Assembly: GCA_038207625.1 (NCBI GenBank)
Contig: JBBQZO010000005.1
Span: 20,247-84,246 of the forward strand
DNA from: Burkholderiales bacterium
GTDB taxonomy: Bacteria > Pseudomonadota > Gammaproteobacteria > Burkholderiales > Burkholderiaceae_D
Length of the DNA stretch: 64,000 bases
Direction of reading: 5' to 3'
The notes under the pieces: model-generated
What the model saw: the letters and a program-made list of their open reading frames with translations, nothing else
What the model was told of the DNA's origin: nothing
Databases searched by the model: none
Part shown: one piece after another, positions 1 to 64,000 of the stretch
Position numbering within the stretch: the first letter of the stretch is position 1
Layout: the number at the start of each line of letters is the position of its first letter
Made by a program: the position numbers and the translations under genes

Positions 1-378
1 GGGCGCGTCGTGGCAGTCCATTGCAACTACTTCGCCGACAGCAAATCGGGCACCGAAGGCAGCGCCAATTACAAGGTCAAGGGCAATATCCACTGGGTCA
101 GCGCGGCCACCGCGGTGAGCGCCGAAGTGCGCCTGTACGAGCGCCTGTTCACCGATCCGCAACCGGACGCAGGCGGCAAGGACTTCAAACTGGCGCTCAA
201 CCCGAACGCCAAGGAAGTCGTGCAAGCCTATCTGGAACCGGGCATGGCCGCAGCCGAAGCCGATCAGCGCTTCCAGTTCGAGCGGCACGGCTACTTCGTG
301 GCCGACCGCGTCGACAGCGCACCCGGCCAACCGGTGTTCAACCGGGTCACAACCTTGAAGGACAGCTTTACCAAGTAG
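1..378 (+). CDS. glnS: glutaminyl-tRNA synthetase, C-terminal fragment (5' end outside window)
   Basis: ORF 10..378 in frame 1 running to the window edge. The C-terminal anticodon-binding region motifs (IHWVSA, FERHGYF..DR) are typical of GlnRS. A terminator follows. Confidence 0.75.
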   Translation, partial: GRVVAVHCNYFADSKSGTEGSANYKVKGNIHWVSAATAVSAEVRLYERLFTDPQPDAGGKDFKLALNPNAKEVVQAYLEPGMAAAEADQRFQFERHGYFVADRVDSAPGQPVFNRVTTLKDSFTK

Positions 379-402
379 CCAGCCGCGCTGGCGCACCACG
401 CA

Positions 403-427
403 ACCCGCCGCGGCGGGTTTTTTTTCG
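403..427 (+). terminator. rho-independent terminator downstream of glnS
   Basis: GC stem acccgccg/cggcggg followed by a 9-T run. Confidence 0.8.
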
Positions 428-465
428 TCACGCCATTGTTAAGAATTGCAAAACAACAAGAATGC

Positions 466-497
466 CTTGACTGGAAATGGTAACTGTTTGTATATTT
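466..497 (+). promoter_or_regulatory. candidate sigma70 promoter for the sensor kinase gene
   Basis: AT-rich island with TTGACT (466-471) and TGtATATTT/TATATT (488-497). Spacing is slightly long. Confidence 0.3.
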
Positions 498-562
498 GAC
501 TAACCATTAGTAGTTTAAGAAATGTTTATTCCGCCTAAACGCACGCCCGACTAGCGACGCCC

Positions 563-2422
563 ATGCACTCTTTGTTCAACCCCGGCAATCTGCTTGCGCC
601 CAGGAAACCTGCCTGGTGGAGCGGCTTGCTGTTGTCGTTCGGGGTCGCGCTGCTGTTCTACATGGCCACATCCGCATCGATCGAACACGATGCCGGCGAA
701 CGCTTCGAGAACATGGCACGCAACACCCAGTACACCATCAACGCTAAGATCAAGTCGTACACCGACGTGATGCGCGGCGCCGCCAGTCTGCTGCAAAACG
801 GCGCGCCGACCACCCGCGCCCAGTTCCAGCGCTACGTGACGGGACTGGATCTGCCCAAGCATTTTCCGGCCATGGAAACGGTCAATTTCGCCCTTGCGCT
901 GAGCGCACAACAGCTGCCCGCGTTCGAAGCTGCCATGCGCGCCGACAGCTCGCTGGCCAGCGACGGCTACCCGCCCTATCAGCTCAAGCCGCCCGGCGCG
1001 CGCGCGCGCTACGCGATCCTGGTGTTCGTCGAACCGATCGCGGTGGTGCATGAGCGCTTCGGCTTCGATATCGAAACCAGAGCCGGCGCCTCGCTGGCCG
1101 AATCGCGCGACACCGGCGAACTGTCGGTGACGGGCGTACCGATCATGCTCCCATCGCGCCCGCAGCATGTGGGCATGGCGATGCGCCTGCCCGTCTACCG
1201 GGCCGGCGCGCCGACCTCGAACGTGGCCGAGCGGCGCGCCGCCTACACCGGCTCGGTGGGCATCGGCTTTAGCCTGTACACGCTGATCGGCAGCGTCCTG
1301 GGCGACTCGCCCAATAACACGTTCAGGCTGGCGCTGTACGACGGCGGCAAGTACAGCGGCACGCCCGATCTGACGCACCAAGCGGGCGACCGCCCGCTGT
1401 TTAGCAACGTGCCCGCCAACGATCCCAGGCTGGCCGTCGGGGGCGCGTTCCAGCGGCCGGAATTTACGCTCACGCTGCCGATCGACTACAACGGTCGCTT
1501 GTGGAAAGCCCATTTCAGCGTCGACAAGAACGCGCTGTACACCCGTTTCGATCACTACTTTCCGTGGCTGTCGATGCTGGCCGGCTTCATCAGCACGATG
1601 TTGATTTACGCCTTGTTCTACACGCTGAGCTCATCGCGTCTGCGCGCCGTGACGATGGCCAAGGACATGACCAAGGAATTGCGCGACAGTCAGGCCAGTT
1701 TGCAGCTGTCGCATCATCAGCTGCGCGAACTGGCCGCCCACGCCGACCAGATCAAGGAACAGGAACGCAAGCGCATCGCGCGCGAGATTCACGACGATCT
1801 GGGACAGAACCTGCTGGTGCTACGCATCGAAGCCGATATCCTGGCCTCACGCACGGGCGCGCGCCACCCGCGCCTGCATGCGCGCGCGCGCGCCACGCTG
1901 GACCAGATCGATTCGACCATTAAAAGCGTGCGCCAGATCATCAACGACCTGCGCCCCAATGTGCTCGATCTGGGACTGGCGGCGGCCGTCGACTGGCAAA
2001 TCGGCGAGTTCCGGCGCCGCACCGGCATCGTCTGCGAGCAGACCAATTACCACAGCGACATCACGCTCAACGATCGCTGCGCGACCGCTTTTTTTCGCAT
2101 CTTGCAGGAGTCACTCAACAATGTGTCGCGCCACGCCGAGGCGAGCCGGGTCCAGGTGTCGCTGACGCTGATCGATGGCCGGCTGGCCATGATGATCAGC
2201 GACAACGGGGTCGGCCTGCAGGCAAACGAGCGCAACAAAGTTGGCTCGTTCGGTCTGGTCGGCATCGAGGAACGCATCCGCATCCTGGGCGGCACGTTTT
2301 CAATCATCAGCAGCCCAGGCGCCGGCACCACGGTGTACGTGTCGGTGCCGTTCCAGGCCACCGAAGCGGACGCCCAGCCGCTGGACGGGCCATACGGCGA
2401 CGACATCTTCGCCGTCATCTGA
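563..2422 (+). CDS. sensor histidine kinase with periplasmic CHASE-like domain and NarX/LiaS-type HisKA_3 + HATPase_c
   Basis: 619 aa. N-terminal TM segment, a large extracytoplasmic domain and a second TM segment. H-box 'RIAREIHDDLGQNL' and C-terminal ATPase motifs (DNGVGL, GLVGIEERI..GG). Confidence 0.85.
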   Translation: MHSLFNPGNLLAPRKPAWWSGLLLSFGVALLFYMATSASIEHDAGERFENMARNTQYTINAKIKSYTDVMRGAASLLQNGAPTTRAQFQRYVTGLDLPKHFPAMETVNFALALSAQQLPAFEAAMRADSSLASDGYPPYQLKPPGARARYAILVFVEPIAVVHERFGFDIETRAGASLAESRDTGELSVTGVPIMLPSRPQHVGMAMRLPVYRAGAPTSNVAERRAAYTGSVGIGFSLYTLIGSVLGDSPNNTFRLALYDGGKYSGTPDLTHQAGDRPLFSNVPANDPRLAVGGAFQRPEFTLTLPIDYNGRLWKAHFSVDKNALYTRFDHYFPWLSMLAGFISTMLIYALFYTLSSSRLRAVTMAKDMTKELRDSQASLQLSHHQLRELAAHADQIKEQERKRIAREIHDDLGQNLLVLRIEADILASRTGARHPRLHARARATLDQIDSTIKSVRQIINDLRPNVLDLGLAAAVDWQIGEFRRRTGIVCEQTNYHSDITLNDRCATAFFRILQESLNNVSRHAEASRVQVSLTLIDGRLAMMISDNGVGLQANERNKVGSFGLVGIEERIRILGGTFSIISSPGAGTTVYVSVPFQATEADAQPLDGPYGDDIFAVI

Positions 2423-2559
2423 GCCCTTCGGGCCCGACGAAACTCCTACCAGCCCCGTCGGACGACACGGCACGGCGTAGGAATCTACTGACGCAATGTT
2501 TGATCTAACGCAAACATGACCATTCCCTCATCCCCGAAAATGATTTCCGATGCTTTCGC

Positions 2560-2590
2560 TCAACACGTTGCAGCGTGTTGAGTTCTTTTA
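2560..2590 (+). terminator. possible terminator or regulatory hairpin after the kinase gene
   Basis: Perfect 8-bp inverted repeat tcaacacg-N6-cgtgttga followed by gttctttta. Confidence 0.3.
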
Positions 2591-2728
2591 AGCTGCCGCC
2601 GCGCCCTCCCCGCGCAGACATCCGCCCGCCCCGCCAAGGAGAATCAGACTGCCACCAGGAAGGCTGCCACGCTGAAGGCATATTCGAAACCAACAATCAC
2701 AATTTAACTTTTACAGAAGGAGAAACTC

Positions 2729-3457
2729 ATGATCTCGAATGATGAATTCAAGGCCATCGCCGCATTGGATCTCGACCCCATCAAGGTCAAACTGATGCAT
2801 CGTGAGTCGGGCGAAGGCTGGAGCCTGGCCAAGGCAAACGCGATGGAGATTGAATATCGCCGCTTCCTGTTCCTGATGAAAAAATTCCCTCACGAGCAGA
2901 CCGCGCCACTGGTCGACGTCGACACCTTCTGGCATTACCACATTCTCGACACGATGAAATATGCGGTCGATTGCGAAGCCGTGTTCGGCCATTTCCTGCA
3001 TCACTTTCCCTACATCGGCATGCGCGGCGAGGACGATGTTGAACTGCATCAGCGCAGCGCCGCACGCATGCAAGAACTGTACGAGAGCACGTTCGGGGTG
3101 GCCTATCTGCGCGCCGCGCCAGCGACTGGCGAAGCCGACCGCGCCTACTGCGGCATGGCCAATGCCAGCGCATATTGCGGCATCGCCAATGCCAGCGCGG
3201 ATCGCGGCACGGCTACGCCAACGTCTGCTTACCGCATGATGGACGCGCCAGCGGCGAGCGCGGCGCCAACTGCCGTTGCGGCCTATTGCGGCATCGCCGC
3301 AACAGGGGCGTCACCGGCGTCCTATTACAGCAAGGCAATACAAGCGTCGTATTTCAACATTGCCGCGAAGGCCGCGTACTGCGGCATCACAGCGAACGCC
3401 GCTGGTGAACACAGCCGTTTCAATGCCCAGCGTCCGACACTGGCCATGGCCGCCTAA
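2729..3457 (+). CDS. DUF1399/GRDP-like His-rich domain protein with C-terminal degenerate AYCG repeats (paralog A)
   Basis: 242 aa. RBS aaggag 8 nt upstream. N-domain motifs FWHYHILDT, Y..DC, HHFPY. C-terminal region has 4 AYCG motifs in an Ala-rich tract. No signal peptide. Confidence 0.75.
   Translation: MISNDEFKAIAALDLDPIKVKLMHRESGEGWSLAKANAMEIEYRRFLFLMKKFPHEQTAPLVDVDTFWHYHILDTMKYAVDCEAVFGHFLHHFPYIGMRGEDDVELHQRSAARMQELYESTFGVAYLRAAPATGEADRAYCGMANASAYCGIANASADRGTATPTSAYRMMDAPAASAAPTAVAAYCGIAATGASPASYYSKAIQASYFNIAAKAAYCGITANAAGEHSRFNAQRPTLAMAA
3142..3390 (+). repeat. degenerate in-frame AYCG-encoding repeat tract in paralog A
   Basis: Repeated gcnta(y)tgcggc units at irregular spacing. Confidence 0.6.
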
Positions 3458-3496
3458 GTAGTCGTCACCGCGCACCGCACAGCATCGCTCCCCGCA

Positions 3497-3521
3497 CGCC
3501 GGACCAGTTCCGGCGTTTTTT
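3497..3521 (+). terminator. rho-independent terminator after paralog A
   Basis: cgccgga-ccagt-tccggcg followed by TTTTTT. Confidence 0.6.
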
Positions 3522-3908
3522 CGTGCTGCTGCCATGCAAGCAAACAGCGCCGCGGCGGCGCCGCCTTGGCCGCCACACCCGTCATCGCATCGCCATTTTG
3601 CGTGTTAATCATGCTTGCATGAACACCATTTAATTTCAGCAACCTTTGAATATACTGTGTAAAGTCCCCGATACCTTGTGACGCCCGGCGTTGACAAAAT
3701 TGCTGACAGGCATCAATCGAGTGCAGGTGGGTGGCGGCGGAATGCCGCACTTTCCACTATCGTTCATTGTGTTCTCCATGCGACATTGGGGGCCACGGTT
3801 CCAGTTACCAGTCCACCTCTGCATGCGCCCCACACCGGACCTCAGCGCGTACTGCGATACCAGCTTTGCCATTCAACCGACGCTTCCCCACGTAAAGGAA
3901 CTTCAATC

Positions 3909-4670
3909 ATGCATGCAAATGAACACGACGCGGCCATTGCCGACCTCGACCTCGCCCCGATCAAGCTCAAGCTGATGCACCGTGCCTCCGGCGAAGGCTG
4001 GACGCTGGGCAAGGCCAACGCGGTGGAACGTGAATACCGGCGCTTCCTGACATTGATGAAGATGTTTCCAGCCGAGCCGACGGCGCCGCTGGTGGACGTC
4101 GATATTTTCTGGCACTACCATATTCTCGACACGATGAAATACGCGGCCGACTGCGCCGTCGTGTTTGGCTATTTCCTGCACCATTTCCCCTACGTGGGAA
4201 TGCGCGGCGAAGCCGATGAGCAAGCCCGTCAGGCACATGGTGTTCGCATGAAACAGTTGTACGAGCAAACCTTTGGCGAGCCCTACCTGCCCGATGTGGC
4301 GGGCGCACCGACCAACGCCTATTGCGGCGCGGCAGGAACCGTCGCTTACTGCGGCGCCACTGCCAACGCGGCTTATTGCGGGGCCACCGCCAAGGCAGCC
4401 TACTGCGGAGCCGCAGCGACGCCGGCATATTGTGGCGCCAATGCAAATGCGGCCTATTGCGGGGCCACTGCCACGACGGCGTATTGCGGAGCTGCAACGG
4501 CGGCGGCGTATTGCGGAGCCGCAACGGCGGCGGCCTACTGCGGCGCCGCAACGACGGCCGCCTACTGCGGCGCGAGTGCGCTCAGCGCACCGACCGATCA
4601 GCATGCCCGCAACGCTAGCGGCAATGCGCATGTTTATGCTGAACGGCCCCGCCTCGACGGCGCGAGCTAG
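3909..4670 (+). CDS. DUF1399/GRDP-like His-rich domain protein with 10 tandem AYCG nonapeptide repeats (paralog B)
   Basis: 253 aa starting MHANEHD, with RBS aaggaa upstream. About 75% identical to paralog A over the N-domain. The C-terminus carries 10 repeats of 'AYCG(A)xxxx'. Confidence 0.8.
   Translation: MHANEHDAAIADLDLAPIKLKLMHRASGEGWTLGKANAVEREYRRFLTLMKMFPAEPTAPLVDVDIFWHYHILDTMKYAADCAVVFGYFLHHFPYVGMRGEADEQARQAHGVRMKQLYEQTFGEPYLPDVAGAPTNAYCGAAGTVAYCGATANAAYCGATAKAAYCGAAATPAYCGANANAAYCGATATTAYCGAATAAAYCGAATAAAYCGAATTAAYCGASALSAPTDQHARNASGNAHVYAERPRLDGAS
4316..4590 (+). repeat. 27-bp tandem repeat x10 (coding, AYCGAxxxx)
   Basis: Unit gcc-tay-tgc-ggn-gcn-n12 repeated head-to-tail 10 times. 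Confidence 0.9.
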
Positions 4671-4749
4671 GCGTGCGCTAACTGGGCCGATCATGCGGCG
4701 CGAGCGCGTTTCCAGGCTTGCGCCGCAGCACAGGGCGGGCGTGTCGCGC

Positions 4750-4781
4750 GTCGGCGCCGCGATCACTGCGATCGCGGCGCC
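4750..4781 (+). other. perfect 12-bp-stem hairpin without T-tract
   Basis: ggcgccgcgatc-actgc-gatcgcggcgcc, downstream of paralog B. Confidence 0.5.
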
Positions 4782-4956
4782 GACGCGCGCACCATCGCAA
4801 GCGGCTGTTGCGTCACTTGCTATTTTTAGTGCCCTACTGAAAGTTTTTTCAGGAATTTGCGCTAAAATAGCAGCTAAGAAAACGCATTGCGTACGTCGCA
4901 TGATGCGCTCAACAAGCCCAGGCGCATGCCTGCGGCCAACCCACATCGAGGCCTCT

Positions 4957-5133
4957 ATGGCAGTCAACGCTATTACATCGAACAACGTCCCCGCCGCCGC
5001 TGCGGCGCCCAATCCCGCTACCCGGATCGACAAGCCGATCGAAAAGAGCGTCGAACCAGCCCCCCAGGCTGTCGCACCGAGCGTCAATACCAGTGGTCAG
5101 ACCACCGGCACCACCATCAGCACATCGGCCTGA
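4957..5133 (+). CDS. small Ala/Pro/Thr-rich hypothetical protein (58 aa)
   Basis: ATG with a gagg Shine-Dalgarno site 5 nt upstream. Low-complexity product. Codon bias is roughly consistent with coding. Confidence 0.3.
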   Translation: MAVNAITSNNVPAAAAAPNPATRIDKPIEKSVEPAPQAVAPSVNTSGQTTGTTISTSA

Positions 5134-5198
5134 ACGTTCGCACCGGCGCACGCAAGCCATCCGGTCGGCCAGGCCGCCCGGATCGGCAAGAGCGCCGC

Positions 5199-5438
5199 TT
5201 ATGCCGCCATCAAGGCGCGCAATTCCCGAATACTGAAATCGCTGATTTCGTGCATGCGGATCAGGATGGTCGCGCCGATCGGCAAGGTCTGGTGACGGAT
5301 CTTGCTGATGACGGGCGGGGCAACTTCCAGCGCGCGCGACAGGGCCGCGTCATTTTTCAGCTGAAGTTTGTCGATGATGGCGTCAAGCACCTTGTTTGGA
5401 TTATAACTGGCGGTATCAGGGAGTCTGCGGATTGGCAT
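5199..5438 (-). CDS. Cro/CI-type HTH DNA-binding protein, YdaS/Cro-like
   Basis: 79 aa. 'LSRALEVAPPVISKIRHQTLP..IRMHEISDFSIRELRA' resembles YdaS/P22-Cro-like HTH proteins (by recollection). Lies in a lower-GC stretch. Confidence 0.55.
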   Translation of the reverse strand: MPIRRLPDTASYNPNKVLDAIIDKLQLKNDAALSRALEVAPPVISKIRHQTLPIGATILIRMHEISDFSIRELRALMAA

Positions 5439-5639
5439 AATTCAAAATCTAATAATACGTCACGATACCGTGACTAATTCGTCACTACTATTCATGTGCG
5501 AGGGGAAAATGGGCGCATACTGACGAGGTCAGTTGTTTATGCGGTCTTTTTGTGCAAGGCCAGTACTATACACGGTTTCGTTATTCTTTGACCAATCCGA
5601 TGCACCTTGCCTGCGCCAGCTGTGGTAAACACAACAAGC

Positions 5640-5906
5640 TCAGCCCGCTTCGCCACACTGAAACGTGTACACCGGCCGCGTGACGCGAAACATCCATTCC
5701 AGCGCGAGCAGCGCGAACAGCTGGCTTATCTTCCCGGGAAGAAAATCGAGATAGGTGCTCAGCGTCGGCACCTCATCGCCGTCGGAAAAGCGCCAACCGA
5801 GCTGGCGGCGGATTTCTTCGGGCGTCGGCGGCGGACGCAAGGCGTATTCGCGCTGACTCATGTAGGCGCGTACGGTTTCCTTGCTTGGATGGGTAATCTG
5901 GTGCAT
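5640..5906 (-). CDS. hypothetical small protein (88 aa)
   Basis: The reverse ORF has coding-like codon usage, whereas the overlapping + ORF 5607..5951 is a low-complexity Arg-rich shadow. Confidence 0.4.
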   Translation of the reverse strand: MHQITHPSKETVRAYMSQREYALRPPPTPEEIRRQLGWRFSDGDEVPTLSTYLDFLPGKISQLFALLALEWMFRVTRPVYTFQCGEAG

Positions 5907-6234
5907 TGCGTCCTCCTTGGGCAGGCGAAATGTGAGGAAGGGGAACGATAAACATTACTTATCAGAAGCGCGCCATTCCATCACGACTTAGCTCACCTTA
6001 TCGCCTATGCTAGCCCAAGGATTTGACGTGCGTCAATTTTGCTGCACCGCGTCATAAAAACCTCGACGCCCTGATCCGTCCCGTTGCCGGCGGCCGGGCG
6101 ATGCAGCGCGGGCCGCTGCTGTGCCGACACGACAGGGACGCCGCGGGGGCACTGCGAGCACGCCAGAGCGGGCCGCGCTGCACCGAAGGCCCTGCGTGAC
6201 GCCAGCAGCGCGCCAGGCACGTCGACTCCCTTGC

Positions 6235-6522
6235 TTATTTCTTTTCGCGCACCCGCTGTTGCTGCTTCTTCTGGGTTTGCACTTTGTTGCGCTTGGTCTC
6301 GACCAGAGTCGCGGCGTCCTTGCGCGCCTGCTCTTCGGTGCGCATGTCTTCCTTGAGGTCATGCTGGACAAAAAAATCGGCTGCCTGGGCATCGACAACC
6401 AGGGCGATGGCGCCCTCATCTTCATAGTCGAACAGTTCGGTGATCAGGGTCGTAACTTCGTCGAGATATTCTTCGTAGGTCATACTGGTGCTGCTGGTCA
6501 TGGCGGTACTCCGGTTGTTCAA
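6235..6522 (-). CDS. hypothetical small protein, acidic N-terminus and basic C-terminus
   Basis: 95-aa ORF 'MTYEEYLDEVTTLITELFDYEDEG...KRNKVQTQKKQQQRVREKK'. The overlapping + ORF looks like an antisense artifact. Confidence 0.45.
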   Translation of the reverse strand: MNNRSTAMTSSTSMTYEEYLDEVTTLITELFDYEDEGAIALVVDAQAADFFVQHDLKEDMRTEEQARKDAATLVETKRNKVQTQKKQQQRVREKK

Positions 6523-6526
6523 GGCG

Positions 6527-7438
6527 CTATTTTAACGCAGTCGCCCGCGCTGCCGCGGCCAAGGCCGCCAGCGCCGGTCCCACCAGCGGATAGCGCAGAC
6601 GCACCCCCAGCTCGTGCTTGATGCGCCGGTTCTGCATGCGGCGCGACTCGGACATGAACGACAGCAGCATCGGCGAGACCGCCAGCGCCAGGTCGGCGCG
6701 CGCCAGGCGCGGCGGACGCGCCAGCGCAAACGCGTCGGCCACCGCGTCGAAATACTCGGCCATGTGCATCTGGCTGTCGTCGACGGCGTGATAGACCCGG
6801 CCTGGCAGGGCGCGCAGCAAGGCGCACACGATGATGCGCGCCAGGTCGTCGGCATGGATGTGGTTGGTGTACACGTCGTCCTCCACGCGCAAAGCCGGCG
6901 TGCCTTGTTCGAGCCGCTTGAGCGGCAAGCGCTCGCTCGCGTAGATGCCCGGCACGCGCAGGATCGCCAGCCGGCCCTGCTTGCGGCGCGCCCACGCGCG
7001 CAACACCTGCTCGGCATCGACGCGCCGGCGCGCGCGCGCATTGTGCGGCGCCAGCTTGCGCGTTTCATCGATCAGCGCGCCGCCGCAATCGCCGTAGACG
7101 CCGCTGGTGCTGACATAAACGAGATGGGCCCGCTCAGGTAAAATGGCGCACAGATTGCGGCTGCGCCGGTCCAGCGCGCCGTCCGACTGGGGCGGCACCA
7201 GATGCACCACATGCTGCGCCAGACCGGCCAGACGGGCGATGCTGTGCCGGTCGTCCAGGTTGGCCACCAGCGGCACGGCACCGGCGGCGCGCAGTTGCGC
7301 GCAGCGCGCCGGCGAGCTGGTCACGGCGAAGATGCGGAACTGGCGGCGCAGCAGCGGCAGCAAGCGCATGCCGACGTCACCGCAACCGAGGATCAACAGG
7401 CGCGGTCGTTTCAATTTCACAGTAGTGTTGTTCTTCAT
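6527..7438 (-). CDS. NAD-dependent epimerase/dehydratase family protein (extended SDR)
   Basis: Start MKNNTTVKLKRPRLLILGCGDVG (Rossmann GxGxxG), placed by counting within ORF 6527..7819. The upstream 127 codons of that ORF overlap the divergent gene's promoter region. Confidence 0.8.
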   Translation of the reverse strand: MKNNTTVKLKRPRLLILGCGDVGMRLLPLLRRQFRIFAVTSSPARCAQLRAAGAVPLVANLDDRHSIARLAGLAQHVVHLVPPQSDGALDRRSRNLCAILPERAHLVYVSTSGVYGDCGGALIDETRKLAPHNARARRRVDAEQVLRAWARRKQGRLAILRVPGIYASERLPLKRLEQGTPALRVEDDVYTNHIHADDLARIIVCALLRALPGRVYHAVDDSQMHMAEYFDAVADAFALARPPRLARADLALAVSPMLLSFMSESRRMQNRRIKHELGVRLRYPLVGPALAALAAAARATALK

Positions 7439-7450
7439 TTTGAGGATTGT

Positions 7451-8479
7451 ATGTCTTTCCAAATCACTGTCCAGCCCAGCGGCCACCAATTTAGCTGCGA
7501 GGCGGACGAATCGGTGCTGGCCGGCGCAATCCGGGCCGGCGTCGGCCTGCCCTACGGTTGCAAAAACGGCGCCTGCGGTTCCTGCAAGAGCAAGATCATC
7601 GCCGGCAGCGTCACGCACAAAGCTTATCAGCAACGCGCGCTGACGCCCGAAGAACTGGCCCAGGGTTACGCGCTGCTGTGCTGCGCCAGCACCGGCGCTG
7701 ACCTGGTGATCGAGGCGCGCGAAATCGTCGGCAACTCCGACTATCCGGTGCGCAAGATGCCATCCCGCGTGGCCAGCTTGACCAAGGTGGCACCCGACGT
7801 CGCCGTCATCACGCTGCAACTACCGGCCAACGAACGGCTGGCCTACCGCGCCGGTCAGTATATCGAATTCATGCTGCGCGACGGCAAACGGCGCAGCTAC
7901 AGCATGGCCAGCGCGCCCAGCCTGGACGGCCCGATCGAGTTGCACATCCGCCACATGGCCGGCGGCCTGTTCACCGACCAGGTGTTTGGCAGCATGAAGG
8001 AACGCGACATCTTGCGCTTCGAAGGTCCGCACGGCACCTTCTTCCTGCGCGAAGAGTCGGAACTGCCGATCGTGCTGCTGGCCTCGGGCACCGGTTTCGC
8101 GCCCATCAAGGCGCTGGTCGAGCACCTGATCCACCTCAAATCAAGCCGCCCCGTTGCGCTGTATTGGGGCGGACGCCGTCCGCACGACCTGTACATGCGC
8201 GCGCTGTGCGAGCAGTGGGCCGCCAGCCTGCCCGGTTTTCGCTACGTGCCGGTGATTTCCGACGCGCTGCCCGAGGACCACTGGAGCGGGCGGACCGGCT
8301 TCGTGCACCAGGCGGTGATCGACGACCTGCCCGACCTGTCCGGCCATCAGGTGTACGCCTGCGGCGCGCCGCTGATGGTCGATGCGGCGCGGCGCGACTT
8401 CGTGGCGCGCTGCCAGCTGCCAGCGGAGCAGTTCTACGCGGACGCGTTCACCAGCGAAGCGGATCTGGCGCAAACTTAA
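7451..8479 (+). CDS. 2Fe-2S ferredoxin-NAD(P)H oxidoreductase, CDP-6-deoxy-delta-3,4-glucoseen reductase-like
   Basis: MSFQITV... with plant-type ferredoxin Cys motif 'CKNGACGSCKS', followed by FAD ('RSYSMAS') and NAD ('LLASGTGFAP') binding motifs. Confidence 0.8.
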   Translation: MSFQITVQPSGHQFSCEADESVLAGAIRAGVGLPYGCKNGACGSCKSKIIAGSVTHKAYQQRALTPEELAQGYALLCCASTGADLVIEAREIVGNSDYPVRKMPSRVASLTKVAPDVAVITLQLPANERLAYRAGQYIEFMLRDGKRRSYSMASAPSLDGPIELHIRHMAGGLFTDQVFGSMKERDILRFEGPHGTFFLREESELPIVLLASGTGFAPIKALVEHLIHLKSSRPVALYWGGRRPHDLYMRALCEQWAASLPGFRYVPVISDALPEDHWSGRTGFVHQAVIDDLPDLSGHQVYACGAPLMVDAARRDFVARCQLPAEQFYADAFTSEADLAQT

Positions 8480-8595
8480 TATTGCAACAAGCGCCGGCAA
8501 AGCCGCCGTTGCGCGCCGATTTAGGGTAATTTAGCGGGTCGCAGGCAGTTCGCCCGCGCCCTCCCCTTCTCGCGATGAAACTGAAAGGTTTTGCC

Positions 8596-9366
8596 ATGCC
8601 CAAGTACACAACCATGACCCGCCATCTGGCCCACGCTCTACTGGCGCTGGGCGCCGTCGCCCTGATTGCCCCCGGCGGCGCGCTCGCGGCAGCCGAGAAG
8701 GCCTCGGAGACCAGCTTTAGCACCACCTATACCCAGGCGATCAACAGCCCCAGCCGCACTGCCGACGACCGTAAAGGCGACGCCAAGCACAAGCCGGCGG
8801 AGTATCTGGCGTTTGCGCAGGTGCGCCCTGGCATGAAGGTGTTTGACGTGTATAGCGCGGCCGGGTCGGGCGCGCAATTGCTGGCGCTGGCCGTGGGCGC
8901 CAGCGGTGAAGTGTGGGCGCAGAACGCGCAACCGTCGCCCAAACTGGACGCGCGGCTGGCCGCCACGCCGCAAGCGAACTTGCATGCGCTGGTCGCGCCG
9001 TTCGACAATCCTGTGCCGGCCGGCACGCCGCCGCTCGACCTGATCACCATCAACATGAATTACCACGACATCGTCAACACGCCGACCGACCGCAAGCTGA
9101 TGAACAAGCATCTGTTCGACGCGCTCAAGCCGGGCGGCCATCTGGTGGTGATCGACAACGCGGCCAAGGATGGCAGCGCTTTGACAGCCACCAAGACCTT
9201 GCACCGCATCGATGAGGCGGCCGTGCTGGCCGAGGTGACGGCGGCCGGCTTTACGCTCGACGCCAAGAGCGACTACCTGCGCGTGCCTGGCGATCCGCGC
9301 GAGCAGCCCTTCTTCAAGATGACGACGCCGGACGATAAATTCGCGCTGCGCTTCGTCAAGAAATAA
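8596..9366 (+). CDS. secreted class I SAM-dependent methyltransferase-like protein
   Basis: Signal peptide MTRHLAHALLALGAVALIAPGGALA. Methyltransferase fold motifs (VFDVYSAAGSGAQLLA, LKPGGHLVVID). Start is ambiguous (8575, 8596 or 8614). Confidence 0.65.
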   Translation: MPKYTTMTRHLAHALLALGAVALIAPGGALAAAEKASETSFSTTYTQAINSPSRTADDRKGDAKHKPAEYLAFAQVRPGMKVFDVYSAAGSGAQLLALAVGASGEVWAQNAQPSPKLDARLAATPQANLHALVAPFDNPVPAGTPPLDLITINMNYHDIVNTPTDRKLMNKHLFDALKPGGHLVVIDNAAKDGSALTATKTLHRIDEAAVLAEVTAAGFTLDAKSDYLRVPGDPREQPFFKMTTPDDKFALRFVKK

Positions 9367-9386
9367 ACGCTGCGCCGGGCGCCGTT

Positions 9387-10001
9387 CTAGCGCCGTCCGG
9401 CGATGCGTGCGGCGTCGAACTGGTCCTGGTTCTTGCCGGTGACGTCGCTATAAAATTCCTGAATTGCCACCATGTCGGCGTCGATGTCGCCGCTGGTGGC
9501 GAACATCTTGCCGATCCCGGCCGCCTTGCGCTTGAAGTCCAGGTAGGCCAGTCCGATCGGCACGCCGGCGCCATGCGCCATGTGATAAAACCCCGTCTTC
9601 CAGTGCGTGACCTTGCCGCGCGTGCCTTCCGGCGCGACGATCACGATCAGCTTGTCGGTGCGCGCGAAACTGTCGATGGTCGCCTGCACGGTGTTGTTGG
9701 TGGCGCTGCGGTTAATCGCAATGCCGCCCAGCCAGCGCGCCAGCGGACCGAGCGGCCCGCGAAACAGACTCTCTTTGGCCATCCAGTACACATTGATGCG
9801 CAGCACGAAGCACACCATCAAGGTCATCGGAAAGTCCCAGTTGCTGGTGTGCGGCGCGGCGATCAAGACATATTTGGGATGGCTGGCCAAGCTCTCGCGG
9901 CTAAGGCCTTCGGTACGCCAGCCGAGCAGGCGCAGCATGATGCGTGAGAACGCGCGCATCAGCGTATTGATGACGGGCGTATCGAAAATTGTGGTCTGCA
10001 T
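9387..10001 (-). CDS. 1-acyl-sn-glycerol-3-phosphate acyltransferase family protein (PlsC-like)
   Basis: 'HTSNWD' (HxxxxD) and 'VAPEGTR' acyltransferase motifs. Alternative upstream starts at 10094/10109 would add a hydrophobic N-terminal segment. Confidence 0.7.
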   Translation of the reverse strand: MQTTIFDTPVINTLMRAFSRIMLRLLGWRTEGLSRESLASHPKYVLIAAPHTSNWDFPMTLMVCFVLRINVYWMAKESLFRGPLGPLARWLGGIAINRSATNNTVQATIDSFARTDKLIVIVAPEGTRGKVTHWKTGFYHMAHGAGVPIGLAYLDFKRKAAGIGKMFATSGDIDADMVAIQEFYSDVTGKNQDQFDAARIAGRR

Positions 10002-10130
10002 GGGACAAGCTGAGGGCAAATTGATCGGCGGGCGGGCGGCAGCGGGCGGGAACAACATCAGGCACAATAGCGTGATGATGCCCAACGTCATCATTTTACC
10101 GCACGCCATCCCGTAGCCCCGAAAGTTTCC

Positions 10131-11384
10131 ATGCCTGTGACGTCAACATCCAACGGTTTCGGCGTCCTGCGCCACCGCAATTTCGCGTTTTACCTGTCGG
10201 CCCGCATCCTCGGCACCATCGGCGTACAAATGAACAGCGTGGCGATCGGCTGGCAGGTGTATGCGCTGACCGGCAATCTGACCGATCTGGGCTTGATCGG
10301 CCTGGCCCAGTTCGCGCCCTTCCTGTGCCTGATCCTGTTTGCCGGCCACGCGGCCGACCGCTACAACCGGCGCAACATCATCACGCTATGTCTGGCGGCC
10401 CAGTTCCTGTGCGGCCTGCTGCTGCTGGCGTTCACCGTCAGCGGCCTGGCGATCGTCTGGCCGGTGTTCGCCATCCTGGTGCTGTTTGGCAGCGCGCGCG
10501 CCTTCATGATGCCGGCCACCCAGGCGGTGCTGGTGAACATGGTGCCGACCGAGGATTTCGGCAAAGCCGTCGCGCTGAGCTCGTCGAGCTTTCATATCGC
10601 CGTCATCGTCGGCCCCAGCCTGGGCGGCCTGCTGTACCTGGCCGGACCGCGCACCGTGTACCTGGTGTCGTCCTGCCTGCTGATCGGCGCCGTGCTGCTG
10701 ATGCGCATGACGCGCGCCGCGCCGCAGGTGATCAGCACCGAGCCGGCCAGCTGGCACACGGTGCTCGAAGGCTTGCGCTTCGTCTGGTCGCGCCCCGTCG
10801 TGCTGGGCGCCATTTCGCTCGACCTGTTCGCCGTGCTGTTTGGCGGCGCCACCGCGCTGCTACCGGCCTACGCGCACGATGTGCTGCACGCCGGCCCCAG
10901 TGGCCTGGGCTTGCTGCGCGCGGCGCCCGGCGCGGGCGCCGCGCTGTGCTCGGTGGCGCTGGCGTTCTGGCCGATCCGGCGCCGGGTCGGCGCCTGGATG
11001 TTCGGCGGCGTGGCCGTGTTCGGCGCCGCCACGCTGACGCTGGGCTGGACCGACAGCTTCGCGCTGGCCTTGATCGCGCTGGTGCTGCTGGGCGCGGGCG
11101 ATATGGTCAGCGTCTACATCCGCCACCTGCTGGTGCAGTTCGAAACGCCGGATGCCATTCGCGGTCGCGTCAGCGCCGTCAACTCGGTATTCATCGGCGC
11201 CTCCAACGAGCTGGGCGAATTTGAGTCGGGCATCACGGCCGGCTGGTTCGGGCTGATCCGCGCGATCCTGTTCGGCGGCATCGCCACGCTGGGCGTGACG
11301 CTGATCTGGGCGCTGAAGTTTCCCGTGCTGTCGAAAATGGACCGCTTTCCCCACCACGCCAAGGACGGCGCCGACGCGCCGTGA
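10131..11384 (+). CDS. MFS transporter
   Basis: 417 aa, about 12 TM segments, MFS motif 'GHAADRYNRR' between TM2 and TM3. Confidence 0.85.
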   Translation: MPVTSTSNGFGVLRHRNFAFYLSARILGTIGVQMNSVAIGWQVYALTGNLTDLGLIGLAQFAPFLCLILFAGHAADRYNRRNIITLCLAAQFLCGLLLLAFTVSGLAIVWPVFAILVLFGSARAFMMPATQAVLVNMVPTEDFGKAVALSSSSFHIAVIVGPSLGGLLYLAGPRTVYLVSSCLLIGAVLLMRMTRAAPQVISTEPASWHTVLEGLRFVWSRPVVLGAISLDLFAVLFGGATALLPAYAHDVLHAGPSGLGLLRAAPGAGAALCSVALAFWPIRRRVGAWMFGGVAVFGAATLTLGWTDSFALALIALVLLGAGDMVSVYIRHLLVQFETPDAIRGRVSAVNSVFIGASNELGEFESGITAGWFGLIRAILFGGIATLGVTLIWALKFPVLSKMDRFPHHAKDGADAP

Positions 11385-11646
11385 GCGGCGCGCCGCTGGT
11401 CTCATCAATACGAACTAACCGGGCCGGCACGCACTAGACAATCCGCCGCCGCGTGCCTCGTTCACATGCGCTCGTTTGGGTATGAGAAAGATTACGAAAA
11501 GGAGTAATATAAAGATGTGCTTCAGTTTCACCCTGCCCCGGAGCAGCGCCAGACAGTTTGCGCCTATGCACAACGCAATCGCTGTGGCACGCGCTGCACA
11601 CGCCGAGGACAGGTGGGTTTTTTTATGAACAACCGGGAGTGAGCAT

Positions 11647-12015
11647 ATGCAAGTTAATATCAATACTGACAGCACCATTGAACGTCATGCAGGGCTCGAT
11701 GACCATGTACAAAGCGTCGTCAAAGGAGCGGTCGACCGCTTCGGCGAACAGATCACCCGCGTAGAAGTTCACCTGAGCGACAAGAAAAAGGAAAAATCAG
11801 CCGACGGTGATAATCGCTGCTTGATGGAAGCGCGTGTCACCGGCTATCAACCGATCGCCGTTAGCGACCACGCCGCCACGTTGCACCAGGCCATTGCCGG
11901 TGCGGGCGACAAACTCAAACGCGCCGTTGACAACGCGCTGGGCCGCCTGAACGATGGCAAGCGCCATCCCGGCATCAAAGGTGTCGCCGAAACCGACGTC
12001 GACGACGACGAATAA
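11647..12015 (+). CDS. HPF/RaiA-family ribosome-associated protein (putative)
   Basis: 122 aa 'MQVNINTDS...VHLSD...EARVTG..IAVSDHAATLHQAIAGAGDKLKRAV' has the architecture of ribosome hibernation factors, with an acidic C-terminus. Confidence 0.45.
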   Translation: MQVNINTDSTIERHAGLDDHVQSVVKGAVDRFGEQITRVEVHLSDKKKEKSADGDNRCLMEARVTGYQPIAVSDHAATLHQAIAGAGDKLKRAVDNALGRLNDGKRHPGIKGVAETDVDDDE

Positions 12016-12084
12016 CACGCCTGCCCTGTCGGGCATGTCACCTGATACTGGCAGCCGCCACGGCTGCCAGGCCATCACACTACA

Positions 12085-12870
12085 TCAACCATTCTCCTGC
12101 GCCAGCGCGCGCAAATAACGCAGTCCCGCCAGTGCGCGGCTGCCATACCACGACATCATCTCCCCATCGACCAACTGGACCGGCTTGCCGATCTGGCGCT
12201 CAAGCGCGTCCGCGTGCGCCTCCGTGAAGCGGTAGGGTTCGCTCGACAGCAGCACGCCGTCGATTCTCCCCACCAGCGCGTCGGACCAGTCGAAACGCGG
12301 GTAACGCGCGCTGCCCAGGTCCGGCACCTGCCAGCCGATTTCGCCGAGCATGTTGGCGATATACGTGTCGCGCCCCACGCTCATCCACGGGTCTTGCCAG
12401 ATGCAGTACAACATCGTGCGCGCCGGCCCCTTGGGCAGCGCCTGCAGCCCCGCGTATTCCTGTTCGAACTGGGCGCACCAGGCGGCAGCTTTGTCCTGGG
12501 CGCAAAAAATGCCGCCCATCAGCTGCGCCAGCGCCAGGTTGTCGCGCGGCGCCAGCGGGTGCGTGACCACGATATGGGGCACAAACTGGGCCAGCGCATC
12601 GATGGTCGGCTTTTCGTTCTCGTCGATATTGACCACCAGATGGGTGGGCGCGAGCTTGCGGATCTTCTCGACGTTGACGTCCTTGGTGCCACCCACTTTG
12701 GCGATGCCCTGCACGACCTCGGCCGGATGAATGCAAAACCCGGTGCGTCCGACGACTTGGCCGGCCAATCCCAGATCGCACAGCAATTCGGTGAGCGAAG
12801 GCACCAGCGAGACGATGCGCGCCTGCGGATCGGGCTGGTGGTGGCGACCGAGCGCGTCGATATAGTCCAT
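12085..12870 (-). CDS. cobalamin/Fe-siderophore-binding (TroA/BtuF-like) domain protein without signal peptide
   Basis: Start MDYIDALG. 'RIVSLVPSLTELLCDLGL..VVG' is typical of the helical-backbone periplasmic binding fold. Confidence 0.65.
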   Translation of the reverse strand: MDYIDALGRHHQPDPQARIVSLVPSLTELLCDLGLAGQVVGRTGFCIHPAEVVQGIAKVGGTKDVNVEKIRKLAPTHLVVNIDENEKPTIDALAQFVPHIVVTHPLAPRDNLALAQLMGGIFCAQDKAAAWCAQFEQEYAGLQALPKGPARTMLYCIWQDPWMSVGRDTYIANMLGEIGWQVPDLGSARYPRFDWSDALVGRIDGVLLSSEPYRFTEAHADALERQIGKPVQLVDGEMMSWYGSRALAGLRYLRALAQENG

Positions 12871-12986
12871 GGAAAATTTCCGCAAAAAGAGTTGGGCGCC
12901 ATTTGACCACAGTCGCGCGGCCAATTGCGAAGTTTTGTGGCGCCCCCGACAAGGCTTCGTTGTGTCCGTACGGCATCGCATGCGTT

Positions 12987-14015
12987 ATGATGGCATCAGC
13001 CTTCGGCACCCCACACCCGCAGCGAACACGACGACCTCGAGAGACTATTTTGGAACACATCAGCACGTTTGGCGCTTCCGCTTACACGCTACGCGACTTG
13101 CAACTGTTTCGCGACACGCTCGACGAACAGATTGCGCCGATACTGGCCAACTGCGCCATCGTGCGCCTGGCCAAAGGGCAAACGGTGGTCGACACCCGGC
13201 GCGCCCGCCTGTACATCGTGCTGCGCGGCGCGCTGATGGTGGCCGCCGACACCAGCACCGGCATGGCCGACGGCACGCTGTCGAAGGTGCTGCCGGGCGA
13301 GAGCGTGGGCGAGCAGTCGGTGCTGGACGAGGCGACCAATCTGGCGGCCATCTCGGCGCTGGAAGAAACCGAGCTGCTGGTGATCGACGCCGACACCGTC
13401 TGGCGCATGATCGACAGCTCCAACGGGGTGGCGCGCAATCTGCTGCGGCTGCTGTCGTTTCGGATCCGCGCGGCCAACGCGCAGTTGCGCCGGCGCCAGA
13501 AGCTCGGTGAATTCTACCGCCAGCTGTCGATGGTGGACGGCCTGACCAATCTGTACAACCGCGCCTGGCTGGGCGACCTGCTGCCGACGATGGTGGCGAC
13601 CGCGCACGCCAGCGCCGCCCCGCTGTCGCTGATCATGATCGACCTCGACCACTTCAAGCGCTTCAACGACAGCCACGGCCATCTGGCCGGCGACCAGGCG
13701 CTGCGCACCGCCGCCGACGTGCTCAGCGCGGCGCTGCGCCCGACCGACTTCGCGGTGCGTTACGGCGGCGAGGAAATGATGGTGATTCTGCCCGACACCA
13801 ACGAAAAAGTGGCGCTGATGGTGGCGCAGCGCCTGTGCGAGCGGATGCAGCAATCGGTGGTGTTTGCCGACATGCGCCAGCCGATGCCCCAGATCACCGC
13901 CTCGTTCGGCGTGGCCAGCCTGGCCCCCGGCCAGGATCAGAACGCGCTGATCGCGCAGGCCGACGCGGCGCTGTACCGGGCCAAGGACGGCGGGCGCAAC
14001 CGCGTGTCCTTGTAG
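12987..14015 (+). CDS. cyclic-nucleotide-binding domain + GGDEF diguanylate cyclase
   Basis: A cNMP-binding beta-roll region is followed by 'DGLTNLYNR...RYGGEEMMVIL' (GGEEM variant of GGDEF). The start is uncertain; the ORF begins at 12903, overlapping the divergent gene. Confidence 0.8.
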   Translation: MMASAFGTPHPQRTRRPRETILEHISTFGASAYTLRDLQLFRDTLDEQIAPILANCAIVRLAKGQTVVDTRRARLYIVLRGALMVAADTSTGMADGTLSKVLPGESVGEQSVLDEATNLAAISALEETELLVIDADTVWRMIDSSNGVARNLLRLLSFRIRAANAQLRRRQKLGEFYRQLSMVDGLTNLYNRAWLGDLLPTMVATAHASAAPLSLIMIDLDHFKRFNDSHGHLAGDQALRTAADVLSAALRPTDFAVRYGGEEMMVILPDTNEKVALMVAQRLCERMQQSVVFADMRQPMPQITASFGVASLAPGQDQNALIAQADAALYRAKDGGRNRVSL

Positions 14016-14020
14016 TCGCG

Positions 14021-14659
14021 CTAAGCCGGCGTCTTCGGCGCCGGCGTGCCAGCCGTGGTGACGGTCGCTTTGGCGGTCGCCGTCGCGCTTGCTGTGGCGG
14101 TTGCGGTGGCTGTGGCAGCCGGCGTGGCCGGCTTGCTCTGGGCCGCCGCAAAGTCGGCAAACCCCTGCTGCACCAGCTCGAAGGTCTTGTCGATGTTGCT
14201 GGCGATATCGCCGCCCAGCACCGACAGCCCTTTCAGAATGTCACGCGCCTCCTTGAAGCCGCGCTCGACCCCGCCCTTGATCGTGTCGAGGAAGTTATTC
14301 AGTGACGTCGCATCGTCCACGCCCGGATGCTGTTGCTTGTAGGCGCCGTAGAACGCGGTCGACAGCGACACAATGCGCCCCGCCGTGCCGGCCGGCGTGT
14401 TGTCCTGACTGACGGCATTTTGGATCGCATCCTCGCCGAACTGCGACTTGAGCGTCTCGTTCAAACTGGTGATGGCCGACTTGTAGACCAGCGCCAGCGG
14501 ATCGTTTTGCGAACTGAGCGAAACGTTCAGCGACGCCTGCACGATCGATACGTTCAGTTCGGCCTGCGCCTTGGCCTGCACGGCCGCGCCGGACGGCGGC
14601 GTCGCCGGCGTAGTGCTGCTGGCGGGGGCGGTGCCCGTTGCCACGACTGGAATTGACAT
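14021..14659 (-). CDS. hypothetical protein with Ala/Thr-rich N- and C-termini
   Basis: Start MSIPVVATG. 212 aa with (AT)n C-terminal tail. Confidence 0.45.
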   Translation of the reverse strand: MSIPVVATGTAPASSTTPATPPSGAAVQAKAQAELNVSIVQASLNVSLSSQNDPLALVYKSAITSLNETLKSQFGEDAIQNAVSQDNTPAGTAGRIVSLSTAFYGAYKQQHPGVDDATSLNNFLDTIKGGVERGFKEARDILKGLSVLGGDIASNIDKTFELVQQGFADFAAAQSKPATPAATATATATASATATAKATVTTAGTPAPKTPA

Positions 14660-14790
14660 GATCGTTCTCCTGATTGAGCATATTTGTGACACCATACGCC
14701 CCTGAGGCGTCATCGACGCCAGCGCAGCCATCAATACAATAACGGCAAGATGCGCGCTTTCTGTAGCCCCAAACACTTCGAACGAGCATT

Positions 14791-16236
14791 ATGAGCAAGC
14801 ATACTTTTCTTTGGCACGACTACGAAACCTTCGGCGCCCAGGTGCGGCGCGACCGCCCGGCCCAGTTCGCGGCGATCCGCACCGACGCCGAACTGAACGA
14901 AATCGGCGACCCGATCATGCTGTACTGCCAACCGGCGCCCGACTTCCTGCCCGACCCCGTGTCCTGCCTGATCACCGGCATCACGCCGCAGCAATGTCTG
15001 GAATGGGGCGTGCCCGAACACCAGTTCGCCGCCACCATCGAGGCGGCGTTTAGCAAGCCGGGCACCATCGGGGTCGGCTACAACACGATCCGCTTCGATG
15101 ACGAGATCACCCGTTTCATGTTCTGGCGCAACCTGATCGACCCGTATGCGCGCGAATGGCAACACCAGTGCGGGCGCTGGGACCTGCTCGACGTGGTGCG
15201 CCTGATGTACGCGCTGCGCCCCGAAGGCATGCAATGGCCCACGCGCGAGGACGGCAAGCCCAGCTTCCGGCTCGAACACCTGGCCAGCGCCAACGGCTTG
15301 CTGCACGAGGCGGCGCATGACGCGCTGTCGGACGTGCGCGCCACCATCGCGCTGGCGCGCCTGATCCGCAGCGCCCAACCGAAACTGTTCGATTTCTGCT
15401 TCGCGCTGCATAAAAAAGACCGCGTGGCCGACGAAATGGGCATGCAACTGGCGCCCAAGCTGCGCCAGCCTTTCCTGCACGTGTCCGGCATGTACCCGGT
15501 CGAGTACGGCTGCATGGGACTGGTCTGGCCGATCGCCAACCACCCGTCCAACAAGAACGAAGTGCTGGTGTGGGACTGCCGCTACGACCCGAGCGAGCTG
15601 TTCACGCTGGACGCCGACACGATCCGCCTGCGCATGTTCAGCAAGCGCGACGCGCTGCCCGAAGGCGTGACGCGCCTGCCGATCAAGAGCATCCACCTGA
15701 ACAAGTCGCCCATGTTGGTGGGGAATCTGAAAACGCTGACGCCGGCCATGGCCGAGCGTTGGGACATCGACCTCGCGCAGCAGCGCCTGCACGCGCAGGC
15801 CGCTGCCGCCGGCCCCGACATGAGCGCCATCTGGCACGACGTGTACCGGCGCGGTCCGGACGCGCCGACCGATGTCGACGAGGACTTGTACGGCGGCTTC
15901 ATCGGCGCGGGCGACCGGCGCGCGCTCGAATCGCTGCGTGCGGAAACACCGGCCAAGCTGGCCACGCTGCACCCGTCGTTCGACGACGAGCGCCTGGAAG
16001 AGCTGCTGTTTCGCTACCGCGCGCGCAATTTCCCCGCGTCGCTCAGCGAAGCCGAGCAGGAGCGCTGGGAGCAGCACCGCGCCGCCCGCCTGTTCGACGG
16101 CGAAGGCGGCGCGCGCACCATCGAGCAGTTGTTCAGCGAGATCGACACGCTGCAGGAGACGGCCGACGAGCGCGCCGAGGAAATTCTGGGCGCACTGTAC
16201 GACTACGCGGAAATGGTCGCACCGATCCGGCGCTAA
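14791..16236 (+). CDS. sbcB: exodeoxyribonuclease I
   Basis: 481 aa 'TFLWHDYETFG' DnaQ-like exonuclease motif. Length and overall organisation match the family. Confidence 0.9.
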   Translation: MSKHTFLWHDYETFGAQVRRDRPAQFAAIRTDAELNEIGDPIMLYCQPAPDFLPDPVSCLITGITPQQCLEWGVPEHQFAATIEAAFSKPGTIGVGYNTIRFDDEITRFMFWRNLIDPYAREWQHQCGRWDLLDVVRLMYALRPEGMQWPTREDGKPSFRLEHLASANGLLHEAAHDALSDVRATIALARLIRSAQPKLFDFCFALHKKDRVADEMGMQLAPKLRQPFLHVSGMYPVEYGCMGLVWPIANHPSNKNEVLVWDCRYDPSELFTLDADTIRLRMFSKRDALPEGVTRLPIKSIHLNKSPMLVGNLKTLTPAMAERWDIDLAQQRLHAQAAAAGPDMSAIWHDVYRRGPDAPTDVDEDLYGGFIGAGDRRALESLRAETPAKLATLHPSFDDERLEELLFRYRARNFPASLSEAEQERWEQHRAARLFDGEGGARTIEQLFSEIDTLQETADERAEEILGALYDYAEMVAPIRR

Positions 16237-16298
16237 TTGACGAGAACAGGCCCATGAACAGCTACGAGGAAAGGTGGGCGCACTTGGCGTAGCGCGAA

Positions 16299-16547
16299 TT
16301 GATTGCGCGGATTGCGCTGGCCTGCTTTGTGCTGTTCAACCTGCTGCTTTTCTTCACGCTGCAGCAAGGGGGCGCGTGGTTCCTCGGCTTTGTTGCTAGT
16401 GGCGTGGTGTACCAATGTTTCCGCGTTGTCGCCAGAAACACGCCCTGCCCGCGCTGCAACAAGCCGTTTCACGCGAGCCGCACGCTGCGCTATTCACCGA
16501 AGCGCTGTAACCATTGCGGTCTTGAGCGCGGCGCGAGCGCGACCTGA
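16299..16547 (+). CDS. small membrane protein with C-terminal Cys4 zinc ribbon (hypothetical)
   Basis: 82 aa: a hydrophobic N-terminal half, then CPRC...CNHC. Confidence 0.35.
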   Translation: MIARIALACFVLFNLLLFFTLQQGGAWFLGFVASGVVYQCFRVVARNTPCPRCNKPFHASRTLRYSPKRCNHCGLERGASAT

Positions 16548-16619
16548 GCCGACAAGTTCGGCCAAGCGCTCGTCGGCCATCGAAGCTTCCAAATACAACT
16601 GAGCCGCGGTTCAGTTCAA

Positions 16620-16916
16620 CTAGGCTTGGGAGTCACTGGCTACGTACTTTGCATAGTTGTCGATGTAGTCGTCAAGATTCTCAACGAACATTTTTCGGTA
16701 CTGTTCAGTAAAGTACGCTGTAGCCGCCTCCTTATCCGCGTTTAACTCGTCCAAGTCGCGCGCGCCAACTGCCACAATGAAAGCATTAAATCTTGCGGCA
16801 GCATAAAGCATGGACGAGCTCACTTTGCTGTTCGGTGCTTCCTTGCATTGATCGTTCGCCACGTGAATCAAGGCATCGGCGCGGTCCCAAAATTCCGATT
16901 CGATCAGTTCACTCAT
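16620..16916 (-). CDS. DUF3144-like small protein
   Basis: Start MSELIESEFWDRADALIHVANDQ. Confidence 0.5.
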   Translation of the reverse strand: MSELIESEFWDRADALIHVANDQCKEAPNSKVSSSMLYAAARFNAFIVAVGARDLDELNADKEAATAYFTEQYRKMFVENLDDYIDNYAKYVASDSQA

Positions 16917-16938
16917 ACCATCTCCAAGAGCGCGCAAC

Positions 16939-17757
16939 TTAACGGTGAGCGTTGATCGCGTCGCGCGTTTCCAGCGCCACGCGGCGCGCGGCAGCGACGA
17001 AGTCTTCGCCGACCTGTGGCTTGGCAAACAGGATCGCGCGCGAGGAATTGATCATCATGCCGGTGCCGTTGGCCGTCTTGCCGGCGCCCACCGTGGCGGC
17101 CACGTCGCCGCCCTGCGCGCCGACGCCCGGCTCCAGCAGCGGCATGTCGCCGACGATCGCGCGCACTTGCGCCAGCTCATCGGGGAAGGTCGCGCCCACC
17201 ACCAAGGCGCACTGGCCGTTGACGTTCCATTTTTCAGCGACCATGCGCGCCACATGCTGGTACAGCGGCTTGCCGTCCACCTGCAGAAATTGCAAATCCG
17301 AGCCGCCCGGATTGGAGGTGCGGCACAGGATGATGGTGCCACGGTCGCTCCACTCCAGGTACGGCTCGACCGAGTCGAAGCCCATGTACGGGCTCAGCGT
17401 GACGGCGTCGGCCTGATAGCGGTCGTAGGCTTCGCGCGCGTACTGGTGCGCGGTGGCGCCGATGTCGCCGCGCTTGGCGTCGAGGATCAGCGGAATGTGC
17501 GGATAAGTCGCGCGGATGTAGTGGCAGATTTTTTCAAGCTGGTCTTCCGCGCCCAGCGCCGCGAAATAGGCGATCTGCGGCTTGAACGAGCAGGCCAGGT
17601 CGGCGGTGGCATCGACGATCTCTTTGCAGAAGGTGTAGATGCCGTCCGGCGCGCTTTGCAATGCAGCCGGCAAGCGTGCCAGGTCAGGATCGAGCCCGAC
17701 ACACAGCAGGGAATTGTTGGTCGCCCACGCGGCGGTCAGCTTGTTAATAAAATTCAC
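16939..17757 (-). CDS. pyrF: orotidine 5'-phosphate decarboxylase (type 2)
   Basis: 272 aa with 'LCVGLDPD' and 'DAKRGDIG' motifs. Confidence 0.9.
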
Positions 17758-17895
17758 GGCGGCCCTTTTTTATTCTGTTGCAAACCCCGCCATTGTAACG
17801 CACCGCCCCGCCGGGCCGCCTTGCTTGACAGGCAACAGCGGCACCCTCGATACTTGTTGCGCGACCCGGTCGGGCGCGTTTACCCGGGAAAACCC

Positions 17896-18864
17896 ATGAA
17901 TCACTCTTGGCTAGAACGGCTGCCCGCCAGCCTGTTTGCCATTCCATACGGCTTGTTTGGCCTGGCCGGCGCGTGGCGTCGCGCCAACAGTTTCGGCTGG
18001 CTCTGGGCGCCCGATGCCGTCACGCTGCTGGGCACGCTCGGCGCGTTGATCTGGTGTGCGCTCATCGTCTGCTACGGCGCCAAATGTCTAACCTTCCCGC
18101 GCGCCGTGGCGGCGGAATTTCACCATCCCGTGCAGGGCGCCTTGCTGGCCCTGCTCCCCCTGTCGAGCTTGCTGGCGATCGCGCTATTCGGCGCGGCCCA
18201 CGCGCCGCTCTACCTGGCGCTGGCGCTGACCGCGCTGGCAGCGCAGGCGGCGGTGGCCGTGCGCGTCGTGGCGCTGCTGGCCACCGGCCAGATGCCGGCC
18301 AATGCGGTTACGCCGGCGCTGTACCTGCCGGCGGTGGCGGGCGGCTTCGTCGGCGGACTGACCATCAGTTCGCTCGGCTACCCCGGCTGGGGCGCGCTGT
18401 TATTCGGCATGGGCCTGGCCGGCTGGGCCTTGCTCGAGGTGCGCGTGCTGGGACGCCTGTTCGAAGGTCCGATGCCCGAGCCGCTGCGCTCGACCATCGG
18501 GGTCGAGCTGGCGCCGCCGTCCATCGCCACGCTGGCCGCCGCCACCATCTGGCCCAATCTGCCGGGCGACGTGCTGATCGTCGGCCTGGGCATCGCGGTC
18601 GGTCCGATCGTGGCCGTGCTGGTGCGCTACCACTGGTGGCGTCGGGCGCCGTTTTCGGCCGGCTTCTGGTCGTTCGCGTTTCCGCTGGCGGCGCTGGCCG
18701 GCGCCGTCTGCGAGGTGGTGCGGCGTGGCGGCTGGCCGCCTTTCGTCGCGGGCGCCGCGCTGCTGATCGCCTCGTCCGTCACCCTGTTCCTGCTGGTGCG
18801 CACGCTGGCCTTGACGGTGACCGGGCGCCTGCTGCCGCCGTCAGCATGGGCGCCGCCAGTCTAG
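17896..18864 (+). CDS. TDT-family (TehA/Mae1-like) transporter
   Basis: Start MNHSWLERLP. 322 aa, about 10 TM segments. The upstream portion of ORF 16945..18864 is antisense to pyrF. Confidence 0.8.
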   Translation: MNHSWLERLPASLFAIPYGLFGLAGAWRRANSFGWLWAPDAVTLLGTLGALIWCALIVCYGAKCLTFPRAVAAEFHHPVQGALLALLPLSSLLAIALFGAAHAPLYLALALTALAAQAAVAVRVVALLATGQMPANAVTPALYLPAVAGGFVGGLTISSLGYPGWGALLFGMGLAGWALLEVRVLGRLFEGPMPEPLRSTIGVELAPPSIATLAAATIWPNLPGDVLIVGLGIAVGPIVAVLVRYHWWRRAPFSAGFWSFAFPLAALAGAVCEVVRRGGWPPFVAGAALLIASSVTLFLLVRTLALTVTGRLLPPSAWAPPV

Positions 18865-19146
18865 CGGCGTGGCGGCGATCAGCACGATGGGGATATTGGG
18901 TACCGCGCGAAACAGGGTACCGAAGGCCGCGCTACCCACGCTGTCAGGCAGCGTCACATCGACCAGCACGATATCGACGCCACCGTGGCGCAGGCGGCAC
19001 ATTCCGGCCGCCTGCGTGGCGGCGTGCGTCACCGAAAACGGCGCATCCTTGGCGCCTGCACGCAAGGCTTTGCGCAGCGCTCCGGTATCGTCGGCATTGC
19101 TGTCGATAATCAATACCCTGAAGCTGGACCCGCCGATAGTCTCCAT
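18841..19146 (-). CDS. single-domain response regulator receiver (CheY-like)
   Basis: Start METIGG. 'VLIIDSNADD...DIVLVDVTLPD' carries the phospho-acceptor Asp signature. Confidence 0.7.
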   Translation of the reverse strand: METIGGSSFRVLIIDSNADDTGALRKALRAGAKDAPFSVTHAATQAAGMCRLRHGGVDIVLVDVTLPDSVGSAAFGTLFRAVPNIPIVLIAATPLDWRRPC

Positions 19147-19381
19147 GACGCCCGCGCATCGATCCGCGCTCCACAACGCTATTGTCTGAGCGTTCAGGTC
19201 GAGCGGCGATTCAAGCGGACACCCCGCGCAGCCTAGCCATTCGTGTGCCTGTATGACTGGCGCGCGGTAAAAAGATTCAGGCGCCGCCGGGGCCACGGGG
19301 CCACACTGTTGACAATCCAGCATTTGCGCGGCTGAGGTATATTCTTAATGCACGCACAACGCCTACAGACAGGAAATACCC

Positions 19382-19999
19382 ATGAACACGACACTTTCCG
19401 CTTGGACGCGCCGGGCCCGCCTGCTGTTGACCATTTGCGTGCTCGCGCCGCTGCTGTCGGCCTGCGGCTATAACCAGTTCCAGGGCAAGGACGAAGCCAT
19501 CAAGGCCGCCTGGGGTGAGGTAGTCAACCAGTATCAACGGCGCGCCGACCTGATCCCCAATCTGGTCAATACCGTCAAGGGCTATGCGGCGCACGAAAAG
19601 GACACGCTCGAAGCGGTCACGCGTGCGCGCGCCGCCGCGACCAGTTTCCAGATCACGCCAGAAGTGTTGACCAACCCGGCTGCGCTGCAAAAATTCCAGC
19701 AGGTGCAAGGCGAGCTGTCGTCGGCGCTGTCACGCCTGATGGCGGTGTCGGAAAACTATCCGAACCTGAAGGCCGACACCAGTTTTCGCGACCTGCAATC
19801 CCAACTGGAGGGCACCGAAAACCGCATCACCGTCGCGCGTCAGCGCTACATCGTCGCGGTACAGGAATACAACGTGCTCACGCGCAGCTTTCCGACCAAT
19901 CTGACGGCGCGGATGTTCGGCTATCAGGTCAAACCGTCATTTACGGTCGAGAACGAAAAAGCCATTTCGACGGCCCCGAGCGTCAATTTCGGCAAATGA
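19382..19999 (+). CDS. lemA: LemA family protein
   Basis: 205 aa with N-terminal TM/lipobox region and LemA motifs (NQYQRRADLIPNLV, ENYPNLKA). Confidence 0.85.
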   Translation: MNTTLSAWTRRARLLLTICVLAPLLSACGYNQFQGKDEAIKAAWGEVVNQYQRRADLIPNLVNTVKGYAAHEKDTLEAVTRARAAATSFQITPEVLTNPAALQKFQQVQGELSSALSRLMAVSENYPNLKADTSFRDLQSQLEGTENRITVARQRYIVAVQEYNVLTRSFPTNLTARMFGYQVKPSFTVENEKAISTAPSVNFGK

Positions 20000-20000
20000 G

Positions 20001-20783
20001 ATGACTGCGCCGCGCTTTCTGCTGGCCCTGCTGTTCGCCCTGCTGACGGGCGTGGTTCAGGCGCAACTGGCGCCGGTGCCACCGTTGACGTCCCACCTCA
20101 CCGATCAGGCCCACTTGCTCGACGCCCAGCAGCACGGCCAGCTTGAGGCGCTGCTGGCCGACTACGAAGCGAAGACCGGCAGCCAGATCGCGGTGTTGCT
20201 GGTCGATAGCAGCGCGCCCGAGGCGATCGAGCAGTACAGCATCCGCGTCACCGACGCCTGGAAGCTGGGCCGCAAAGGCGTCGACGACGGCGTGTTGCTG
20301 CTGGTGGCCAAGAACAATCCGCCCGCGCTGCGCCGCCTGCGCATCGAGGCCGGGCGCGGCGTGCAGGGCGTGCTGACGGACGCGCAATCGAAACGCATCC
20401 TGCAAGACGTGATCGCGCCGCATTTCCGCCAGAACGACTACGCAGGCGGCCTGACCGCCGGGGTCGGCGCGATCGCCAGCTTGCTCAACGCGGAGAAATT
20501 CCCGCCCGCCCCGCAGGCTCGGGGCGGCTCATCCGACAATAACGGCGGCGGCTGGGTGTTTCTGGCGTTTGTGGCCTTCATCCTGATGTCGCTGTTTCGC
20601 TCCGGCGGGCGGCGCCAGCTCGGCCATGGCGGCTGGGCCAGCGGCGCGGCCGGCTTCATTATCGGCAGCGCGCTGGGCGGCATGCGCGGTGGCGGGGGCG
20701 GGGGTGGCGGTTTTGGCGGCGGTGGCGGCATGTCGGGCGGCGGCGGCGGCTTTGACGGCGGCGGCGCCTCGGGAGACTGGTGA
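20001..20783 (+). CDS. TPM-domain protein (YgcG-like) with Gly-rich C-terminus
   Basis: Signal peptide, then a TPM phosphatase fold region, a TM segment and a GGGGGGGFGGGGG tail. Immediately follows lemA. Confidence 0.8.
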   Translation: MTAPRFLLALLFALLTGVVQAQLAPVPPLTSHLTDQAHLLDAQQHGQLEALLADYEAKTGSQIAVLLVDSSAPEAIEQYSIRVTDAWKLGRKGVDDGVLLLVAKNNPPALRRLRIEAGRGVQGVLTDAQSKRILQDVIAPHFRQNDYAGGLTAGVGAIASLLNAEKFPPAPQARGGSSDNNGGGWVFLAFVAFILMSLFRSGGRRQLGHGGWASGAAGFIIGSALGGMRGGGGGGGGFGGGGGMSGGGGGFDGGGASGDW

Positions 20784-21301
20784 TGACGGCGTCGACACTT
20801 CTACAGCGCGCGCGCCGCCTGCTGCGCCACTGGGGCAGCAGCAGGCGCGCCGCCTTGCGCGCCTTTCCTGCCGCGACGCTGCAGGCGATCGAGGCGGCCA
20901 TCAGCGCCGGCGAGCAGATCCACCGCGCCGAGCTGCGCCTGATCGTCGAGACGGCGCTGCCGTCTGAGGCGCTCTGGCACGACGTCAGCAACCGCCAGCG
21001 CGCGCTGGCGCTGTTCGCCGAACATGCCATCTGGGACACCGAGGAAAACTGCGGCATCCTCATCTACCTGAACCTGGCCGAGCGCAAGGTCGACATCGTG
21101 GCCGACCGCGCGGTGGCGCGCAAGATCAGCGCCCAGCAGTGGCAGGATGTGTGCCGCACGATGACTGACGGCTTCGCCCAGCAACGCTTCCACGACAGCG
21201 TGCTGGCGGCAATCGGCCAGCTCAATGAGCTGTTGCGCAGCCATTATCCGGCTGGCGCGCCGCGCGCCAACCAGTTGCCCGACCAGATCATCATGCTCTA
21301 G
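20780..21301 (+). CDS. TPM-domain protein (second gene of the LemA-TPM-TPM operon)
   Basis: The start overlaps the previous stop. 173 aa. Confidence 0.65.
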   Translation: MMTASTLLQRARRLLRHWGSSRRAALRAFPAATLQAIEAAISAGEQIHRAELRLIVETALPSEALWHDVSNRQRALALFAEHAIWDTEENCGILIYLNLAERKVDIVADRAVARKISAQQWQDVCRTMTDGFAQQRFHDSVLAAIGQLNELLRSHYPAGAPRANQLPDQIIML

Positions 21302-21428
21302 GCCGATCTAGGGCGGCGCGCAAAAAAGCCACCGGACACGCGCAGTCTGGTTAAAATTCGCTATTGCCCGTGCCGCGCCGTTGGGCGCGCAGGACCGACT
21401 AACCGACCATATTGAAAGAACGCGCATC

Positions 21429-22196
21429 ATGAGATTAGCCCAACAAGTAGCGATCGTTACCGGAGCCACCCAGGGCATCGGCCTGGCCTGCGCCCAACGT
21501 CTGGTGCAAGAAGGCGCGCGCGTCATGCTGGTCGACATCAAGCCCGAGGGCGTGGCCGCCGCCGAGGCGCTGGGCGAATCGGCGCGCTTCTTCACCGCCG
21601 ACGTCAGCCAGAAAAGCGATGTCGACGCGATGGTCGCGGCCACGCTGACCGCGTTCGGGCGCATCGACATTTTGATCAACAACGCCGGCGTGACCCACGC
21701 GGCCGACTTCCTCGACCTGCATGAGGACGACTTCGACCGCGTGCTGCGCATCAATCTGAAATCGATGTTCCTGTGCGGCCAGGCGGTGGCGCGCGACATG
21801 GTCAAACGCCAGAGCGGCGGCTGCATCATCAATATGTCGAGCGTAAACGCCGAACTGGCGATCCCCAACCAGGTGCCCTACGTGGTCTCGAAAGGCGGCA
21901 TCAACCAGCTCACCAAGGTGATGGCGCTGAACCTGGCGCCGCATGGCATCCGCGTCAACGGCATCGGTCCCGGCACCATCCTCACCGAACTGGCCAAGAA
22001 GGCCGTGCTGTCGAGCCCGGAGGCGCGCCACACCATCCTGTCGCGCACCCCGATGGGGCGCTGCGGCGAACCGGAAGAAGTGGCCTCGATTGCCGCCTTC
22101 CTGGCCAGCAGCGACGCGTCCTACATGACCGGCCAGACCATGTACGTCGATGGCGGGCGCATGGCGCTGAACTACACCGTCCCGGTCAAGGCATGA
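21429..22196 (+). CDS. SDR-family oxidoreductase
   Basis: 'VAIVTGATQGIGLA' Rossmann motif, NNAG, and catalytic YxxxK ('YVVSKGG'). Confidence 0.85.
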   Translation: MRLAQQVAIVTGATQGIGLACAQRLVQEGARVMLVDIKPEGVAAAEALGESARFFTADVSQKSDVDAMVAATLTAFGRIDILINNAGVTHAADFLDLHEDDFDRVLRINLKSMFLCGQAVARDMVKRQSGGCIINMSSVNAELAIPNQVPYVVSKGGINQLTKVMALNLAPHGIRVNGIGPGTILTELAKKAVLSSPEARHTILSRTPMGRCGEPEEVASIAAFLASSDASYMTGQTMYVDGGRMALNYTVPVKA

Positions 22197-22666
22197 GTGA
22201 CGGGGCAAAACCGGCGCGCCAGGTCGACATGATGGCACTGGAAAACCAGTTTTGCTTCGCGCTGTACTCGGCGTCGCATGCGATGACGCGCACCTACAAG
22301 CCGCTGCTGGACCGGCTCGGCCTGACCTATCCGCAGTACCTGGTGATGCTGGTGCTGTGGCAGCAGGACGATATCCTGGTCAAGGACATCGGTGCGCGCC
22401 TGTTCCTCGACTCCGGCACGTTGACGCCCCTGCTCAAGCGCCTCGAAGCGGCCGGCTTGCTGGCGCGCACCCGCGACCCGCACGACGAACGCCAGGTGCG
22501 CATCGTGCTGTCGCCGGCCGGCCAGGCGCTCAAAAAAGCGGCGCAGGCGATACCCGAGCAGGTGCTGTGCGCGAGCGGCCAGCAAATGAGCGAACTGGGA
22601 CGCTTGCGCAAGGAGCTAACGACCGTGCGCGACGATCTGTTCAAGTCCCAGGACGCCGCCGTCTGA
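22193..22666 (+). CDS. ohrR: MarR-family regulator, OhrR-like
   Basis: 157 aa. Conserved reactive Cys near the N-terminus ('QFCFALY'), winged helix, lies directly upstream of ohr. ATGA start/stop overlap with the SDR gene. Confidence 0.8.
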
Positions 22667-22863
22667 CGCCCGGCCGGGGTGCGCGCCTGCGCACCGGCCC
22701 CGACCTGGGACGTATCCGTAGCAAGCACCAGCCTTGGGCGCCGCGCGCACGTGCGTATGTGCCCCGTGCCACAGCATCGCGCACTTGCCTGTACGCCCGG
22801 TGCCACAGCATCGCGCACCAGCCCGCACAAGGAACCCGATCGCTTCGATAGAGTAATTCAATT

Positions 22864-22884
22864 GCACACAATTAAATTGTGCGC
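22864..22884 (+). promoter_or_regulatory. OhrR-type operator (AT-rich inverted repeat) in the ohr promoter
   Basis: GCACACAATT-A-AATTGTGCGC palindrome, with an adjacent CAATTG, 55 bp upstream of ohr. Confidence 0.6.
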
Positions 22885-22939
22885 TATAGTTCATTCATCG
22901 GCAGACGACTGCCGCTCAAACACACCGACAGGAACCATC

Positions 22940-23362
<423 letters not shown>

Positions 23363-23531
23363 GCCGTGCCGGCGCGCGCCGGCGCGTCGCCCCCGGTCGC
23401 TGGCGAGGCGCCAGCGGCGCGGGAAGATATTCGCACTTAATATGTCTGGTATGCAATTAAACAATTAGACGAATATGTGGCGATGCAGCATAATGCATCT
23501 GTCTCCACTATTCTCCTCCAAGAAAATAGTT

Positions 23532-23561
23532 TTAGCCCGCTTTCACCAGCGGGCTTTTTTT
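23532..23561 (+). terminator. rho-independent terminator
   Basis: agcccgct-ttcacc-agcgggct followed by T8. Confidence 0.75.
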
Positions 23562-23961
23562 TGTCTGCAGCGCGTCTTCTTGCGCGTCGCGCGTTGCACC
23601 CTCGCACGGCAGAACCGACTGACCGATGCGCACCGGCGGTCACATGGGCGGCACAATGCGGCGCCACAGGCAAGGCCTCGCTTGCCACCATTGTGCTGAT
23701 TTGCAGGGTTAAGTCCCGCAGGAAATAGTTTCATTGGCAACAACACATTCTTTGCGCTGTGTCATAGCCTGGACACATTCACTCCCTATACTTCATACAT
23801 CTGCCATACATGCAACCGATATGCGTGATCGCAGCCAGGTGTGTCGACCGTCATTACGGCGGCACACCAACCATATTTCCTGCCCGCGCGTGAACATCGC
23901 GTGCTTGCAGTTTGCCAAGACGCGGCGATGTTGCGCGCCGCGTGGATCAGTTTTGGGTTTG

Positions 23962-23993
23962 TGCCCGCTCTCGTTAGCGGGCATTTTTTTTTT
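23962..23993 (+). terminator. rho-independent terminator
   Basis: tgcccgct-ctcgtt-agcgggca followed by T9. Confidence 0.75.
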
Positions 23994-24148
23994 GCTCGAT
24001 CGTGAAATCTTTGCGCAATCTCGGAACTTTTTTACCCGCTATTTAATCTACATCAAGACGCGCTGCCGAACCGCTTGCACGGCAGCGTATCTTGACTATG
24101 ATGAATATCCGGGTGTGAATTTTCCCTCCAGCGAACTTGGGAGCAGTG

Positions 24149-24472
24149 ATGGATCCAACTTTCCTTGAACCAACATCGAGCAACGAGCAACATGCACATT
24201 TACACCGCCGTCTTAATGACGAGCAACCGGCCCGGCTGATCTTGCAGGAGATTGATGCCGGCACCGTCATCGACCACACCGACGCCGACAGCCAGACCTG
24301 CGAAATCATCACCTTTGGCAGCGTGCGCGAGACTTGCCCGAAGTGTCAGGACAGTCACCTGAAACTGGTTTTGCGCCAACAAAATGTGCGTCTAGCCCAC
24401 CTATTCTGCCCCACCTGCGCCAGCTGTTTTGATGCCCACTACGCTGACGGCGCCGCAGCCCTGACGATCTGA
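24149..24472 (+). CDS. small zinc-ribbon protein (hypothetical)
   Basis: MDPTFLEP with gggag RBS. CPKC...CPTC Cys4 motif. Confidence 0.45.
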   Translation: MDPTFLEPTSSNEQHAHLHRRLNDEQPARLILQEIDAGTVIDHTDADSQTCEIITFGSVRETCPKCQDSHLKLVLRQQNVRLAHLFCPTCASCFDAHYADGAAALTI

Positions 24473-24575
24473 ACCAACTCCCCGGCAACGGGCCGGCCCA
24501 GTCCGGTGCCGCGGGTGTCGCCGATATATGGCGATCATGGTATTGTTGCGTCCCCTACGCCCCTCCACACCACTT

Positions 24576-24965
24576 ATGCGCGCGCTGTATTCTTTCATCG
24601 TTCTCGATCAAAAATTTCGACTGCTACGCCATCGCTGCGCCTACGCGATGTTTCTGGCGATCATAGTGATCGGCTCGATCCCGGGCGCGCGCAGCGATAT
24701 CGCCGAAATCGGCTCTGGCCTGGTGTTGCACTCGGTGGCCTACGCAACCATCGCCTTCCTGCTGTTTACCGGTAGCCACGCCAGTCCCCCTCGACGTGCA
24801 CTCAAAGCGGTATTGACGGTAGCGGCGATGGGCGCCATTGACGAGTTCATCCAAACTTTCCTGCCGTATCGCCACGGCGCGGTACTCGACTGGCTGGTCG
24901 ACTGCAACGCGGCGCTGCTGATGTCGGCCCTGCTGTGGAGCATCTGGCCCAAACGCGGCCAATAA
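24576..24965 (+). CDS. VanZ-family membrane protein
   Basis: Start MRALYSFIV. 4 TM segments with 'DEFIQ' motif. Confidence 0.55.
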   Translation: MRALYSFIVLDQKFRLLRHRCAYAMFLAIIVIGSIPGARSDIAEIGSGLVLHSVAYATIAFLLFTGSHASPPRRALKAVLTVAAMGAIDEFIQTFLPYRHGAVLDWLVDCNAALLMSALLWSIWPKRGQ

Positions 24966-24981
24966 ACAGCTGGGCGCTGAT

Positions 24982-25272
24982 TCAAACCGTATCATCGTCC
25001 AGATCGAACTCAAACTGTTGTTGCAGTCCGTTGCTTCTGCAGGCAACCCGCTTGAGCAGGATCTTGGCGTGGTGGCGACTAAACGTCATGGCCGCTGTGC
25101 CTGTCATCTTTTCAACGTTGGCGCGCATTTCGGCCATCTGCTCGATGCGCGCCTGGCGCGCCAAGCCATGCAATGCCTGGCGCAGCACGTATTGTTCGCG
25201 CGTACTCATCCCCTCCCCTTGCGTGGCGTGAATCAAGTCTTCGATTATTTTCTCAGTTGAGCTAATTTGCAT
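24982..25272 (-). CDS. hypothetical protein
   Basis: 96-aa ORF in a low-GC stretch. Confidence 0.35.
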   Translation of the reverse strand: MQISSTEKIIEDLIHATQGEGMSTREQYVLRQALHGLARQARIEQMAEMRANVEKMTGTAAMTFSRHHAKILLKRVACRSNGLQQQFEFDLDDDTV

Positions 25273-25289
25273 GTCTTTTTCCTAAGTCG

Positions 25290-25502
25290 TTACCAGGAAA
25301 AATTATTGCTGAATCGGATATCCCCATTCTTGAGATATATCAACGGATACCTCGCTACCGCATCAGGAAACTGGTGGCCGGTGAATTGTTGCGCATAGTG
25401 CACGCGCGGGCCGCGAAAGACAAACTTTTCAAGCGCTGCCTTGATCTGGCTCAGTCCATGCCCAGCCCACGCGGAACGTCGCGTCCACAACGGCATTCCC
25501 AT
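25290..25502 (-). CDS. hypothetical small protein
   Basis: 70-aa ORF immediately upstream of the previous gene on the same strand. Confidence 0.3.
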   Translation of the reverse strand: MGMPLWTRRSAWAGHGLSQIKAALEKFVFRGPRVHYAQQFTGHQFPDAVARYPLIYLKNGDIRFSNNFSW

Positions 25503-25585
25503 GCTGATGCACTTGGCACGTCGTTTGTTATGATCATTGGTACAAGCATCGCTAGTCCCCGTAGCGCTGCCGCAGGGAGTCCATC

Positions 25586-25972
25586 ATGGAACGCACAATA
25601 CCAACCGGCTTATTGCTCGCTATGTGTTTCGGCACGCTGACAGCGTGTAGCTCGACCGACATAAACCGGGGCGGGGCGATGTCATCGAGCTCGACCATGG
25701 ATAGCGCGATGCCATCCTCCCAAAGCACGACGGGCGTGGTGCAGCAAATCGAGCAGGTGGCGCCCCAGAAGGCTGGCGTCGGTGCCGGCAGCGTCGCCAG
25801 CACCGACGTTGGTGGCACCGCACCCGCCTCGACCAGCACGGCCGACAGGATTTACCGCATCACCGTGCGTCTCGACGACGGCAGCAACCAGGTCGTCACC
25901 CAGCAGATCGCGCCGGATTTCCATAGCGGCGAGCGGATACGCATCGTGAACGGCGTCGCGCAGCGTTACTAG
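25586..25972 (+). CDS. lipoprotein (hypothetical)
   Basis: Lipobox LTAC after the signal peptide. Ser/Thr-rich linker. Confidence 0.6.
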   Translation: MERTIPTGLLLAMCFGTLTACSSTDINRGGAMSSSSTMDSAMPSSQSTTGVVQQIEQVAPQKAGVGAGSVASTDVGGTAPASTSTADRIYRITVRLDDGSNQVVTQQIAPDFHSGERIRIVNGVAQRY

Positions 25973-26335
25973 GGCAGGCGGCGCGGCTGGCGTCAGTGGA
26001 CTTGCGAGATCGGTCAGCAGATTTGCCCGATTTATCGGTAGACTTGCTCAACCTGCTAACCTTGTTGCAGGAACAGTGCTGGCAAGCCGTTTCCGATGGC
26101 AATGCATCGTGTGCCGCAGGGAAAGTCGGTCGGTGCAATGAAAGCGCCCGCCGCTGGTCCAACTCGCCAGCCGAGGGTGCTGGAGACGTCGCCCGGACAA
26201 CGCGGCGGCGCGGCGGCGCGGCGGAGACACATACCGCAGACCGCCCGCACTTGCTGAGCATCATAGGGCAATGCGCGCATCTTGCGCCCGTGCCGCGACC
26301 CGGCGCAGGGTACGGCACGGCGCGGCATCGACGCG

Positions 26336-27838
26336 CTACTTGGTCAGCTCGACCATCACCGCCGTATACATTTCCAGATTCAGCAGCAGCTGTTTGCGCG
26401 TGATGAACTCATGTTCCGAATGCCCCGTATAAACCGTGTGCGGCATGCCCGGCCCGAAACTGACCGCATTCGGAAACAGGCGCGAGTTGGTCGAGCCACC
26501 GATCGACACCGGCTGCGCATCCTTCACGCCGGTGAAGTGGGAAAACACCGACAACAGCGTAGCGACCTGCGGCGCACTGGTTTGCACCCACGGCTCGCCG
26601 ATCACGACCTTGATATCGGCCAGCGCCAGCCGGCGCGCCTGCCACTGCGCCAGCGCCGCGTTCACTTCGCTGGTCAACTGGGCACTGCTCTTGCCTTGCG
26701 GGCGGCGCAGATTGATGTTCAGCGTCAGGCCGGCGGCGCCCTGCTTGATGACGGTCGGTGCGAACGTCATCGGACCCATGAAACTGTCGCGATAGGCGAT
26801 CACGCCGAACTGTTCACCGTACAGTCCGGTGCCGATCATGTCGTTCAAAAAATTGACCAAGGCGCCGGCCGTGGTGTTGCTCCACGCAGTGACCTTGAGC
26901 GCGTCGGCCAGCATGCTGATCGCGTTCACTCCATCCTCCGGCTTGGACGAATGGGCCGACACGCCCAGCGCCGTCACCGTCAGGCGCTGCTGCTGGCGCT
27001 GAAACTGGTAGTGCATGCCGGTTTGCGCGCCGGCGCGCTGGCGGATCTGTGCCTCCAGCGCCGCATCGGCGTTGTCGATCGTGGCGCTGGCGTCCTCGGG
27101 AATCTGGCTGCCGAAGAAGCCGCCCGCAAAACTGACCAGGCTGGGCTGACCGGCCGCCACTTGCGCGGGCTGGGTCGGCACCGTCACGCTGACCGAGCCC
27201 CAGCCCTTTTCGGCCGTCACCACCGGGTACTCGGCGTCGAGCGTGATATTCATTGGCGGCGCCGGATGGGTCTTCAAGAAACGCTCCAACGGCGCCCAGT
27301 CCGATTCTTCGGCCAGGTAGACGTACAACTCAAGGCGCTTGTTCAGGCCCAGCTTCCTATCCTTGATCGCCTTCATCGCGAACAGCGCGGTGGCGATCGG
27401 CCCCTTGTCATCCTCGGTGCCGCGCCCGATCAAACGCCCCGGCTCGCTGCTTGCGTCAAGTTCGAACGGCGACTTGGCCCACTTGGCCGGATTGACCGGC
27501 TGCACGTCGCCGTGCGTGATGATGCCCACCCGTTCACTGCCCGTGCCCAGCCCGATCACCACCACGTAGCCGTAGTCGGTGTAGTCAAAACCAAGCCGGG
27601 CCGCCTCCGTCTTGAGCAGTTGTTTGAAACCCAGATGGGCGGGGCTGGCCTCGAAGGCGACAGCCGGATTGGCCACCGTATTGAAGCTGACCATCTTGGC
27701 CAGGCTGTCGAGCAGTGCGCCCTGATAGGTGTCGAGCGCGTAGCGTGCCGTGTCGATGGCCAGCGCGCTGGGCGCCGGATTGGCCGCCTGCACGGCAACG
27801 GGAAACAGCAGACAGGCAAGCGCGATTTTTCTGAGCAT
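26336..27838 (-). CDS. M20-family metallopeptidase (dipeptidase/CPG2-like), secreted
   Basis: Start MLRKIALACLLFPVAVQA (signal peptide). 'ITHGDVQP' and 'GRGTEDDKG' metal-binding motifs. Confidence 0.85.
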   Translation of the reverse strand: MLRKIALACLLFPVAVQAANPAPSALAIDTARYALDTYQGALLDSLAKMVSFNTVANPAVAFEASPAHLGFKQLLKTEAARLGFDYTDYGYVVVIGLGTGSERVGIITHGDVQPVNPAKWAKSPFELDASSEPGRLIGRGTEDDKGPIATALFAMKAIKDRKLGLNKRLELYVYLAEESDWAPLERFLKTHPAPPMNITLDAEYPVVTAEKGWGSVSVTVPTQPAQVAAGQPSLVSFAGGFFGSQIPEDASATIDNADAALEAQIRQRAGAQTGMHYQFQRQQQRLTVTALGVSAHSSKPEDGVNAISMLADALKVTAWSNTTAGALVNFLNDMIGTGLYGEQFGVIAYRDSFMGPMTFAPTVIKQGAAGLTLNINLRRPQGKSSAQLTSEVNAALAQWQARRLALADIKVVIGEPWVQTSAPQVATLLSVFSHFTGVKDAQPVSIGGSTNSRLFPNAVSFGPGMPHTVYTGHSEHEFITRKQLLLNLEMYTAVMVELTK

Positions 27839-28196
27839 GGCAAAATAATCCGTAGAAGCGCGTGGTGATCGCCTGGCCTTCACGCCGGATCGACCACGCA
27901 GTAGATTGACGGGCGGCGCAACATCGCACCAACACCCGCGCCGAGGCCGGCGCACAGGCGGGCCGAGTCTATCACAGGGGCCGCCGGCCGGCGCCAGGCG
28001 CCCGTGGCGCGATTGAACAAGTGCGCTGGCACATAAGCGCAATACCGCGGCCGGCCGGCTCTCTAAGCTATCCGAAAAACCCACGCCGACAGGCGGCGCG
28101 CGCTCCACAAGGGCAAGCCGCCGTCCTGTCGCACGCAGGGAAACACGTCGGCGCGTACGCGCCGGGAGACAGGCTTACCCATCATTTGAGACCACC

Positions 28197-29984
28197 ATGG
28201 ATCGTCGGAGATTTATACGTAGCGCGATGTACTTTACCGTCGCCAGTGCCACCCTGACCCTGTCCGCCTGCGGCAGCGGTGACGCGTCGGTTCCTCAGGA
28301 CAGCTTCAGCTTCCCGCTTGGCGTGGCCAGCGGCGATCCGAAGGAAGGCAGCGTCGTATTCTGGACCCGCTGCGTGGGCAGCAAAGGCCAGGACAGCATT
28401 CCGCTGCGTCTGGACGTGTCCACCAGCAGCAAGTTCGACACCGTCGTGGCCGTCGTCAATCTGATGGCGGTGCGCAAGTACGACTTCACCGTGCGCGCCA
28501 AGGTGCTCAACTTGCAGCCGGGCACCCAATACTACGACCGCTTCGTCGCCGGCCAGGACGTCAGCGTGGTCGGCCAGAGCAAGACCGCGCCGGCCGCCGC
28601 ATCGACCCCGGCCCAGTTGCGCTTCGCCTGGCTGACCTGCCAGGACTGGTCGATCAACCACTGGGCGGCAATGGAATCGCTGGCCACAGAAGACATTGAC
28701 TTCATGGTCCACCTGGGCGATTACATCTACGAAACCGTGGGCGCGTCGTTCCAGAGCGGCCAGGCCGAGCCGGCCCACACCCGCATCACGCTGCCCAACG
28801 GCTTGCCGCAGCAGGGCGGCGGCAGCGGCATCTACGCCAATTCGCTGGAAGACTACCGCACGCTGTACCGCACCTACCGCGGCGACGCGCGCCTGCAGGA
28901 ACTGCACCGCAAGTTCCCGATGATCGCCATCTGGGACGATCACGAATTCTCCGACGACTGCTGGCAGGATCATCAGACTTACAGCAACGAGAACAAGCAG
29001 GAAACGAGCCGTCGGCGCAACGCCAACCAGGCTTGGGCCGAGTACATGCCGATCGACTTCGGTGACCTTTCGTTCGACCTCGATAACGCCGCTTACGACA
29101 ACATCCGCATCTACCGCGACTTCAAGTTCGGCACCCTGATGCACCTGGTCATGACCGACGAGCGCCTGTACCGCGACGACCATCCGGTCGACGAAGCGGC
29201 CGTGGCGCTGTCGCTCGGGCACGATCCCATGGCGGGCAACGACGGCATCGGTGCACGCTACTTCGTGCCGGACCAGATCCTCAAGCAATTCGAAGGGCTC
29301 GACACCATCGTGCTGAAACACAGCCCCAGCATCTTGGGCACCACCCAGACGCAATGGTGGAAAGACACGCTCAAAGGCGCCAGCGCCAGCTGGAAAGTGT
29401 GGGGCAACGAAGTGACGCTCAACCGCATGTGGATTGACTTGCGCACTGCAGCGCCGCCACCTTACAACCAGCGCTACATCGTCAACGCCGACGCATGGGA
29501 CGGCTATCCGGCCCACCGCGCCGACCTGATGGGTTACCTGAAGGCGCAGTCGATCAAGAACGTCGTCGCCATCACCGGCGACCTGCATGCCTTCCAATGC
29601 GGCGTGATCCGCGACAATCCCGACCCGGCCATCGGTACCCCGGTGGCGGTCGACTTTGTCGCCGCCGGCATCAGCAGCAGCTCGTTCTACCAGTATCTGA
29701 AAGCGGGCGCCGGCAGCACGCCGCTGGCCGGTCTGGTGGCAACGCCAGCCACCTTTGACGGCGTGATCCGCGCACACAATCCGGACTTCGCCTATGTCGA
29801 TCATGACGCCCAGGGTTATGCCGTGGCGACCGTCACGGCGAGCGCCTTCACGGTGATGTTCAACAAGGTCAAGCCGCTCAATGCCGACGGCAGCAAGCCG
29901 GTCGCGCCACTGCTGCAAAAGCGCACCCGCATCACCTTGCAACTGGGCTCGACCACGCCGGTAGTGGAAGACAACGTCGCGTAA
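28197..29984 (+). CDS. phoD: alkaline phosphatase D family (PhoD), Tat-secreted lipoprotein
   Basis: Tat motif RRRFIRS with lipobox LSAC. 595 aa metallophosphatase domain. Confidence 0.85.
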   Translation: MDRRRFIRSAMYFTVASATLTLSACGSGDASVPQDSFSFPLGVASGDPKEGSVVFWTRCVGSKGQDSIPLRLDVSTSSKFDTVVAVVNLMAVRKYDFTVRAKVLNLQPGTQYYDRFVAGQDVSVVGQSKTAPAAASTPAQLRFAWLTCQDWSINHWAAMESLATEDIDFMVHLGDYIYETVGASFQSGQAEPAHTRITLPNGLPQQGGGSGIYANSLEDYRTLYRTYRGDARLQELHRKFPMIAIWDDHEFSDDCWQDHQTYSNENKQETSRRRNANQAWAEYMPIDFGDLSFDLDNAAYDNIRIYRDFKFGTLMHLVMTDERLYRDDHPVDEAAVALSLGHDPMAGNDGIGARYFVPDQILKQFEGLDTIVLKHSPSILGTTQTQWWKDTLKGASASWKVWGNEVTLNRMWIDLRTAAPPPYNQRYIVNADAWDGYPAHRADLMGYLKAQSIKNVVAITGDLHAFQCGVIRDNPDPAIGTPVAVDFVAAGISSSSFYQYLKAGAGSTPLAGLVATPATFDGVIRAHNPDFAYVDHDAQGYAVATVTASAFTVMFNKVKPLNADGSKPVAPLLQKRTRITLQLGSTTPVVEDNVA

Positions 29985-30006
29985 AGACGCGCGTCAAACT
30001 GTCAAA

Positions 30007-30045
30007 CAGGGCCGTTTGGCAATGCCAACGGCCCTGTTTTTTTTT
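30007..30045. terminator. bidirectional rho-independent terminator between convergent genes
   Basis: cagggccgtt-tggcaatgcc-aacggccctg followed by T9, preceded by an A-rich stretch. Confidence 0.8.
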
Positions 30046-30097
30046 GCGCACAAACCGCGGCGCCTCGCAGCGCGCCGCCGCACGATCCGACCCGCCA

Positions 30098-30490
30098 CTA
30101 CGGCGTTTGATAACGCACCGTCACGTCGGTGCCAAAGCCGCTGTCGTCAGGCTGAAACACCATCCTTAGCTTGTCATCCTTGGACACGAACATGTTCGTC
30201 GCAACGGGCATCACCTCGGTTTCCGGCTGGCCCGCCACGTCCGCCATATAGCGGTTCTGCACTTTCGTGATACGCAAAGTCGCACCGTTGTCCAGAGTGT
30301 ACGCTCCGCCGATATACAAAAACTCGTCCGGAGCGAGGTAGTACTTGGTGTGCGGAATATTTTCGATTTGCATCGATGCCGATGGTGTCACGGCCGCAGC
30401 GCTGGTGGCAATGACCGGCGCGGCGCTGGCCGACGAGACCAAAGCCAAACCACTCAGCAGTGAAGCGATAGTTGTTTTGCACATGATCAA
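30098..30490 (-). CDS. secreted hypothetical protein
   Basis: 130 aa with an N-terminal signal peptide. Confidence 0.5.
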   Translation of the reverse strand: MIMCKTTIASLLSGLALVSSASAAPVIATSAAAVTPSASMQIENIPHTKYYLAPDEFLYIGGAYTLDNGATLRITKVQNRYMADVAGQPETEVMPVATNMFVSKDDKLRMVFQPDDSGFGTDVTVRYQTP

Positions 30491-30691
30491 TCCTTACCGA
30501 TTTTCGTTCAACAATCCGGACCATCGAACGTCTGGCGAACACCGCACGCCGACCGCCCGGCCCATGTTTCAACAGAAATCGTCATGACGCTTTGGAGGCC
30601 GCATGGCGATACTTTTAATGTAGTCCATGCTCAGCCAAGACGATAGAAAAAAGCGACCGTCGGCATCAAGGCCGGGACAGACGGCGGAATT

Positions 30692-30707
30692 TGGCACCTC
30701 AAATGCA
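30692..30707 (+). promoter_or_regulatory. candidate sigma54 (-24/-12) promoter upstream of the flotillin-like gene
   Basis: TGGCAC-ctcaaa-TGCA with correct GG-N10-GC spacing, 320 bp upstream of the 31028 start. Confidence 0.3.
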
Positions 30708-31027
30708 GTGCCTCGCTGAGGCCTTGTCAGCGCGTCGCGGCGCACGCCGAAAGATGCAAATAGGCATGCAAGGCGCATCGATCTGTGCCAGAATAGTTGC
30801 ATGCACTTTATTCAAGAGCATCAAAAGAACACTGTGAACTTATCCACAATTTGCGTGCAGTCTGCGCATACCTGTCTGCCTGTGACATCCGGCGTACGCG
30901 CCTTCCCATTCCCCTGTTTTGCCACTGCACAGCAAGCACGTCTGAGCGCGCGCGCCGTGCCGCCAGCGTGCCGCATGCTCAGGACAGAAAACCCATTCCC
31001 AGCCTTACCCACAACCGAAAGTCCTTC

Positions 31028-32974
31028 ATGACAAGCCTGTTTTCAAGCAGCGATAGCGTGTCCGCCTTTGTCATACTTTTAGTCGTCCTGCTCGCCTGCG
31101 CCCTGCTCCTCAAACTGGCCGGCGTCGTCAAATATATTCCCAACGACCGCATCGGCGTCGTCGAAAAACTGTGGAGTTCGTCCGGCTCGGTGCAAAGCGG
31201 TTTGCTGGCCTTGCAAGGTGAAGCCGGCCTGCAAGCGGAACTGCGCCGTGGGGGCTTCCACTTCTTCGCGCCCTTCCAATTTCGCGTACACATCCACCCG
31301 ATGGTGTCGGTCACGCAAGGAACCATCGCGTATGTATTCGCGCGCGACGGCATCGATCTGCCGGCCGGCCAGACGCTGGCCGACAACGCCGGCGTGGCCG
31401 ATTTTCGCGACGTACGCGCCTTCCTGGTGGGCGGCGGACAAAAGGGGCCCCAGCGCAAGATCCTGCGCGAAGGCACCCACATCATCAACCCGGCGCTGTT
31501 TGTCGTGATGACGGGCGAGGCGACGTATTCGATGTCGCTCGACGTGCAGGAAAAACTGTATTACGAGCAAATGCGCAGCGTGCTCGATGAGCGTAGCGGC
31601 TTTACCCCGGTCGTCATCAAGGAAGTGACCGGCTCGCATGATTCGGATCAGCTGGCGGTCGTCACCGTGCAGGACGGCCCCGGCCTGCTCAAGGACGAGC
31701 TGCTCGCGCCCGACGTGGGCGATAACCACAACGCGTTCCAGGAGCCGGAAAAATTTCTCGCCGCCGGCGGACGACGCGGGCGCCAGGAGCGCGTGCTGGT
31801 CGAAGGCACTTACTTCATCAACCGCCTGTTTGCCACTGTCGAGTTCATCAAGAAAACGGTGATCCCGGTCGGCTTCGCCGGCGTCGTGGTGTCGTACACG
31901 GGACGCAAGGGCGACGACTTGTCGGGCATGGAATACAGCCACGGCGAACTCGTTGAGAGCGGCTGCCGCGGGGTCTGGCGCGATCCGCTGATGCCGGGCA
32001 AGTATGCCTTCAACACCTACGCCGGCAAGATCGAACTGGTCCCCACCACCAACTTCGTGCTGATGTGGCAGTCCGGCGCCAGCGGCTCGAACTTCGACGC
32101 CAACCTGCGCGAAATCACGCTCATCACCAAAGACGCGTTCGAGCCGCAATTGCCGCTGTCGGTGGTGGTGCACATCGACTACCGCAAGGCGCCGATGGTG
32201 GTGCAGCGCTTTGGCAACGTGGCCCAACTGGTCGAACAGACGCTCGACCCGATGGTGTCGTCCTACTTCAAAAACGTTTCGCAGACCAAGACCTTCATCG
32301 AGCTGATCCAGTCGCGCGCCGAGCTGCAGAGCAACGCCTCGGCCGAGATGAAGATGCGCTTCCAGGCCTATTCGCTGGAGTTCCAGGAGGTGCTGATCGG
32401 CACGCCGAAACCGCAGGCGGGCGACACCAAGATCGAAAATATCATGGCCCAGCTGCGCGACCGCCAGATCGCGCGCGAGCAGGTTGAGACGTTCGCGCAA
32501 AAACAGATCGCCGCCGACAAGGAGCGCGAACTGAACGAGGCCGAACAGCGCGCCGCCAAACAGAAGGAGCTGACCGGCTCGCTGGTGGACATCTCGATCA
32601 AGGAAAACCAGGGCTCGGCCAACGTCAAGGCGGCCGAGAAAAAGCGCCAGGAAATCGAGGCGCTGGCCCAGGGCGAAAAGTTCAAGCAGGAGATGGAGGG
32701 TTCCGGACGCGCATCGGCGATCCGCTCGGTGGGCGAGGCCGAGGCGGCCGCGATCCACGCCAAGTCCGAAGCGATGCAGGGCGAAGGCGCCGACAAGCAA
32801 CTGATGCAAACGGTAATGTTGCGTCTGGCCGAAGCGTTTGAAACGGCCAAGGTGCCGCTGGTGCCGCAGATCCAGCTCGGCGGCGGCGACAGCAACGCTT
32901 TCACCACTTTGATGAGCCTGATGGGTTCGCTGAAGGCGGGCGAGCTGGCCCAGTCGCTGAAGAGAGAAGCATAG
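31028..32974 (+). CDS. SPFH/band-7 flotillin-like protein (YqiK/FloT-like)
   Basis: Start MTSLFSS. N-terminal TM segment, SPFH domain, long Glu/Lys/Ala-rich coiled coil. Confidence 0.85.
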   Translation: MTSLFSSSDSVSAFVILLVVLLACALLLKLAGVVKYIPNDRIGVVEKLWSSSGSVQSGLLALQGEAGLQAELRRGGFHFFAPFQFRVHIHPMVSVTQGTIAYVFARDGIDLPAGQTLADNAGVADFRDVRAFLVGGGQKGPQRKILREGTHIINPALFVVMTGEATYSMSLDVQEKLYYEQMRSVLDERSGFTPVVIKEVTGSHDSDQLAVVTVQDGPGLLKDELLAPDVGDNHNAFQEPEKFLAAGGRRGRQERVLVEGTYFINRLFATVEFIKKTVIPVGFAGVVVSYTGRKGDDLSGMEYSHGELVESGCRGVWRDPLMPGKYAFNTYAGKIELVPTTNFVLMWQSGASGSNFDANLREITLITKDAFEPQLPLSVVVHIDYRKAPMVVQRFGNVAQLVEQTLDPMVSSYFKNVSQTKTFIELIQSRAELQSNASAEMKMRFQAYSLEFQEVLIGTPKPQAGDTKIENIMAQLRDRQIAREQVETFAQKQIAADKERELNEAEQRAAKQKELTGSLVDISIKENQGSANVKAAEKKRQEIEALAQGEKFKQEMEGSGRASAIRSVGEAEAAAIHAKSEAMQGEGADKQLMQTVMLRLAEAFETAKVPLVPQIQLGGGDSNAFTTLMSLMGSLKAGELAQSLKREA

Positions 32975-33029
32975 CCAGCGCACGTCACCGCGAACGAAGC
33001 GCAAGCGGACTTGACATCGACGGCGCAAT

Positions 33030-33340
33030 CAAAGAATCGGAAAGAATCGGGGACAGCAACTGTCTTGCGAAAGAATCGGGGACAGACGGGAAAGAGAAGA
33101 ATCGGGGACAGACCCGGAAGAATCGGGGACGAAGAGTCGGGGACAGACCCGGGTTTCAGGGAAACTTTCCCAAATTGATGGGTGACTATTTCCTGAAAAC
33201 ACGGGTCTGTCCCCGATTTGCGGGTCTGTCCCCGATTTGCGATTTCCTGAAAACACGGGTCTGTCCCCGATTTGCGCGGGTCTGTCCCCGATTTGCGCGG
33301 TCCCCTATTTGCGCGGGTCTGTCCCCGATTTGCGGGTTCA
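33030..33340. repeat. mirrored array of a 16-20 bp motif (GAATCGGGGACAGAC x~6 on the left arm, GGGTCTGTCCCCGATTTGCG x~6 on the right arm) around a central nested inverted repeat
   Basis: Non-coding sequence between convergent genes. The arms are reverse complements of each other. The central element tttcagggaaa / tttcctgaaaacac is duplicated. Confidence 0.85.
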
Positions 33341-33446
33341 TCGCACAAATTACTCTGACCCCGCTTTCGCGCACCGAAGTCAGCAGCGCGCAACGATCAA
33401 AGCCAGCGCAGTACGCGCGTCGAGGCCCGCGCGAGCTCCGCAGCAG

Positions 33447-36400
33447 TCAGCGAACGCGCCGCAACTGCCTGCGGCGCAGCAGCAAATACACCGCAGGCAC
33501 CACAAACATCGACAGCAGCGGCGCGCTCACCATGCCGCCCACCATCGGCGCGGCGATGCGCTGCATCACTTCCGAGCCGCTGCCCTCGCCCAGCATCACC
33601 GGCACCAGTCCGGCGATGATCACTGCCACCGTCATCGCCTTAGGGCGCACGCGCAGCACCGCGCCTTCACGGATCGCGTCCAGCAGATCGCTCTCCTCGC
33701 ACTTGCCGGCGGCTGTGCGCGCATCCCACGCATGCTTTAGATACAGCAGCATGATCACGCCAAATTCAGCCGCCACGCCGGCCAGCGCGATGAAGCCCAC
33801 TCCGCTGGCCACCGACAGATTGTGCCCCAGCGCCCACAACAACCAAAAGCCGCCGGCCAGCGCGAACGGCAGCGTCGCCATGATCAGCGCGGCCTCGTCA
33901 AGCCGCTGGAAAGTCAGGTACAGCAGCACAAAGATGATCAACAAGGTAGCCGGCACCACGATTTTCAAGCGCGCACTGGCGCGCTCCAGATACTCGAACT
34001 GGCCCGACCACGAGATCGAATATCCGGCCGGCAGCACCACTTGCTGGGCCACCGCCTGCTGCATCGCGCGCACCGCCGAACTGAGGTCGCGCCCGCGAAT
34101 GTCCACGTACACCCAGCCCGACAGGCGCGCGTTTTCGCTCTTCAGCATGGGCGGGCCGTCCTGGATGCGGATGGTGGACACGTCGCCCAGCCGGATCTGC
34201 GCGCCACGTTCGGTCAGCAACGGCAGCGCGCGCAGCTTCTCGAGCGAGTCGCGCACTTCGCGCGGATAACGCACATTGATCGGAAAGCGCTGCAAACCCT
34301 CCACCGTCTCGCCGATGTTGTCGCCCCCGATCGCGGCCGCCACCACGCTGTGCACGTCGGCGATGTTCAGGCCGTAGCGCGCCGCCGCGTCGCGGTCAAT
34401 GTCGATGTCGACGTAGCGCCCGCCATTGAGCCGCTCGGCCAGCGCCGACGACACGCCCGGCACCGGGCGCAGCACGCGCTCGATGTCGGCCGTGATACGG
34501 TCGATCTCCTTCAGACTCACGCCGGCCACCTTGACGCCGACCGGACTCTTGATGCCGGTGGCCAGCATGTCGATCCGGTTGCGGATCGGCGGCACCCAGA
34601 TGTTCGACAAGCCCGGCACCTGCACGATGCGATCCAACTCGGCCACCAGCTTGTCGCTCGTCATACCAAAGCGCCACTGCGCGCGCGGCTTGAACTGAAT
34701 GGTCGTCTCGAACATCTCCAGCGGCGCCGGGTCGGTGGCCGACTCGGCCCGCCCGGCCTTGCCGAACACGCTTTGCACCTCCGGCACCGTCTTGATCAGG
34801 CGGTCGGTCTGCTGCAGCAGTTGCGCCACCTTGCCCGCGCCGATGCCGGGCAGCGCCGACGGCATATACAGCACGTCGCCCTCGTCCAGCGGCGGCATGA
34901 ACTCGCCGCCCAATTGCGACAGCGGCCACAGCGTCGCCAGCGCGATCAGTCCGGCGCCGACCAGCGTCGTCTTCGGATGGCGCAGCACGACGTCGAGCAG
35001 GGGCCGGTACAGCGCGATCAACAAGCGGTTAATTGGATTGCTGCGTTCGTCGGGAATGCGTCCGCGAATCAGGTAGCCCATCAGCACCGGAATCAAGGTC
35101 ACCGCCAGCGCGGCGGCGGCGGCCATCGAGTAGGTCTTGGTAAATGCCAGCGGCGCGAACAGCCGGCCTTCCTGCGCCTCCAGCGTGAACACCGGGATGA
35201 ACGACAGCACGATGATCAGCAGCGAAAAGAACAGCGCCGGCCCGACCTCGGCGGCGGCGTCGCCGATCACGCGCCAGTGCTCGTCTCCGGACAGCTCCGC
35301 ATCGGGATGCGCGTGGCGCCACTGCTCGATGTGCTTGTGCGCGTTCTCGATCATCACCACCGCCGCATCGACCATCGCGCCGATCGCGATCGCGATCCCG
35401 CCCAGCGACATGATGTTGGCGTTCACGCCCTGATAGTACATCACCACGTAGGCCGCCAGTATCCCCAGCGGCAGCGAGACGATCGCCACCAGCGCCGAGC
35501 GCACGTGAAACAGGAACACGGCGCACACCAGCGCGACGACGATGAATTCTTCGATCAGCTTGTGTTCCAGATTGTCGACCGCGCGCACGATCAGGTTCGA
35601 GCGATCATAAGTGGGCACGATCTCCACGCCCGCCGGCAAACTGGCCTTGAGCAGCGCCAGCTTGGCCTTCACCACAGCGATCGTGGCCAGCGCGTTTTTA
35701 CCGGAGCGCATCACGATCACGCCGCCGGCCACCTCGCCCTCGCCATTCAGGTCGGCGATCCCGCGCCGCATCTCCGGCCCGATCTGGATGCGCGCCACGT
35801 CGCCCAAGCGCACCGCCACCCCGGCATCGCTGGTGCGCAGCGGGATCTTGCGGAAGTCGTCCAGCGATTGCAGATAGCCGGACGCGCGCACCATGTATTC
35901 GGCCTCACCCAGCTCCAGCAGCGAGCCGCCGGTTTCCTGGTTGGCGCGCTGGACCGCCGCAATCACCATGCCGTGCGGGATGTTAAACGCGCGCAGCTTG
36001 TCCGGGTCCAGCACGATCTGGTACTGGCGCACCATGCCGCCGATGCTGGCCACCTCGGCCACGTTGGGAACCGCTTTCAGCTCGTACTTCAAAAACCAGT
36101 CCTGCAGCGCACGCAGCTGCGACAGATCGAGCTTGCCGCTGCGGTCCACCAGCGCGTATTCGTAGACCCAGCCGACCCCGGTCGCGTCCGGCCCCAGCGC
36201 GGTCTTGGCTTGCGCGGGCAGGCGCGCCTGCACCTGGTTCAGGTATTCCAGCACGCGCGAACGGGCCCAGTACGGGTCGGTGCCGTCCTCGAACAGGATG
36301 TAGACGAACGAGTCGCCGAAGAACGAATAACCGCGCACGGTTTTTGCGCCCGGCACCGACAGCATCGTTGTCGTCAACGGATAGGTCACCTGGTTTTCGA

Positions 36401-36581
36401 CGATCTGCGGTGCCTGCCCCGGCAAGCTGGTGCGAATGATCACCTGCACGTCGGACAGGTCCGGAATCGCGTCAAGCGGCGTGCGCCCCAGCGCCCACAC
36501 GCCCCAGGCGGTGACGACGAGCGTCGCCAACAGCACCAGCACGCGGTTGGCGATCGACCAGCGTATCAGTTTGGCGATCAT
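33447..36581 (-). CDS. cusA: heavy-metal (Cu/Ag) efflux RND transporter
   Basis: 1044 aa, CusA/CzcA family. Confidence 0.9.
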
Positions 36582-37927
36582 TTGGCCGCTCCGTGCAGCG
36601 GGTCGGCCGCTGCGTGCCCAGGCGCTGGGCGCGTGCCTGCTGGTGTCGCCGGTATCGCCGGTATCGCCGGTGTCGCTGGTGTCATCGCGGCGCCGCCCGA
36701 CGCCGCTGTGGGAGCCATCCGGGCCACGCTGCCTTTCAGGCTGGCCTCCGAGTCGAGCAGAAACTGGCCGGACACGACCACCATCTGGCCCGCTTCAAGC
36801 CCCTTGCGAATCTCGGATTGCCCGTTCGCTTCCGCGCCCAGCTCGACGTCGACCGCGCCAAATCGTCCCTCGCCCTGCGCCAGCATCACGACACTGCGCG
36901 TGCCGGTCTGGATCACCGCCTCGGTTGGCACCAGCAGCACGTCGGAGGCCGGCGTGCCCGCCAACGTGAGCGTGGCGAACATGCCTGGCACCAGCTGGCC
37001 ATGCGGATTGGCCAGCTCGATGCGCGCCTTGAGCGTGCGCGTGGCCGGATTCACGTCCGGCAGCAGCGCACCGACTTTGCCTTTGAAAACCACGCCCGGC
37101 AAAGCTGGCGCGCGCGCCTCCACGATTGCGCCCGGCCGCACACCTGCGCTGGCACTTTCCGGCACGTCGGCGTTGAGCCACACGGTATCGACACCGTTGA
37201 TGCGAAACAGCGGCGCGCCCGCTTGTACCGTCATGCCTTCGCGCGCACTGAGTTCAACCACCACGCCGCTACGCGGCGCGACGATGGTCAGGCGCGGCTG
37301 CACCTTGGCGCTTTTCTCCACCAGTTGAATCTGCGCGTCGTTCATGCCGACCAGACGCATGCGCTGGCGCGCCGCATCTTGCAGCGTCTCCATGCCGGCC
37401 ATGTGCCGCACGCTCAAAAATTCTTCCTGCGCCGCGATCCAGTCCGGCACATACAGCTCGGCCAGCGCCTGCCCCTTGGCGACCGCATCGAGCGCGGCGC
37501 GCACGTACAGACGCTCCACGTAGCCGTTGCTGCGCGCCTGTACCAGCACCGCGTCGCGCTCGTTGTAGGCGATGCTGCCGACCGCTGTCAACGCTTGCGC
37601 AAGACTGGCGCGCGTGACAGCGGTGGTGCGTATGCCCAGGTTCTGCTGCATGCGCGGACTGATCGTCACGCCGCCCGCGTCGGCGCCTTCGCTGGCGTAC
37701 ACCGGCACCAGTTGCATGTCCATGAAGGGCGACTTGCCGGGCTTGTCGAAACGCTGACCGGGCACCATCGGGTCCTGCCAATACAGCGGTTTTTTGGCCA
37801 CGACAGGCACGGTCGCCAGCGCGGCCGATGCGATCTGGTGGTGCAGGCCAGCCCAGTACAAACCATAACCGCCCAGACCAAGCACGGCGGCCGCGCTCAG
37901 CGCGACAAAAATTTGGGACTGCTTCAT
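36578..37927 (-). CDS. cusB: Cu/Ag efflux RND periplasmic adaptor
   Basis: Start MKQSQIF. Met-rich N-terminus ([27 protein letters not shown]). Pro/Ala/Thr-rich C-terminal extension. 4-bp overlaps with cusC and cusA. Confidence 0.85.
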
Positions 37928-39249
37928 TTGGTTTCCCCGTTCGGAGCGCTGCTTGGATTGGTGGACGGGCGCAGTTGCGGCACCACGAAAGTGAGTTGGG
38001 CCCACAGCCGTGCGCCGTCGGCCTGCAATTGGAGCGCCTGCAGCTTGACGTCGATCTCGCCGCGGCGCGCGGCCAGCAGATCGGCCAGCGTCGCCTTGCC
38101 GCCGCGGTAGGCGCCCAGCAGCGCGTCGCTGCGCTCGTGCGCCAGCGGCAGCAGATCGCGCATGTAACGCTGTTGGCGCTGGCGCAGGCTGTCCCATTCG
38201 TCGAATTGCGCGCGGATCTCGAAACCGTGTTCGCGCTGCGCCTCTTCGCGCTCGGCCTTGGCCTGTTCGAGCTGCGCCAATTTGGCCGACAGCTCGCGGT
38301 CCTGCCGGTGCGCGCGATCCCACTGCAGCGGCAGCGACACGCCCACCGACAGCATGTTGGCAAAAGCCGGCCCGCGCTGCTGGTACGCGACCTCGACGCT
38401 CCAGTCGGCGCGCTGGTTGGCGCGCGCCAGATTCGCTTCGGCCTGGGCGATCTGCTCCTGGCGCGCCATCACCGCGATCTGCGGGTGGTGGGCCACCTGC
38501 GCATCGGCCGCCGCGCCGTCGAATGGCAGCGCGTCGGTGGACGGCGCGTCCGCCAGCGGCCCTTGCGCGGCGTCGCCGACCCAGCGCGCCAGCCGCGTCG
38601 TGGCGGCACGCACCCGCTGCGCAAATTCGCTGATCCGGTCGTCGGCGCCGGCCACCGCGCCGCGTGCCGCGAACACATCGGCCTGGCTAACACGTCCGCC
38701 GCGATAGCCACCTTCCGCCGCCACCAGTTCAAGACGCGCTTGTGCCGCCTGCTCGGCCACCAGGGCCGCCATCCGCTCGGCAAAATATCGATCCAGCCAA
38801 GCGACGGCGGTGTCGCGCTCCAGCGCGGCCTGCGTGTCCGCCTTGGCCAGCTGCGACTTGTCCGCGCCCAGCGACAGCGCTTCGGCGCGCCAGCGACGCT
38901 TGTCGGCGCCAGTCCATTCCTGCATCAAACCGACCCGGCGCATGGTCATGAAGTCGCCATTCACGCTGAATCGGTCGGCGCCGCTGAGCGGCAAATTGTC
39001 GATCCCCATTTTGAGGACCGGGTCGGGCAGTTGGGCGGCGGCCTGGGCCTGCTCGCGCGCGGCGGCGCTGGCGAAATCGAGACTGACCAGCTGGCGCGAA
39101 CGCAGTGCGGCGAGGCGCTGCGCCTCGGCCAGCGTCAGTGGCGCGTCGGCGCCGGCAGCGGCGCACGACAGCAACGCCACTGCCACGCACAGGGCGAGGT
39201 GGGAAAAGCGGGTGCGCCGGAAATGAGGCGCGGCAAACGGGGATGACAT
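37924..39249 (-). CDS. cusC: outer-membrane efflux factor (TolC family) of the cus system
   Basis: Start MSSPFAAP with signal peptide. 441 aa of OEP repeats. Confidence 0.8.
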   Translation of the reverse strand: MSSPFAAPHFRRTRFSHLALCVAVALLSCAAAGADAPLTLAEAQRLAALRSRQLVSLDFASAAAREQAQAAAQLPDPVLKMGIDNLPLSGADRFSVNGDFMTMRRVGLMQEWTGADKRRWRAEALSLGADKSQLAKADTQAALERDTAVAWLDRYFAERMAALVAEQAAQARLELVAAEGGYRGGRVSQADVFAARGAVAGADDRISEFAQRVRAATTRLARWVGDAAQGPLADAPSTDALPFDGAAADAQVAHHPQIAVMARQEQIAQAEANLARANQRADWSVEVAYQQRGPAFANMLSVGVSLPLQWDRAHRQDRELSAKLAQLEQAKAEREEAQREHGFEIRAQFDEWDSLRQRQQRYMRDLLPLAHERSDALLGAYRGGKATLADLLAARRGEIDVKLQALQLQADGARLWAQLTFVVPQLRPSTNPSSAPNGETK

Positions 39250-39324
39250 GAAACCTCCAGAAAGCGATAGGCAACATCGCCGCCGCGCGCTGCGGGGCAA
39301 TGACGGGCTAGGCGATCTGGCGGA

Positions 39325-39708
39325 TTAAATGCGGAAACAGCAGTGTTGGATGGACAGCGGCGGCGCGGTGCTGCGCATCAGCAGCGTGGCGTCGATCGCG
39401 TCGGTGCGCGGCGCGACGATTTCTTCGGCTTGCAGCACGACGCACAAGGCGCCCGCCACGAACGGCTGCACATGCGGCGCGGCTGCGGTGTCAGCCGACT
39501 GGTTGCCAGCGTCGCAGTGCGCGTGGCACAGACCGGGCTGCGCCACCTTCATGCCGTGACAGTTCGCCATGTCCGCACCGACGTCCATGACCATCGGCGC
39601 GTCGCTGGTGCGCGGACACACGTAAGCCGCCACAGCCAACTGCGTAAACAGCAGGCTGAACAACGTAACAAGTGCGGCAAGCAGGCGCGCGGTGCGGGTC
39701 AAGGTCAT
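39325..39708 (-). CDS. DUF2946/CopL-like small secreted Cys/His/Met-rich protein (putative Cu-binding)
   Basis: 127 aa with signal peptide and CxxxH/HxHC/CHAHC motifs. First gene of the cus operon. Confidence 0.5.
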   Translation of the reverse strand: MTLTRTARLLAALVTLFSLLFTQLAVAAYVCPRTSDAPMVMDVGADMANCHGMKVAQPGLCHAHCDAGNQSADTAAAPHVQPFVAGALCVVLQAEEIVAPRTDAIDATLLMRSTAPPLSIQHCCFRI

Positions 39709-39760
39709 GTAGTCAATCGGGGAGTAACTAATAGTAAGGACATTTGGCGCATTCCGCAAG

Positions 39761-39790
39761 GCTGAGCAAGCACAGGCTGAGCAAGCACAG
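39761..39790. repeat. 15-bp tandem direct repeat x2 (ggctgagcaagcaca) upstream of the cus operon
   Basis: Perfect duplication in the promoter region. Confidence 0.6.
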
Positions 39791-40012
39791 CAATGATGGT
39801 TCGTGAGCCGCATACAACGAAATACGGCTCAAAAAATGAGTTAATTTCCCCGCGAATGCAGCGCAGGCAACTGGCTATGTTTGGCAACCATCAACCTGGC
39901 AGACATCGAGATACCAGCGTTGCGCCCTTACGTAGGCACTGCCCCAACCGCCGCCGCCGCGCGGACGCCAATTCGGCAAAGGCCAAGTGACCGGATAAAC
40001 TGGCGCGTCATG

Positions 40013-40279
40013 TCAACTACCAGAGAGGCATATGCATTCATACTCAAGATAGCGGCCCTTCGTGGTGATCGCCCCCCGCCCTTCCAATCGATAAGTCTGG
40101 TGTTCGCCGATACATTGCTTTGCACACATTTCGGTTAAGGATGCGCGCTCAGGAAGGAGGTGTGAAATAGACACGAAAACGAATAGGGCCGCAAACAAGA
40201 TGCAGGCGAATCGCATCTTCGTCATCACAAGAATGTTTTGCTTTCCTTTCATTTTTTTACCGGCCATCGCCCCGCCCAT
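40013..40279 (-). CDS. hypothetical small membrane protein
   Basis: 88-aa ORF in AT-rich DNA with a hydrophobic core (ILFAALFVFVSI). Confidence 0.3.
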   Translation of the reverse strand: MGGAMAGKKMKGKQNILVMTKMRFACILFAALFVFVSISHLLPERASLTEMCAKQCIGEHQTYRLEGRGAITTKGRYLEYECICLSGS

Positions 40280-40613
40280 CTTCTAGCGAGGATGCGACAC
40301 ATTCACGCACGTAATCATTCAAGGTCGAGCCATTTCTGGCCGCTTTCATCGCCGCGGCGCGGTGCAACGCCGGCGTCATTCGAACGTTGAAACTACCGCT
40401 AAATGGCTTGTCCGGTATCAGATTGTCGCGGGCGCACTTCTCGAGGTAATACTCGACCGCGTCTTGAAATGCTTTTTCCAGCTGCGCAGGAGCATCAGCC
40501 TCATAGGTGACCAGATCGTTGACGAACAACAGTTTCCCGTGAAGACAATCATCCTCGATGCTGACTTCGACTGATCCACAATATCCTTTGTAGCTCAGAG
40601 TCTTCTCGTTCAT
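40257..40613 (-). CDS. hicB: type II antitoxin HicB
   Basis: MNEKTLSYKGYCGSVEVSIEDDCLHGKLLF (HicB N-domain) plus C-terminal RHH-like DNA-binding tail. Confidence 0.8.
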   Translation of the reverse strand: MNEKTLSYKGYCGSVEVSIEDDCLHGKLLFVNDLVTYEADAPAQLEKAFQDAVEYYLEKCARDNLIPDKPFSGSFNVRMTPALHRAAAMKAARNGSTLNDYVRECVASSLEDGRGDGR

Positions 40614-40621
40614 ACGTCCTC

Positions 40622-40867
40622 TCATTTCCCCATCGCGTCAATCTGCTTGACTACTTCGCGCAGCACATATTTTTTCACGATCGTTTGCGGATGCGGCTGG
40701 TGCAAAAAAAACTTTTTCCCGTCCTCACTTTTAAATGTTCGGTACGAACCCGGCTTATCTGAAACATCTTGAAATCCAACTGATCTCAGCGCGGTCACGA
40801 GTTCATTCCACGTAAAGTCGGAGGGAATCGCGCGCAGTCTGGCGATGAGTTTGGCGGATTTGACCAT
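40622..40867 (-). CDS. hicA: type II toxin HicA (mRNA interferase)
   Basis: 81 aa 'LRSVGFQDVSDKPGSYRTFKSEDGKKFFLHQPHP', a dsRBD-like HicA fold. Immediately upstream of hicB. Confidence 0.85.
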   Translation of the reverse strand: MVKSAKLIARLRAIPSDFTWNELVTALRSVGFQDVSDKPGSYRTFKSEDGKKFFLHQPHPQTIVKKYVLREVVKQIDAMGK

Positions 40868-41190
40868 GGCATATCGAGTTAGTTGAAGTATAGTGCACCT
40901 GAATTTCAGTTGCAGAAACTTTGTCGCATCATGCTTTGGCGCCGATCATGCGCGCGTCCATCGAATGGCCAGCACCGGCTGGTGCCAAAGACCGGTTTCG
41001 CCACGCCGGCCACGCGATGCTGCGCGCCAGCATGTGGCCTCCCCGCGATCGGCGTGCTACTAGATCGTCAGCGGCGCACGCATTTAACACCCGGCGATAC
41101 AGATATGCTGCACATGCGCCAAGCTTGCTATCATGTCGGACTGTCGGCGCCACGCCGGCTTTTTTCCATCACAACGTAGGAGATCATCGA

Positions 41191-43248
41191 ATGAATTTAC
41201 GTCTGCTGTTGCTGGGCGCCGCGATGCTGGGCACGAACGCGCTGGCGGCAACGCGCGGCTTTACGGTTGAGGATCTGGTCAGCCTGGAGCGCATTGCCAG
41301 CCCGGTGCTGTCGCCCGATGCGACGCGCGTCGTCTACACGGTGCGCAACACCAACATGGACAAGAATCGCGGCCATACCGAGCTGTGGATGATCGACCTG
41401 CGCGCCGCCAAACCAACCCCGCAACGCCTGACCCAGAGCGACGCCAGCAACAGCGACCCGGAATGGTCTGCCGCCGGCGACGCGGTGTTTTTCCTGTCCA
41501 GCCGCTCCGGCTCGTCGCAGGTGTGGCGCCTGCCGGTGGCCGGCGGCGAACCGACCAAGGTCACCGACTTGCCGCTCGACGTCGACAATTTCCGCCTCTC
41601 GCCCAAGGGTGACCGGATCGCGCTCAGCGTCGGCGTGTTCCGCGACTGCGCCGATCTGGCCTGCACCAAAACGCGTCTGGACGAGCGCGCAAAAACCAAG
41701 GCCAGCGGCCACGTGTTTGACCACCTGTTCGTGCGCCACTGGGATGCCTGGGACGACGGCCGTCGCTCGGTGCTGTACACGGCCGCGCTGGACGCCAACG
41801 CGCATGTCAGCGGCGCGCCGGTCAGCCTCTCCGGCACCCTCGATGGCGACGTGCCGTCCAAGCCGTTCGGCGACCATGAAGAATATCGTTTCAGCCCGGA
41901 TGGCGCGACGGTCGTGTTTTCGGCCCGCGTGGCCGGCAAGAGCGAAGCCTGGTCGACCAACTTCGACATCTACCAGGTGCCCGCGGCCGGCGGCGCGCCG
42001 CGCAACCTGACGGCCGACAACCCGGCCTGGGATGCCCGTCCCACTTATTCCCCGGACGGACGTACCTTGGCCTACATGGCGATGACCCGCCCCGGCTTTG
42101 AAGCGGACCGTTTCCACATGGTGCTGATGGATCTGGCGACCGGCAAGAAGCGCACGCTGGCCGACAAATGGGACCGCTCGGTGGCCGATTTCCACTGGCG
42201 CGCCGACGGCAAGGCGCTCATCGTGGGCGCCGATGACCTGGGCCAGCACCGCGTGTTTTCGATGGACGCGGGCGACGGAAAAATCACGCCGTTGACCGGC
42301 AAAGGCTGGGTCACCGACTACAGCGTGCAAGGCGATACGCTGGTGGTGGCGCAAGCCAATCTGGCCTCCGGCGCCCAGCTGTACACGCGCAAACTGAGCA
42401 CACCCGGCGAAGAGCTGAGCAAGATCACCGAGCAAAACGCGGCCGCGCTGGCGGACGTCAAATTTGGCGACTACGAGCAGTTTTCCTTCGTCGGCGCAAA
42501 AGGCGAAACCGTGTACGGCTACGTCGTCAAGCCATGGAACGCCAAGCCGGGCGAAACCTACCCGATCGCCTTCCTGGTGCACGGCGGGCCGCAAAGCAGC
42601 TTCGCCAACGAGTGGAGCTATCGCTGGAATCCGCAAGTGTATGCCGGCGCCGGTTACGCCAGCGTGTTCATCGATTTTCACGGTTCGACCGGCTACGGCC
42701 AGGGCTTCACCGACGCGATCAGCGGCGACTGGGGCGGCAAGCCGCTGGAGGACTTGAAAAAAGGGTTGGCGGCGGCCACCAAGAAATTCCCGTGGCTGGA
42801 CCGTTCGCGCGCGTGCGCGCTGGGCGCCTCCTACGGCGGCTACATGATGAACTGGATCGAAGGTAACTGGGCCGACGGCTTCCGTTGCATCGTCAACCAC
42901 GACGGCGTGTTCGACAACCGTTCGATGTACTACTCGACCGAAGAACTGTGGTTCAACGAATGGGAAAACGGCGGCACCTATTACGCCGCGCCGGCCAAGC
43001 ACGAGAAATTCAACCCGGTCAATTTCGTCACCAAGTGGAAGACGCCAATGCTGGTGGTGCAGGGCGAAATGGATTTCCGCATTCCGACCACCCAGGGTCT
43101 GGGCGCGTTCACGGCGCTGCAACGGCGCGGCATCGACAGCAAGCTGCTGGTGTTCCCAGATGAGAACCATTGGGTGCTGAAGCCGGCCAACTCGGTGCTG
43201 TGGCATCACACCGTGCTGGACTGGCTCGACCATTACACCAAGCGCTAG
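41191..43248 (+). CDS. S9-family serine peptidase (prolyl oligopeptidase/acylaminoacyl-peptidase type), secreted
   Basis: Signal peptide MNLRLLLLGAAMLGTNALA. Beta-propeller N-terminal half. 'GASYGGYM' nucleophile elbow. Asp/His in the C-terminus. Confidence 0.85.
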   Translation: MNLRLLLLGAAMLGTNALAATRGFTVEDLVSLERIASPVLSPDATRVVYTVRNTNMDKNRGHTELWMIDLRAAKPTPQRLTQSDASNSDPEWSAAGDAVFFLSSRSGSSQVWRLPVAGGEPTKVTDLPLDVDNFRLSPKGDRIALSVGVFRDCADLACTKTRLDERAKTKASGHVFDHLFVRHWDAWDDGRRSVLYTAALDANAHVSGAPVSLSGTLDGDVPSKPFGDHEEYRFSPDGATVVFSARVAGKSEAWSTNFDIYQVPAAGGAPRNLTADNPAWDARPTYSPDGRTLAYMAMTRPGFEADRFHMVLMDLATGKKRTLADKWDRSVADFHWRADGKALIVGADDLGQHRVFSMDAGDGKITPLTGKGWVTDYSVQGDTLVVAQANLASGAQLYTRKLSTPGEELSKITEQNAAALADVKFGDYEQFSFVGAKGETVYGYVVKPWNAKPGETYPIAFLVHGGPQSSFANEWSYRWNPQVYAGAGYASVFIDFHGSTGYGQGFTDAISGDWGGKPLEDLKKGLAAATKKFPWLDRSRACALGASYGGYMMNWIEGNWADGFRCIVNHDGVFDNRSMYYSTEELWFNEWENGGTYYAAPAKHEKFNPVNFVTKWKTPMLVVQGEMDFRIPTTQGLGAFTALQRRGIDSKLLVFPDENHWVLKPANSVLWHHTVLDWLDHYTKR

Positions 43249-43287
43249 TCGCGCTGCGCCGGCCGCTTGTGCCGGCGCAGCCATCGC

Positions 43288-43320
43288 AAAAAAAGCCGAC
43301 CTCGCCGTCGGCTTTTTTTC
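43288..43320. terminator. bidirectional rho-independent terminator
   Basis: A7-gccgac-ctcgcc-gtcggc-T7. Confidence 0.75.
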
Positions 43321-43534
43321 GTCCCTGGCGCGCCGCGCGCGCCTATGCCGCACAGGATCAGGATCTGCGCAGTCCGATTTCCCAATGTATCGCAATGTAT
43401 GCGCTGTGCACGGATTGGTAACGTACTGTGTCCCTTGCGCATTAATATACCGGCAAATGATAGTATCAAGTTCGCCATGCTGGCGCGCCGCCGGGCCCCT
43501 TCGCCGCCAGCAAGAACGCAACACAAGGACAACG

Positions 43535-45136
43535 ATGGAATCGCACTTCGACCAACCAGCAAACAAGCCGGCCACACGCCGCTCCCCTAGCCGCCGCGCG
43601 CGCATCGTCGGCGCGCTGATCGCGCTGATCGCCCTGGGCGGCTTGGGCGGCCTGGCCTGGTACCTGACCCATCCCGACGCCCCCGCCGGCGGCGCTGCCG
43701 GCGCGGGAGCTGGTGGCGGCCCTGGCGGCCCTGGCGGCGGCGGCCGCGGCGGACGCGGCGGCGCGCCCACCACCGTCGGCGTCGCCAGCGCCGAGCTGGC
43801 CGACCTGCCGGTCATGCTTGATGCGCTGGGCAGCGTCAGCGCGGCGGCCACCGTCACCGTGCGCCCGCAGGTGGCGGGCGTGCTCAAGGAAGTGCTGTAC
43901 CACGAGGGCCAGCCGGTCAAGGCTGGCCAACTGCTGGCGCGTATCGATCCGCGCCCGTTCGAGCTGGCCTTGCAGCAGGCCAGCGGTCAACTGCAGCGCG
44001 ACCAGGCGCAGCTCGAAAACGCCCGGCTCAGTTTGCAGCGCTTCCAGACCTTGCTGAGCCAGGACTCGATCGCGCGCCAGGACGTGGACACCCAGGCAGC
44101 ATTGGTCAAGCAGCTCGACGGCACGGTGATGATCGACCGCGCCAACGAAAGCACGGCGCGCCTCAATCTCAGCTATACCCGCATCGTCGCGCCGATCAGC
44201 GGACGCGTTGGCCTGCGCACCGTCGATGCCGGCAATCTGGTCAGCACCGGCGACGCCAACGGCGTGGCGCTGATCACCCAAGTGTCGCCGATCGACGTGA
44301 CATTCGCGCTGCCGCAAGACCGCGTGCCCGAATTGCAGGCGCGCGCCGGCAACGGCCCGGCCCCGTCGGTGACCGCGCTGGACCGCAACCGCAGCAACGT
44401 ACTCGACACCGGGCACTTCCTCGCGCTCGACAACCAGGTCGACGTGCAGACCGGCACCGTGCGCGCCAAGGCCCGCTTCGCCAATGAAAAACTGACGCTG
44501 TTCCCCAGCCAGTTCGTCAACGTTCAGCTGATGCTGCGCACCGTCAAGGACGCGGTGATGGTGCCGGTCACGGCGCTGCGCCATGGCGGCAGCGGCGACT
44601 TCGTCTACGTGCTTAATGCCGCCGAGCGCACCGTCGCGCTGCGCCCCGTCACGCGTGGTGAAGCCACCGTCGACAAGGTGCAGATCGCGACCGGCTTGAA
44701 GGCCGGCGAAAAAGTCATTACCGAAGGGGCCGACCGGCTCAAGGATGGTGCCAAAGTCACGCTGCCGGGCGACAAACCCGCGTTTGGTGGCGGTGGTGGC
44801 GGCGGACGCGGCAAACGTGGTCAGCGCGGCGACGGCGCGGCTGCAGGCAGTGCGGCGGCAAGCGGCGCCTCGGCAAGCGGCCCTGCGGCGGCCGGGGAAT
44901 CGGGCGCGGCCTCGGCACACGCCTGGGGCGGCAAGAAAAATGCGGCAGGCGCGGCGGACTCGGAATCCACGCCGGCAGCAGCATCGGGCCCCGGCTCGGC
45001 ACACGGATGGGGTGGAAAAAAAGCGGCGGGTGAAGCCGAATCGGCATCCGCATCAGGGTCCGCCTCGGCGGCCCAGGGCGACGCAAGCGCGCCGCGCGAA
45101 CATCACCGCCGCGCCAAAGAGGCGAGCGCGCAATGA
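43535..45136 (+). CDS. mdtA: multidrug efflux RND adaptor (MdtA/MuxA type) with low-complexity N-linker and C-terminal repeat tail
   Basis: Start MESHFD. TM anchor, (G/A/P)-rich linker, MFP core, then ~110 aa of G/A/S-rich tail with 2x 'SAHxWGGKK(N/A)A(A)G'. Confidence 0.85.
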
Positions 45137-45164
45137 CGATAGCAATCGTGTCCGGAGCGACATC

Positions 45165-48100
45165 ATGAGCCCGTCCAGCCCCTTCATCGTGCGCCCGGTG
45201 GCGACGTCACTGCTGATGGTCGCCATCGTGCTGGCCGGCCTGGTCGGTTTCAAATTCATGCCGCTGTCGGCGCTGCCGCAGGTCGATTTCCCGACCATTC
45301 AAGTGCAAACGCTGTACCCCGGCGGCAGTCCGGAGGTGATGAGCCAGACCGTGACGGCGCCGCTGGAGCGCCAGTTCGGCCAGATGGCCGGTTTGCAGCG
45401 CATGAGTTCGACCAGCGCCGCCGGCGTGTCGCTGGTGACGCTGCAATTTGGCCTGGGCCAGACGCTCGACGTGGCCGAGCAGGAGGTGCAGGCGGCGATC
45501 AACGCGGGCGGCTCGCTGCTGCCGGCCGACCTGCCGGCGCCGCCGGTGTACGCCAAGGTCAACCCGGCCGACGCGCCGGTGCTGACGCTGGCGATCACGT
45601 CGGACACGCTGCCGCTGACCGAAGTGCAGAACATCGTCAACACCCGGCTGGCGCTGAAAATCAGCCAGGTTACCGGCGTCGGCCTGGTCACGCTGTCGGG
45701 CGGACAGCGTCCGGCCGTGCGCATCCAGGGCGACACGCGCGCGCTGGCATCCTACGGCCTGGGGCTCGACACGCTACGCACCGCCATCGCGGCGGCCAAC
45801 GCCAACGGCGCCAAGGGCAGCATCGACGGACCAACGCGCGCCTACACCATCAACGCCAACGACCAGCTGGTCGCCGCCAGCGACTACAAGAGCCTGATCG
45901 TGGCCTACAAAAACGGCGCGCCGGTGCGCCTGTCGGACGTTGCCCAAGTGATCGACAGCGCCGAAAACGTCAAGCTGGGCGCCTGGGCCAGCCTGACCCC
46001 GGCGATCATCCTGAACGTGCAGCGCCAGCCGGGCGCGAACGTGATCGCCACGGTCGACGCGATCAAGGCGCGCCTGCCCGAGCTGCAAGCCGGGCTGCCG
46101 TCGGCGCTGCGTGTGCAGGTGCTGTCGGACCGCACTACCGGCATCCGCGCCTCGGTTGAGCACGTCGAAATCGAACTGACGCTGGCCGTGGTACTGGTGG
46201 TGCTGGTTATTTTCGGGTTTCTGCACAGCCCGCGCGCGACCGTCATCGCCAGCCTGGCCGTGCCCATTTCACTGATCGGCACCTGCGGCGCGATGTACCT
46301 GCTCGGCTACAGCCTGAACAACCTGAGCCTGATGGCGCTGACCATTGCCACCGGCTTCGTCGTCGATGACGCGATCGTGATGATCGAAAACATCGCCCGC
46401 TATATCGAGGAGGGCGAGCAGCCGATGCAGGCCGCTTTGAAAGGCGCCGCACAGATCGGTTTTACCATCATCTCGCTGACCGTCTCGCTGATCGCCGTGC
46501 TGATTCCGCTGCTGTTCATGGGCGACGTGGTGGGCCGCCTGTTTCGCGAATTTGCCATCACGCTGGCCATCACCATCCTCATTTCGGCGGTGGTGTCGCT
46601 GACGCTGGTGCCGATGATGTCGGCGCGCTGGCTCACCGCCGGCAAGCAGAAAGAAAGCAAACTGCAAAAGCAGTTCGACAAAGTAGTCGGCTATTACGAC
46701 CGTTCGCTCGGCTGGGTGCTGGACCATCAGGGCCTCACGCTGTTGGTCGCGCTGGCCACCCTGCTGCTGACGGTGCTGCTGTACGTGGTGATCCCGAAAG
46801 GTCTGTTCCCGACGCAGGACACGGGCCAGTTGCAGGCCCGGATAGAAACCGCGCAATCGGTGTCGTACGCGCGCATGGCCGGCCTGCAGCAAGCGGCCGC
46901 GCGCGCCATCATGGATGACCCGGACGTGGCCACCTTGAGTTCGCTGGTCGGCGTCGACGCGGCCAACAACACCATGCTGCACACGGGGCGCATGCTGATC
47001 AACCTCAAGCACGCGCGCAGCGGCACCCAGCAGGAAACCATGGAGCGGCTGCGCCGGCGCGTGGCCGACGTGGCCGGCGTGACCATCTACCTGCAGCCGA
47101 CCCAGGATTTGACGATCGACGCCGAGACCGGCCCGACCCAGTTCCGCGTCTCGCTCGAAGCGTCCGACAACAAGCTGGTGCTGGAATGGGCCGCCAAGCT
47201 GGTCCAGCAGATGCAGGCGATGGCGCCGCTGCGCAATGTCGTCTCGGACGCCGCCGCCAGCGGCAGCGCGGTGTTCATCGACATCGACCGCGACAGCGCG
47301 GCGCGCCTGGCCATCAGCGCCGCCGCCATCGACGACGCGCTCTACAGCGCCTTCGGCCAGCGCATCGTCTCGACCATCTTCACCGAGACCAACCAGTACC
47401 GCGTGATCCTCGAGGCGCGTCCCGACGCGCTGACCACCCCGGCCACGCTGGGCGAACTGCAACTGCGCACCGCCTCCGGCAAGGCCACGCCGCTGTCGGC
47501 CATCGCCACCATCAGCGAACGCCCGGCGCCGCTGCAGGTGACCCGCGTGGCGCAGTATCCCGCCACCACGATTGGCTTCGACACGGCCAATGGCGTCTCG
47601 CTGGGCAAGGCGGTCGACACGGTGCGCCAGGCGGCCAGCGAAATCGGCCTGCCGCCCACCGTGACGCTCACTTTCCTGGGCGCGGCCAGCGCCTACCAGG
47701 CGTCGCTGACGAGCCAGCTGTGGCTGATCCTGGCCGCGGTGATCTGCGTCTACATCGTGCTTGGCGTGCTGTATGAAAGCTATATCCATCCGCTCACCAT
47801 CATCTCCACCCTGCCCTCGGCCGGCGTGGGCGCGCTGCTGGCCTTGATGATCAGCGGCCAGGACCTGGGCGTGATCGGCATCATCGGCATCATCCTGCTA
47901 ATTGGCATCGTCAAGAAAAACGCCATCATGATGATCGACTTTGCCATCGACGCCGAGCGCAATGAAGGCAAGGACGCGCGCGCGGCGATCCATCAGGCGG
48001 CGCTGCTGCGCCTGCGCCCTATCCTGATGACGACGATGGCCGCGCTGTTCGCCGCCGTGCCGCTGATGCTGGGTTGGGGCGAAGGCGCCGAGTTGCGCCG

Positions 48101-48248
48101 TCCGCTGGGCCTGGCCATCTTCGGCGGCCTGATCGTGAGCCAGGCACTGACGCTATTTACCACCCCGGTGATCTATCTCGGCTTTGACAGCCTGGGCCGG
48201 CGCTGGTCGCGCAAACGCGCCGGCAAGCCGGCGGGAGAAGCCGTTTGA
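45165..48248 (+). CDS. mdtB: multidrug efflux RND permease
   Basis: 1027 aa, 12 TM, RND family. Confidence 0.9.
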
Positions 48249-51200
48249 ACCTGTCCGCACCGTTTGTCAGGCGTCCGGTCGGCACGCTGCTGTTGACGAT
48301 CGGCCTGGCGCTGTCGGGCATCGGCGCGTTTTTCGTGCTGCCGGTGTCGCCGCTGCCGCAGGTCGACTACCCGACCATCTCGGTGTCGGCCAACCTGCCC
48401 GGCGCCAGCCCGAACACCATGGCCACCAGCGTGGCCACGCCGCTGGAACGGCGCCTGGGCGTGATTGCCGGCGTCAACGAGATGACTTCGTCGAGCGGCA
48501 ATGGCCAGAGCCGCATCAGCCTGCAGTTTGAGCTCACCCGCAAGATCGACGCGGCCGCGCGCGAAGTGCAGGCGGCCATCAACGCCGCGCGGGTCGATCT
48601 GCCGGCCACGCTGCGCAGCAATCCCACCTACCGCAAGGCCAACCCGGCCGACGCGCCCGTGATGATCCTGGCGCTCACGTCCAAGACGCGCACGCCCGGC
48701 CAGGTGTACGACGCGGTGTCGAACCTGGTGCAGCAAAAGCTGGCGCAGGTCAATGGCGTGGGTGACGTCGAACTGGGCGGCGGCTCGCTGCCGTCGGTGC
48801 GCGTGGAGCTGCTGCCGTATGCATTGAGCCGCTACGGCGTGAGCATGGAAGACGTGCGCGCGGCGATCCAGGCCAGCAGCGCCAACCGGCCCAAGGGCGC
48901 CATCGAAGGCGACGACCGGCGCCTGCAGGTGTATTCGGGCAGCGGCACGGGTGGGCACAACGCGGCCGACTTCCGCCCGCTCGTCGTCGCCTGGCGCAAC
49001 AACGCCGCGATCCGCCTGTCCGACGTGGCCGAAGTGGTCAACGGAGTGGAAAATACCAACACGCTGGGCCTGTTCAATGGCGAGCCGGCGGTGGTGGTCC
49101 TGATCACCCGCCAGCCGGGCGCCAACGTGATCGAGACGGTCGATGGCATCCGCGCGCTGCTGCCCGATCTGCAGGCGGCGCTGCCGCAGGACGTCAAGCT
49201 GGAAGTGGCCTCCGACAGCACCAATTCGATCCGCTCGTCCCTGCACGAGATCGAACTGACCCTGATCATTTCGATCGTGCTGGTGGTGCTGGTGGTGAGC
49301 GCATTTTTGCGCAGCGTGCGCGCCACCATCATCCCGGCAGTGGCCACCATCGTGTCACTGCTGGGCACCTTCGGCGTCATGTATTTGCTCGGCTTTAGCC
49401 TCAACAACCTGAGTCTGATGGCGCTCACGGTAGCCACCGGTTTTGTCGTCGACGACGCCATCGTGGTGCTGGAAAACACCGCCCGCCACATCGAGGCCGG
49501 CATGGAGCGCATGCAGGCGGCGCTGCTGGGCGCGCGCGAGGTGGGCTTCACGGTGCTGTCGATCAGCGTCTCGCTGGTGGCCGTGTTCATCCCGCTGCTG
49601 TTCATGGCCGGCCAGGTGGGCCGCTTGTTCCGCGAGTTCGCCGTGACGCTGTCGGTGGCGGTGATGATCTCGCTGCTCATTTCGCTGACCACCACGCCGA
49701 TGATGTGCGCCTGGCTGCTCAAGTCCGGCACCCCGACGCGCCAGCCGGGGCGCGTGGCGCGCTGGTTCGAGCGCGGTTTTGACTTCATCCACCGCCTCTA
49801 CGAGCGCAGCCTGGACTGGGCCATGGCCAGCGTCGCGCTGGTGATGTGCATCCTGGTGGCGGTGGTGGCGCTGAACGTCTACCTGTTTTCCAGCGTGCCG
49901 AAAGGCTTCTTCCCGCAGCAGGACACGGGACAGATCAACGGCGGCCTGCGCGCCGACCAGAGCATCTCGTTCCAGGCGATGCAGGACAAGCTGCGCCAGA
50001 TGGTCGACATCATCCGGCGCGACCCGGCCGTGGCCACCGTGGTCGGTTTCACCGGCGGCTCGCGCGCCGGCGGCGGCTTCATGTTCGTCAACCTGAAGCC
50101 GGTCGCGCAACGCACCGACAAGGGCCAGGCGGTGATCGCGCGGCTGCGTCCGCAACTGGCCAAGGTGACCGGCGTGAGCCTGTTCCTCAATCCCGTGCAG
50201 GACGTGCGCATGGGCGGGCGTCAGAGCAATTCGACCTATCAGTACACCCTGAAAAGCGACAACCAGGCCGACCTGAAACTGTGGGCCACCAAGCTGGCCG
50301 AGGCCATGAAGGGACAAAGCGCGCTGACCGACGTGGACACCGACCAGCAGGAGAACGGCGTGGAAACCTATGTGCACATCGACAAGGACAGCGCCGCGCG
50401 GCTGGGTCTGTCGGCGCGCGACATCGACAATGCGCTGTACGACGGCTTCGGCCAGCGCCAGGTGGCCACGCTGTACGCCGACCTGAACCAGTACCACGTG
50501 GTGATGGAAGTGGCGCCCCGTTTCGCGCGCAGCCCGGAGGCGCTGCGCGACCTGTATGTGCCGGCGCGCGGCCAGGTGTCGACCGACGCGGCCAGTGCTG
50601 GCGCGGCGGCGCCGGCCTCGGTGGTCAACCCGGCGCTGCGCGATCCGTCGAGCGGCCAGGCGGTCAGCGCGGCGGCCACCCGCATGGTGCCGCTGTCGGG
50701 TTTCGCCAGCTTCGCCGACAGCGCCACCGCCAGCTCGATCAACCACCAGGACGCCGAACTGGCCACCACCGTGTCGTACAATCTGGCGCTGGGCAGCACG
50801 CTGTCGGACGGCCAGGCGGCGGTGCATCAGGCCGAGGCCGAGATCGGCATGCCCAACAATGTGCGCGGCAGCTTCCAGGGCACCGCACGCGCCGCCCAGG
50901 ATTCGCAGAACCAGCAGCCGCTGCTGATCCTGGCCGCGCTGGTGGTGATCTACATCGTGCTGGGCATGCTGTACGAATCACTGATCCATCCGCTGACGGT
51001 GATCTCGACGCTGCCCTCGGCCGGCGTGGGCGCAGTGCTGGCGCTGCTGCTGTTCAAGATGGAATTCACCATCATCGCGCTGATCGGCGTGTTCCTGTTG
51101 ATCGGCATCGTCAAGAAGAACGCCATCCTGATCATCGACTTCGCGCTGGAGGCCGAGCGCACGCGCGGTCTGTCGGCGTTCGACGCCGTGCGCGAAGCAT

Positions 51201-51439
51201 GCCTGCTGCGCTTTCGCCCGATCCTGATGACGACCATGGCCGCCATTCTCGGCGCGCTGCCGCTGGCGATCGGTTTCGGCGAAGGCTCGGAACTGCGCCA
51301 GCCGCTCGGTGTGTCCATCATCGGCGGGCTGATTGCCAGCCAGGTGCTGACACTGCTGACCACCCCGGTGGTCTACCTGTTGCTCGATAAACTGCGCAAG
51401 CGCCCTCGCCCGGTCGCCGCGCAAGCTGTCCTTTCATGA
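48245..51439 (+). CDS. mdtC: multidrug efflux RND permease (second paralog; TTG start overlapping mdtB stop)
   Basis: 1064 aa, about 45% identical to the previous gene. Tandem RND pair typical of MdtBC/MuxBC. Confidence 0.9.
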
Positions 51440-52857
51440 GTCGCCCAATGCATCCAATGAAACCGTTCGCCCTGACCGCCATCGCCGCCCTGCTCGCAGG
51501 CTGCGCCGTCGGTCCGCACTACCAGCGCCCCAGCGCGCCCACGCCGGCCAGCTACAAGGAGGCGTCCGGCTGGGTCGCTGCCGCTCCTGCCGACACCCTG
51601 GAACGGGGCCAGTGGTGGACCCTGTTCGACGATCCGGTGCTCAGCGCGCTGGAAGCGAAGGTGCTGGTGTCGAACCAGAACATCGCCGCCGCCAGCGCCG
51701 CCTACGCGCAGGCGCGCGCGCTGGTGCGCGAGCAGCGCGCCGGCCTGTTTCCATCGGTGACGCTGGACGCCGGCGCCAAGCGCAGCGGCAGTGGTGGCGC
51801 CAACAGCGCGCCCGGCAATAATTTCCAGATCGGCCTGGGCGCCAACTGGGAGCCGGACGTGTGGGGCCGTCTGCAACGTGCCGTCGAGAGCGGCGACGCG
51901 GGCGCCCAGGCGTCCGCCGCCGACCTTGCCAGCGCCACGCTGGCAGCCCAGTGCGCGCTGGCCACCAGCTATTTTTCGCTGCGCCAGACCGACGCGCAGC
52001 AGGCATTGCTGGAGCAGACCATCGTCGGTTACCGGCGCGCGCAGGAGATCACCCAGAACCGTTACGCGGTGGGCATCGTCACCAAGACCGACGTGCTGCA
52101 GGCCCAGACCCAGCTGGCCAACGCACAGGCCGACAGCGCCGGTCTGACGCGTCAGCGCGCCCAGTACGAACACGCGCTGGCCACGCTGACCGGCCAGGCG
52201 GCGGGCGACTTTTCCGTGGCCAGCGCGGCGTGGACGGCGCTGGTGCCGGAAATCCCGCTGGGCATCCCGTCGGTGCTGCTACAGCGCCGCCCCGACATCG
52301 CCAGCGCCGAACGCCACGTGGCCGCCGCCAACGCGCAGATCGGCATCGTCAGCGCCGGGTATTATCCCAGCCTGAACCTGTCCGCCTCGGGCGGCGTGGG
52401 CGCGGCCGCCGTGGCCGACTTGTTCAAGGCGTCCAGCAGTGTCTGGTCGCTCGGTCTGTCGGCGGCGCAGACACTGTTTAACGCCGGCGCCACGCGCGCC
52501 AAGGTTGACCAGGCCGAAGCGGCGCAGCAGCAGGCCGTGGCGCGCTATCGCCAGAGCGTGCTCGCCGCGTTCGCCGATGTGGAAGACCAGTTGTCGGCTA
52601 CCCGCGCGCTGCAACAGCAGCAGCTGCTGCGCGCGCAAGCGTCCAGCGCGGCCGACCAGGTCGAGACGCAGGTACTCAACCGCTATCGTTCAGGGCAGGT
52701 CAGTTACACGGACGTGGTGACTGCGCAGGCCACGGCGCTGTCGGCCCGGCGTGCGCTGGTGCAGGTAATGGCCGATCGCCAGAGCACGGCGGTGGCGTTG
52801 ATTCAGTCGCTCGGTGGCGGCTGGCATGCCGAGCTGATGGCGCCGCCCGCCAGGTAG
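51436..52857 (+). CDS. efflux outer-membrane factor lipoprotein (NodT family)
   Basis: Lipobox LLAGC. ATGA overlap with mdtC. Confidence 0.85.
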   Translation: MSRPMHPMKPFALTAIAALLAGCAVGPHYQRPSAPTPASYKEASGWVAAAPADTLERGQWWTLFDDPVLSALEAKVLVSNQNIAAASAAYAQARALVREQRAGLFPSVTLDAGAKRSGSGGANSAPGNNFQIGLGANWEPDVWGRLQRAVESGDAGAQASAADLASATLAAQCALATSYFSLRQTDAQQALLEQTIVGYRRAQEITQNRYAVGIVTKTDVLQAQTQLANAQADSAGLTRQRAQYEHALATLTGQAAGDFSVASAAWTALVPEIPLGIPSVLLQRRPDIASAERHVAAANAQIGIVSAGYYPSLNLSASGGVGAAAVADLFKASSSVWSLGLSAAQTLFNAGATRAKVDQAEAAQQQAVARYRQSVLAAFADVEDQLSATRALQQQQLLRAQASSAADQVETQVLNRYRSGQVSYTDVVTAQATALSARRALVQVMADRQSTAVALIQSLGGGWHAELMAPPAR

Positions 52858-52994
52858 GCCAGTCGCCCGCCCGCCGCGCCGCCGGGCAGCGAGGTTGAGC
52901 GCGCGGCCTGGTTCAACAGTGACGGGCGATCTGGTCGACGCGCGCTTGCCCCCAGACGAGGCCAAGCGCGCCAACGCGCGGCACCGGCACGCCG

Positions 52995-53975
52995 CTATTT
53001 GACGGTGACGGGCGCCGGGCCAGGACCGAGCGCCAGCGGCGCCACGGCGCCTGGCTGGGCCACGTTGCGCTCGATCCAGGTCAGCATGTCGCGCCAGATG
53101 CGGCGCATTTCCTCGTTCGGCGGCATGGTCTGCGCGTTCGGCAGCTCGATCGTCAGCACAGGCACATGCATGCGCAAGCCGCTATAGTTGCCCAGCGAGC
53201 CAGGATAGACGCCGATCGGATTGAAGCGCAGCGCGCCGAACTGCTGCGGCGGCGAACCGCTGCCGTCGAAGTCGAGCAGGCCGAACGGCGCATGCACAGA
53301 GATGATCAGCTGCGGACGGTAACGCTTGATTTCATCGCTGACCCAGCGGCTTTCGGGCTCCGACAAGGGCTTCGATCCGGGGAAGCGGCGCGGGTCGCGG
53401 CGCGTCTTGGTGACCCAGTAGCGGGTCGTCTCAACCTGCCAGTCGGGCGTGGGGAAATTGCGGTTCAGGTCGACCCCGTTGGCATTGACGCGGCGCGGTT
53501 TGGCCGCCAGCAAGCCGTCCGGATTGACCACCGGGACCACGTCCCAGTCCAGATGGCGCGCTTCCGGATTGTGCATCCACTGCATCCACTGGAACACCGC
53601 CGCGGACGCCGTCAGTTCGTCGCCGTGGATGCCGCCGATCAGCAAAATGCGCAGCGGCGCGGCGTGCGAGGCCGGGTTGGCGACCGGATGGATCTGGCGC
53701 GACAGGATAGGAAAACCGTTGCGCGAACTAGTGCCGCTTTGGATCAGCGCGCTGTCGCGGCACATCGCCGTGCTGATGCCTGGCAGGCGCGCGCTCAGGC
53801 GCGTGCAGGACGTTGGCGCCGGCTTGGCCGCGGACACCTTGGCCGGTGCCGCCTTGGCCGGTGCCGCCTTGGCCGGCGTCGCGTGCGCCGACGTCGCATG
53901 GGTGGGCGCGGCAAGCACCGGATTGCTCAGTACCAGCCCAAGCAATGCAGTCGAAAAGCAGAAGCGTTGCAACAT
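52995..53975 (-). CDS. M14-family zinc carboxypeptidase-like (MpaA/murein-peptide amidase type), secreted
   Basis: Start MLQRFCF with signal peptide and AP-repeat linker. 'HGDELT' and 'DLNRNFP' motifs. Confidence 0.7.
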   Translation of the reverse strand: MLQRFCFSTALLGLVLSNPVLAAPTHATSAHATPAKAAPAKAAPAKVSAAKPAPTSCTRLSARLPGISTAMCRDSALIQSGTSSRNGFPILSRQIHPVANPASHAAPLRILLIGGIHGDELTASAAVFQWMQWMHNPEARHLDWDVVPVVNPDGLLAAKPRRVNANGVDLNRNFPTPDWQVETTRYWVTKTRRDPRRFPGSKPLSEPESRWVSDEIKRYRPQLIISVHAPFGLLDFDGSGSPPQQFGALRFNPIGVYPGSLGNYSGLRMHVPVLTIELPNAQTMPPNEEMRRIWRDMLTWIERNVAQPGAVAPLALGPGPAPVTVK

Positions 53976-54180
53976 GAAATCCCGGTCTTCATAAACGGCG
54001 CTGACAATTCGACACGCCTGTGATCGGGCGATGGCGCTCCCGATGCTGCACGTTCGGCACACAACTATTCGGTGCGCCGGCCGTGGCAAAAATCCAGCCT
54101 GATTATACAGGCTCGGTCCATCCGCTTCGCCACGCAGCGCACGGCGCGGCCAGCCGGGGCGGCGCCGCTCGCCGCGCGCT

Positions 54181-54480
54181 TCAATTAAACGAGGTGCACC
54201 AGCCGATCGCCGCCACGCGCTTGCCAGGAAACAGCAGGCAGCTGCCGGCGCCGTCCGCGCCGTCCTCGTAGAGCTGGCATGCGCTGCATTTTTGCGCGCT
54301 GGTCCAACTGGGATGGGCCTTGGCATCGACCGTCGCGCTATCGGCCTTGTAGTGAAATTCGAGCGCCTTCGGTTCGCTTTCCGACAGCATCGGATCGGCC
54401 GCCCGGGCCGATGCGCCACCCGCCAGCACGACCGGGGCAAGCGCACACTGGAGCATGAAAACTCGGCGATTCAGACGCAT
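54181..54480 (-). CDS. high-potential iron-sulfur protein (HiPIP), Tat-secreted
   Basis: RRVFM Tat motif. C-x2-C...C...C pattern 'CSACQLY...GSC...GWC'. Confidence 0.65.
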   Translation of the reverse strand: MRLNRRVFMLQCALAPVVLAGGASARAADPMLSESEPKALEFHYKADSATVDAKAHPSWTSAQKCSACQLYEDGADGAGSCLLFPGKRVAAIGWCTSFN

Positions 54481-54555
54481 ACGGTTTCTCCCGAAAATGG
54501 GCAGTATCGCCCATCCGGCGCACGCTGTCGAGATGGCGCACCAACGGCGCCGGCG

Positions 54556-55680
54556 CTATTTCAGCGGCACCGCCTTACCGTCTTGTACCTGCGTCAGATA
54601 GACCTGATCCATGCCCTGATGGTCCTTCGCGCTGAAGCGCAGCGCCATGCCGCTGAGCGACATGTTCATCTGTTCAAGTGTGCGCAGCAACGCCGTCCGG
54701 CTCGGCGCCGGGCCGCTGCGTCTGAGCGCCTCGACCAGCACGACGGCGTCGGCATAGCCTTCGAGCGAGCCGTAGTTGCGTGCCGCGGGCGCCACATCGC
54801 CCTGGTATTGCTTGACGAGGACGTCGGCCGCGTCATCCGGCGAGGGCATCACCTGGCTGATCAGCACACCGTTGCCGTGGGCGCCGGCGTGCTTGATGAA
54901 CTCGCTGGTGCCGATGAAGGACACGGTCGCAAACGTGGCGCGCAGCGCGTGCGCGCGCGCCTTCTTGAGCAGCATCGCCAGCGGCCGATAGGTGCCGATG
55001 AAGATCACCGCTTGCGGCTTGTGCCGCTCCAGCTGCGCCAGGCCCGTCTCGACATCGATGGTATTGCGCCGGAAGCGCGACTCCAGCACCACGTCCAGAT
55101 GGCGTCGCCGCAGCGCGCGCACCACGCCGGCCTTGCCGGCCTCGCCGAACTCGTCGTCCTGGATGAACAGCGCGATCTTGCTCATGCCCAGCGTGCCGGT
55201 CAGGTGCGCCACCAGCGCCTCGGCCTCGTCGAAATACGAGGCGCGCAGATTGAACACCATCGCTTGCGCGGGCTCGCGCAGGAACTGGGCGCCGGTAAAC
55301 GGAAACAGATACGGCACCGCCGCCTTGCTGGCGATGGGCACCGCGGCGTTGGAAGTGGGCGTGCCGACGTAGCCGAACAAGGCAAACACCTTGTCGGTGT
55401 CGATCAGCGCATGGGTGGCCTTGATTGACTGCAGCGGGTCGTACGCGTCATCGACGCTCACCAGCGCCAGCCGGCGCCCGTGCACGCCGCCGCCGGCGTT
55501 GACCTTGTCGAAGTAGGCGTTGGCGCCGGCGCGCAGCTGCAATCCCAGCCCGGCCGCCGGCCCGCTGAGCGCATTGGCCATGCCGATGCGGATTTCGTGC
55601 GCCGTCACGCCATCGTCGGCCAGCACGGCACCGCATAACACCCACTGCAACATCAGCGCCGCCAGCCCGATAGTACGCAT
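54556..55680 (-). CDS. ABC transporter substrate-binding protein, LivK/branched-chain amino-acid type
   Basis: Start MRTIGLAAL (signal peptide). Type-1 periplasmic binding fold. Confidence 0.8.
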   Translation of the reverse strand: MRTIGLAALMLQWVLCGAVLADDGVTAHEIRIGMANALSGPAAGLGLQLRAGANAYFDKVNAGGGVHGRRLALVSVDDAYDPLQSIKATHALIDTDKVFALFGYVGTPTSNAAVPIASKAAVPYLFPFTGAQFLREPAQAMVFNLRASYFDEAEALVAHLTGTLGMSKIALFIQDDEFGEAGKAGVVRALRRRHLDVVLESRFRRNTIDVETGLAQLERHKPQAVIFIGTYRPLAMLLKKARAHALRATFATVSFIGTSEFIKHAGAHGNGVLISQVMPSPDDAADVLVKQYQGDVAPAARNYGSLEGYADAVVLVEALRRSGPAPSRTALLRTLEQMNMSLSGMALRFSAKDHQGMDQVYLTQVQDGKAVPLK

Positions 55681-55807
55681 GCCACCCCCGCTTGGGTCCA
55701 CGGAGCTGCCTTCAACTCCACCACAGCAAGTATCTGGCGGCGTGACGATATTGTCAAACGCCAAGTTTCATTGAATTGGCGACGCGCCGCGCGCCGCACC
55801 GAAGCGA

Positions 55808-56170
55808 TCAGCCCGGCTGCGCGTGCAAACGGTATTTTTTGACCACGCCGGCCCGGTCGAACAGGATCACCAGCTCTTGCGCGCGGCTGGACATGGCGCT
55901 CGCCAGCAAGGTGGCGACCCGATGGCGGCGTGCACTGGCGGGGTCGGCTGCGCGATCCTGGTAGACCCAGATATCGTCGCCACTGCCAAATTTGACGGCC
56001 GGCGCGGCGCCAAACGCCGCATCGAGCTCGGTTTTGGTGGTCTGGCCGACCACGATGCGCTGGGCCAGCGCATGCGCGTTCAGCGGCGCGGGCGCCCTCG
56101 TGCTCACGCACCAGAGTGTCAGCGACAGCACGCCGATACCGGCCAGCGTCCATCGTATGCTTGGTTTCAT
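55808..56170 (-). CDS. hypothetical secreted/lipo-protein
   Basis: Start MKPSIRWTLAGIGVLSLTLWC. Confidence 0.4.
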   Translation of the reverse strand: MKPSIRWTLAGIGVLSLTLWCVSTRAPAPLNAHALAQRIVVGQTTKTELDAAFGAAPAVKFGSGDDIWVYQDRAADPASARRHRVATLLASAMSSRAQELVILFDRAGVVKKYRLHAQPG

Positions 56171-56433
56171 GTCTGCTTTCCCATTCACCTGCGTTGGCCC
56201 TGGAGCATTGCGCCTGGCTGCGGCGCGTCGGTCGTTCGGCGCTGCCGCACCGGCACTATTTTCTGCCGGGCCCCGCATGTGAACGAACTCCAGAGTGTCC
56301 TCACTTTCGCCGAAAAGTACCAACGAATCATGCAAAGCACCGTATTGCACCACCTTTGGCAGCGCATATCGATACCATTCGTCAATACATCCGGCGCTCG
56401 CCCCCATCGGGCGGTGCAAGCAGCCACGCCGCC

Positions 56434-57204
56434 CTAGCGCGCCAGGCCCGGATACAAGCGCGTGGCGACCGTCAGCAGCGCCAGAAATACCGCCCCCATC
56501 ACGGAAAAACTGAACGCCAGCGGGTACACGCCGTGGCCGCCGACGATCATCGTGTCGCGCAGCGCGTCGACCAGGTAGCTAAGCGGATTGACAGTGGCCA
56601 CGGCGCGCAACCATGGCGGCATCAGCGCGATCGGGTAGATCGCGTTCGATGCGAAGAACAAGGGCATGGTCAGGATCTGACCGATGCCCATGAAGCGCTC
56701 GCGCGTCTTGACGACGCAGGCGATCACCAGCGAAAAGGTGGCGAAAATGCACGAGCCGAGGAACACGGCGCAGGCCACGCCGAGCATCGGCGTCATACCC
56801 CACTGAATGTGCACCGACAGGGCCAGCGCAACGAGGTACACCACCAGCGCCTGCAGCAAACCGCGCAGCCCGGCCGCCAGTGCCTTGCCCAGCACCAGCG
56901 CGCTGCGCGAGGCCGGCGTGACCAGCAGTTTGTGGACGATGCCCAGGTCGCGTTCCCAGATGATGGCGATGCCGTAAAAAATGGCGCTAAACAGGATGCT
57001 CTGGGCCAGAATGCCCGGCGCCATGAAGTCCAGATAACTCAGCGCGCCGGTCGGGATGCCGCGCACCTGGCTAAACACCTGGCCGAACACGGCCAGCCAC
57101 AACACCGGCTGCACGGCGCGCGACAGCAATTCGGTCGGATCGCGCAGCAGTTTGCGGATCTCGGCTTGCGCCACCGCCGTCGTCGCGTACAGGAAGTCGC
57201 GCAT
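56434..57204 (-). CDS. ABC-2 type transporter permease
   Basis: 256 aa, 6 TM. Confidence 0.85.
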   Translation of the reverse strand: MRDFLYATTAVAQAEIRKLLRDPTELLSRAVQPVLWLAVFGQVFSQVRGIPTGALSYLDFMAPGILAQSILFSAIFYGIAIIWERDLGIVHKLLVTPASRSALVLGKALAAGLRGLLQALVVYLVALALSVHIQWGMTPMLGVACAVFLGSCIFATFSLVIACVVKTRERFMGIGQILTMPLFFASNAIYPIALMPPWLRAVATVNPLSYLVDALRDTMIVGGHGVYPLAFSFSVMGAVFLALLTVATRLYPGLAR

Positions 57205-57207
57205 CGC

Positions 57208-58020
57208 TCAGCCCAGCCGTTGCGCGGTATCGCGCGCCGCGCGAATGTCGCGATAGTGGCCGCCCTGCTCGATCAGCACACCGCTGTGGGCCACGAACAC
57301 GTCGCTCATGCTCGCCTGCGGGCCGATCTGGCGCTTCAGGTCGGCCGGCGTGCCCGTCACGGCAACCCGGCCCCGATGCAAAATCGCCAGCTGGTCGCAC
57401 AGAAAATCGGCCTCCTCCATGTCGTGCGTGGTGAGCAGGATCGTCATGCCGGTGGCCGCCTTGAGCTCCTGCAGGCGGGCCCACACGGTGCGGCGCGCGA
57501 CCGGGTCCAGCCCGATCGTCGGTTCGTCAAGAAACAGCACCTGCGGACGGTGCATGGTGGCCTGGGCGATCTCCAGGCGCCGTATCATGCCGCCCGAGAA
57601 CTGCTTGACCAGCTGGCCGGCCACCGTGTCGAGGCCGGCGAACGCCAGCGCTTCGTCGATGCAAGCGGCCCGTTGCGCGCCGCGCAGGCCATACAGGCTG
57701 GCCGACAGCAGCAGGTTTTCGCGCGCCGTCAGGGCGCCGTCGGCCGACAGCATCTGCGGCACGTAGCCGATGCGCCGACGCACCTCGAGCGGGGCGTTGA
57801 GCACGTCAAAGCCGGCCACGCACGCCCGCCCGGAACTGGGCGCGAGCAGCGTCGTCAGGATCTTGATCGCCGTGCTCTTGCCGGCACCATTGGGCCCGAG
57901 CAGGCCAAAGATCGATTGATGGGCGATGCGCAGATCGATCTGATCGAGCGCGCACTGCTGACCGTAGTATTTGCTCAGCGCCTGCACTTCGATCGCCCAG
58001 TTCGCCGGTGTGTCGATCAT
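57208..58020 (-). CDS. ABC transporter ATP-binding protein (ABC-2 exporter partner)
   Basis: Walker A 'GPNGAGKST', signature 'FSGGM', Walker B 'LFLDEPT'. Confidence 0.85.
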   Translation of the reverse strand: MIDTPANWAIEVQALSKYYGQQCALDQIDLRIAHQSIFGLLGPNGAGKSTAIKILTTLLAPSSGRACVAGFDVLNAPLEVRRRIGYVPQMLSADGALTARENLLLSASLYGLRGAQRAACIDEALAFAGLDTVAGQLVKQFSGGMIRRLEIAQATMHRPQVLFLDEPTIGLDPVARRTVWARLQELKAATGMTILLTTHDMEEADFLCDQLAILHRGRVAVTGTPADLKRQIGPQASMSDVFVAHSGVLIEQGGHYRDIRAARDTAQRLG

Positions 58021-58089
58021 GCATGCCTCCTGGTCGGCGCCGGCGCCCGGCAGGCGCGGCGCGGATGCCGCTGCGGCGCGCCGCTCGCC

Positions 58090-59304
58090 TCATTCATGGC
58101 GCAGCGCCTCGATCGGGTCCATCTGCGCGGCGCGGCGGGCCGGAAAATAGCCAAACAGCACGCCGATCCCCGCAGAGAACACGAACGACAGCAAGTTGAT
58201 GGCCGGATCGAACAGATACGGCACACCCATCGCCCCGGCCAGCAGCCAGGACGCCAGCGTGGCGATCAGGATGCCCACCAGACCGCCCAGCGCGGCCAGC
58301 GTGACGGCCTCGATCAGAAACTGCAACAGCACCTCGCGCTCGAGCGCGCCGATGGCCAGGCGCAGGCCGATCTCGCGCGTGCGCTCGGTCACCGACACGA
58401 GCATGATGTTCATGATGCCGATGCCGCCCACCAGCAGGCTCACCGCCGCCACCGCGCCCAGCAGCGTGGTCATCACCTTGGTGGTGCCCGACAGCGTGTC
58501 GGCCAGTTGCTGGGTGTCGAGGATGTTGAAGTTGTCGTCGTCGCTGTCGGCCAGCTTGCGCCGCTCGCGCAGCAACTGGCGCAAACTGGCCTTCAGGCGC
58601 GCGCTGTCGCTGCCCTCCTCCATCGACACCAGCAGCGTCCCCACCCGCAGCGAACCGGTCACGCGCCGCTGCAGCGTGTGCAGCGGCACCAGCACCGTGT
58701 CGTCCTGGTCGTTGCCCATCGCGCCCTGCCCCTTGGCCGCCAGCACGCCGATCACGTCGCAGGAAAACTTCTTGATGCGTAGTTGTTCGCCCAGGCCAGT
58801 CACACCGGCCTGGCCGCCAAAGATTTCACGCCGCACCGTTTCGCCCACCAGGCAGACGGCGGCGCCGGCGCGCTCCTCGTCGGGCTCGAACGTGCGCCCC
58901 GCGGCCAGTTTCCAGTTGCCGGTCACGATCCAGGCGTTGCTGCCGCCGGTCACCGTGGTGGCCCAGTTGCGTCCATTGCCGACGACGGTGGCGCCGCTGC
59001 GCCCCTCGGGCGCGGCCGTGGCCACGCCGCCGATCTGCGCGGCGATCGCCGCGGCGTCCGCCTCCTTGAACTGGGGCGCGCCCCCGCCGCCGCCCGGTCC
59101 CTGGCGCTGGCCCACGCGCACCATCAGCAAGTTGCTACCCAGGCTAGATATCTGGCTTTGCACGGCGCGCGTGGCGCCGTTTCCCAAGGTGACCATGGTG
59201 ATCACGGCGCTGACCCCGATCACAATGCCCAGGATGGTCAGGAAGGAGCGCAGCAGATTGCGCCGGATCGAGCGCAGCGCCAGCAGTAGCGTGCTGAGCC
59301 ACAT
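58090..59304 (-). CDS. macB: MacB-type ABC transporter permease (FtsX fold with periplasmic domain)
   Basis: 404 aa: N-terminal TM, large periplasmic MacB_PCD region, C-terminal FtsX 3-TM bundle. Confidence 0.85.
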   Translation of the reverse strand: MWLSTLLLALRSIRRNLLRSFLTILGIVIGVSAVITMVTLGNGATRAVQSQISSLGSNLLMVRVGQRQGPGGGGGAPQFKEADAAAIAAQIGGVATAAPEGRSGATVVGNGRNWATTVTGGSNAWIVTGNWKLAAGRTFEPDEERAGAAVCLVGETVRREIFGGQAGVTGLGEQLRIKKFSCDVIGVLAAKGQGAMGNDQDDTVLVPLHTLQRRVTGSLRVGTLLVSMEEGSDSARLKASLRQLLRERRKLADSDDDNFNILDTQQLADTLSGTTKVMTTLLGAVAAVSLLVGGIGIMNIMLVSVTERTREIGLRLAIGALEREVLLQFLIEAVTLAALGGLVGILIATLASWLLAGAMGVPYLFDPAINLLSFVFSAGIGVLFGYFPARRAAQMDPIEALRHE

Positions 59305-60035
59305 CAGGCGTTCTCCTCGAACACCGGTGGCCCCGTCACCGGCGTCGGATTGACGACATCGCTGGCGATGCGCCCGTCGACGAAACGCACCAGCCGGCGC
59401 GCGTAGGCCGCCATGTCCGGCTCATGCGTGACCATCAGCACGGTGATGCCGTGGTCGCGGTTCAGCGCCAGCAGCAGCCCCATGATTTCGTGGATGCGCT
59501 GCGAGTCCAGGTTGCCGGTCGGTTCGTCGGCCAGTACCACGGCCGGTTCGGTGACGATCGCGCGCGCGATCGCCACGCGCTGCTGCTGGCCGCCGGACAG
59601 CTCGGCCGGCGTGTGCTGCTCCCAGCCTTGCAAACCCACCGAAGCGAGCGCGCGGGCGGCGGCGGCGCGCCGCACGGCCACGCCATCGCCCCGGTACAGC
59701 AGCGGCAACTCGACATTCTCCTGGGCCGAGGTGCGCGCCAGCAGGTTAAAACCCTGGAACACGAAGCCGAGGTAGCGCCGGCGCAGGCGCGCGCGCTGGT
59801 CGCGCGTCAACGCCTCCACGTGCGCGCCCATGAACAGAAACTGGCCGGCGCTGGGCGTGTCCAGGCCGCCGAGGATATTCATTGCGGTCGACTTGCCCGA
59901 GCCGCTCGGTCCCATGATGGCGACGAACTCGCCGGCATGGATGTCCAGGTCGATGCCCTTCAAGGCCACCAGCGTGGCCTGGCCCGTGCCGTACACCTTG
60001 GTCACGCCGCGCAGCGCGATCAGCGGCGAACTCAT
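59304..60035 (-). CDS. ABC transporter ATP-binding protein (MacB/LolD type)
   Basis: Start [10 protein letters not shown]. 'GPSGSGKST', '[14 protein letters not shown]'. ATGA overlap with the permease. Confidence 0.85.
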
Positions 60036-61561
60036 TTGGTCGCCGCCGACTTCTGGGCGGTAATCACGGCCATGCCTACGCGCAGCTCGCCGCCGGTAAT
60101 TTCCGTCATGTGCCCATCGCTGATGCCGGGAACCACCGCCACCATTGTGGCCACGCCGTCCTGCGGCAACACCCAGACCTGGCGCACCGCCTTGGTGCTG
60201 GCCCGCTCGGCGGCCGAGCGGCGCGTGCTGGTGTTGGGGCGGCTCGGGATCAGCGACGACACCAGACTGCCCTTGCCCGCCGGCTGGCCTGCGCCCGCCA
60301 CCGCGGGCGTGAAGCGCAGCGCCGAATTGGGCACCAGCAGCACGTCCTTGCGCTGGGTGGCGACGATGGTGGCGTTGGCGGTCATGCCCGGGCGCAGACT
60401 CAGATCGTCGTTCGACACGTCCAGGTAGGTCAGGTAAGTGACGACGTTGTCGGTGATGGTCGAGCCGTAGCCAACCCGCGTGATGCGCGCCGGATACTTG
60501 CGGCTCGGATAGGCGCTGACCGTGAAGGTGGCGTCCTGGCCCGTCTGCACGGCGCCCACATCGGCTTCGTCGACGTAGACCCACAGACGCAGCCGGGACA
60601 GGTCTTCGGCCACGGTAAACAGCGTCACCGCCTGCAGCGAGGCGGCCACCGCATTGCCCGGATCGACGTTGCGCGTCAATACCACTCCGGCGTCAGGGGC
60701 GCGGATCGACGACTTCGACAAATTGGTCAGGTCGGTCGACAGCGCCGCGCTGGCTTCGACGACACCCGCTTGCGCACTGCCATGATCGGCATTGGCGCGC
60801 GCCAGCGTCGCACGCGCCGCGTCGTGCTCACTGGCCGCCGGCAGCTTGCCGTCCGACAGCCGGGCCAGCGCGTCGAGCCGGGCCAGCACGGCGCCGGCCT
60901 CGGTGACGGTGGCCTTGGTCTGCACCAGTTTCGCCTTGGCCGCGTCGAGCGTGGCGCGCGAGCGCTGGACCTGGTCTTGCAACTTGGCCGGATCGAGTTC
61001 GACCAACACCTGGCCGGCGTGGATCCGGTCGTTGACATCGACGTTGACCTTCTTGACCGTGCCCGACAACTCGCTGCCGATGTTGATCGAACGGGTCGGC
61101 TGCAAGCTGCCGTTGGCGGTGACGGTGAGCGTCAGGTCGCCCCGTCCCACGAGCTGGGTGGTGTAGCGCGGCGCCGCATCGGCCGCTTGTTGCTGCTGCC
61201 ACAACCACAGGCCGAGCGCCACCAGCGCCGCCAGCAGCAAGCCGCCCCACAGGCCATGGCGCCGGTACCAAGGACGCGCAGCTGGTTCGTCCAGCAAGGC
61301 GGCCAGGTCCACGGCGCCGGACGGCGCGCTGGTCGGTGTCGGCGTTGACCCGCCAGATGCCGATGTCGATGCCGATGCCGATGCCGATACCGATGTTGGC
61401 GTTGATGGGCCAGCCGCCGATGTCGATGTTGGCGTTGATGGGCCAGCCGCCGATGTCGGTGTCGGCGTTGATGCGCCAGGTGTCGGTGTCGGTGTCGGTG
61501 CGCCAGGTGTCGATGTCGGTGTCGGCAAATTCGCTTGCTCAGGCGTGAAAGGCAGGTTCAT
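60032..61561 (-). CDS. macA: HlyD/MacA-family periplasmic adaptor with N-terminal Pro/Thr/Ser-rich repeat extension
   Basis: 509 aa: about 80 aa of (PTPTS/STPT)n, then TM anchor and MFP coiled-coil/beta-barrel core. Confidence 0.8.
   Translation of the reverse strand: MNLPFTPEQANLPTPTSTPGAPTPTPTPGASTPTPTSAAGPSTPTSTSAAGPSTPTSVSASASASTSASGGSTPTPTSAPSGAVDLAALLDEPAARPWYRRHGLWGGLLLAALVALGLWLWQQQQAADAAPRYTTQLVGRGDLTLTVTANGSLQPTRSINIGSELSGTVKKVNVDVNDRIHAGQVLVELDPAKLQDQVQRSRATLDAAKAKLVQTKATVTEAGAVLARLDALARLSDGKLPAASEHDAARATLARANADHGSAQAGVVEASAALSTDLTNLSKSSIRAPDAGVVLTRNVDPGNAVAASLQAVTLFTVAEDLSRLRLWVYVDEADVGAVQTGQDATFTVSAYPSRKYPARITRVGYGSTITDNVVTYLTYLDVSNDDLSLRPGMTANATIVATQRKDVLLVPNSALRFTPAVAGAGQPAGKGSLVSSLIPSRPNTSTRRSAAERASTKAVRQVWVLPQDGVATMVAVVPGISDGHMTEITGGELRVGMAVITAQKSAATK
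61330..61545. repeat. hexanucleotide-type tandem repeats (gatgcc/gatgtc/ggtgtc) encoding the PT-rich tract
   Basis: Reiterated cgatg(c/t)cg units, including a 30-bp unit duplicated perfectly (gttggcgttgatgggccagccgccgatgtc x2). Confidence 0.7.
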
Positions 61562-63039
61562 GGACGCTCCGGGGCATGAGATTGTGTGGGCGACAGCGCG
61601 GGAGCGAGCGGGTCGGGCGTCATACGCCAGCCGCCACCGAGCGCCTTAACCAGCCGGACATGATCGGCGCTGACGTCGACGGTGGCGCTGACCAGGCTAT
61701 CTTGCGTGTTCAATTGAGTACGTTGGGTATCGAGGACGGTTTGGAAATCCACCACACCGCTGGTGAAACGCTGACGCGCCATGCGCGCCGCTGCGGTGCC
61801 GGCATCGGCGGCCTCGTGCAGGCGCAGCAGGCGCGCGTTATCGCCGCGCAGCGCGATCAGGGCATCCTCCACCTCTTGCAGCGCGCCCAGCACGCTGGCC
61901 TGATACGCGGCGCGGCTCTGCTCTAACGCCGCCTGTTGCGCGCGCACCTGGGCGCGCCGGGCGCCCCCGTCCACCAGCGGCGCCGTGGCCTGCGCCATCA
62001 GCGTGCTGGCCAAGCTGCCGCCAGCGCCGAGCGCACCGACCGTCAGCGCGCTCAGACCGAGCGAGCCGCTCAGCTGAAAATTGGGCAGGCGCGCCGCCTG
62101 CGCGGCATCGACCCGCGCGCTGGCCGCCGTCAGCTGATATTCTGCGGCGCGCACGTCGGGACGCTGGCGCAAGGTCTCGGCCGGAATCTCCAGCGCCAGC
62201 GCGGCGCGCGCGCGCGGCACCGGCGCCACGTCGCTGAGCCGGTTCGACAGCGCCGCCGGCGCCTGGCCGCACAGCACGGCGAGCGCGTGGCTGCTCTGCG
62301 CGATGGCGCTTTGCAACGACGGCAACTGCGCGCCGGTCTGCTCGGCGGCCGCGCGCGCCTGCTCAACTTCGAGCGCGCTCAACAAGCCGGCCTGATTGCG
62401 CCAGCGCGTGATCTGCCATGTCTCGTTTTGAATTGCCAGGTTGTCGCGCGCAATCGCCAGGCGCGCCTGGCCGCCGCGCAGCGTCAGATAGGCCAGCACC
62501 ACCTCGGCCGCGATCGATACCTGCGTGCCGCCCAGGCCGGCCGCGCTGGCTTGCTCGGCGGCGACGCTGGCGCCCAGCGCACTGCGGTTGGCGCCGAACA
62601 GGTCCAGCTCCCAGCCGGCGTCGAGCCCGAGCGCGACGCGCTTGGCGGCGCCGTTGCCGCCCGTGGTGTGCTGCGCCGAGGCCGCGCCGGACAGGCGCGG
62701 CCACAGCTGCGCGCCGGCCACCTCGCGCAAGGCGCGCGCCTGCTGCAAGGCGGCACGCGCCGAACGGATGCTGGTGTTGGCACGCAAAGCCTGTTCGACC
62801 AGCTCATTGAGCAATGCATCATCGAACCCTGACCACCATTGCTGCAAGGAGCTTGTCGGCTGCCCGGGCGCGCCAGCCGGTATCGACCATGCGGGCGGCA
62901 CCGCGACGCCGCTGCTCAGCGGCGGCGGCGCCGGCTGGCTGGCGCATCCGCACAAGCTCAGCAACATCGCGCCGACCAGCCGCCGCGAAGCGGGTATCGA
63001 CAGCACGGCTTCGGACTGGTCACGAACAGATCTGGGCAT
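61558..63039 (-). CDS. efflux outer-membrane factor lipoprotein (NodT family)
   Basis: 493-aa ORF with lipobox-like LSLCGC. Alternative start at MLLSLCG (62970). Confidence 0.8.
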   Translation of the reverse strand: MPRSVRDQSEAVLSIPASRRLVGAMLLSLCGCASQPAPPPLSSGVAVPPAWSIPAGAPGQPTSSLQQWWSGFDDALLNELVEQALRANTSIRSARAALQQARALREVAGAQLWPRLSGAASAQHTTGGNGAAKRVALGLDAGWELDLFGANRSALGASVAAEQASAAGLGGTQVSIAAEVVLAYLTLRGGQARLAIARDNLAIQNETWQITRWRNQAGLLSALEVEQARAAAEQTGAQLPSLQSAIAQSSHALAVLCGQAPAALSNRLSDVAPVPRARAALALEIPAETLRQRPDVRAAEYQLTAASARVDAAQAARLPNFQLSGSLGLSALTVGALGAGGSLASTLMAQATAPLVDGGARRAQVRAQQAALEQSRAAYQASVLGALQEVEDALIALRGDNARLLRLHEAADAGTAAARMARQRFTSGVVDFQTVLDTQRTQLNTQDSLVSATVDVSADHVRLVKALGGGWRMTPDPLAPALSPTQSHAPERP

Positions 63040-63267
63040 GCATGTCCTGCTTGGAATGGGAAGTACAATCGGATCGAGGTCCCACGCCGGCTCAGCGGGC
63101 GGGCCACAACACCGGGCCGCTCGGGTGAGCGCCGCGGTCCATCAAGGCTAGTGCACATCGAATGCAAAATCCATGCGCCAGATCAAGTGTCAACCCTTGA
63201 TTGCGAGCCGATAGCCGGTGCCGAGGCGCGCGCCGCTGCGAGTGGCAGGGCGGCACGCCAGTGAAAT

Positions 63268-64000
63268 CTAGCGTCGGCCGATGGCGACGTATTCGATGCC
63301 GTGGCTACGCACTTGCGATGGGGTGTACAGATTGCGCCCGTCGAAAATAATCGGCGTGGCCAGCGCGGCCTTGACATCATCAAAATTCGGCACGCGGAAC
63401 TCCTTCCACTCGGTAACAATCACCAGCGCGTCGGCGCCGTTCAGGGCGCTCATCGGCGAGTCGGCGTAACTGAGGCGCGGATCGTCGCCAAAAATGCGGC
63501 GCGCTTCGTTCATCGCCACCGGATCGTAGGCGGTCACGCGCGCGCCCATCTCCCACAGCCCCTGGATCACCACCCGGCTCGACGCGGCGCGCATGTCGTC
63601 GGTGTTGGGCTTGAACGCCAGCCCCCACAGCGCGAAGTTCTTGCCATTCAAATTGCTGCCAAAGCGCGCGCGTATCTTGTGCAGCAGCAGATGCTTCTGG
63701 TCCTCGTTGGCCTCCTCCACCGCGCGCAGCACTTTCAAGCCCGCGTCGTTGTCGTCGGCGGTGCGGATCAGCGCCTGCACGTCTTTCGGGAAGCACGAAC
63801 CGCCGTAGCCACAGCCCGGATACAGGAAGTGAAAACCGATGCGCGGGTCCGAGCCGATGCCGATGCGGATCTGCTCGATATCGGCGCCGAGCTTGTCGGC
63901 CAGGTTGGCCAGTTCGTTCATGAACGAGATGCGCGTTGCCAGCATCGCATTGGCGGCATACTTGGTCAGCTCGGCCGAACGCACGTCCATCACGATCACC
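63268..64000 (-). CDS. ugd: UDP-glucose 6-dehydrogenase, C-terminal part (5' end beyond window)
   Basis: 'GGSCFPKD' catalytic Cys motif and UDP-binding C-domain. The ORF is open to the window end. Confidence 0.85.

Follow-up and report, generated by a model that had tools for sequence, protein, structure and literature searches.

Tandem repeat-tailed proteins beside a CHASE-domain sensor kinase in a Burkholderiales bacterium: an apparent, undescribed signal-and-receptor module

Introduction

In the cyanobactins, the Cys, Ser and Thr residues of the precursor cores become azolines, and the precursor PatE carries an AYDG recognition element that is reminiscent of the AYCG units described below. 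In the AIPs of the agr systems, Cys can be replaced by Ser, which exchanges a thiolactone for a lactone. The BURP domain has four Cys-His motifs and is copper-dependent. In Dictyostelium, SDF-2 is a single peptide cut from AcbA, a cytoplasmic acyl-CoA-binding protein without a signal peptide, and its processing protease/exporter, TagC, has been identified. To our knowledge, the GRDP (DUF1399) domain has no known molecular function in any kingdom. According to two reports, the BURP-domain copper cyclases of the burpitides act on core repeats of the very polypeptide to which they belong (PMC12186524; 10.1101/2021.12.24.474128). SDF-2 is sensed by DhkA, a CHASE-domain histidine kinase, in keeping with the binding of small ligands, peptides included, by CHASE domains; those of plants are cytokinin receptors, and the CHASE receptors of bacteria are largely orphan (PMC1863423).

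The window analysed here is a stretch of 64,000 nucleotides from a Burkholderiales bacterium, in which an original prediction had singled out two tandem paralogues (hereafter A and B), each with a His-rich, DUF1399-like domain followed by AYCG repeats, and had likened them to multi-core RiPP precursors. In the present study, we compared both proteins and their gene neighbourhoods across the family. The pair of CHASE sensor and repeat-tailed protein looks like an undescribed bacterial signal-and-receptor module; no published description of the family (PF27765) or of the module was found in the literature searched, which mostly leaves out subscription journals.

Results

Two adjacent paralogues and their cassette arrays

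Table 1 Features of the locus (coordinates in the window)
Feature	Coordinates	Strand	Description
Sensor histidine kinase	563..2422	+	TM1, periplasmic CHASE (aa 84-263), TM2, HisKA_3, HATPase_c
Terminator-like hairpin	2558..2583	+	Between kinase gene and A; 11-pair stem, T-rich tail; consensus match only
Gene A	2729..3457	+	242 aa; ORF with ribosome-binding site; UCP032817-like/GRDP-like; N-domain (aa 1-127), degenerate cassette array, C-terminal RPTL motif
N-domain of A	2729..3109	+	FWHYHILDT 2927-2953; HHFPY 2999-3013
Cassette array of A	3143..3400	+	4 exact AYCG units (nt 3143, 3170, 3281, 3374) and decayed copies
C-terminal R-P-T-L motif of A	3431..3442	+	A terminates in ...LAMAA
Intrinsic-terminator-like hairpin	3496..3526	+	3' of gene A; 8-pair, 6-GC stem, then T-run; TTTTTCGTGC
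Gene B	3909..4670	+	253 aa; ORF with ribosome-binding site; UCP032817-like/GRDP-like; N-domain, 10 AYCG cassettes, C-terminal RPRL motif
N-domain of B	3909..4289	+	FWHYHILDT 4107-4133; HHFPY 4179-4193; predicted six-helix domain
Cassette array of B	4317..4586	+	10 units A-Y-C-G-A-x-x-x-x, exact 27-nt period
C-terminal R-P-R-L motif of B	4644..4655	+

A and B are indeed two adjacent paralogues, both of them open reading frames on the + strand preceded by ribosome-binding sites (Table 1), and they share an N-domain (aa 1-127) whose identity, first put at about 75%, we measured at 70% (89 of 127 positions, ungapped); over the whole proteins the identity is 50%. The expected His-rich motifs, FWHYHILDT...Y..DC...FG and HHFPY, are found in both. 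For gene B, the most plausible start is ATG 3909 and not the upstream GTG 3678 of the ORF list, because the homologues begin at the same place. Neither protein has a signal peptide or a transmembrane segment, and neither matched NCBIfam or the PHROGs phage protein families; the PADLOC anti-phage defence models matched neither A nor B nor the kinase.

The hairpin and T-run that follow gene A suggest that gene B may have a transcript of its own, and co-transcription of kinase, A and B in the window is doubtful, since terminator-like hairpins appear to lie between them. A search for a motif common to the upstream regions of A and B returned nothing convincing. The A-B spacer, which reads AYCDTSFAIQPTLP in another frame, was considered as the relic of a third tail and rejected, its local alignment scores lying within the shuffle range.

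The repeat counts agree with those of the original prediction, namely ten AYCG copies in B and four in A, plus decayed ones. In B, the units (aa 137-221) follow one another at an exact spacing of nine residues, and Tandem Repeats Finder returned the 27-nt period with scores up to 223; in A, exact units begin at aa 139, 148, 185 and 216 and are accompanied by the decayed copies ADRG, AYRM, SYYS and SYFN. The ten units of B are written in mixed codons (GCC/GCT/GCA/GCG, TAT/TAC, TGC/TGT and GGC/GGG/GGA), and this synonymous variation beneath a constant AYCG shows that the repeat is translated and that the peptide is under purifying selection. Nor is the repeat an artefact of assembly, since the same build occurs in hundreds of independent genomes and metagenomes.

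Family assignment and conservation of the N-domain

The kinship with DUF1399 first proposed for the N-domain stands in part. Against Pfam PF07173 (GRDP-like, DUF1399; a model of 143 positions with a gathering cut-off of 22.7 bits), B scored 24.4 bits, above the cut-off, and 26.2 bits with its N-domain alone, A scored 20.4 bits, just under it, and all 61 of 61 diverse family N-domains matched at E ≤ 1 (best 2.8e-7). The alignment, however, was limited to model positions 96-143, the last third, against protein residues 37-81, and no match extended over the 143 positions of the model. The N-domain would thus be best termed 'GRDP-like related', rather than a full DUF1399 domain.

The proper home of A and B is, to judge from annotation, the uncharacterised family PF27765 (UCP032817-like; in PIRSF an 'uncharacterised conserved protein'). 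The precomputed annotation PF27765.1 stands on P0001, a protein identical to B, on all listed homologues and on both paralogues of a syntenic Pseudoduganella locus; for A, we infer membership from the 70% identity of its N-domain to that of B. At 50% identity, the family falls into more than 5,600 clusters; soil Burkholderiales are rich in it, and it extends to Patescibacteria and to large viral contigs.

Across the family, H71, D74, T75, Y78, D81, C82 and H91 of the N-domain are invariant, and H69 and H92 nearly so. With a mean p-distance of 0.19, against 0.31 for the kinase core of the partner sensor, the N-domain is also the better conserved of the two, and such conservation, together with the invariant residues, exceeds the needs of a passive leader. 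In a predicted-structure comparison, the predicted fold found no match among the solved structures of the PDB. An Hpt phosphotransfer domain was also considered; it had no support from the fold, and the partner kinase here is not a hybrid.

Cassettes across the family

The expected recurrence of cassette tails in orthologues was strongly borne out: 321 of 368 family members (about 87%) have at least three copies of an x-x-[C/S]-x unit. Among these 321 repeat-bearing members, position -2 is Ala in 93% and position -1 is Tyr, Phe or Trp in 94%, with His, Met or Leu now and then; 216 have Cys as the nucleophile, and the other 105, which include most Oxalobacteraceae, have Ser. Positions +1 to +3 are near-invariant within a protein (0.99, 0.89 and 0.83) and variable between proteins, and the remaining positions act as spacer, which gives the consensus [T/A/S]-A-[Y/F/W]-[C/S]-x-x-x with variable spacers between. 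Cassettes follow one another at 7 to 36 residues; the unit is therefore a bead on a string and no structural repeat. Beyond the array, R-P-x-[LFIMV] occurs within the last 22 residues of 284 of 429 family members.

In view of these variations, Tyr-Cys as the key pair, as first proposed, is too narrow. A Tyr-Cys cross-link or a thiolate metal site is excluded as the general chemistry, because both position -1 and the nucleophile vary, and we set the cross-link aside for the same reason (Phe, Trp, His, Met or Leu may take the place of Tyr, and Ser that of Cys). Three-residue cyclophanes were likewise set aside, position +1 being usually Gly, as was the sulfatase formylglycine motif C-x-P-x-R, which is approximated only in one Massilia subclade (C-A-S-P-R).

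The CHASE sensor as partner

The original prediction was right that no maturase gene adjoins A and B, but it missed the partner directly upstream, a CHASE sensor kinase (Table 1) with Pfam matches to CHASE (7.9e-31), HisKA_3 (2.1e-13) and HATPase_c (1.2e-10) and with two hydrophobic segments, one near aa 17-40 and the other near aa 336-356, on either side of the CHASE domain. For 95 of 99 family genes of the Oxalobacteraceae and for 8 of 10 in other lineages, a CHASE sensor is encoded no more than 1.5 kb away, and it is the sole conserved neighbour. Some members have no CHASE neighbour (L004, L162, L159 and L171), and at L183 a PAS-HisKA kinase takes its place. Same-strand gaps of 31-113 bp between sensor and family gene are common. 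Besides the order sensor-family gene, we found kinase-regulator-family gene (L085, L182) and family gene-kinase-regulator (L185), sensor kinase and response regulator being next to, or co-oriented with, the family gene in these three loci; in the window, no response regulator adjoins the kinase, and terminator-like hairpins intervene. Some lineages have a CHASE-HisKA_3 sensor and others a CHASE-PAS-GAF-GGDEF-EAL one, and the family gene is linked to the CHASE domain rather than to the output of the sensor. As for sampling, the best 79 loci from a scan of genome contigs were nearly all labelled as Oxalobacteraceae or unclassified MAGs and are weak evidence of linkage on their own, because they are syntenic; lineage diversity was supplied by a metagenome scan and contig look-ups.

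No radical SAM, YcaO, P450 or peptidase gene adjoins the family genes, here or in the other beta-proteobacterial loci, and these loci likewise have no conserved exporter, protease or modifying enzyme beside them. Across 185 loci (L001-L185), none of the class-defining maturases (UstYa/DUF3328, YcaO cyclodehydratase, PatA/G protease, radical SAM and the like) recurs; apart from lineage-specific housekeeping genes, what does recur is CHASE sensors, response regulators and, in Patescibacteria, an S9 hydrolase. This hydrolase, about 305 aa long, orthologous between loci and a member of the Peptidase_S9 (prolyl-oligopeptidase) family, adjoins the family gene in five distinct Patescibacteria-type contexts (L146, L160, L162, L167/L168 and L169/L170; in L169 it occupies 6635-7552), with a weak match also in L145; it is partner to these relatives in place of the CHASE sensor and fits the conserved C-terminal R-P-x-L motif. 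No homologue of it was found in the window by tblastn. With the CHASE partner in view, the locus reads less as 'natural product' and more as 'signal plus receptor'.

Parallel modules and joint diversification

Some Massilia genomes carry several sensor-plus-protein pairs in tandem, three at L038 and L049 and two at L074, L076 and L031, and each module has a cassette of its own (TAYCAGPWDK, AYCASPRIE, AWCASPH). When the paralogous modules of L038, L049, L074 and L076 are compared, identity is 90-96% in the kinase cores, 94-100% in the TM2-linkers and 86-100% in the N-domains, against just 55-64% in the CHASE domains. Fourfold sites repeat the contrast, with a divergence of 0.39-0.48 for the CHASE segment and of 0.03-0.17 for TM2 and kinase together, from which it follows that the flanks have been homogenised and the CHASE domain and cassettes kept distinct. 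The modules thus appear to duplicate as units and to diversify jointly.

Over 82 kinase/protein pairs, cassette distance tracked CHASE distance with kinase-core distance controlled (partial Mantel r = 0.40, p = 0.001, values that shared ancestry inflates), whereas cassette and kinase distances showed no correlation with CHASE distance controlled (r = -0.04, p = 0.8). CHASE domains and repeat arrays could, however, each be fast-evolving for unrelated reasons.

Discussion

We propose, with confidence a little short of even, that A and B are polyprotein precursors and that their cassettes are the source of the ligand for the cognate CHASE receptor. Together with the upstream CHASE sensor kinase they would form a conserved two-part signalling module, in which A and B would each be a soluble protein of three parts, a His/Asp/Cys-rich helical N-domain, a cassette array and an R-P-x-L end-piece. 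The cassettes would serve as precursor units that are modified at Cys or Ser, possibly by their own N-domain, then excised and released; the released product would be the ligand that the cognate sensor reads with its periplasmic CHASE domain, and the sensor would signal through HisKA_3 and a GerE-type regulator and, in other lineages, to c-di-GMP. What the sequences show is the build of the proteins, its conservation, the pairing of the genes and the joint diversification of cassette and CHASE domain; from these we infer modification, cleavage, export and ligand binding. Against the proposal stand the absence of a signal peptide or transmembrane segment from A and B, the lack of a conserved exporter, protease or modifying enzyme beside the beta-proteobacterial loci, the terminator-like hairpins of the window and the members without a CHASE neighbour. 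A bolder version, which we regard as unlikely in full, has the N-domain as a self-acting, probably metal-dependent modifier of its own cassettes, and the product as a small diffusible signal with a specific, co-evolving CHASE receptor.

The best structural analogy is still that with multi-core precursors. As in the dikaritins (UstA) and in cyanobactin PatE, tandem identical short cores are accompanied by recognition or spacer sequences in species-variable copy number, and in this family, too, they stand behind a conserved N-terminal region. Unlike those systems, however, the family loci have no linked UstYa/DUF3328, YcaO, PatA/G-type protease or other maturase, and the N-terminus appears to be a folded, conserved 127-aa domain where theirs is a short leader. 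With the burpitides and borosins, the family shares a highly conserved His-rich domain joined to several core repeats within a single polypeptide, an arrangement that needs no separate maturase. The resemblance is one of logic only, for Pfam finds neither a BURP nor a methyltransferase domain in the family proteins, solely the GRDP-like one; the predicted six-helix domain, with its fold unmatched in the PDB, is unrelated to BURP, and in the cassettes Met, Leu or His can replace the aromatic residue and Ser can serve as the nucleophile. Catalysis by the N-domain is pure conjecture.

On the side of signalling, the closest parallels are agrBDCA and comCDE, where the precursor gene adjoins, or shares an operon with, a sensor kinase and a response regulator, as in the comCDE-like gene order of L185; the agr specificity groups similarly combine a hypervariable precursor and sensor domain with conserved kinase cores. 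These Firmicutes systems differ in their receptor, an HPK10 polytopic kinase in place of the proteobacterial CHASE/HisKA_3 or CHASE-GGDEF-EAL sensor, and in their precursor, since the proteins described here, at about 250 aa, combine a folded domain with many copies of a unit in one polyprotein; among the neighbours of the family loci, no AgrB-like or ComAB-like (C39 peptidase) processing or export gene was found. SDF-2/DhkA offers another case of a CHASE kinase paired with a peptide source that lacks a signal peptide, as the candidate source here does, although AcbA is an unrelated precursor that gives one peptide, in a eukaryote, with the protease/exporter TagC identified. Finally, plant GRDP1 and GRDP2 (PF07173) share the homologous core motif W-H-x-H-x-L...Y..DC and the plan of a domain with a low-complexity tail, both groups being without known molecular function. 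The family nevertheless has a Pfam entry of its own, PF27765, and meets the plant model in its last third only; its tails consist of cassettes in an ordered series, each built on an invariant A-aromatic-C/S core, where those of plants are Gly-rich stretches, and a pairing with CHASE sensors is undescribed for plants.

Several of these features could also be read otherwise. Soluble proteins without an export signal, with low-complexity spacers rich in Ala, Gly, Thr and Lys and aromatics regularly placed among them, and with genes tightly co-located and often co-oriented with a sensor and a regulator, might be cytoplasmic multivalent adaptors or regulators, their disordered tails of short linear motifs never cleaved; aromatic 'stickers' and spacers would then bind a cytoplasmic partner of the sensor pathway many times, or form a condensate, and plant GRDPs follow a like plan of domain plus low-complexity tail (PMC4299439). 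We consider this rather unlikely, for paralogous modules share 90-100% identity in the cytoplasmic portion of the sensor while CHASE domain and cassettes differ, the opposite of what an adaptor predicts; the cytoplasmic output of the partner also varies by lineage (kinase or GGDEF-EAL), the strict C/S nucleophile after A-aromatic in 87% of members suggests chemistry over stickiness, and the S9 hydrolase partners of Patescibacteria point to processing. S9-family hydrolases, such as POPB and PCY1, serve some RiPP pathways. The S9-family hydrolase beside the Patescibacteria homologues is thus in favour of a classical multi-core RiPP precursor for an antibiotic or secondary metabolite, with enzymes encoded elsewhere and a CHASE sensor that regulates production and senses no product; so are the leader-like conserved N-domain, the hypervariable multi-copy cores, the conserved follower motif and the single Cys-rich tails of distant members, which resemble RiPP cores. 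Such a precursor seems less probable still, since no maturase is linked across about 190 loci of several lineages, which is unusual for bacterial RiPPs, the gene is present in Patescibacteria with their minimal genomes, and regulation alone leaves the joint divergence of CHASE domain and cassettes within one genome unexplained.

The invariant His, Asp and Cys of the N-domain, a TonB-dependent receptor between two family genes at one locus and the CxxC- or Gly/Cys/His-rich tails of distant and viral relatives (e.g., GHGCGHGCGGHGCGG) are what one would expect of a metallothionein- or chaperone-like metal or redox buffer that binds or senses Cu, Zn, Ni or oxidants and whose expression or activity is tied to the sensor. 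We hold this to be improbable: Ser in place of Cys, in 105 of the 321 repeat-bearing members, abolishes thiolate ligation, one Cys per 9-20 residues with Ala, Gly or aromatic flanks is unlike a metallothionein, and the co-variation of cassette and CHASE domain is left unexplained. The dense Cys-x-Cys or Cys-x-x-Cys pattern of metallothioneins was not found in the cassettes, which have one Cys each, or Ser, and CxxC-rich tails are confined to distant single-tail and viral members. Those Gly/Cys/His-rich tails of viral and other distant relatives are, all the same, more like metal binders, and they count against the reading as signal precursors. Last, the tails might be unconstrained, slippage-prone low-complexity sequence behind an N-domain that alone matters, a view to which the wide variation in copy number and spacing, the visible decay of the array of gene A and the frameshifted repeat tails of some database entries lend themselves. 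It is strongly disfavoured, indeed barely credible, given an A-aromatic-C/S core kept across the proteobacterial members despite very different cassettes, an R-P-x-L motif conserved beyond the array even in Patescibacteria, synonymous variation beneath a constant peptide, and positions +1 to +3 invariant within a protein.

Should the N-domain indeed turn its cassettes into such a signal, bacteria would be shown to use a new family of signals between cells (or to themselves), many CHASE receptors of bacteria, a large class, would be de-orphanised, and the DUF1399/GRDP domain of plants, fungi and giant viruses would receive its first molecular function. If the N-domain modifies its own tail, the family would furthermore be a bacterial counterpart of the fused precursor-enzymes of the plant BURP type, with a new aromatic-Cys/Ser chemistry. 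A linked and co-diversifying candidate source would make the ligands of bacterial CHASE domains directly testable, those Massilia genomes in which two or three modules stand in parallel constitute a natural specificity experiment, and a bacterial context with a defined partner offers an entry point to the function of the GRDP/DUF1399 domain.

Genes A and B and their family

Genes A and B (see the table) encode proteins that share 70% identity over residues 1-127 and 50% over their whole length, with FWHYHILDT...Y..DC...FG and HHFPY common to both. This bears out the original prediction of a paralogue pair with His-rich motifs and repeat tails, including a shared N-domain (127 aa, about 130 having been expected), with the correction that its identity is 70% and not ~75%. 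The tail of B consists of ten A-Y-C-G-A-x4 units with an exact 9-residue period, and that of A combines four exact AYCG units with decayed copies, in agreement with the predicted counts of 10 and about 4. Because synonymous codons are mixed across the ten AYCG units of B, the conserved entity is the peptide rather than a DNA repeat. No hydrophobic segment was detected in A or B. The start of B was set at ATG 3909, the start position shared by its homologues; GTG 3678, listed by an ORF finder, is probably wrong.

Features discussed in the text, with their coordinates
Feature	Sequence	Position	Strand	Remarks
Sensor histidine kinase	Window	563-2422		Directly upstream of A; TM, CHASE, TM, HisKA_3, HATPase_c
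Terminator-like hairpin	Window	2558-2583		After the kinase gene
Gene A	Window	2729-3457	+	242 aa
Terminator-like hairpin and T-run	Window	3496-3516 (hairpin)		After gene A
Gene B	Window	3909-4670	+	253 aa; ATG start after AAAGGA
Putative gene	Window	4949-5133	+	60 aa, Ala/Pro/Thr-rich (MAVNAITSNNVPAAAAAPNPATRIDKPIEK...); inside the 530-bp gap after B
79-aa gene	Window	5199-5438	-	Downstream of B
Betaproteobacteria_toxic_sRNA (RF02278)	Window	23500-23562	+	55.2 bits (gathering score 50), E=2.4e-8
Three tandem modules	Massilia locus L038	4583-13768		CHASE kinase and family gene in each
Three tandem modules	Massilia locus L049	4600-13937		CHASE kinase and family gene in each
Insertion into the ribosomal protein operon, between rpsS and rplB	Locus L169	6001-8707		Family gene, S9 hydrolase, 316-aa protein
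Two family genes	Locus L087	5150-8587		TonB-dependent receptor between them
PAS-PAS-HisKA-HATPase kinase	Locus L183	4945-7536		Upstream of a family gene
Family gene with odd tail	Locus L117	247-1236		Tail given in the text

The N-domain had been assigned to DUF1399. The HMM search gave a weak match to that Pfam family (GRDP-like, PF07173), confined to model positions 96-143, with B above the gathering score and A just below it; all 61 diverse N-domains scanned matched PF07173, and NCBIfam gave no match for A or B. A newer Pfam family, PF27765 ('UCP032817-like', an 'uncharacterised conserved protein' family), is annotated on P0001, the database protein identical to that of gene B, and on every relative. 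Judged by these profiles, the module protein is a PF27765 member related to part of PF07173, both families being without known function.

Searching with the N-domain of B retrieved 5,664 clusters (50% identity) at E<=1e-3, 1,881 of them at E<=1e-10. Named members come from the Oxalobacteraceae (Massilia, Janthinobacterium, Duganella, Pseudoduganella, Rugamonas and Telluria), Noviherbaspirillum, other Burkholderiales, Betaproteobacteria MAGs and Patescibacteria. Distant versions (36-42% N-domain identity) lie on eight large IMG/VR contigs (L174-L181, 47-533 kb; one labelled GVMAG). Most of these have, after the N-domain, a brief hydrophobic segment and a Gly/Cys/His- or Ser-rich tail, e.g., GHGCGHGCGGHGCGGGGCGGGGCGGGCSS, a plan that echoes the plant 'glycine-rich domain proteins'.

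Cassette tails across the family

As predicted, cassette tails recur in the orthologues: an x-x-[C/S]-x unit was present in at least three copies in 321 of 368 tailed members (median 6, range 3-16), at a period most often of 9 (range 7-36). Numbering from the Cys or Ser as position 0 (Cys in 216, Ser in 105), position -2 is Ala in 93% and position -1 is Tyr, Phe or Trp in 94%, with His, Met and Leu as rare alternatives. Positions +1, +2 and +3 are nearly constant within a protein (0.99, 0.89 and 0.83; 304 proteins) and vary between proteins, while those beyond fall to a background of about 0.6; we therefore describe the unit as a 'core' the size of a heptad, [T/A/S]-A-aromatic-[C/S]-x-x-x, whose right half is specific to the lineage and whose copies are joined by spacers of variable length. 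Past the array, 284 of 429 members have R-P-x-[L/F/I/M/V] within their last 22 residues, typically 8 residues before the end and even in Patescibacteria, and a third of the proteins terminate in -AA. Seven Duganella loci (L065, L053, L068, L071, L078, L080 and L081) carry His at -1 (F/V/A-A-H-S-G-V). The odd tails of P0125, P0169 and the L117 protein (NRVVVGYRE..., GLLRRSGQAG..., SRLTARLRLLPRR...) resemble out-of-frame translations of the family's repeat DNA, and probably stem from frameshifts or misassembly of repeat arrays in public data.

Neighbouring genes

The original prediction did not mention the CHASE sensor gene upstream of A. Among Oxalobacteraceae-like loci (L003-L081, 79 loci, plus two syntenic contexts), a CHASE kinase lay within 1.5 kb of 95 of the 99 family genes having at least 3.5 kb of flank on each side, a pairing that on its own could reflect synteny. 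Outside the Oxalobacteraceae, a CHASE protein was found within 1.5 kb in 8 of 10 loci with full flanks, and the pairing persists in unrelated surroundings and varied arrangements: divergent (L082), kinase-regulator-family gene (L085, L182), family gene-kinase-regulator (L185), with a downstream kinase (L122, L134), and beside the rpoA/rplQ operon (L184 and many metagenome contigs). Since the neighbour in several lineages is a CHASE-PAS-GAF-GGDEF-EAL protein in place of a kinase (L147, L099, L184), the conserved element is the CHASE domain and not the output. Clustered all against all, the ORFs around the family genes contained no further recurrent family once shadow ORFs and housekeeping synteny were set aside, whether maturase, protease or transporter, in agreement with the earlier remark that no maturase is adjacent.

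Locus L183 is an exception to the pairing, its kinase showing no CHASE domain among the matches listed. In L087, the TonB-dependent receptor (Plug domain, 1.2e-18) takes the place of the CHASE sensor, and the cassettes of the two family genes read ATCTEIHAD and AAKCVPVTD.

In the window, the 79-aa gene has no Pfam match and weak PHROG matches to HTH transcriptional regulators (E about 1e-3), and could be a local regulator. In Pseudoduganella (L001) the paralogues are likewise followed by a gene of equal size and orientation, and in metagenome contig L002 by genes of similar size (82-90 aa); no such linkage to family genes was seen beyond Oxalobacteraceae. The 60-aa ORF matched neither Pfam nor PHROG. 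RF02278 is the sole Rfam match in the window, and a tRNA search of the 64 kb with ARAGORN was negative.

Members with a single Cys-rich tail (e.g., ...CSSCGPESCGGPGCVNSEC...RPQL) derive largely from Patescibacteria and have no CHASE neighbour. Here the gene next to the family gene encodes, in five distinct contexts (L146, L160, L162, L167/168 and L169/170; weaker match in L145), an orthologous hydrolase about 305 aa long, from the Peptidase_S9 (prolyl-oligopeptidase) family. One is the Patescibacteria-type contig L169, whose 316-aa protein has no Pfam match. A serine hydrolase of post-proline type next to a protein that has R-P-x-L as the best conserved part of its tail suggests processing. 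No S9 homologue was found in the window or in beta-proteobacterial loci.

Joint diversification of CHASE domain and cassettes

Besides the triple modules of L038 and L049, two tandem [CHASE kinase, family gene] modules occur in L074, L076 and L031, each module having its own cassette (TAYCAGPWDK, AYCASPRI/VE, A[W/F]CASPH, AWCAGPR/W). Between paralogous modules of L038, L049, L074 and L076, identity reaches 90-96% in the kinase core, 94-100% in the TM2-linker and 86-100% in the family N-domain, and 55-64% in the CHASE domain; fourfold-site divergence is 0.39-0.48 in the CHASE segment versus 0.03-0.17 in TM2 plus kinase. These figures indicate that the shared parts were homogenised or recently exchanged, the sensor domain and cassettes being kept distinct, a pattern shown by the specificity groups of agr-type systems. 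Furthermore, cassette distance correlated with CHASE distance once kinase-core distance was removed (partial Mantel r=0.40, p=0.001; 82 kinase/protein pairs) and when N-domain distance was also removed (r=0.23, p=0.001), and the reverse test, against kinase distance with CHASE distance removed, gave r=-0.04 (p=0.8); we regard this as supportive only, since Mantel tests overstate significance on related sequences. Within the module the N-domain is under the tightest constraint, its mean p-distance being 0.19 against 0.31 in the kinase core and 0.54 in CHASE.

Discussion

The feature is a real and widespread module, and apparently an undescribed one: as the original prediction held, no such bacterial arrangement was found in the literature, nor any account of the family, its cassettes or the CHASE pairing, most subscription journals lying outside the search coverage. 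What was originally observed thus holds, and its interpretation is supported in part. The module may be likened to peptide-pheromone two-component systems, and the layout of its precursor is that of dikaritins, cyanobactins, burpitides and borosins, RiPP precursors of the multi-core or fused kind. The module belongs to none of these. A search for the maturases that define them, for BURP or methyltransferase domains, for AgrB- or ComAB-type processing proteins and for HPK10 receptors was negative throughout.

The simplest model joining the facts, read from comparative genomics alone, is that the cassettes would be precursor units of a ligand sensed by the cognate CHASE domain. We hold this tentatively, as a serious possibility that falls a little short of probable, because a polyprotein-like architecture under selection is paired, often in an operon, with a periplasmic CHASE sensor whatever the output, because the pair duplicates as a unit with its divergence concentrated in CHASE domain and cassettes, and because a peptidase-family partner exists in a distant lineage. 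CHASE domains are receptors for small ligands, one of them the peptide SDF-2 via DhkA, and in bacteria most CHASE receptors are orphans (PMC1863423). The chief weakness of the precursor-ligand model is topology: the proteins lack an export signal, and in Betaproteobacteria neither an exporter nor a protease is linked to them. A cytoplasmic multivalent adaptor that is never cleaved is unlikely; against it, paralogous sensors hardly differ in their cytoplasmic parts, whereas it is the periplasmic part that co-varies with the cassettes. Somewhat less likely still is a classical RiPP with maturases elsewhere in the genome and the sensor only a regulator.

The interchange of Cys and Ser at the invariant position argues for chemistry needing a nucleophile, for which azoline formation, an N-to-S/O acyl shift with cleavage, a (thio)lactone, formylglycine or dehydroalanine would be candidates, with no preference among them. 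The same interchange argues against thiolate metal binding as a general function, and we consider a metal or redox buffer improbable; that the tails are functionless low-complexity sequence is scarcely credible. Additionally, as the His/Asp/Cys-rich N-domain is extremely conserved and no enzyme is linked, it is attractive to suppose that the N-domain would modify its own tail. The loci with two and three modules (L038, L049, L074, L076 and L031) provide a natural test set for specificity.

What the first reader, a model, noticed from the sequence alone, without database searches (positions are those of the whole stretch)
33030..33340. 300-bp mirrored array of a 16-20 bp motif between convergent genes
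About 6 direct copies of GAATCGGGGACAGAC(CC) are followed, after a central nested palindrome (tttcagggaaac / atttcctgaaaacac, the latter duplicated), by about 6 direct copies of the reverse-complement motif GGGTCTGTCCCCGATTTGCG. The whole can fold into a very long imperfect hairpin or cruciform. It is non-coding; the ORFs across it are repeat artifacts. It sits exactly at the junction between the flotillin-like gene and the end of the cus operon. It is not CRISPR-like: there are no unique spacers and the arrangement is mirrored. It could be a MITE or BIME-like mobile remnant, a recombination scar marking an island border, or an iterated binding array for a regulator.
Basis: seen in the sequence. 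Interest (0 to 1): 0.6.

Follow-up and report, generated by a model that had tools for sequence, protein, structure and literature searches.

The report
Amplified REP-element hairpin between convergent genes
The mirrored repeat array is a small non-coding mobile-element relic (a REP/REPIN-type palindromic repeat, found in many bacteria next to a dedicated transposase) whose two arms were each copied five or six times on the spot; it is an unusually large example of an ordinary kind of bacterial repeat.

Summary
At 33031-33334 there are 4 full and 2 partial copies of AATCGGGGACAGACCC. A 51-nt centre follows, then 5 exact and 1 partial copy of the reverse complement. The array lies between the stop codons of an SPFH/flotillin-like gene and cusA, and both strands fold into a roughly 300-nt hairpin.

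The motif is not peculiar to this locus. The exact 16-mer occurs in more than 118 stretches from 76 assemblies, up to 13 per assembly, including Oxalobacteraceae relatives. The usual form is an inverted doublet of fixed polarity, which is REPIN architecture. Its canonical unit is the palindrome AATCGGGG-ACAGA-CCCCGATT. In at least five genomes, Y1 (IS200-like, RAYT-type) transposase genes are flanked by units with this core.

The window element is therefore one REPIN-like doublet. Each arm was amplified locally, as shown by arm-specific flanks, partial units and a 54-nt near-perfect duplication. It is absent downstream of SPFH and cusA homologues in relatives, and no other copy lies in the 64 kb.

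The unusual points are its size and its mirrored layout of direct repeats within each arm. A role as a bidirectional 3'-end hairpin is inferred, not shown. Interest is low to moderate.

The parts
33031..33151 (+). Left arm: tandem direct copies of (G/A)AAGAATCGGGGACAGAC(CCG). There are 4 units with 16-mer cores at 33045, 33074, 33100 and 33135, plus partial units at 33031-33040 and 33117-33130. The arm-specific flank is GAAGA/GAAAGA.
33137..33216 (.). Innermost inverted pair, the presumed original REPIN-like doublet. The arms are 33137-33164 and 33189-33216 (28 nt, 86% complementary), separated by a 24-nt spacer.
   Evidence: I3; I2
33152..33202 (.). Centre and loop: extended arm sequences GGGTTTCAGGGAAA / ATTTCCTGAAAACAC, with the small palindrome GGGAAACTTTCCC at 33159-33171.
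33203..33334 (+). Right arm: five exact copies of GGGTCTGTCCCCGATT with the arm-specific tail TGCG(CG), at 33203, 33222, 33257, 33278 and 33315, plus the partial unit GTCCCCTATTTGCG at 33300-33313.
33188..33297 (+). Near-perfect 54-nt tandem duplication inside the right arm (ATTTCCTGAAAACAC plus two units). The 35-nt cores at 33188-33222 and 33242-33276 are 100% identical, which marks a recent local duplication.
   Evidence: D1; period 54, 2.0 copies, 96% matches
31028..32974 (+). Upstream convergent gene: an SPFH/Band_7 (flotillin-like, YqiK-type) protein of 648 aa from the ATG at 31028. Its stop codon lies 57 nt before the array.
33447..36581 (-). Downstream convergent gene: a CusA-type RND heavy-metal efflux pump of 1044 aa, the last gene of the cusCBA-like operon. 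Its stop codon lies about 110 nt after the array.

Best explanation
The array is a single REPIN-type element, that is, an inverted doublet of REP (repetitive extragenic palindrome) units. It belongs to a widespread REP family whose core is GGGGACAGACC(CC) and whose canonical unit is AATCGGGG-ACAGA-CCCCGATT. It sits in the spacer between two convergent genes, and each of its two arms has been amplified locally into 5-6 head-to-tail copies.

Shown: the family is dispersed and multi-copy, forms inverted doublets of fixed polarity, and in other genomes flanks RAYT-type Y1 transposase genes. The window copy is lineage-specific. Each arm carries its own junction sequence, partial units and a recent 54-nt duplication.

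Inferred: the doublet arrived by RAYT-mediated single-strand transposition. The arms then grew either by hairpin-promoted replication slippage or by transposase cleavage and rejoining. The resulting ~300-nt hairpin lies at the 3' end of both transcripts. There it most likely acts as a passive barrier to read-through and to 3'-exonucleases, as described for E. coli REPs. It is unlikely to have a dedicated function.
For: Family and dispersal. The exact 16-mer occurs in more than 118 stretches (the scan was truncated) from 76 assemblies. Fourteen assemblies have 2 or more stretches and one has 13. They include the Oxalobacteraceae Telluria spp. and Pseudoduganella buxea. About 0.002 copies per genome are expected by chance. 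Of 151 hits, 78 or more continue with C[GA][AGT]TT, which completes the palindrome.

REPIN architecture. Adjacent pairs at up to 1 mismatch are 33 '<>', 2 '><', 4 '<<' and 4 '>>', with spacings of 23-129 nt. At up to 3 mismatches there are 43 '<>' clusters and 1 '><' cluster. Multi-arm forms '<<>', '<>>' and '<<<>' also exist. The window's '<<<<>>>>>' has the same polarity and is the largest seen.

Transposase link. Y1_Tnp genes (Pfam PF01797 above its cut-off; best NCBIfam match REP_Tyr_transpos) or their remnants lie beside the motif in L012, L038, L082, L006 and L054. That is 5 of 118 8-kb loci, against roughly 0.2 expected. Homologues in Propionivibrio limicola (L131) and in L133 are flanked by GGGGACAGACCACG ... 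CGTGGTCTGTCCCC in '<' gene '>' polarity.

Local amplification. Left-arm units carry TTCTTC-type flanks and right-arm units carry TTGCG-type flanks. There is a 54-nt duplication with 100% identical 35-nt cores. The window-specific 20-mer has only 4 hits in the metagenome collection, all ordinary doublets.

Lineage-specific insertion. No REP lies downstream of SPFH homologues (L119-L126) or of cusA homologues (L136, L137).

Structure. The hairpin is strong on both strands, and no other terminator-like site exists in the spacer.

Published background. REPINs are inverted REP doublets, RAYT genes are flanked by them, and higher-order clusters occur (PMC3116915, PMC5581495, PMC3733652).
Against: Only one cluster is present in 64 kb, and no RAYT gene lies in the window. 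Multi-copy status and a cognate transposase are therefore unproven for the source genome. The window units are degenerate: they lack one G and the second half of the canonical palindrome (the profile match stops at position 22), leaving only a 4-bp unit stem. The NCBIfam REP_Tyr_transpos scores (30-71 bits) are below the curated cut-off of 80. Direct head-to-tail REP units are rare in the described REP families (PMC3733652), and known ordered clusters are tandem whole REPINs (PMC3116915), so the mirrored layout is atypical. There are no expression or termination data. A short-read assembler could have mis-stated the copy number.
Confidence: 0.8

Rival explanations
1. The array marks the border of an acquired island. 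On this reading the cus operon (with hicAB) was inserted next to the SPFH gene, and the array is the recombination scar or attachment-site remnant.
For: The array lies exactly at the 3' end of the cusCBA-like operon. The other end of the operon abuts a low-GC (0.51) islet carrying hicA/hicB. Gene order around the SPFH gene differs in every relative examined. cus operons in relatives sit in metal-resistance clusters.
Against: The same motif in 76 other assemblies sits at ordinary intergenic sites, often directly after stop codons, and not at recognisable island borders. No integrase, tRNA gene or matching direct repeat was noticed at the far end of the operon when 39250-41100 and its ORFs were read; no tRNA scan was run and the motif has no copy there. 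Relatives' cus operons carry no such array. REPINs need no island to explain their position.
Confidence: 0.07
2. The array is a set of iterated binding sites for a regulator or nucleoid protein, or a structural DNA element such as a cruciform or gyrase/IHF site, selected for a function at this locus.
For: There are ten near-identical 16-nt units in 300 bp. E. coli BIMEs are known to bind IHF, gyrase and Pol I (established knowledge; summarised in PMC3479197).
Against: Unit spacing is irregular (19, 35, 21, 37 nt on the right; 29, 26, 21, 14 nt on the left). The array lies at the 3' ends of both genes, and no promoter-like site was found. It is not conserved at homologous loci. The units are degenerate copies of a dispersed mobile repeat.
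Confidence: 0.05
3. The array was selected as a bidirectional transcription terminator or RNA-stability element for the two convergent operons. On this reading the amplification itself is adaptive rather than incidental.
For: It is the only strong structure in the 472-nt spacer. On the minus (cusA) strand the hairpin is followed by a U-rich stretch, UUCUUUCCGAUUCUUUGAUU. Canonical family units are GC stems flanked by A- and T-runs, and many lie directly after stop codons.
Against: No canonical stem plus T-run site was detected. Homologous genes in relatives do without it. A single doublet would be enough for this role, so nothing shows that the extra copies are selected.
Confidence: 0.08

Closest known systems
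REPINs (REP doublets) mobilised by RAYT Y1 transposases (Bertels & Rainey 2011, PMC3116915; Bertels et al. 2017, PMC5581495)
   Same: A short extragenic palindromic unit. An inverted doublet of fixed polarity that forms a hairpin. Many dispersed copies per genome in related bacteria. Y1 (IS200-like) transposase genes flanked by the units. Occasional higher-order clusters.
   Different: The described ordered clusters are tandem repeats of whole REPINs with their flanks. Here single REP units are repeated head-to-tail within each arm, which gives a mirrored array. The unit has no GTAG or CGTC tag. The linked transposases are about 210-240 aa, occur across several phyla, and score below the NCBIfam RAYT cut-off. 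Neither a RAYT gene nor a second copy is seen in the 64-kb window.
E. coli BIMEs (bacterial interspersed mosaic elements)
   Same: Clusters of REP units in the spacers between convergent genes, which can form large secondary structures at mRNA 3' ends.
   Different: In BIMEs the REP types Y and Z alternate in orientation, with defined linker motifs. Here orientation switches only once, at the centre, and the sequence is unrelated.
GTAG- and CGTC-tagged REP superfamilies (Di Nocera et al. 2013, PMC3733652)
   Same: A stem-loop unit with a 5-8 bp GC-rich stem and a 5-nt loop. Head-to-head dimers predominate. Some families form clusters.
   Different: The unit carries no GTAG or CGTC terminal tag. 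[quoted passage not shown]
MITEs
   Same: A small non-autonomous element with inverted-repeat ends.
   Different: No target-site duplication was seen by eye, the arms are made of tandem sub-repeats, and the associated enzyme class (HUH Y1 transposase) does not produce such duplications.

Membership tests
REP / REPIN-RAYT system | The unit is a short (20-40 nt) imperfect palindrome | tested here: met
   The canonical family unit is AATCGGGG-ACAGA-CCCCGATT (78 or more of 151 hits). The window units are truncated versions that keep only a 4-bp stem, CGGG/CCCG.
REP / REPIN-RAYT system | Two units in inverted orientation, separated by a short spacer, forming a hairpin (REPIN) | tested here: met
   There are 33 '<>' against 2 '><' adjacent pairs in other genomes. 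The innermost pair in the window has 28-nt arms, 86% complementarity, a 24-nt spacer and the same polarity.
REP / REPIN-RAYT system | Extragenic location | tested here: met
   The array lies between the SPFH stop (32974) and the cusA stop (33447). The ORFs crossing it have no Pfam match.
REP / REPIN-RAYT system | Many dispersed copies in the same genome | not testable with these tools
   Only 64 kb of the source genome is available, and it holds one cluster. The source contig could not be fetched. The feature is met in related genomes: 7 contigs in a Telluria MAG, 13 in MAG RYN_570 and 9 in MAG co165_281, from a truncated scan.
REP / REPIN-RAYT system | A cognate RAYT (Y1 transposase) gene flanked by the same REP units | tested here: inconclusive
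   Met in other genomes: L038, L012, L082, L131 and L133 have Pfam Y1_Tnp genes flanked by units with the GGGG[AT]C[AT]G[AT]CC core. NCBIfam RAYT scores are below the cut-off. No such gene is in the window, and none was recovered from an Oxalobacteraceae genome.
GTAG/CGTC-tagged REP superfamilies | A conserved GTAG or CGTC tetranucleotide at one end of the palindrome | tested here: not met
   The position counts for 78 aligned units show no conserved GTAG or CGTC beside the stem. The flanks are A-rich and T-rich.
BIME (E. coli type) | REP units alternate in orientation along the cluster | tested here: not met
   The orientation string is '<<<<>>>>>', with a single switch at the centre.
CRISPR array | Direct repeats of one orientation, separated by unique spacers of similar length | tested here: not met
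   The array has two orientations. The gaps between units are 0-15 nt and are themselves repeated.
Intrinsic (Rho-independent) terminator | A GC-rich stem with a short loop, followed by a T-run | tested here: not met
   The consensus scan found 0 sites in 32700-33700. The large hairpin has only a weak U-rich tail, on the minus strand.
Described RNA families (Rfam) | A match to a covariance model at its gathering score | tested here: not met
   Only sub-threshold miRNA-precursor-like matches were found (26 bits against a gathering score of 136; 24.8 against 76), as expected for any long hairpin.

The most novel reading that the evidence does not exclude
Mirrored arm amplification ('<<<<>>>>>') may be a distinct, recurrent higher-order state of this REP family rather than a one-off slippage accident. 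It would be produced by the family's Y1 transposase, through repeated cleavage and rejoining at the unit tail. Short tail duplications are seen next to units in several phyla. The resulting long hairpin would be kept because it insulates convergent operons. A related point is that one REP core (GGGGACAGACC) with its RAYT-like clade is shared across Proteobacteria, Acidobacteriota and other phyla. That would be an unusually broad REP-transposase partnership.
Probability: 0.12. Interest if true: 0.45.

Novelty: new member of a known kind. Interest (0 to 1): 0.25.

Why it matters
The array explains an odd-looking 300-bp structure as a REP/REPIN relic, and so removes it from the list of candidate new systems. 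Two minor points may interest people who work on REPINs. First, this REP core (GGGGACAGACC) was not found in the searchable literature, yet it recurs across several phyla beside one clade of Y1 transposases. Second, units of this family often carry short tail duplications and direct arm repeats, of which this window holds the largest example seen. These features may be a footprint of how the transposase, or replication past the hairpin, processes these elements. In practice, such arrays break short-read assemblies and can be mistaken for CRISPR-like or regulatory arrays.

Tried and rejected
The plasmid collection gave no match to the array. Rfam gave only sub-threshold miRNA-like hits.

Exact look-ups of the window's SPFH and CusA proteins, and of the 100%-identical P0001, found no retrievable contig. 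The source genome could therefore not be scanned for further copies or for a RAYT gene.

I compared homologous loci. SPFH homologues at about 89-92% protein identity (86-94% over the tblastn-aligned region) have entirely different neighbours and no REP. The nearest retrievable cusA loci (89% identical) have no REP downstream. The island-border idea therefore stayed untestable.

The metagenome scan with the window-specific 20-mer returned only 4 ordinary doublets. Viral-contig scans returned mostly single matches with no partner unit (two of them complete the palindrome), and one REP-like tandem of the CGTGGTCTGTCCCC subtype.

Literature searches for the motif as text found nothing relevant. 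It is also absent from the main text of three REP papers searched for it.

A nested-insertion model, with each new doublet inserted into the loop of the previous one, was rejected. The flanks differ between the arms, the 54-nt duplication lies within one arm, and the partial units are not mirrored in position. A model in which one arm is copied from the other was rejected for the same reason.

CRISPR, strict BIME, MITE with target-site duplication, and canonical terminator were each considered and not met (see the membership tests).

Full report
**1. The observation**

The array is present as described. The left arm (33031-33151) carries tandem copies of (A/G)AAGAATCGGGGACAGAC(CCG). Four units have 16-mer cores at 33045, 33074, 33100 and 33135, with 3, 2, 0 and 1 mismatches to AATCGGGGACAGACCC. 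Two are partial units: AAAGAATCGG at 33031 and GAAGAATCGGGGAC at 33117.

The centre (33152-33202) holds GGGTTTCAGGGAAA, the small palindrome GGGAAACTTTCCC (33159-33171), and ATTTCCTGAAAACAC.

The right arm (33203-33334) has five exact copies of GGGTCTGTCCCCGATT, each followed by TGCG(CG), and a partial unit GTCCCCTATTTGCG. It also contains a 54-nt tandem duplication whose 35-nt cores are 100% identical (D1).

The 16-mer with up to 3 mismatches occurs 9 times here and only once, weakly, elsewhere in the window. Chance would give 0.45 matches. A profile of canonical units finds ten units in the array; outside it there are only three chance-level matches (E 2.8-9.5). Both strands fold into a long imperfect hairpin: -177 kcal/mol with z -12.6, and -162.7 kcal/mol with z -9.9.

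The flanking genes are convergent. One is an SPFH/Band_7 protein that stops at 32974. The other is a CusA-type RND pump that stops at 33447, followed by CusB and an outer-membrane factor. The ORFs across the array have no Pfam match.

**2. The motif is a dispersed repeat in other bacteria**

These come from 76 assemblies. Fourteen assemblies contribute two or more stretches, up to 13 for MAG RYN_570, 9 for MAG co165_281 and 7 for a Telluria MAG. Chance would give about 0.002 copies per genome.

The source of the window is an unnamed member of the Oxalobacteraceae. Its best named protein relatives are Janthinobacterium, Collimonas, Duganella, Rugamonas, Undibacterium and Pseudoduganella. Oxalobacteraceae genomes (Telluria spp., Pseudoduganella buxea) are among the carriers. 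In the Telluria MAG many hits lie at contig ends, as expected for a repeat that breaks assemblies.

A minority of the hits are plainly chance matches inside coding sequence, for example in ABC-ATPase genes. Most hits, however, continue with C[GA][AGT]TT. This completes a palindrome, AATCGGGG-ACAGA-CCCCGATT, often with A- and T-runs outside it.

**3. Architecture of the family**

Adjacent units within 150 nt are almost always convergent, with AATCGGGGACAGACCC first and GGGTCTGTCCCCGATT second. At up to 1 mismatch there are 33 such '<>' pairs against 2 of the opposite polarity, at spacings of 23-129 nt. At up to 3 mismatches there are 43 '<>' clusters against 1 '><' cluster.

This is the REPIN layout: two inverted REP units that form a hairpin (PMC3116915). 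Forms with an extra direct copy in one arm ('<<>', '<>>', '<<<>') occur about a dozen times. The window's '<<<<>>>>>' has the same polarity and is the largest cluster in the sample.

**4. Link to a transposase**

A motif search of six-frame translations, followed by tblastn, found Y1 (IS200-like) transposase genes or their remnants beside the motif. The loci are L012 (Halomonas getboli), L038 (Acidobacteriota), L082 (Chromatiales), L006 and L054. Two of them pass Pfam Y1_Tnp. For all three scanned (L012, L038, L082) the best NCBIfam match is 'REP-associated tyrosine transposase', but the scores are below the curated cut-off.

Five of 118 8-kb loci is far above the roughly 0.2 expected for a gene present once or a few times per genome. 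That expectation is my own estimate.

In L038 the gene is flanked on both sides by GGGGAC[AT]GTCCCC units. In L012 it is flanked by GGGGTCAGACCCC doublets. A profile search found thousands of homologues, many on ~1-kb contigs. The Propionivibrio limicola gene (L131) and another (L133) are flanked by GGGGACAGACCACG upstream and CGTGGTCTGTCCCC downstream, the same polarity as the doublets.

The family therefore behaves as a REP-RAYT system. No such gene lies in the window.

**5. How the window copy arose**

The innermost pair, 33137-33164 and 33189-33216, has 28-nt arms that are 86% complementary and a 24-nt spacer. It looks like an ordinary doublet with extended arms.

The outer units are local copies. 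Left-arm units share TTCTTC-type junctions and right-arm units share TTGCG-type junctions, so each arm was amplified on its own rather than copied from the other. Partial units and the recent 54-nt duplication show that several separate duplication events occurred.

The 20-mer that includes the right-arm tail has only four matches in the metagenome collection, all ordinary doublets. The units with their tails are thus not a dispersed subfamily, as far as that collection can show.

Short tail duplications next to units recur in other genomes (L038, L072, L077, L084, L110, L142). This suggests a shared cause. It could be replication slippage at the hairpin, or transposase cleavage and rejoining. 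The latter has been proposed for complex REP arrays, as summarised in PMC3733652. Which of the two applies was not tested.

The window units are degenerate. They lack one G and the second half of the canonical palindrome.

**6. Conservation and context**

SPFH homologues of about 89-92% protein identity lie in quite different neighbourhoods and have no REP downstream. The nearest retrievable cusA loci (89% identical) have none either. The array is therefore a lineage-specific insertion, not a conserved feature of either gene.

No close relative of the source genome exists in the collections, and the source contig could not be retrieved. Two things therefore remain untested. One is the island-border idea, for which the low-GC hicAB islet at the other end of the cus operon is the only hint. 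The other is the genome-wide copy number in the source.

**7. Likely effect**

The spacer contains no promoter-like or canonical terminator-like site, and the array is its only strong structure. By analogy with E. coli REPs (established knowledge), the hairpin at the 3' end of both convergent transcripts probably impedes 3'-exonucleases and read-through. This is inference. Relatives manage without it, so a dedicated function is not required.

**8. Comparison with known systems, and verdict**

The element works like, and most probably is, a member of the REP/REPIN class. It is not a BIME in the strict sense, because the units do not alternate. It is not a tagged GTAG/CGTC REP, a CRISPR array, or a match to any Rfam family.

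It differs from described REPIN clusters, which are tandem whole REPINs (PMC3116915). It also differs from the dimer types that a broad survey found typical, where head-to-tail pairs are rare (PMC3733652). Here the arms are direct repeats of single units.

The specific motif was not found in the searchable literature.

I rate it a new member of a known kind, with a mildly unusual arrangement. Interest is 0.25.

Noticed in passing
window 40257-40867 (- strand): A hicA/hicB toxin-antitoxin pair (Pfam HicA_toxin and HicB) lies in a low-GC islet (0.51 against about 0.65), just beyond the promoter end of the cus operon. It may be horizontally acquired.
   Followed up: partly
window 43385-51439 (+ strand): A second RND efflux system: a membrane-fusion protein followed by two AcrB-family pumps in tandem (MdtABC-like layout).
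   Followed up: no
window 39325-39813 (- strand): A small Cys/His-rich ORF directly upstream of the outer-membrane factor gene of the cus operon has no Pfam match. It may be a metal-binding accessory protein.
   Followed up: partly
L038 4096-4200; L072 ~3903-3930; L077 ~420-476; L084 55-110; L110 ~2204-2240; L142 ~7390-7450: Short (8-16 nt) tandem duplications of the tail of REP units recur next to this REP family in unrelated phyla, for example (GCTAATCGG)x6 in Stutzerimonas tarimensis. They may be a footprint of how the units are processed.
   Followed up: partly
L012 3700-4550; L038 4050-5250; L131 2880-3900; L133 2940-3730: One clade of about 210-240-aa Y1 transposases is flanked by REP units sharing the core GGGG[AT]C[AT]G[AT]CC. 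It occurs in Gammaproteobacteria, Betaproteobacteria and Acidobacteriota. This is an unusually broad distribution for one REP core, and the motif was not found in the searchable literature.
   Followed up: partly
L123 6737-6819; the table; L014, L021, L084, L093, L101: Many contigs end at or near these REP units, and many of the transposase homologues sit on ~1-kb contigs. The repeats evidently fragment short-read assemblies. The L123 contig ends 83 nt after the SPFH stop codon.
   Followed up: no
window 31028-32974 versus L119-L126: The SPFH/flotillin-like gene is highly conserved (86-94% protein identity), but its neighbours differ in every relative examined: lysozyme with a second Band_7 gene, type VI secretion genes, or amino-acid metabolism genes. 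Its first ~30 residues also diverge.
   Followed up: partly
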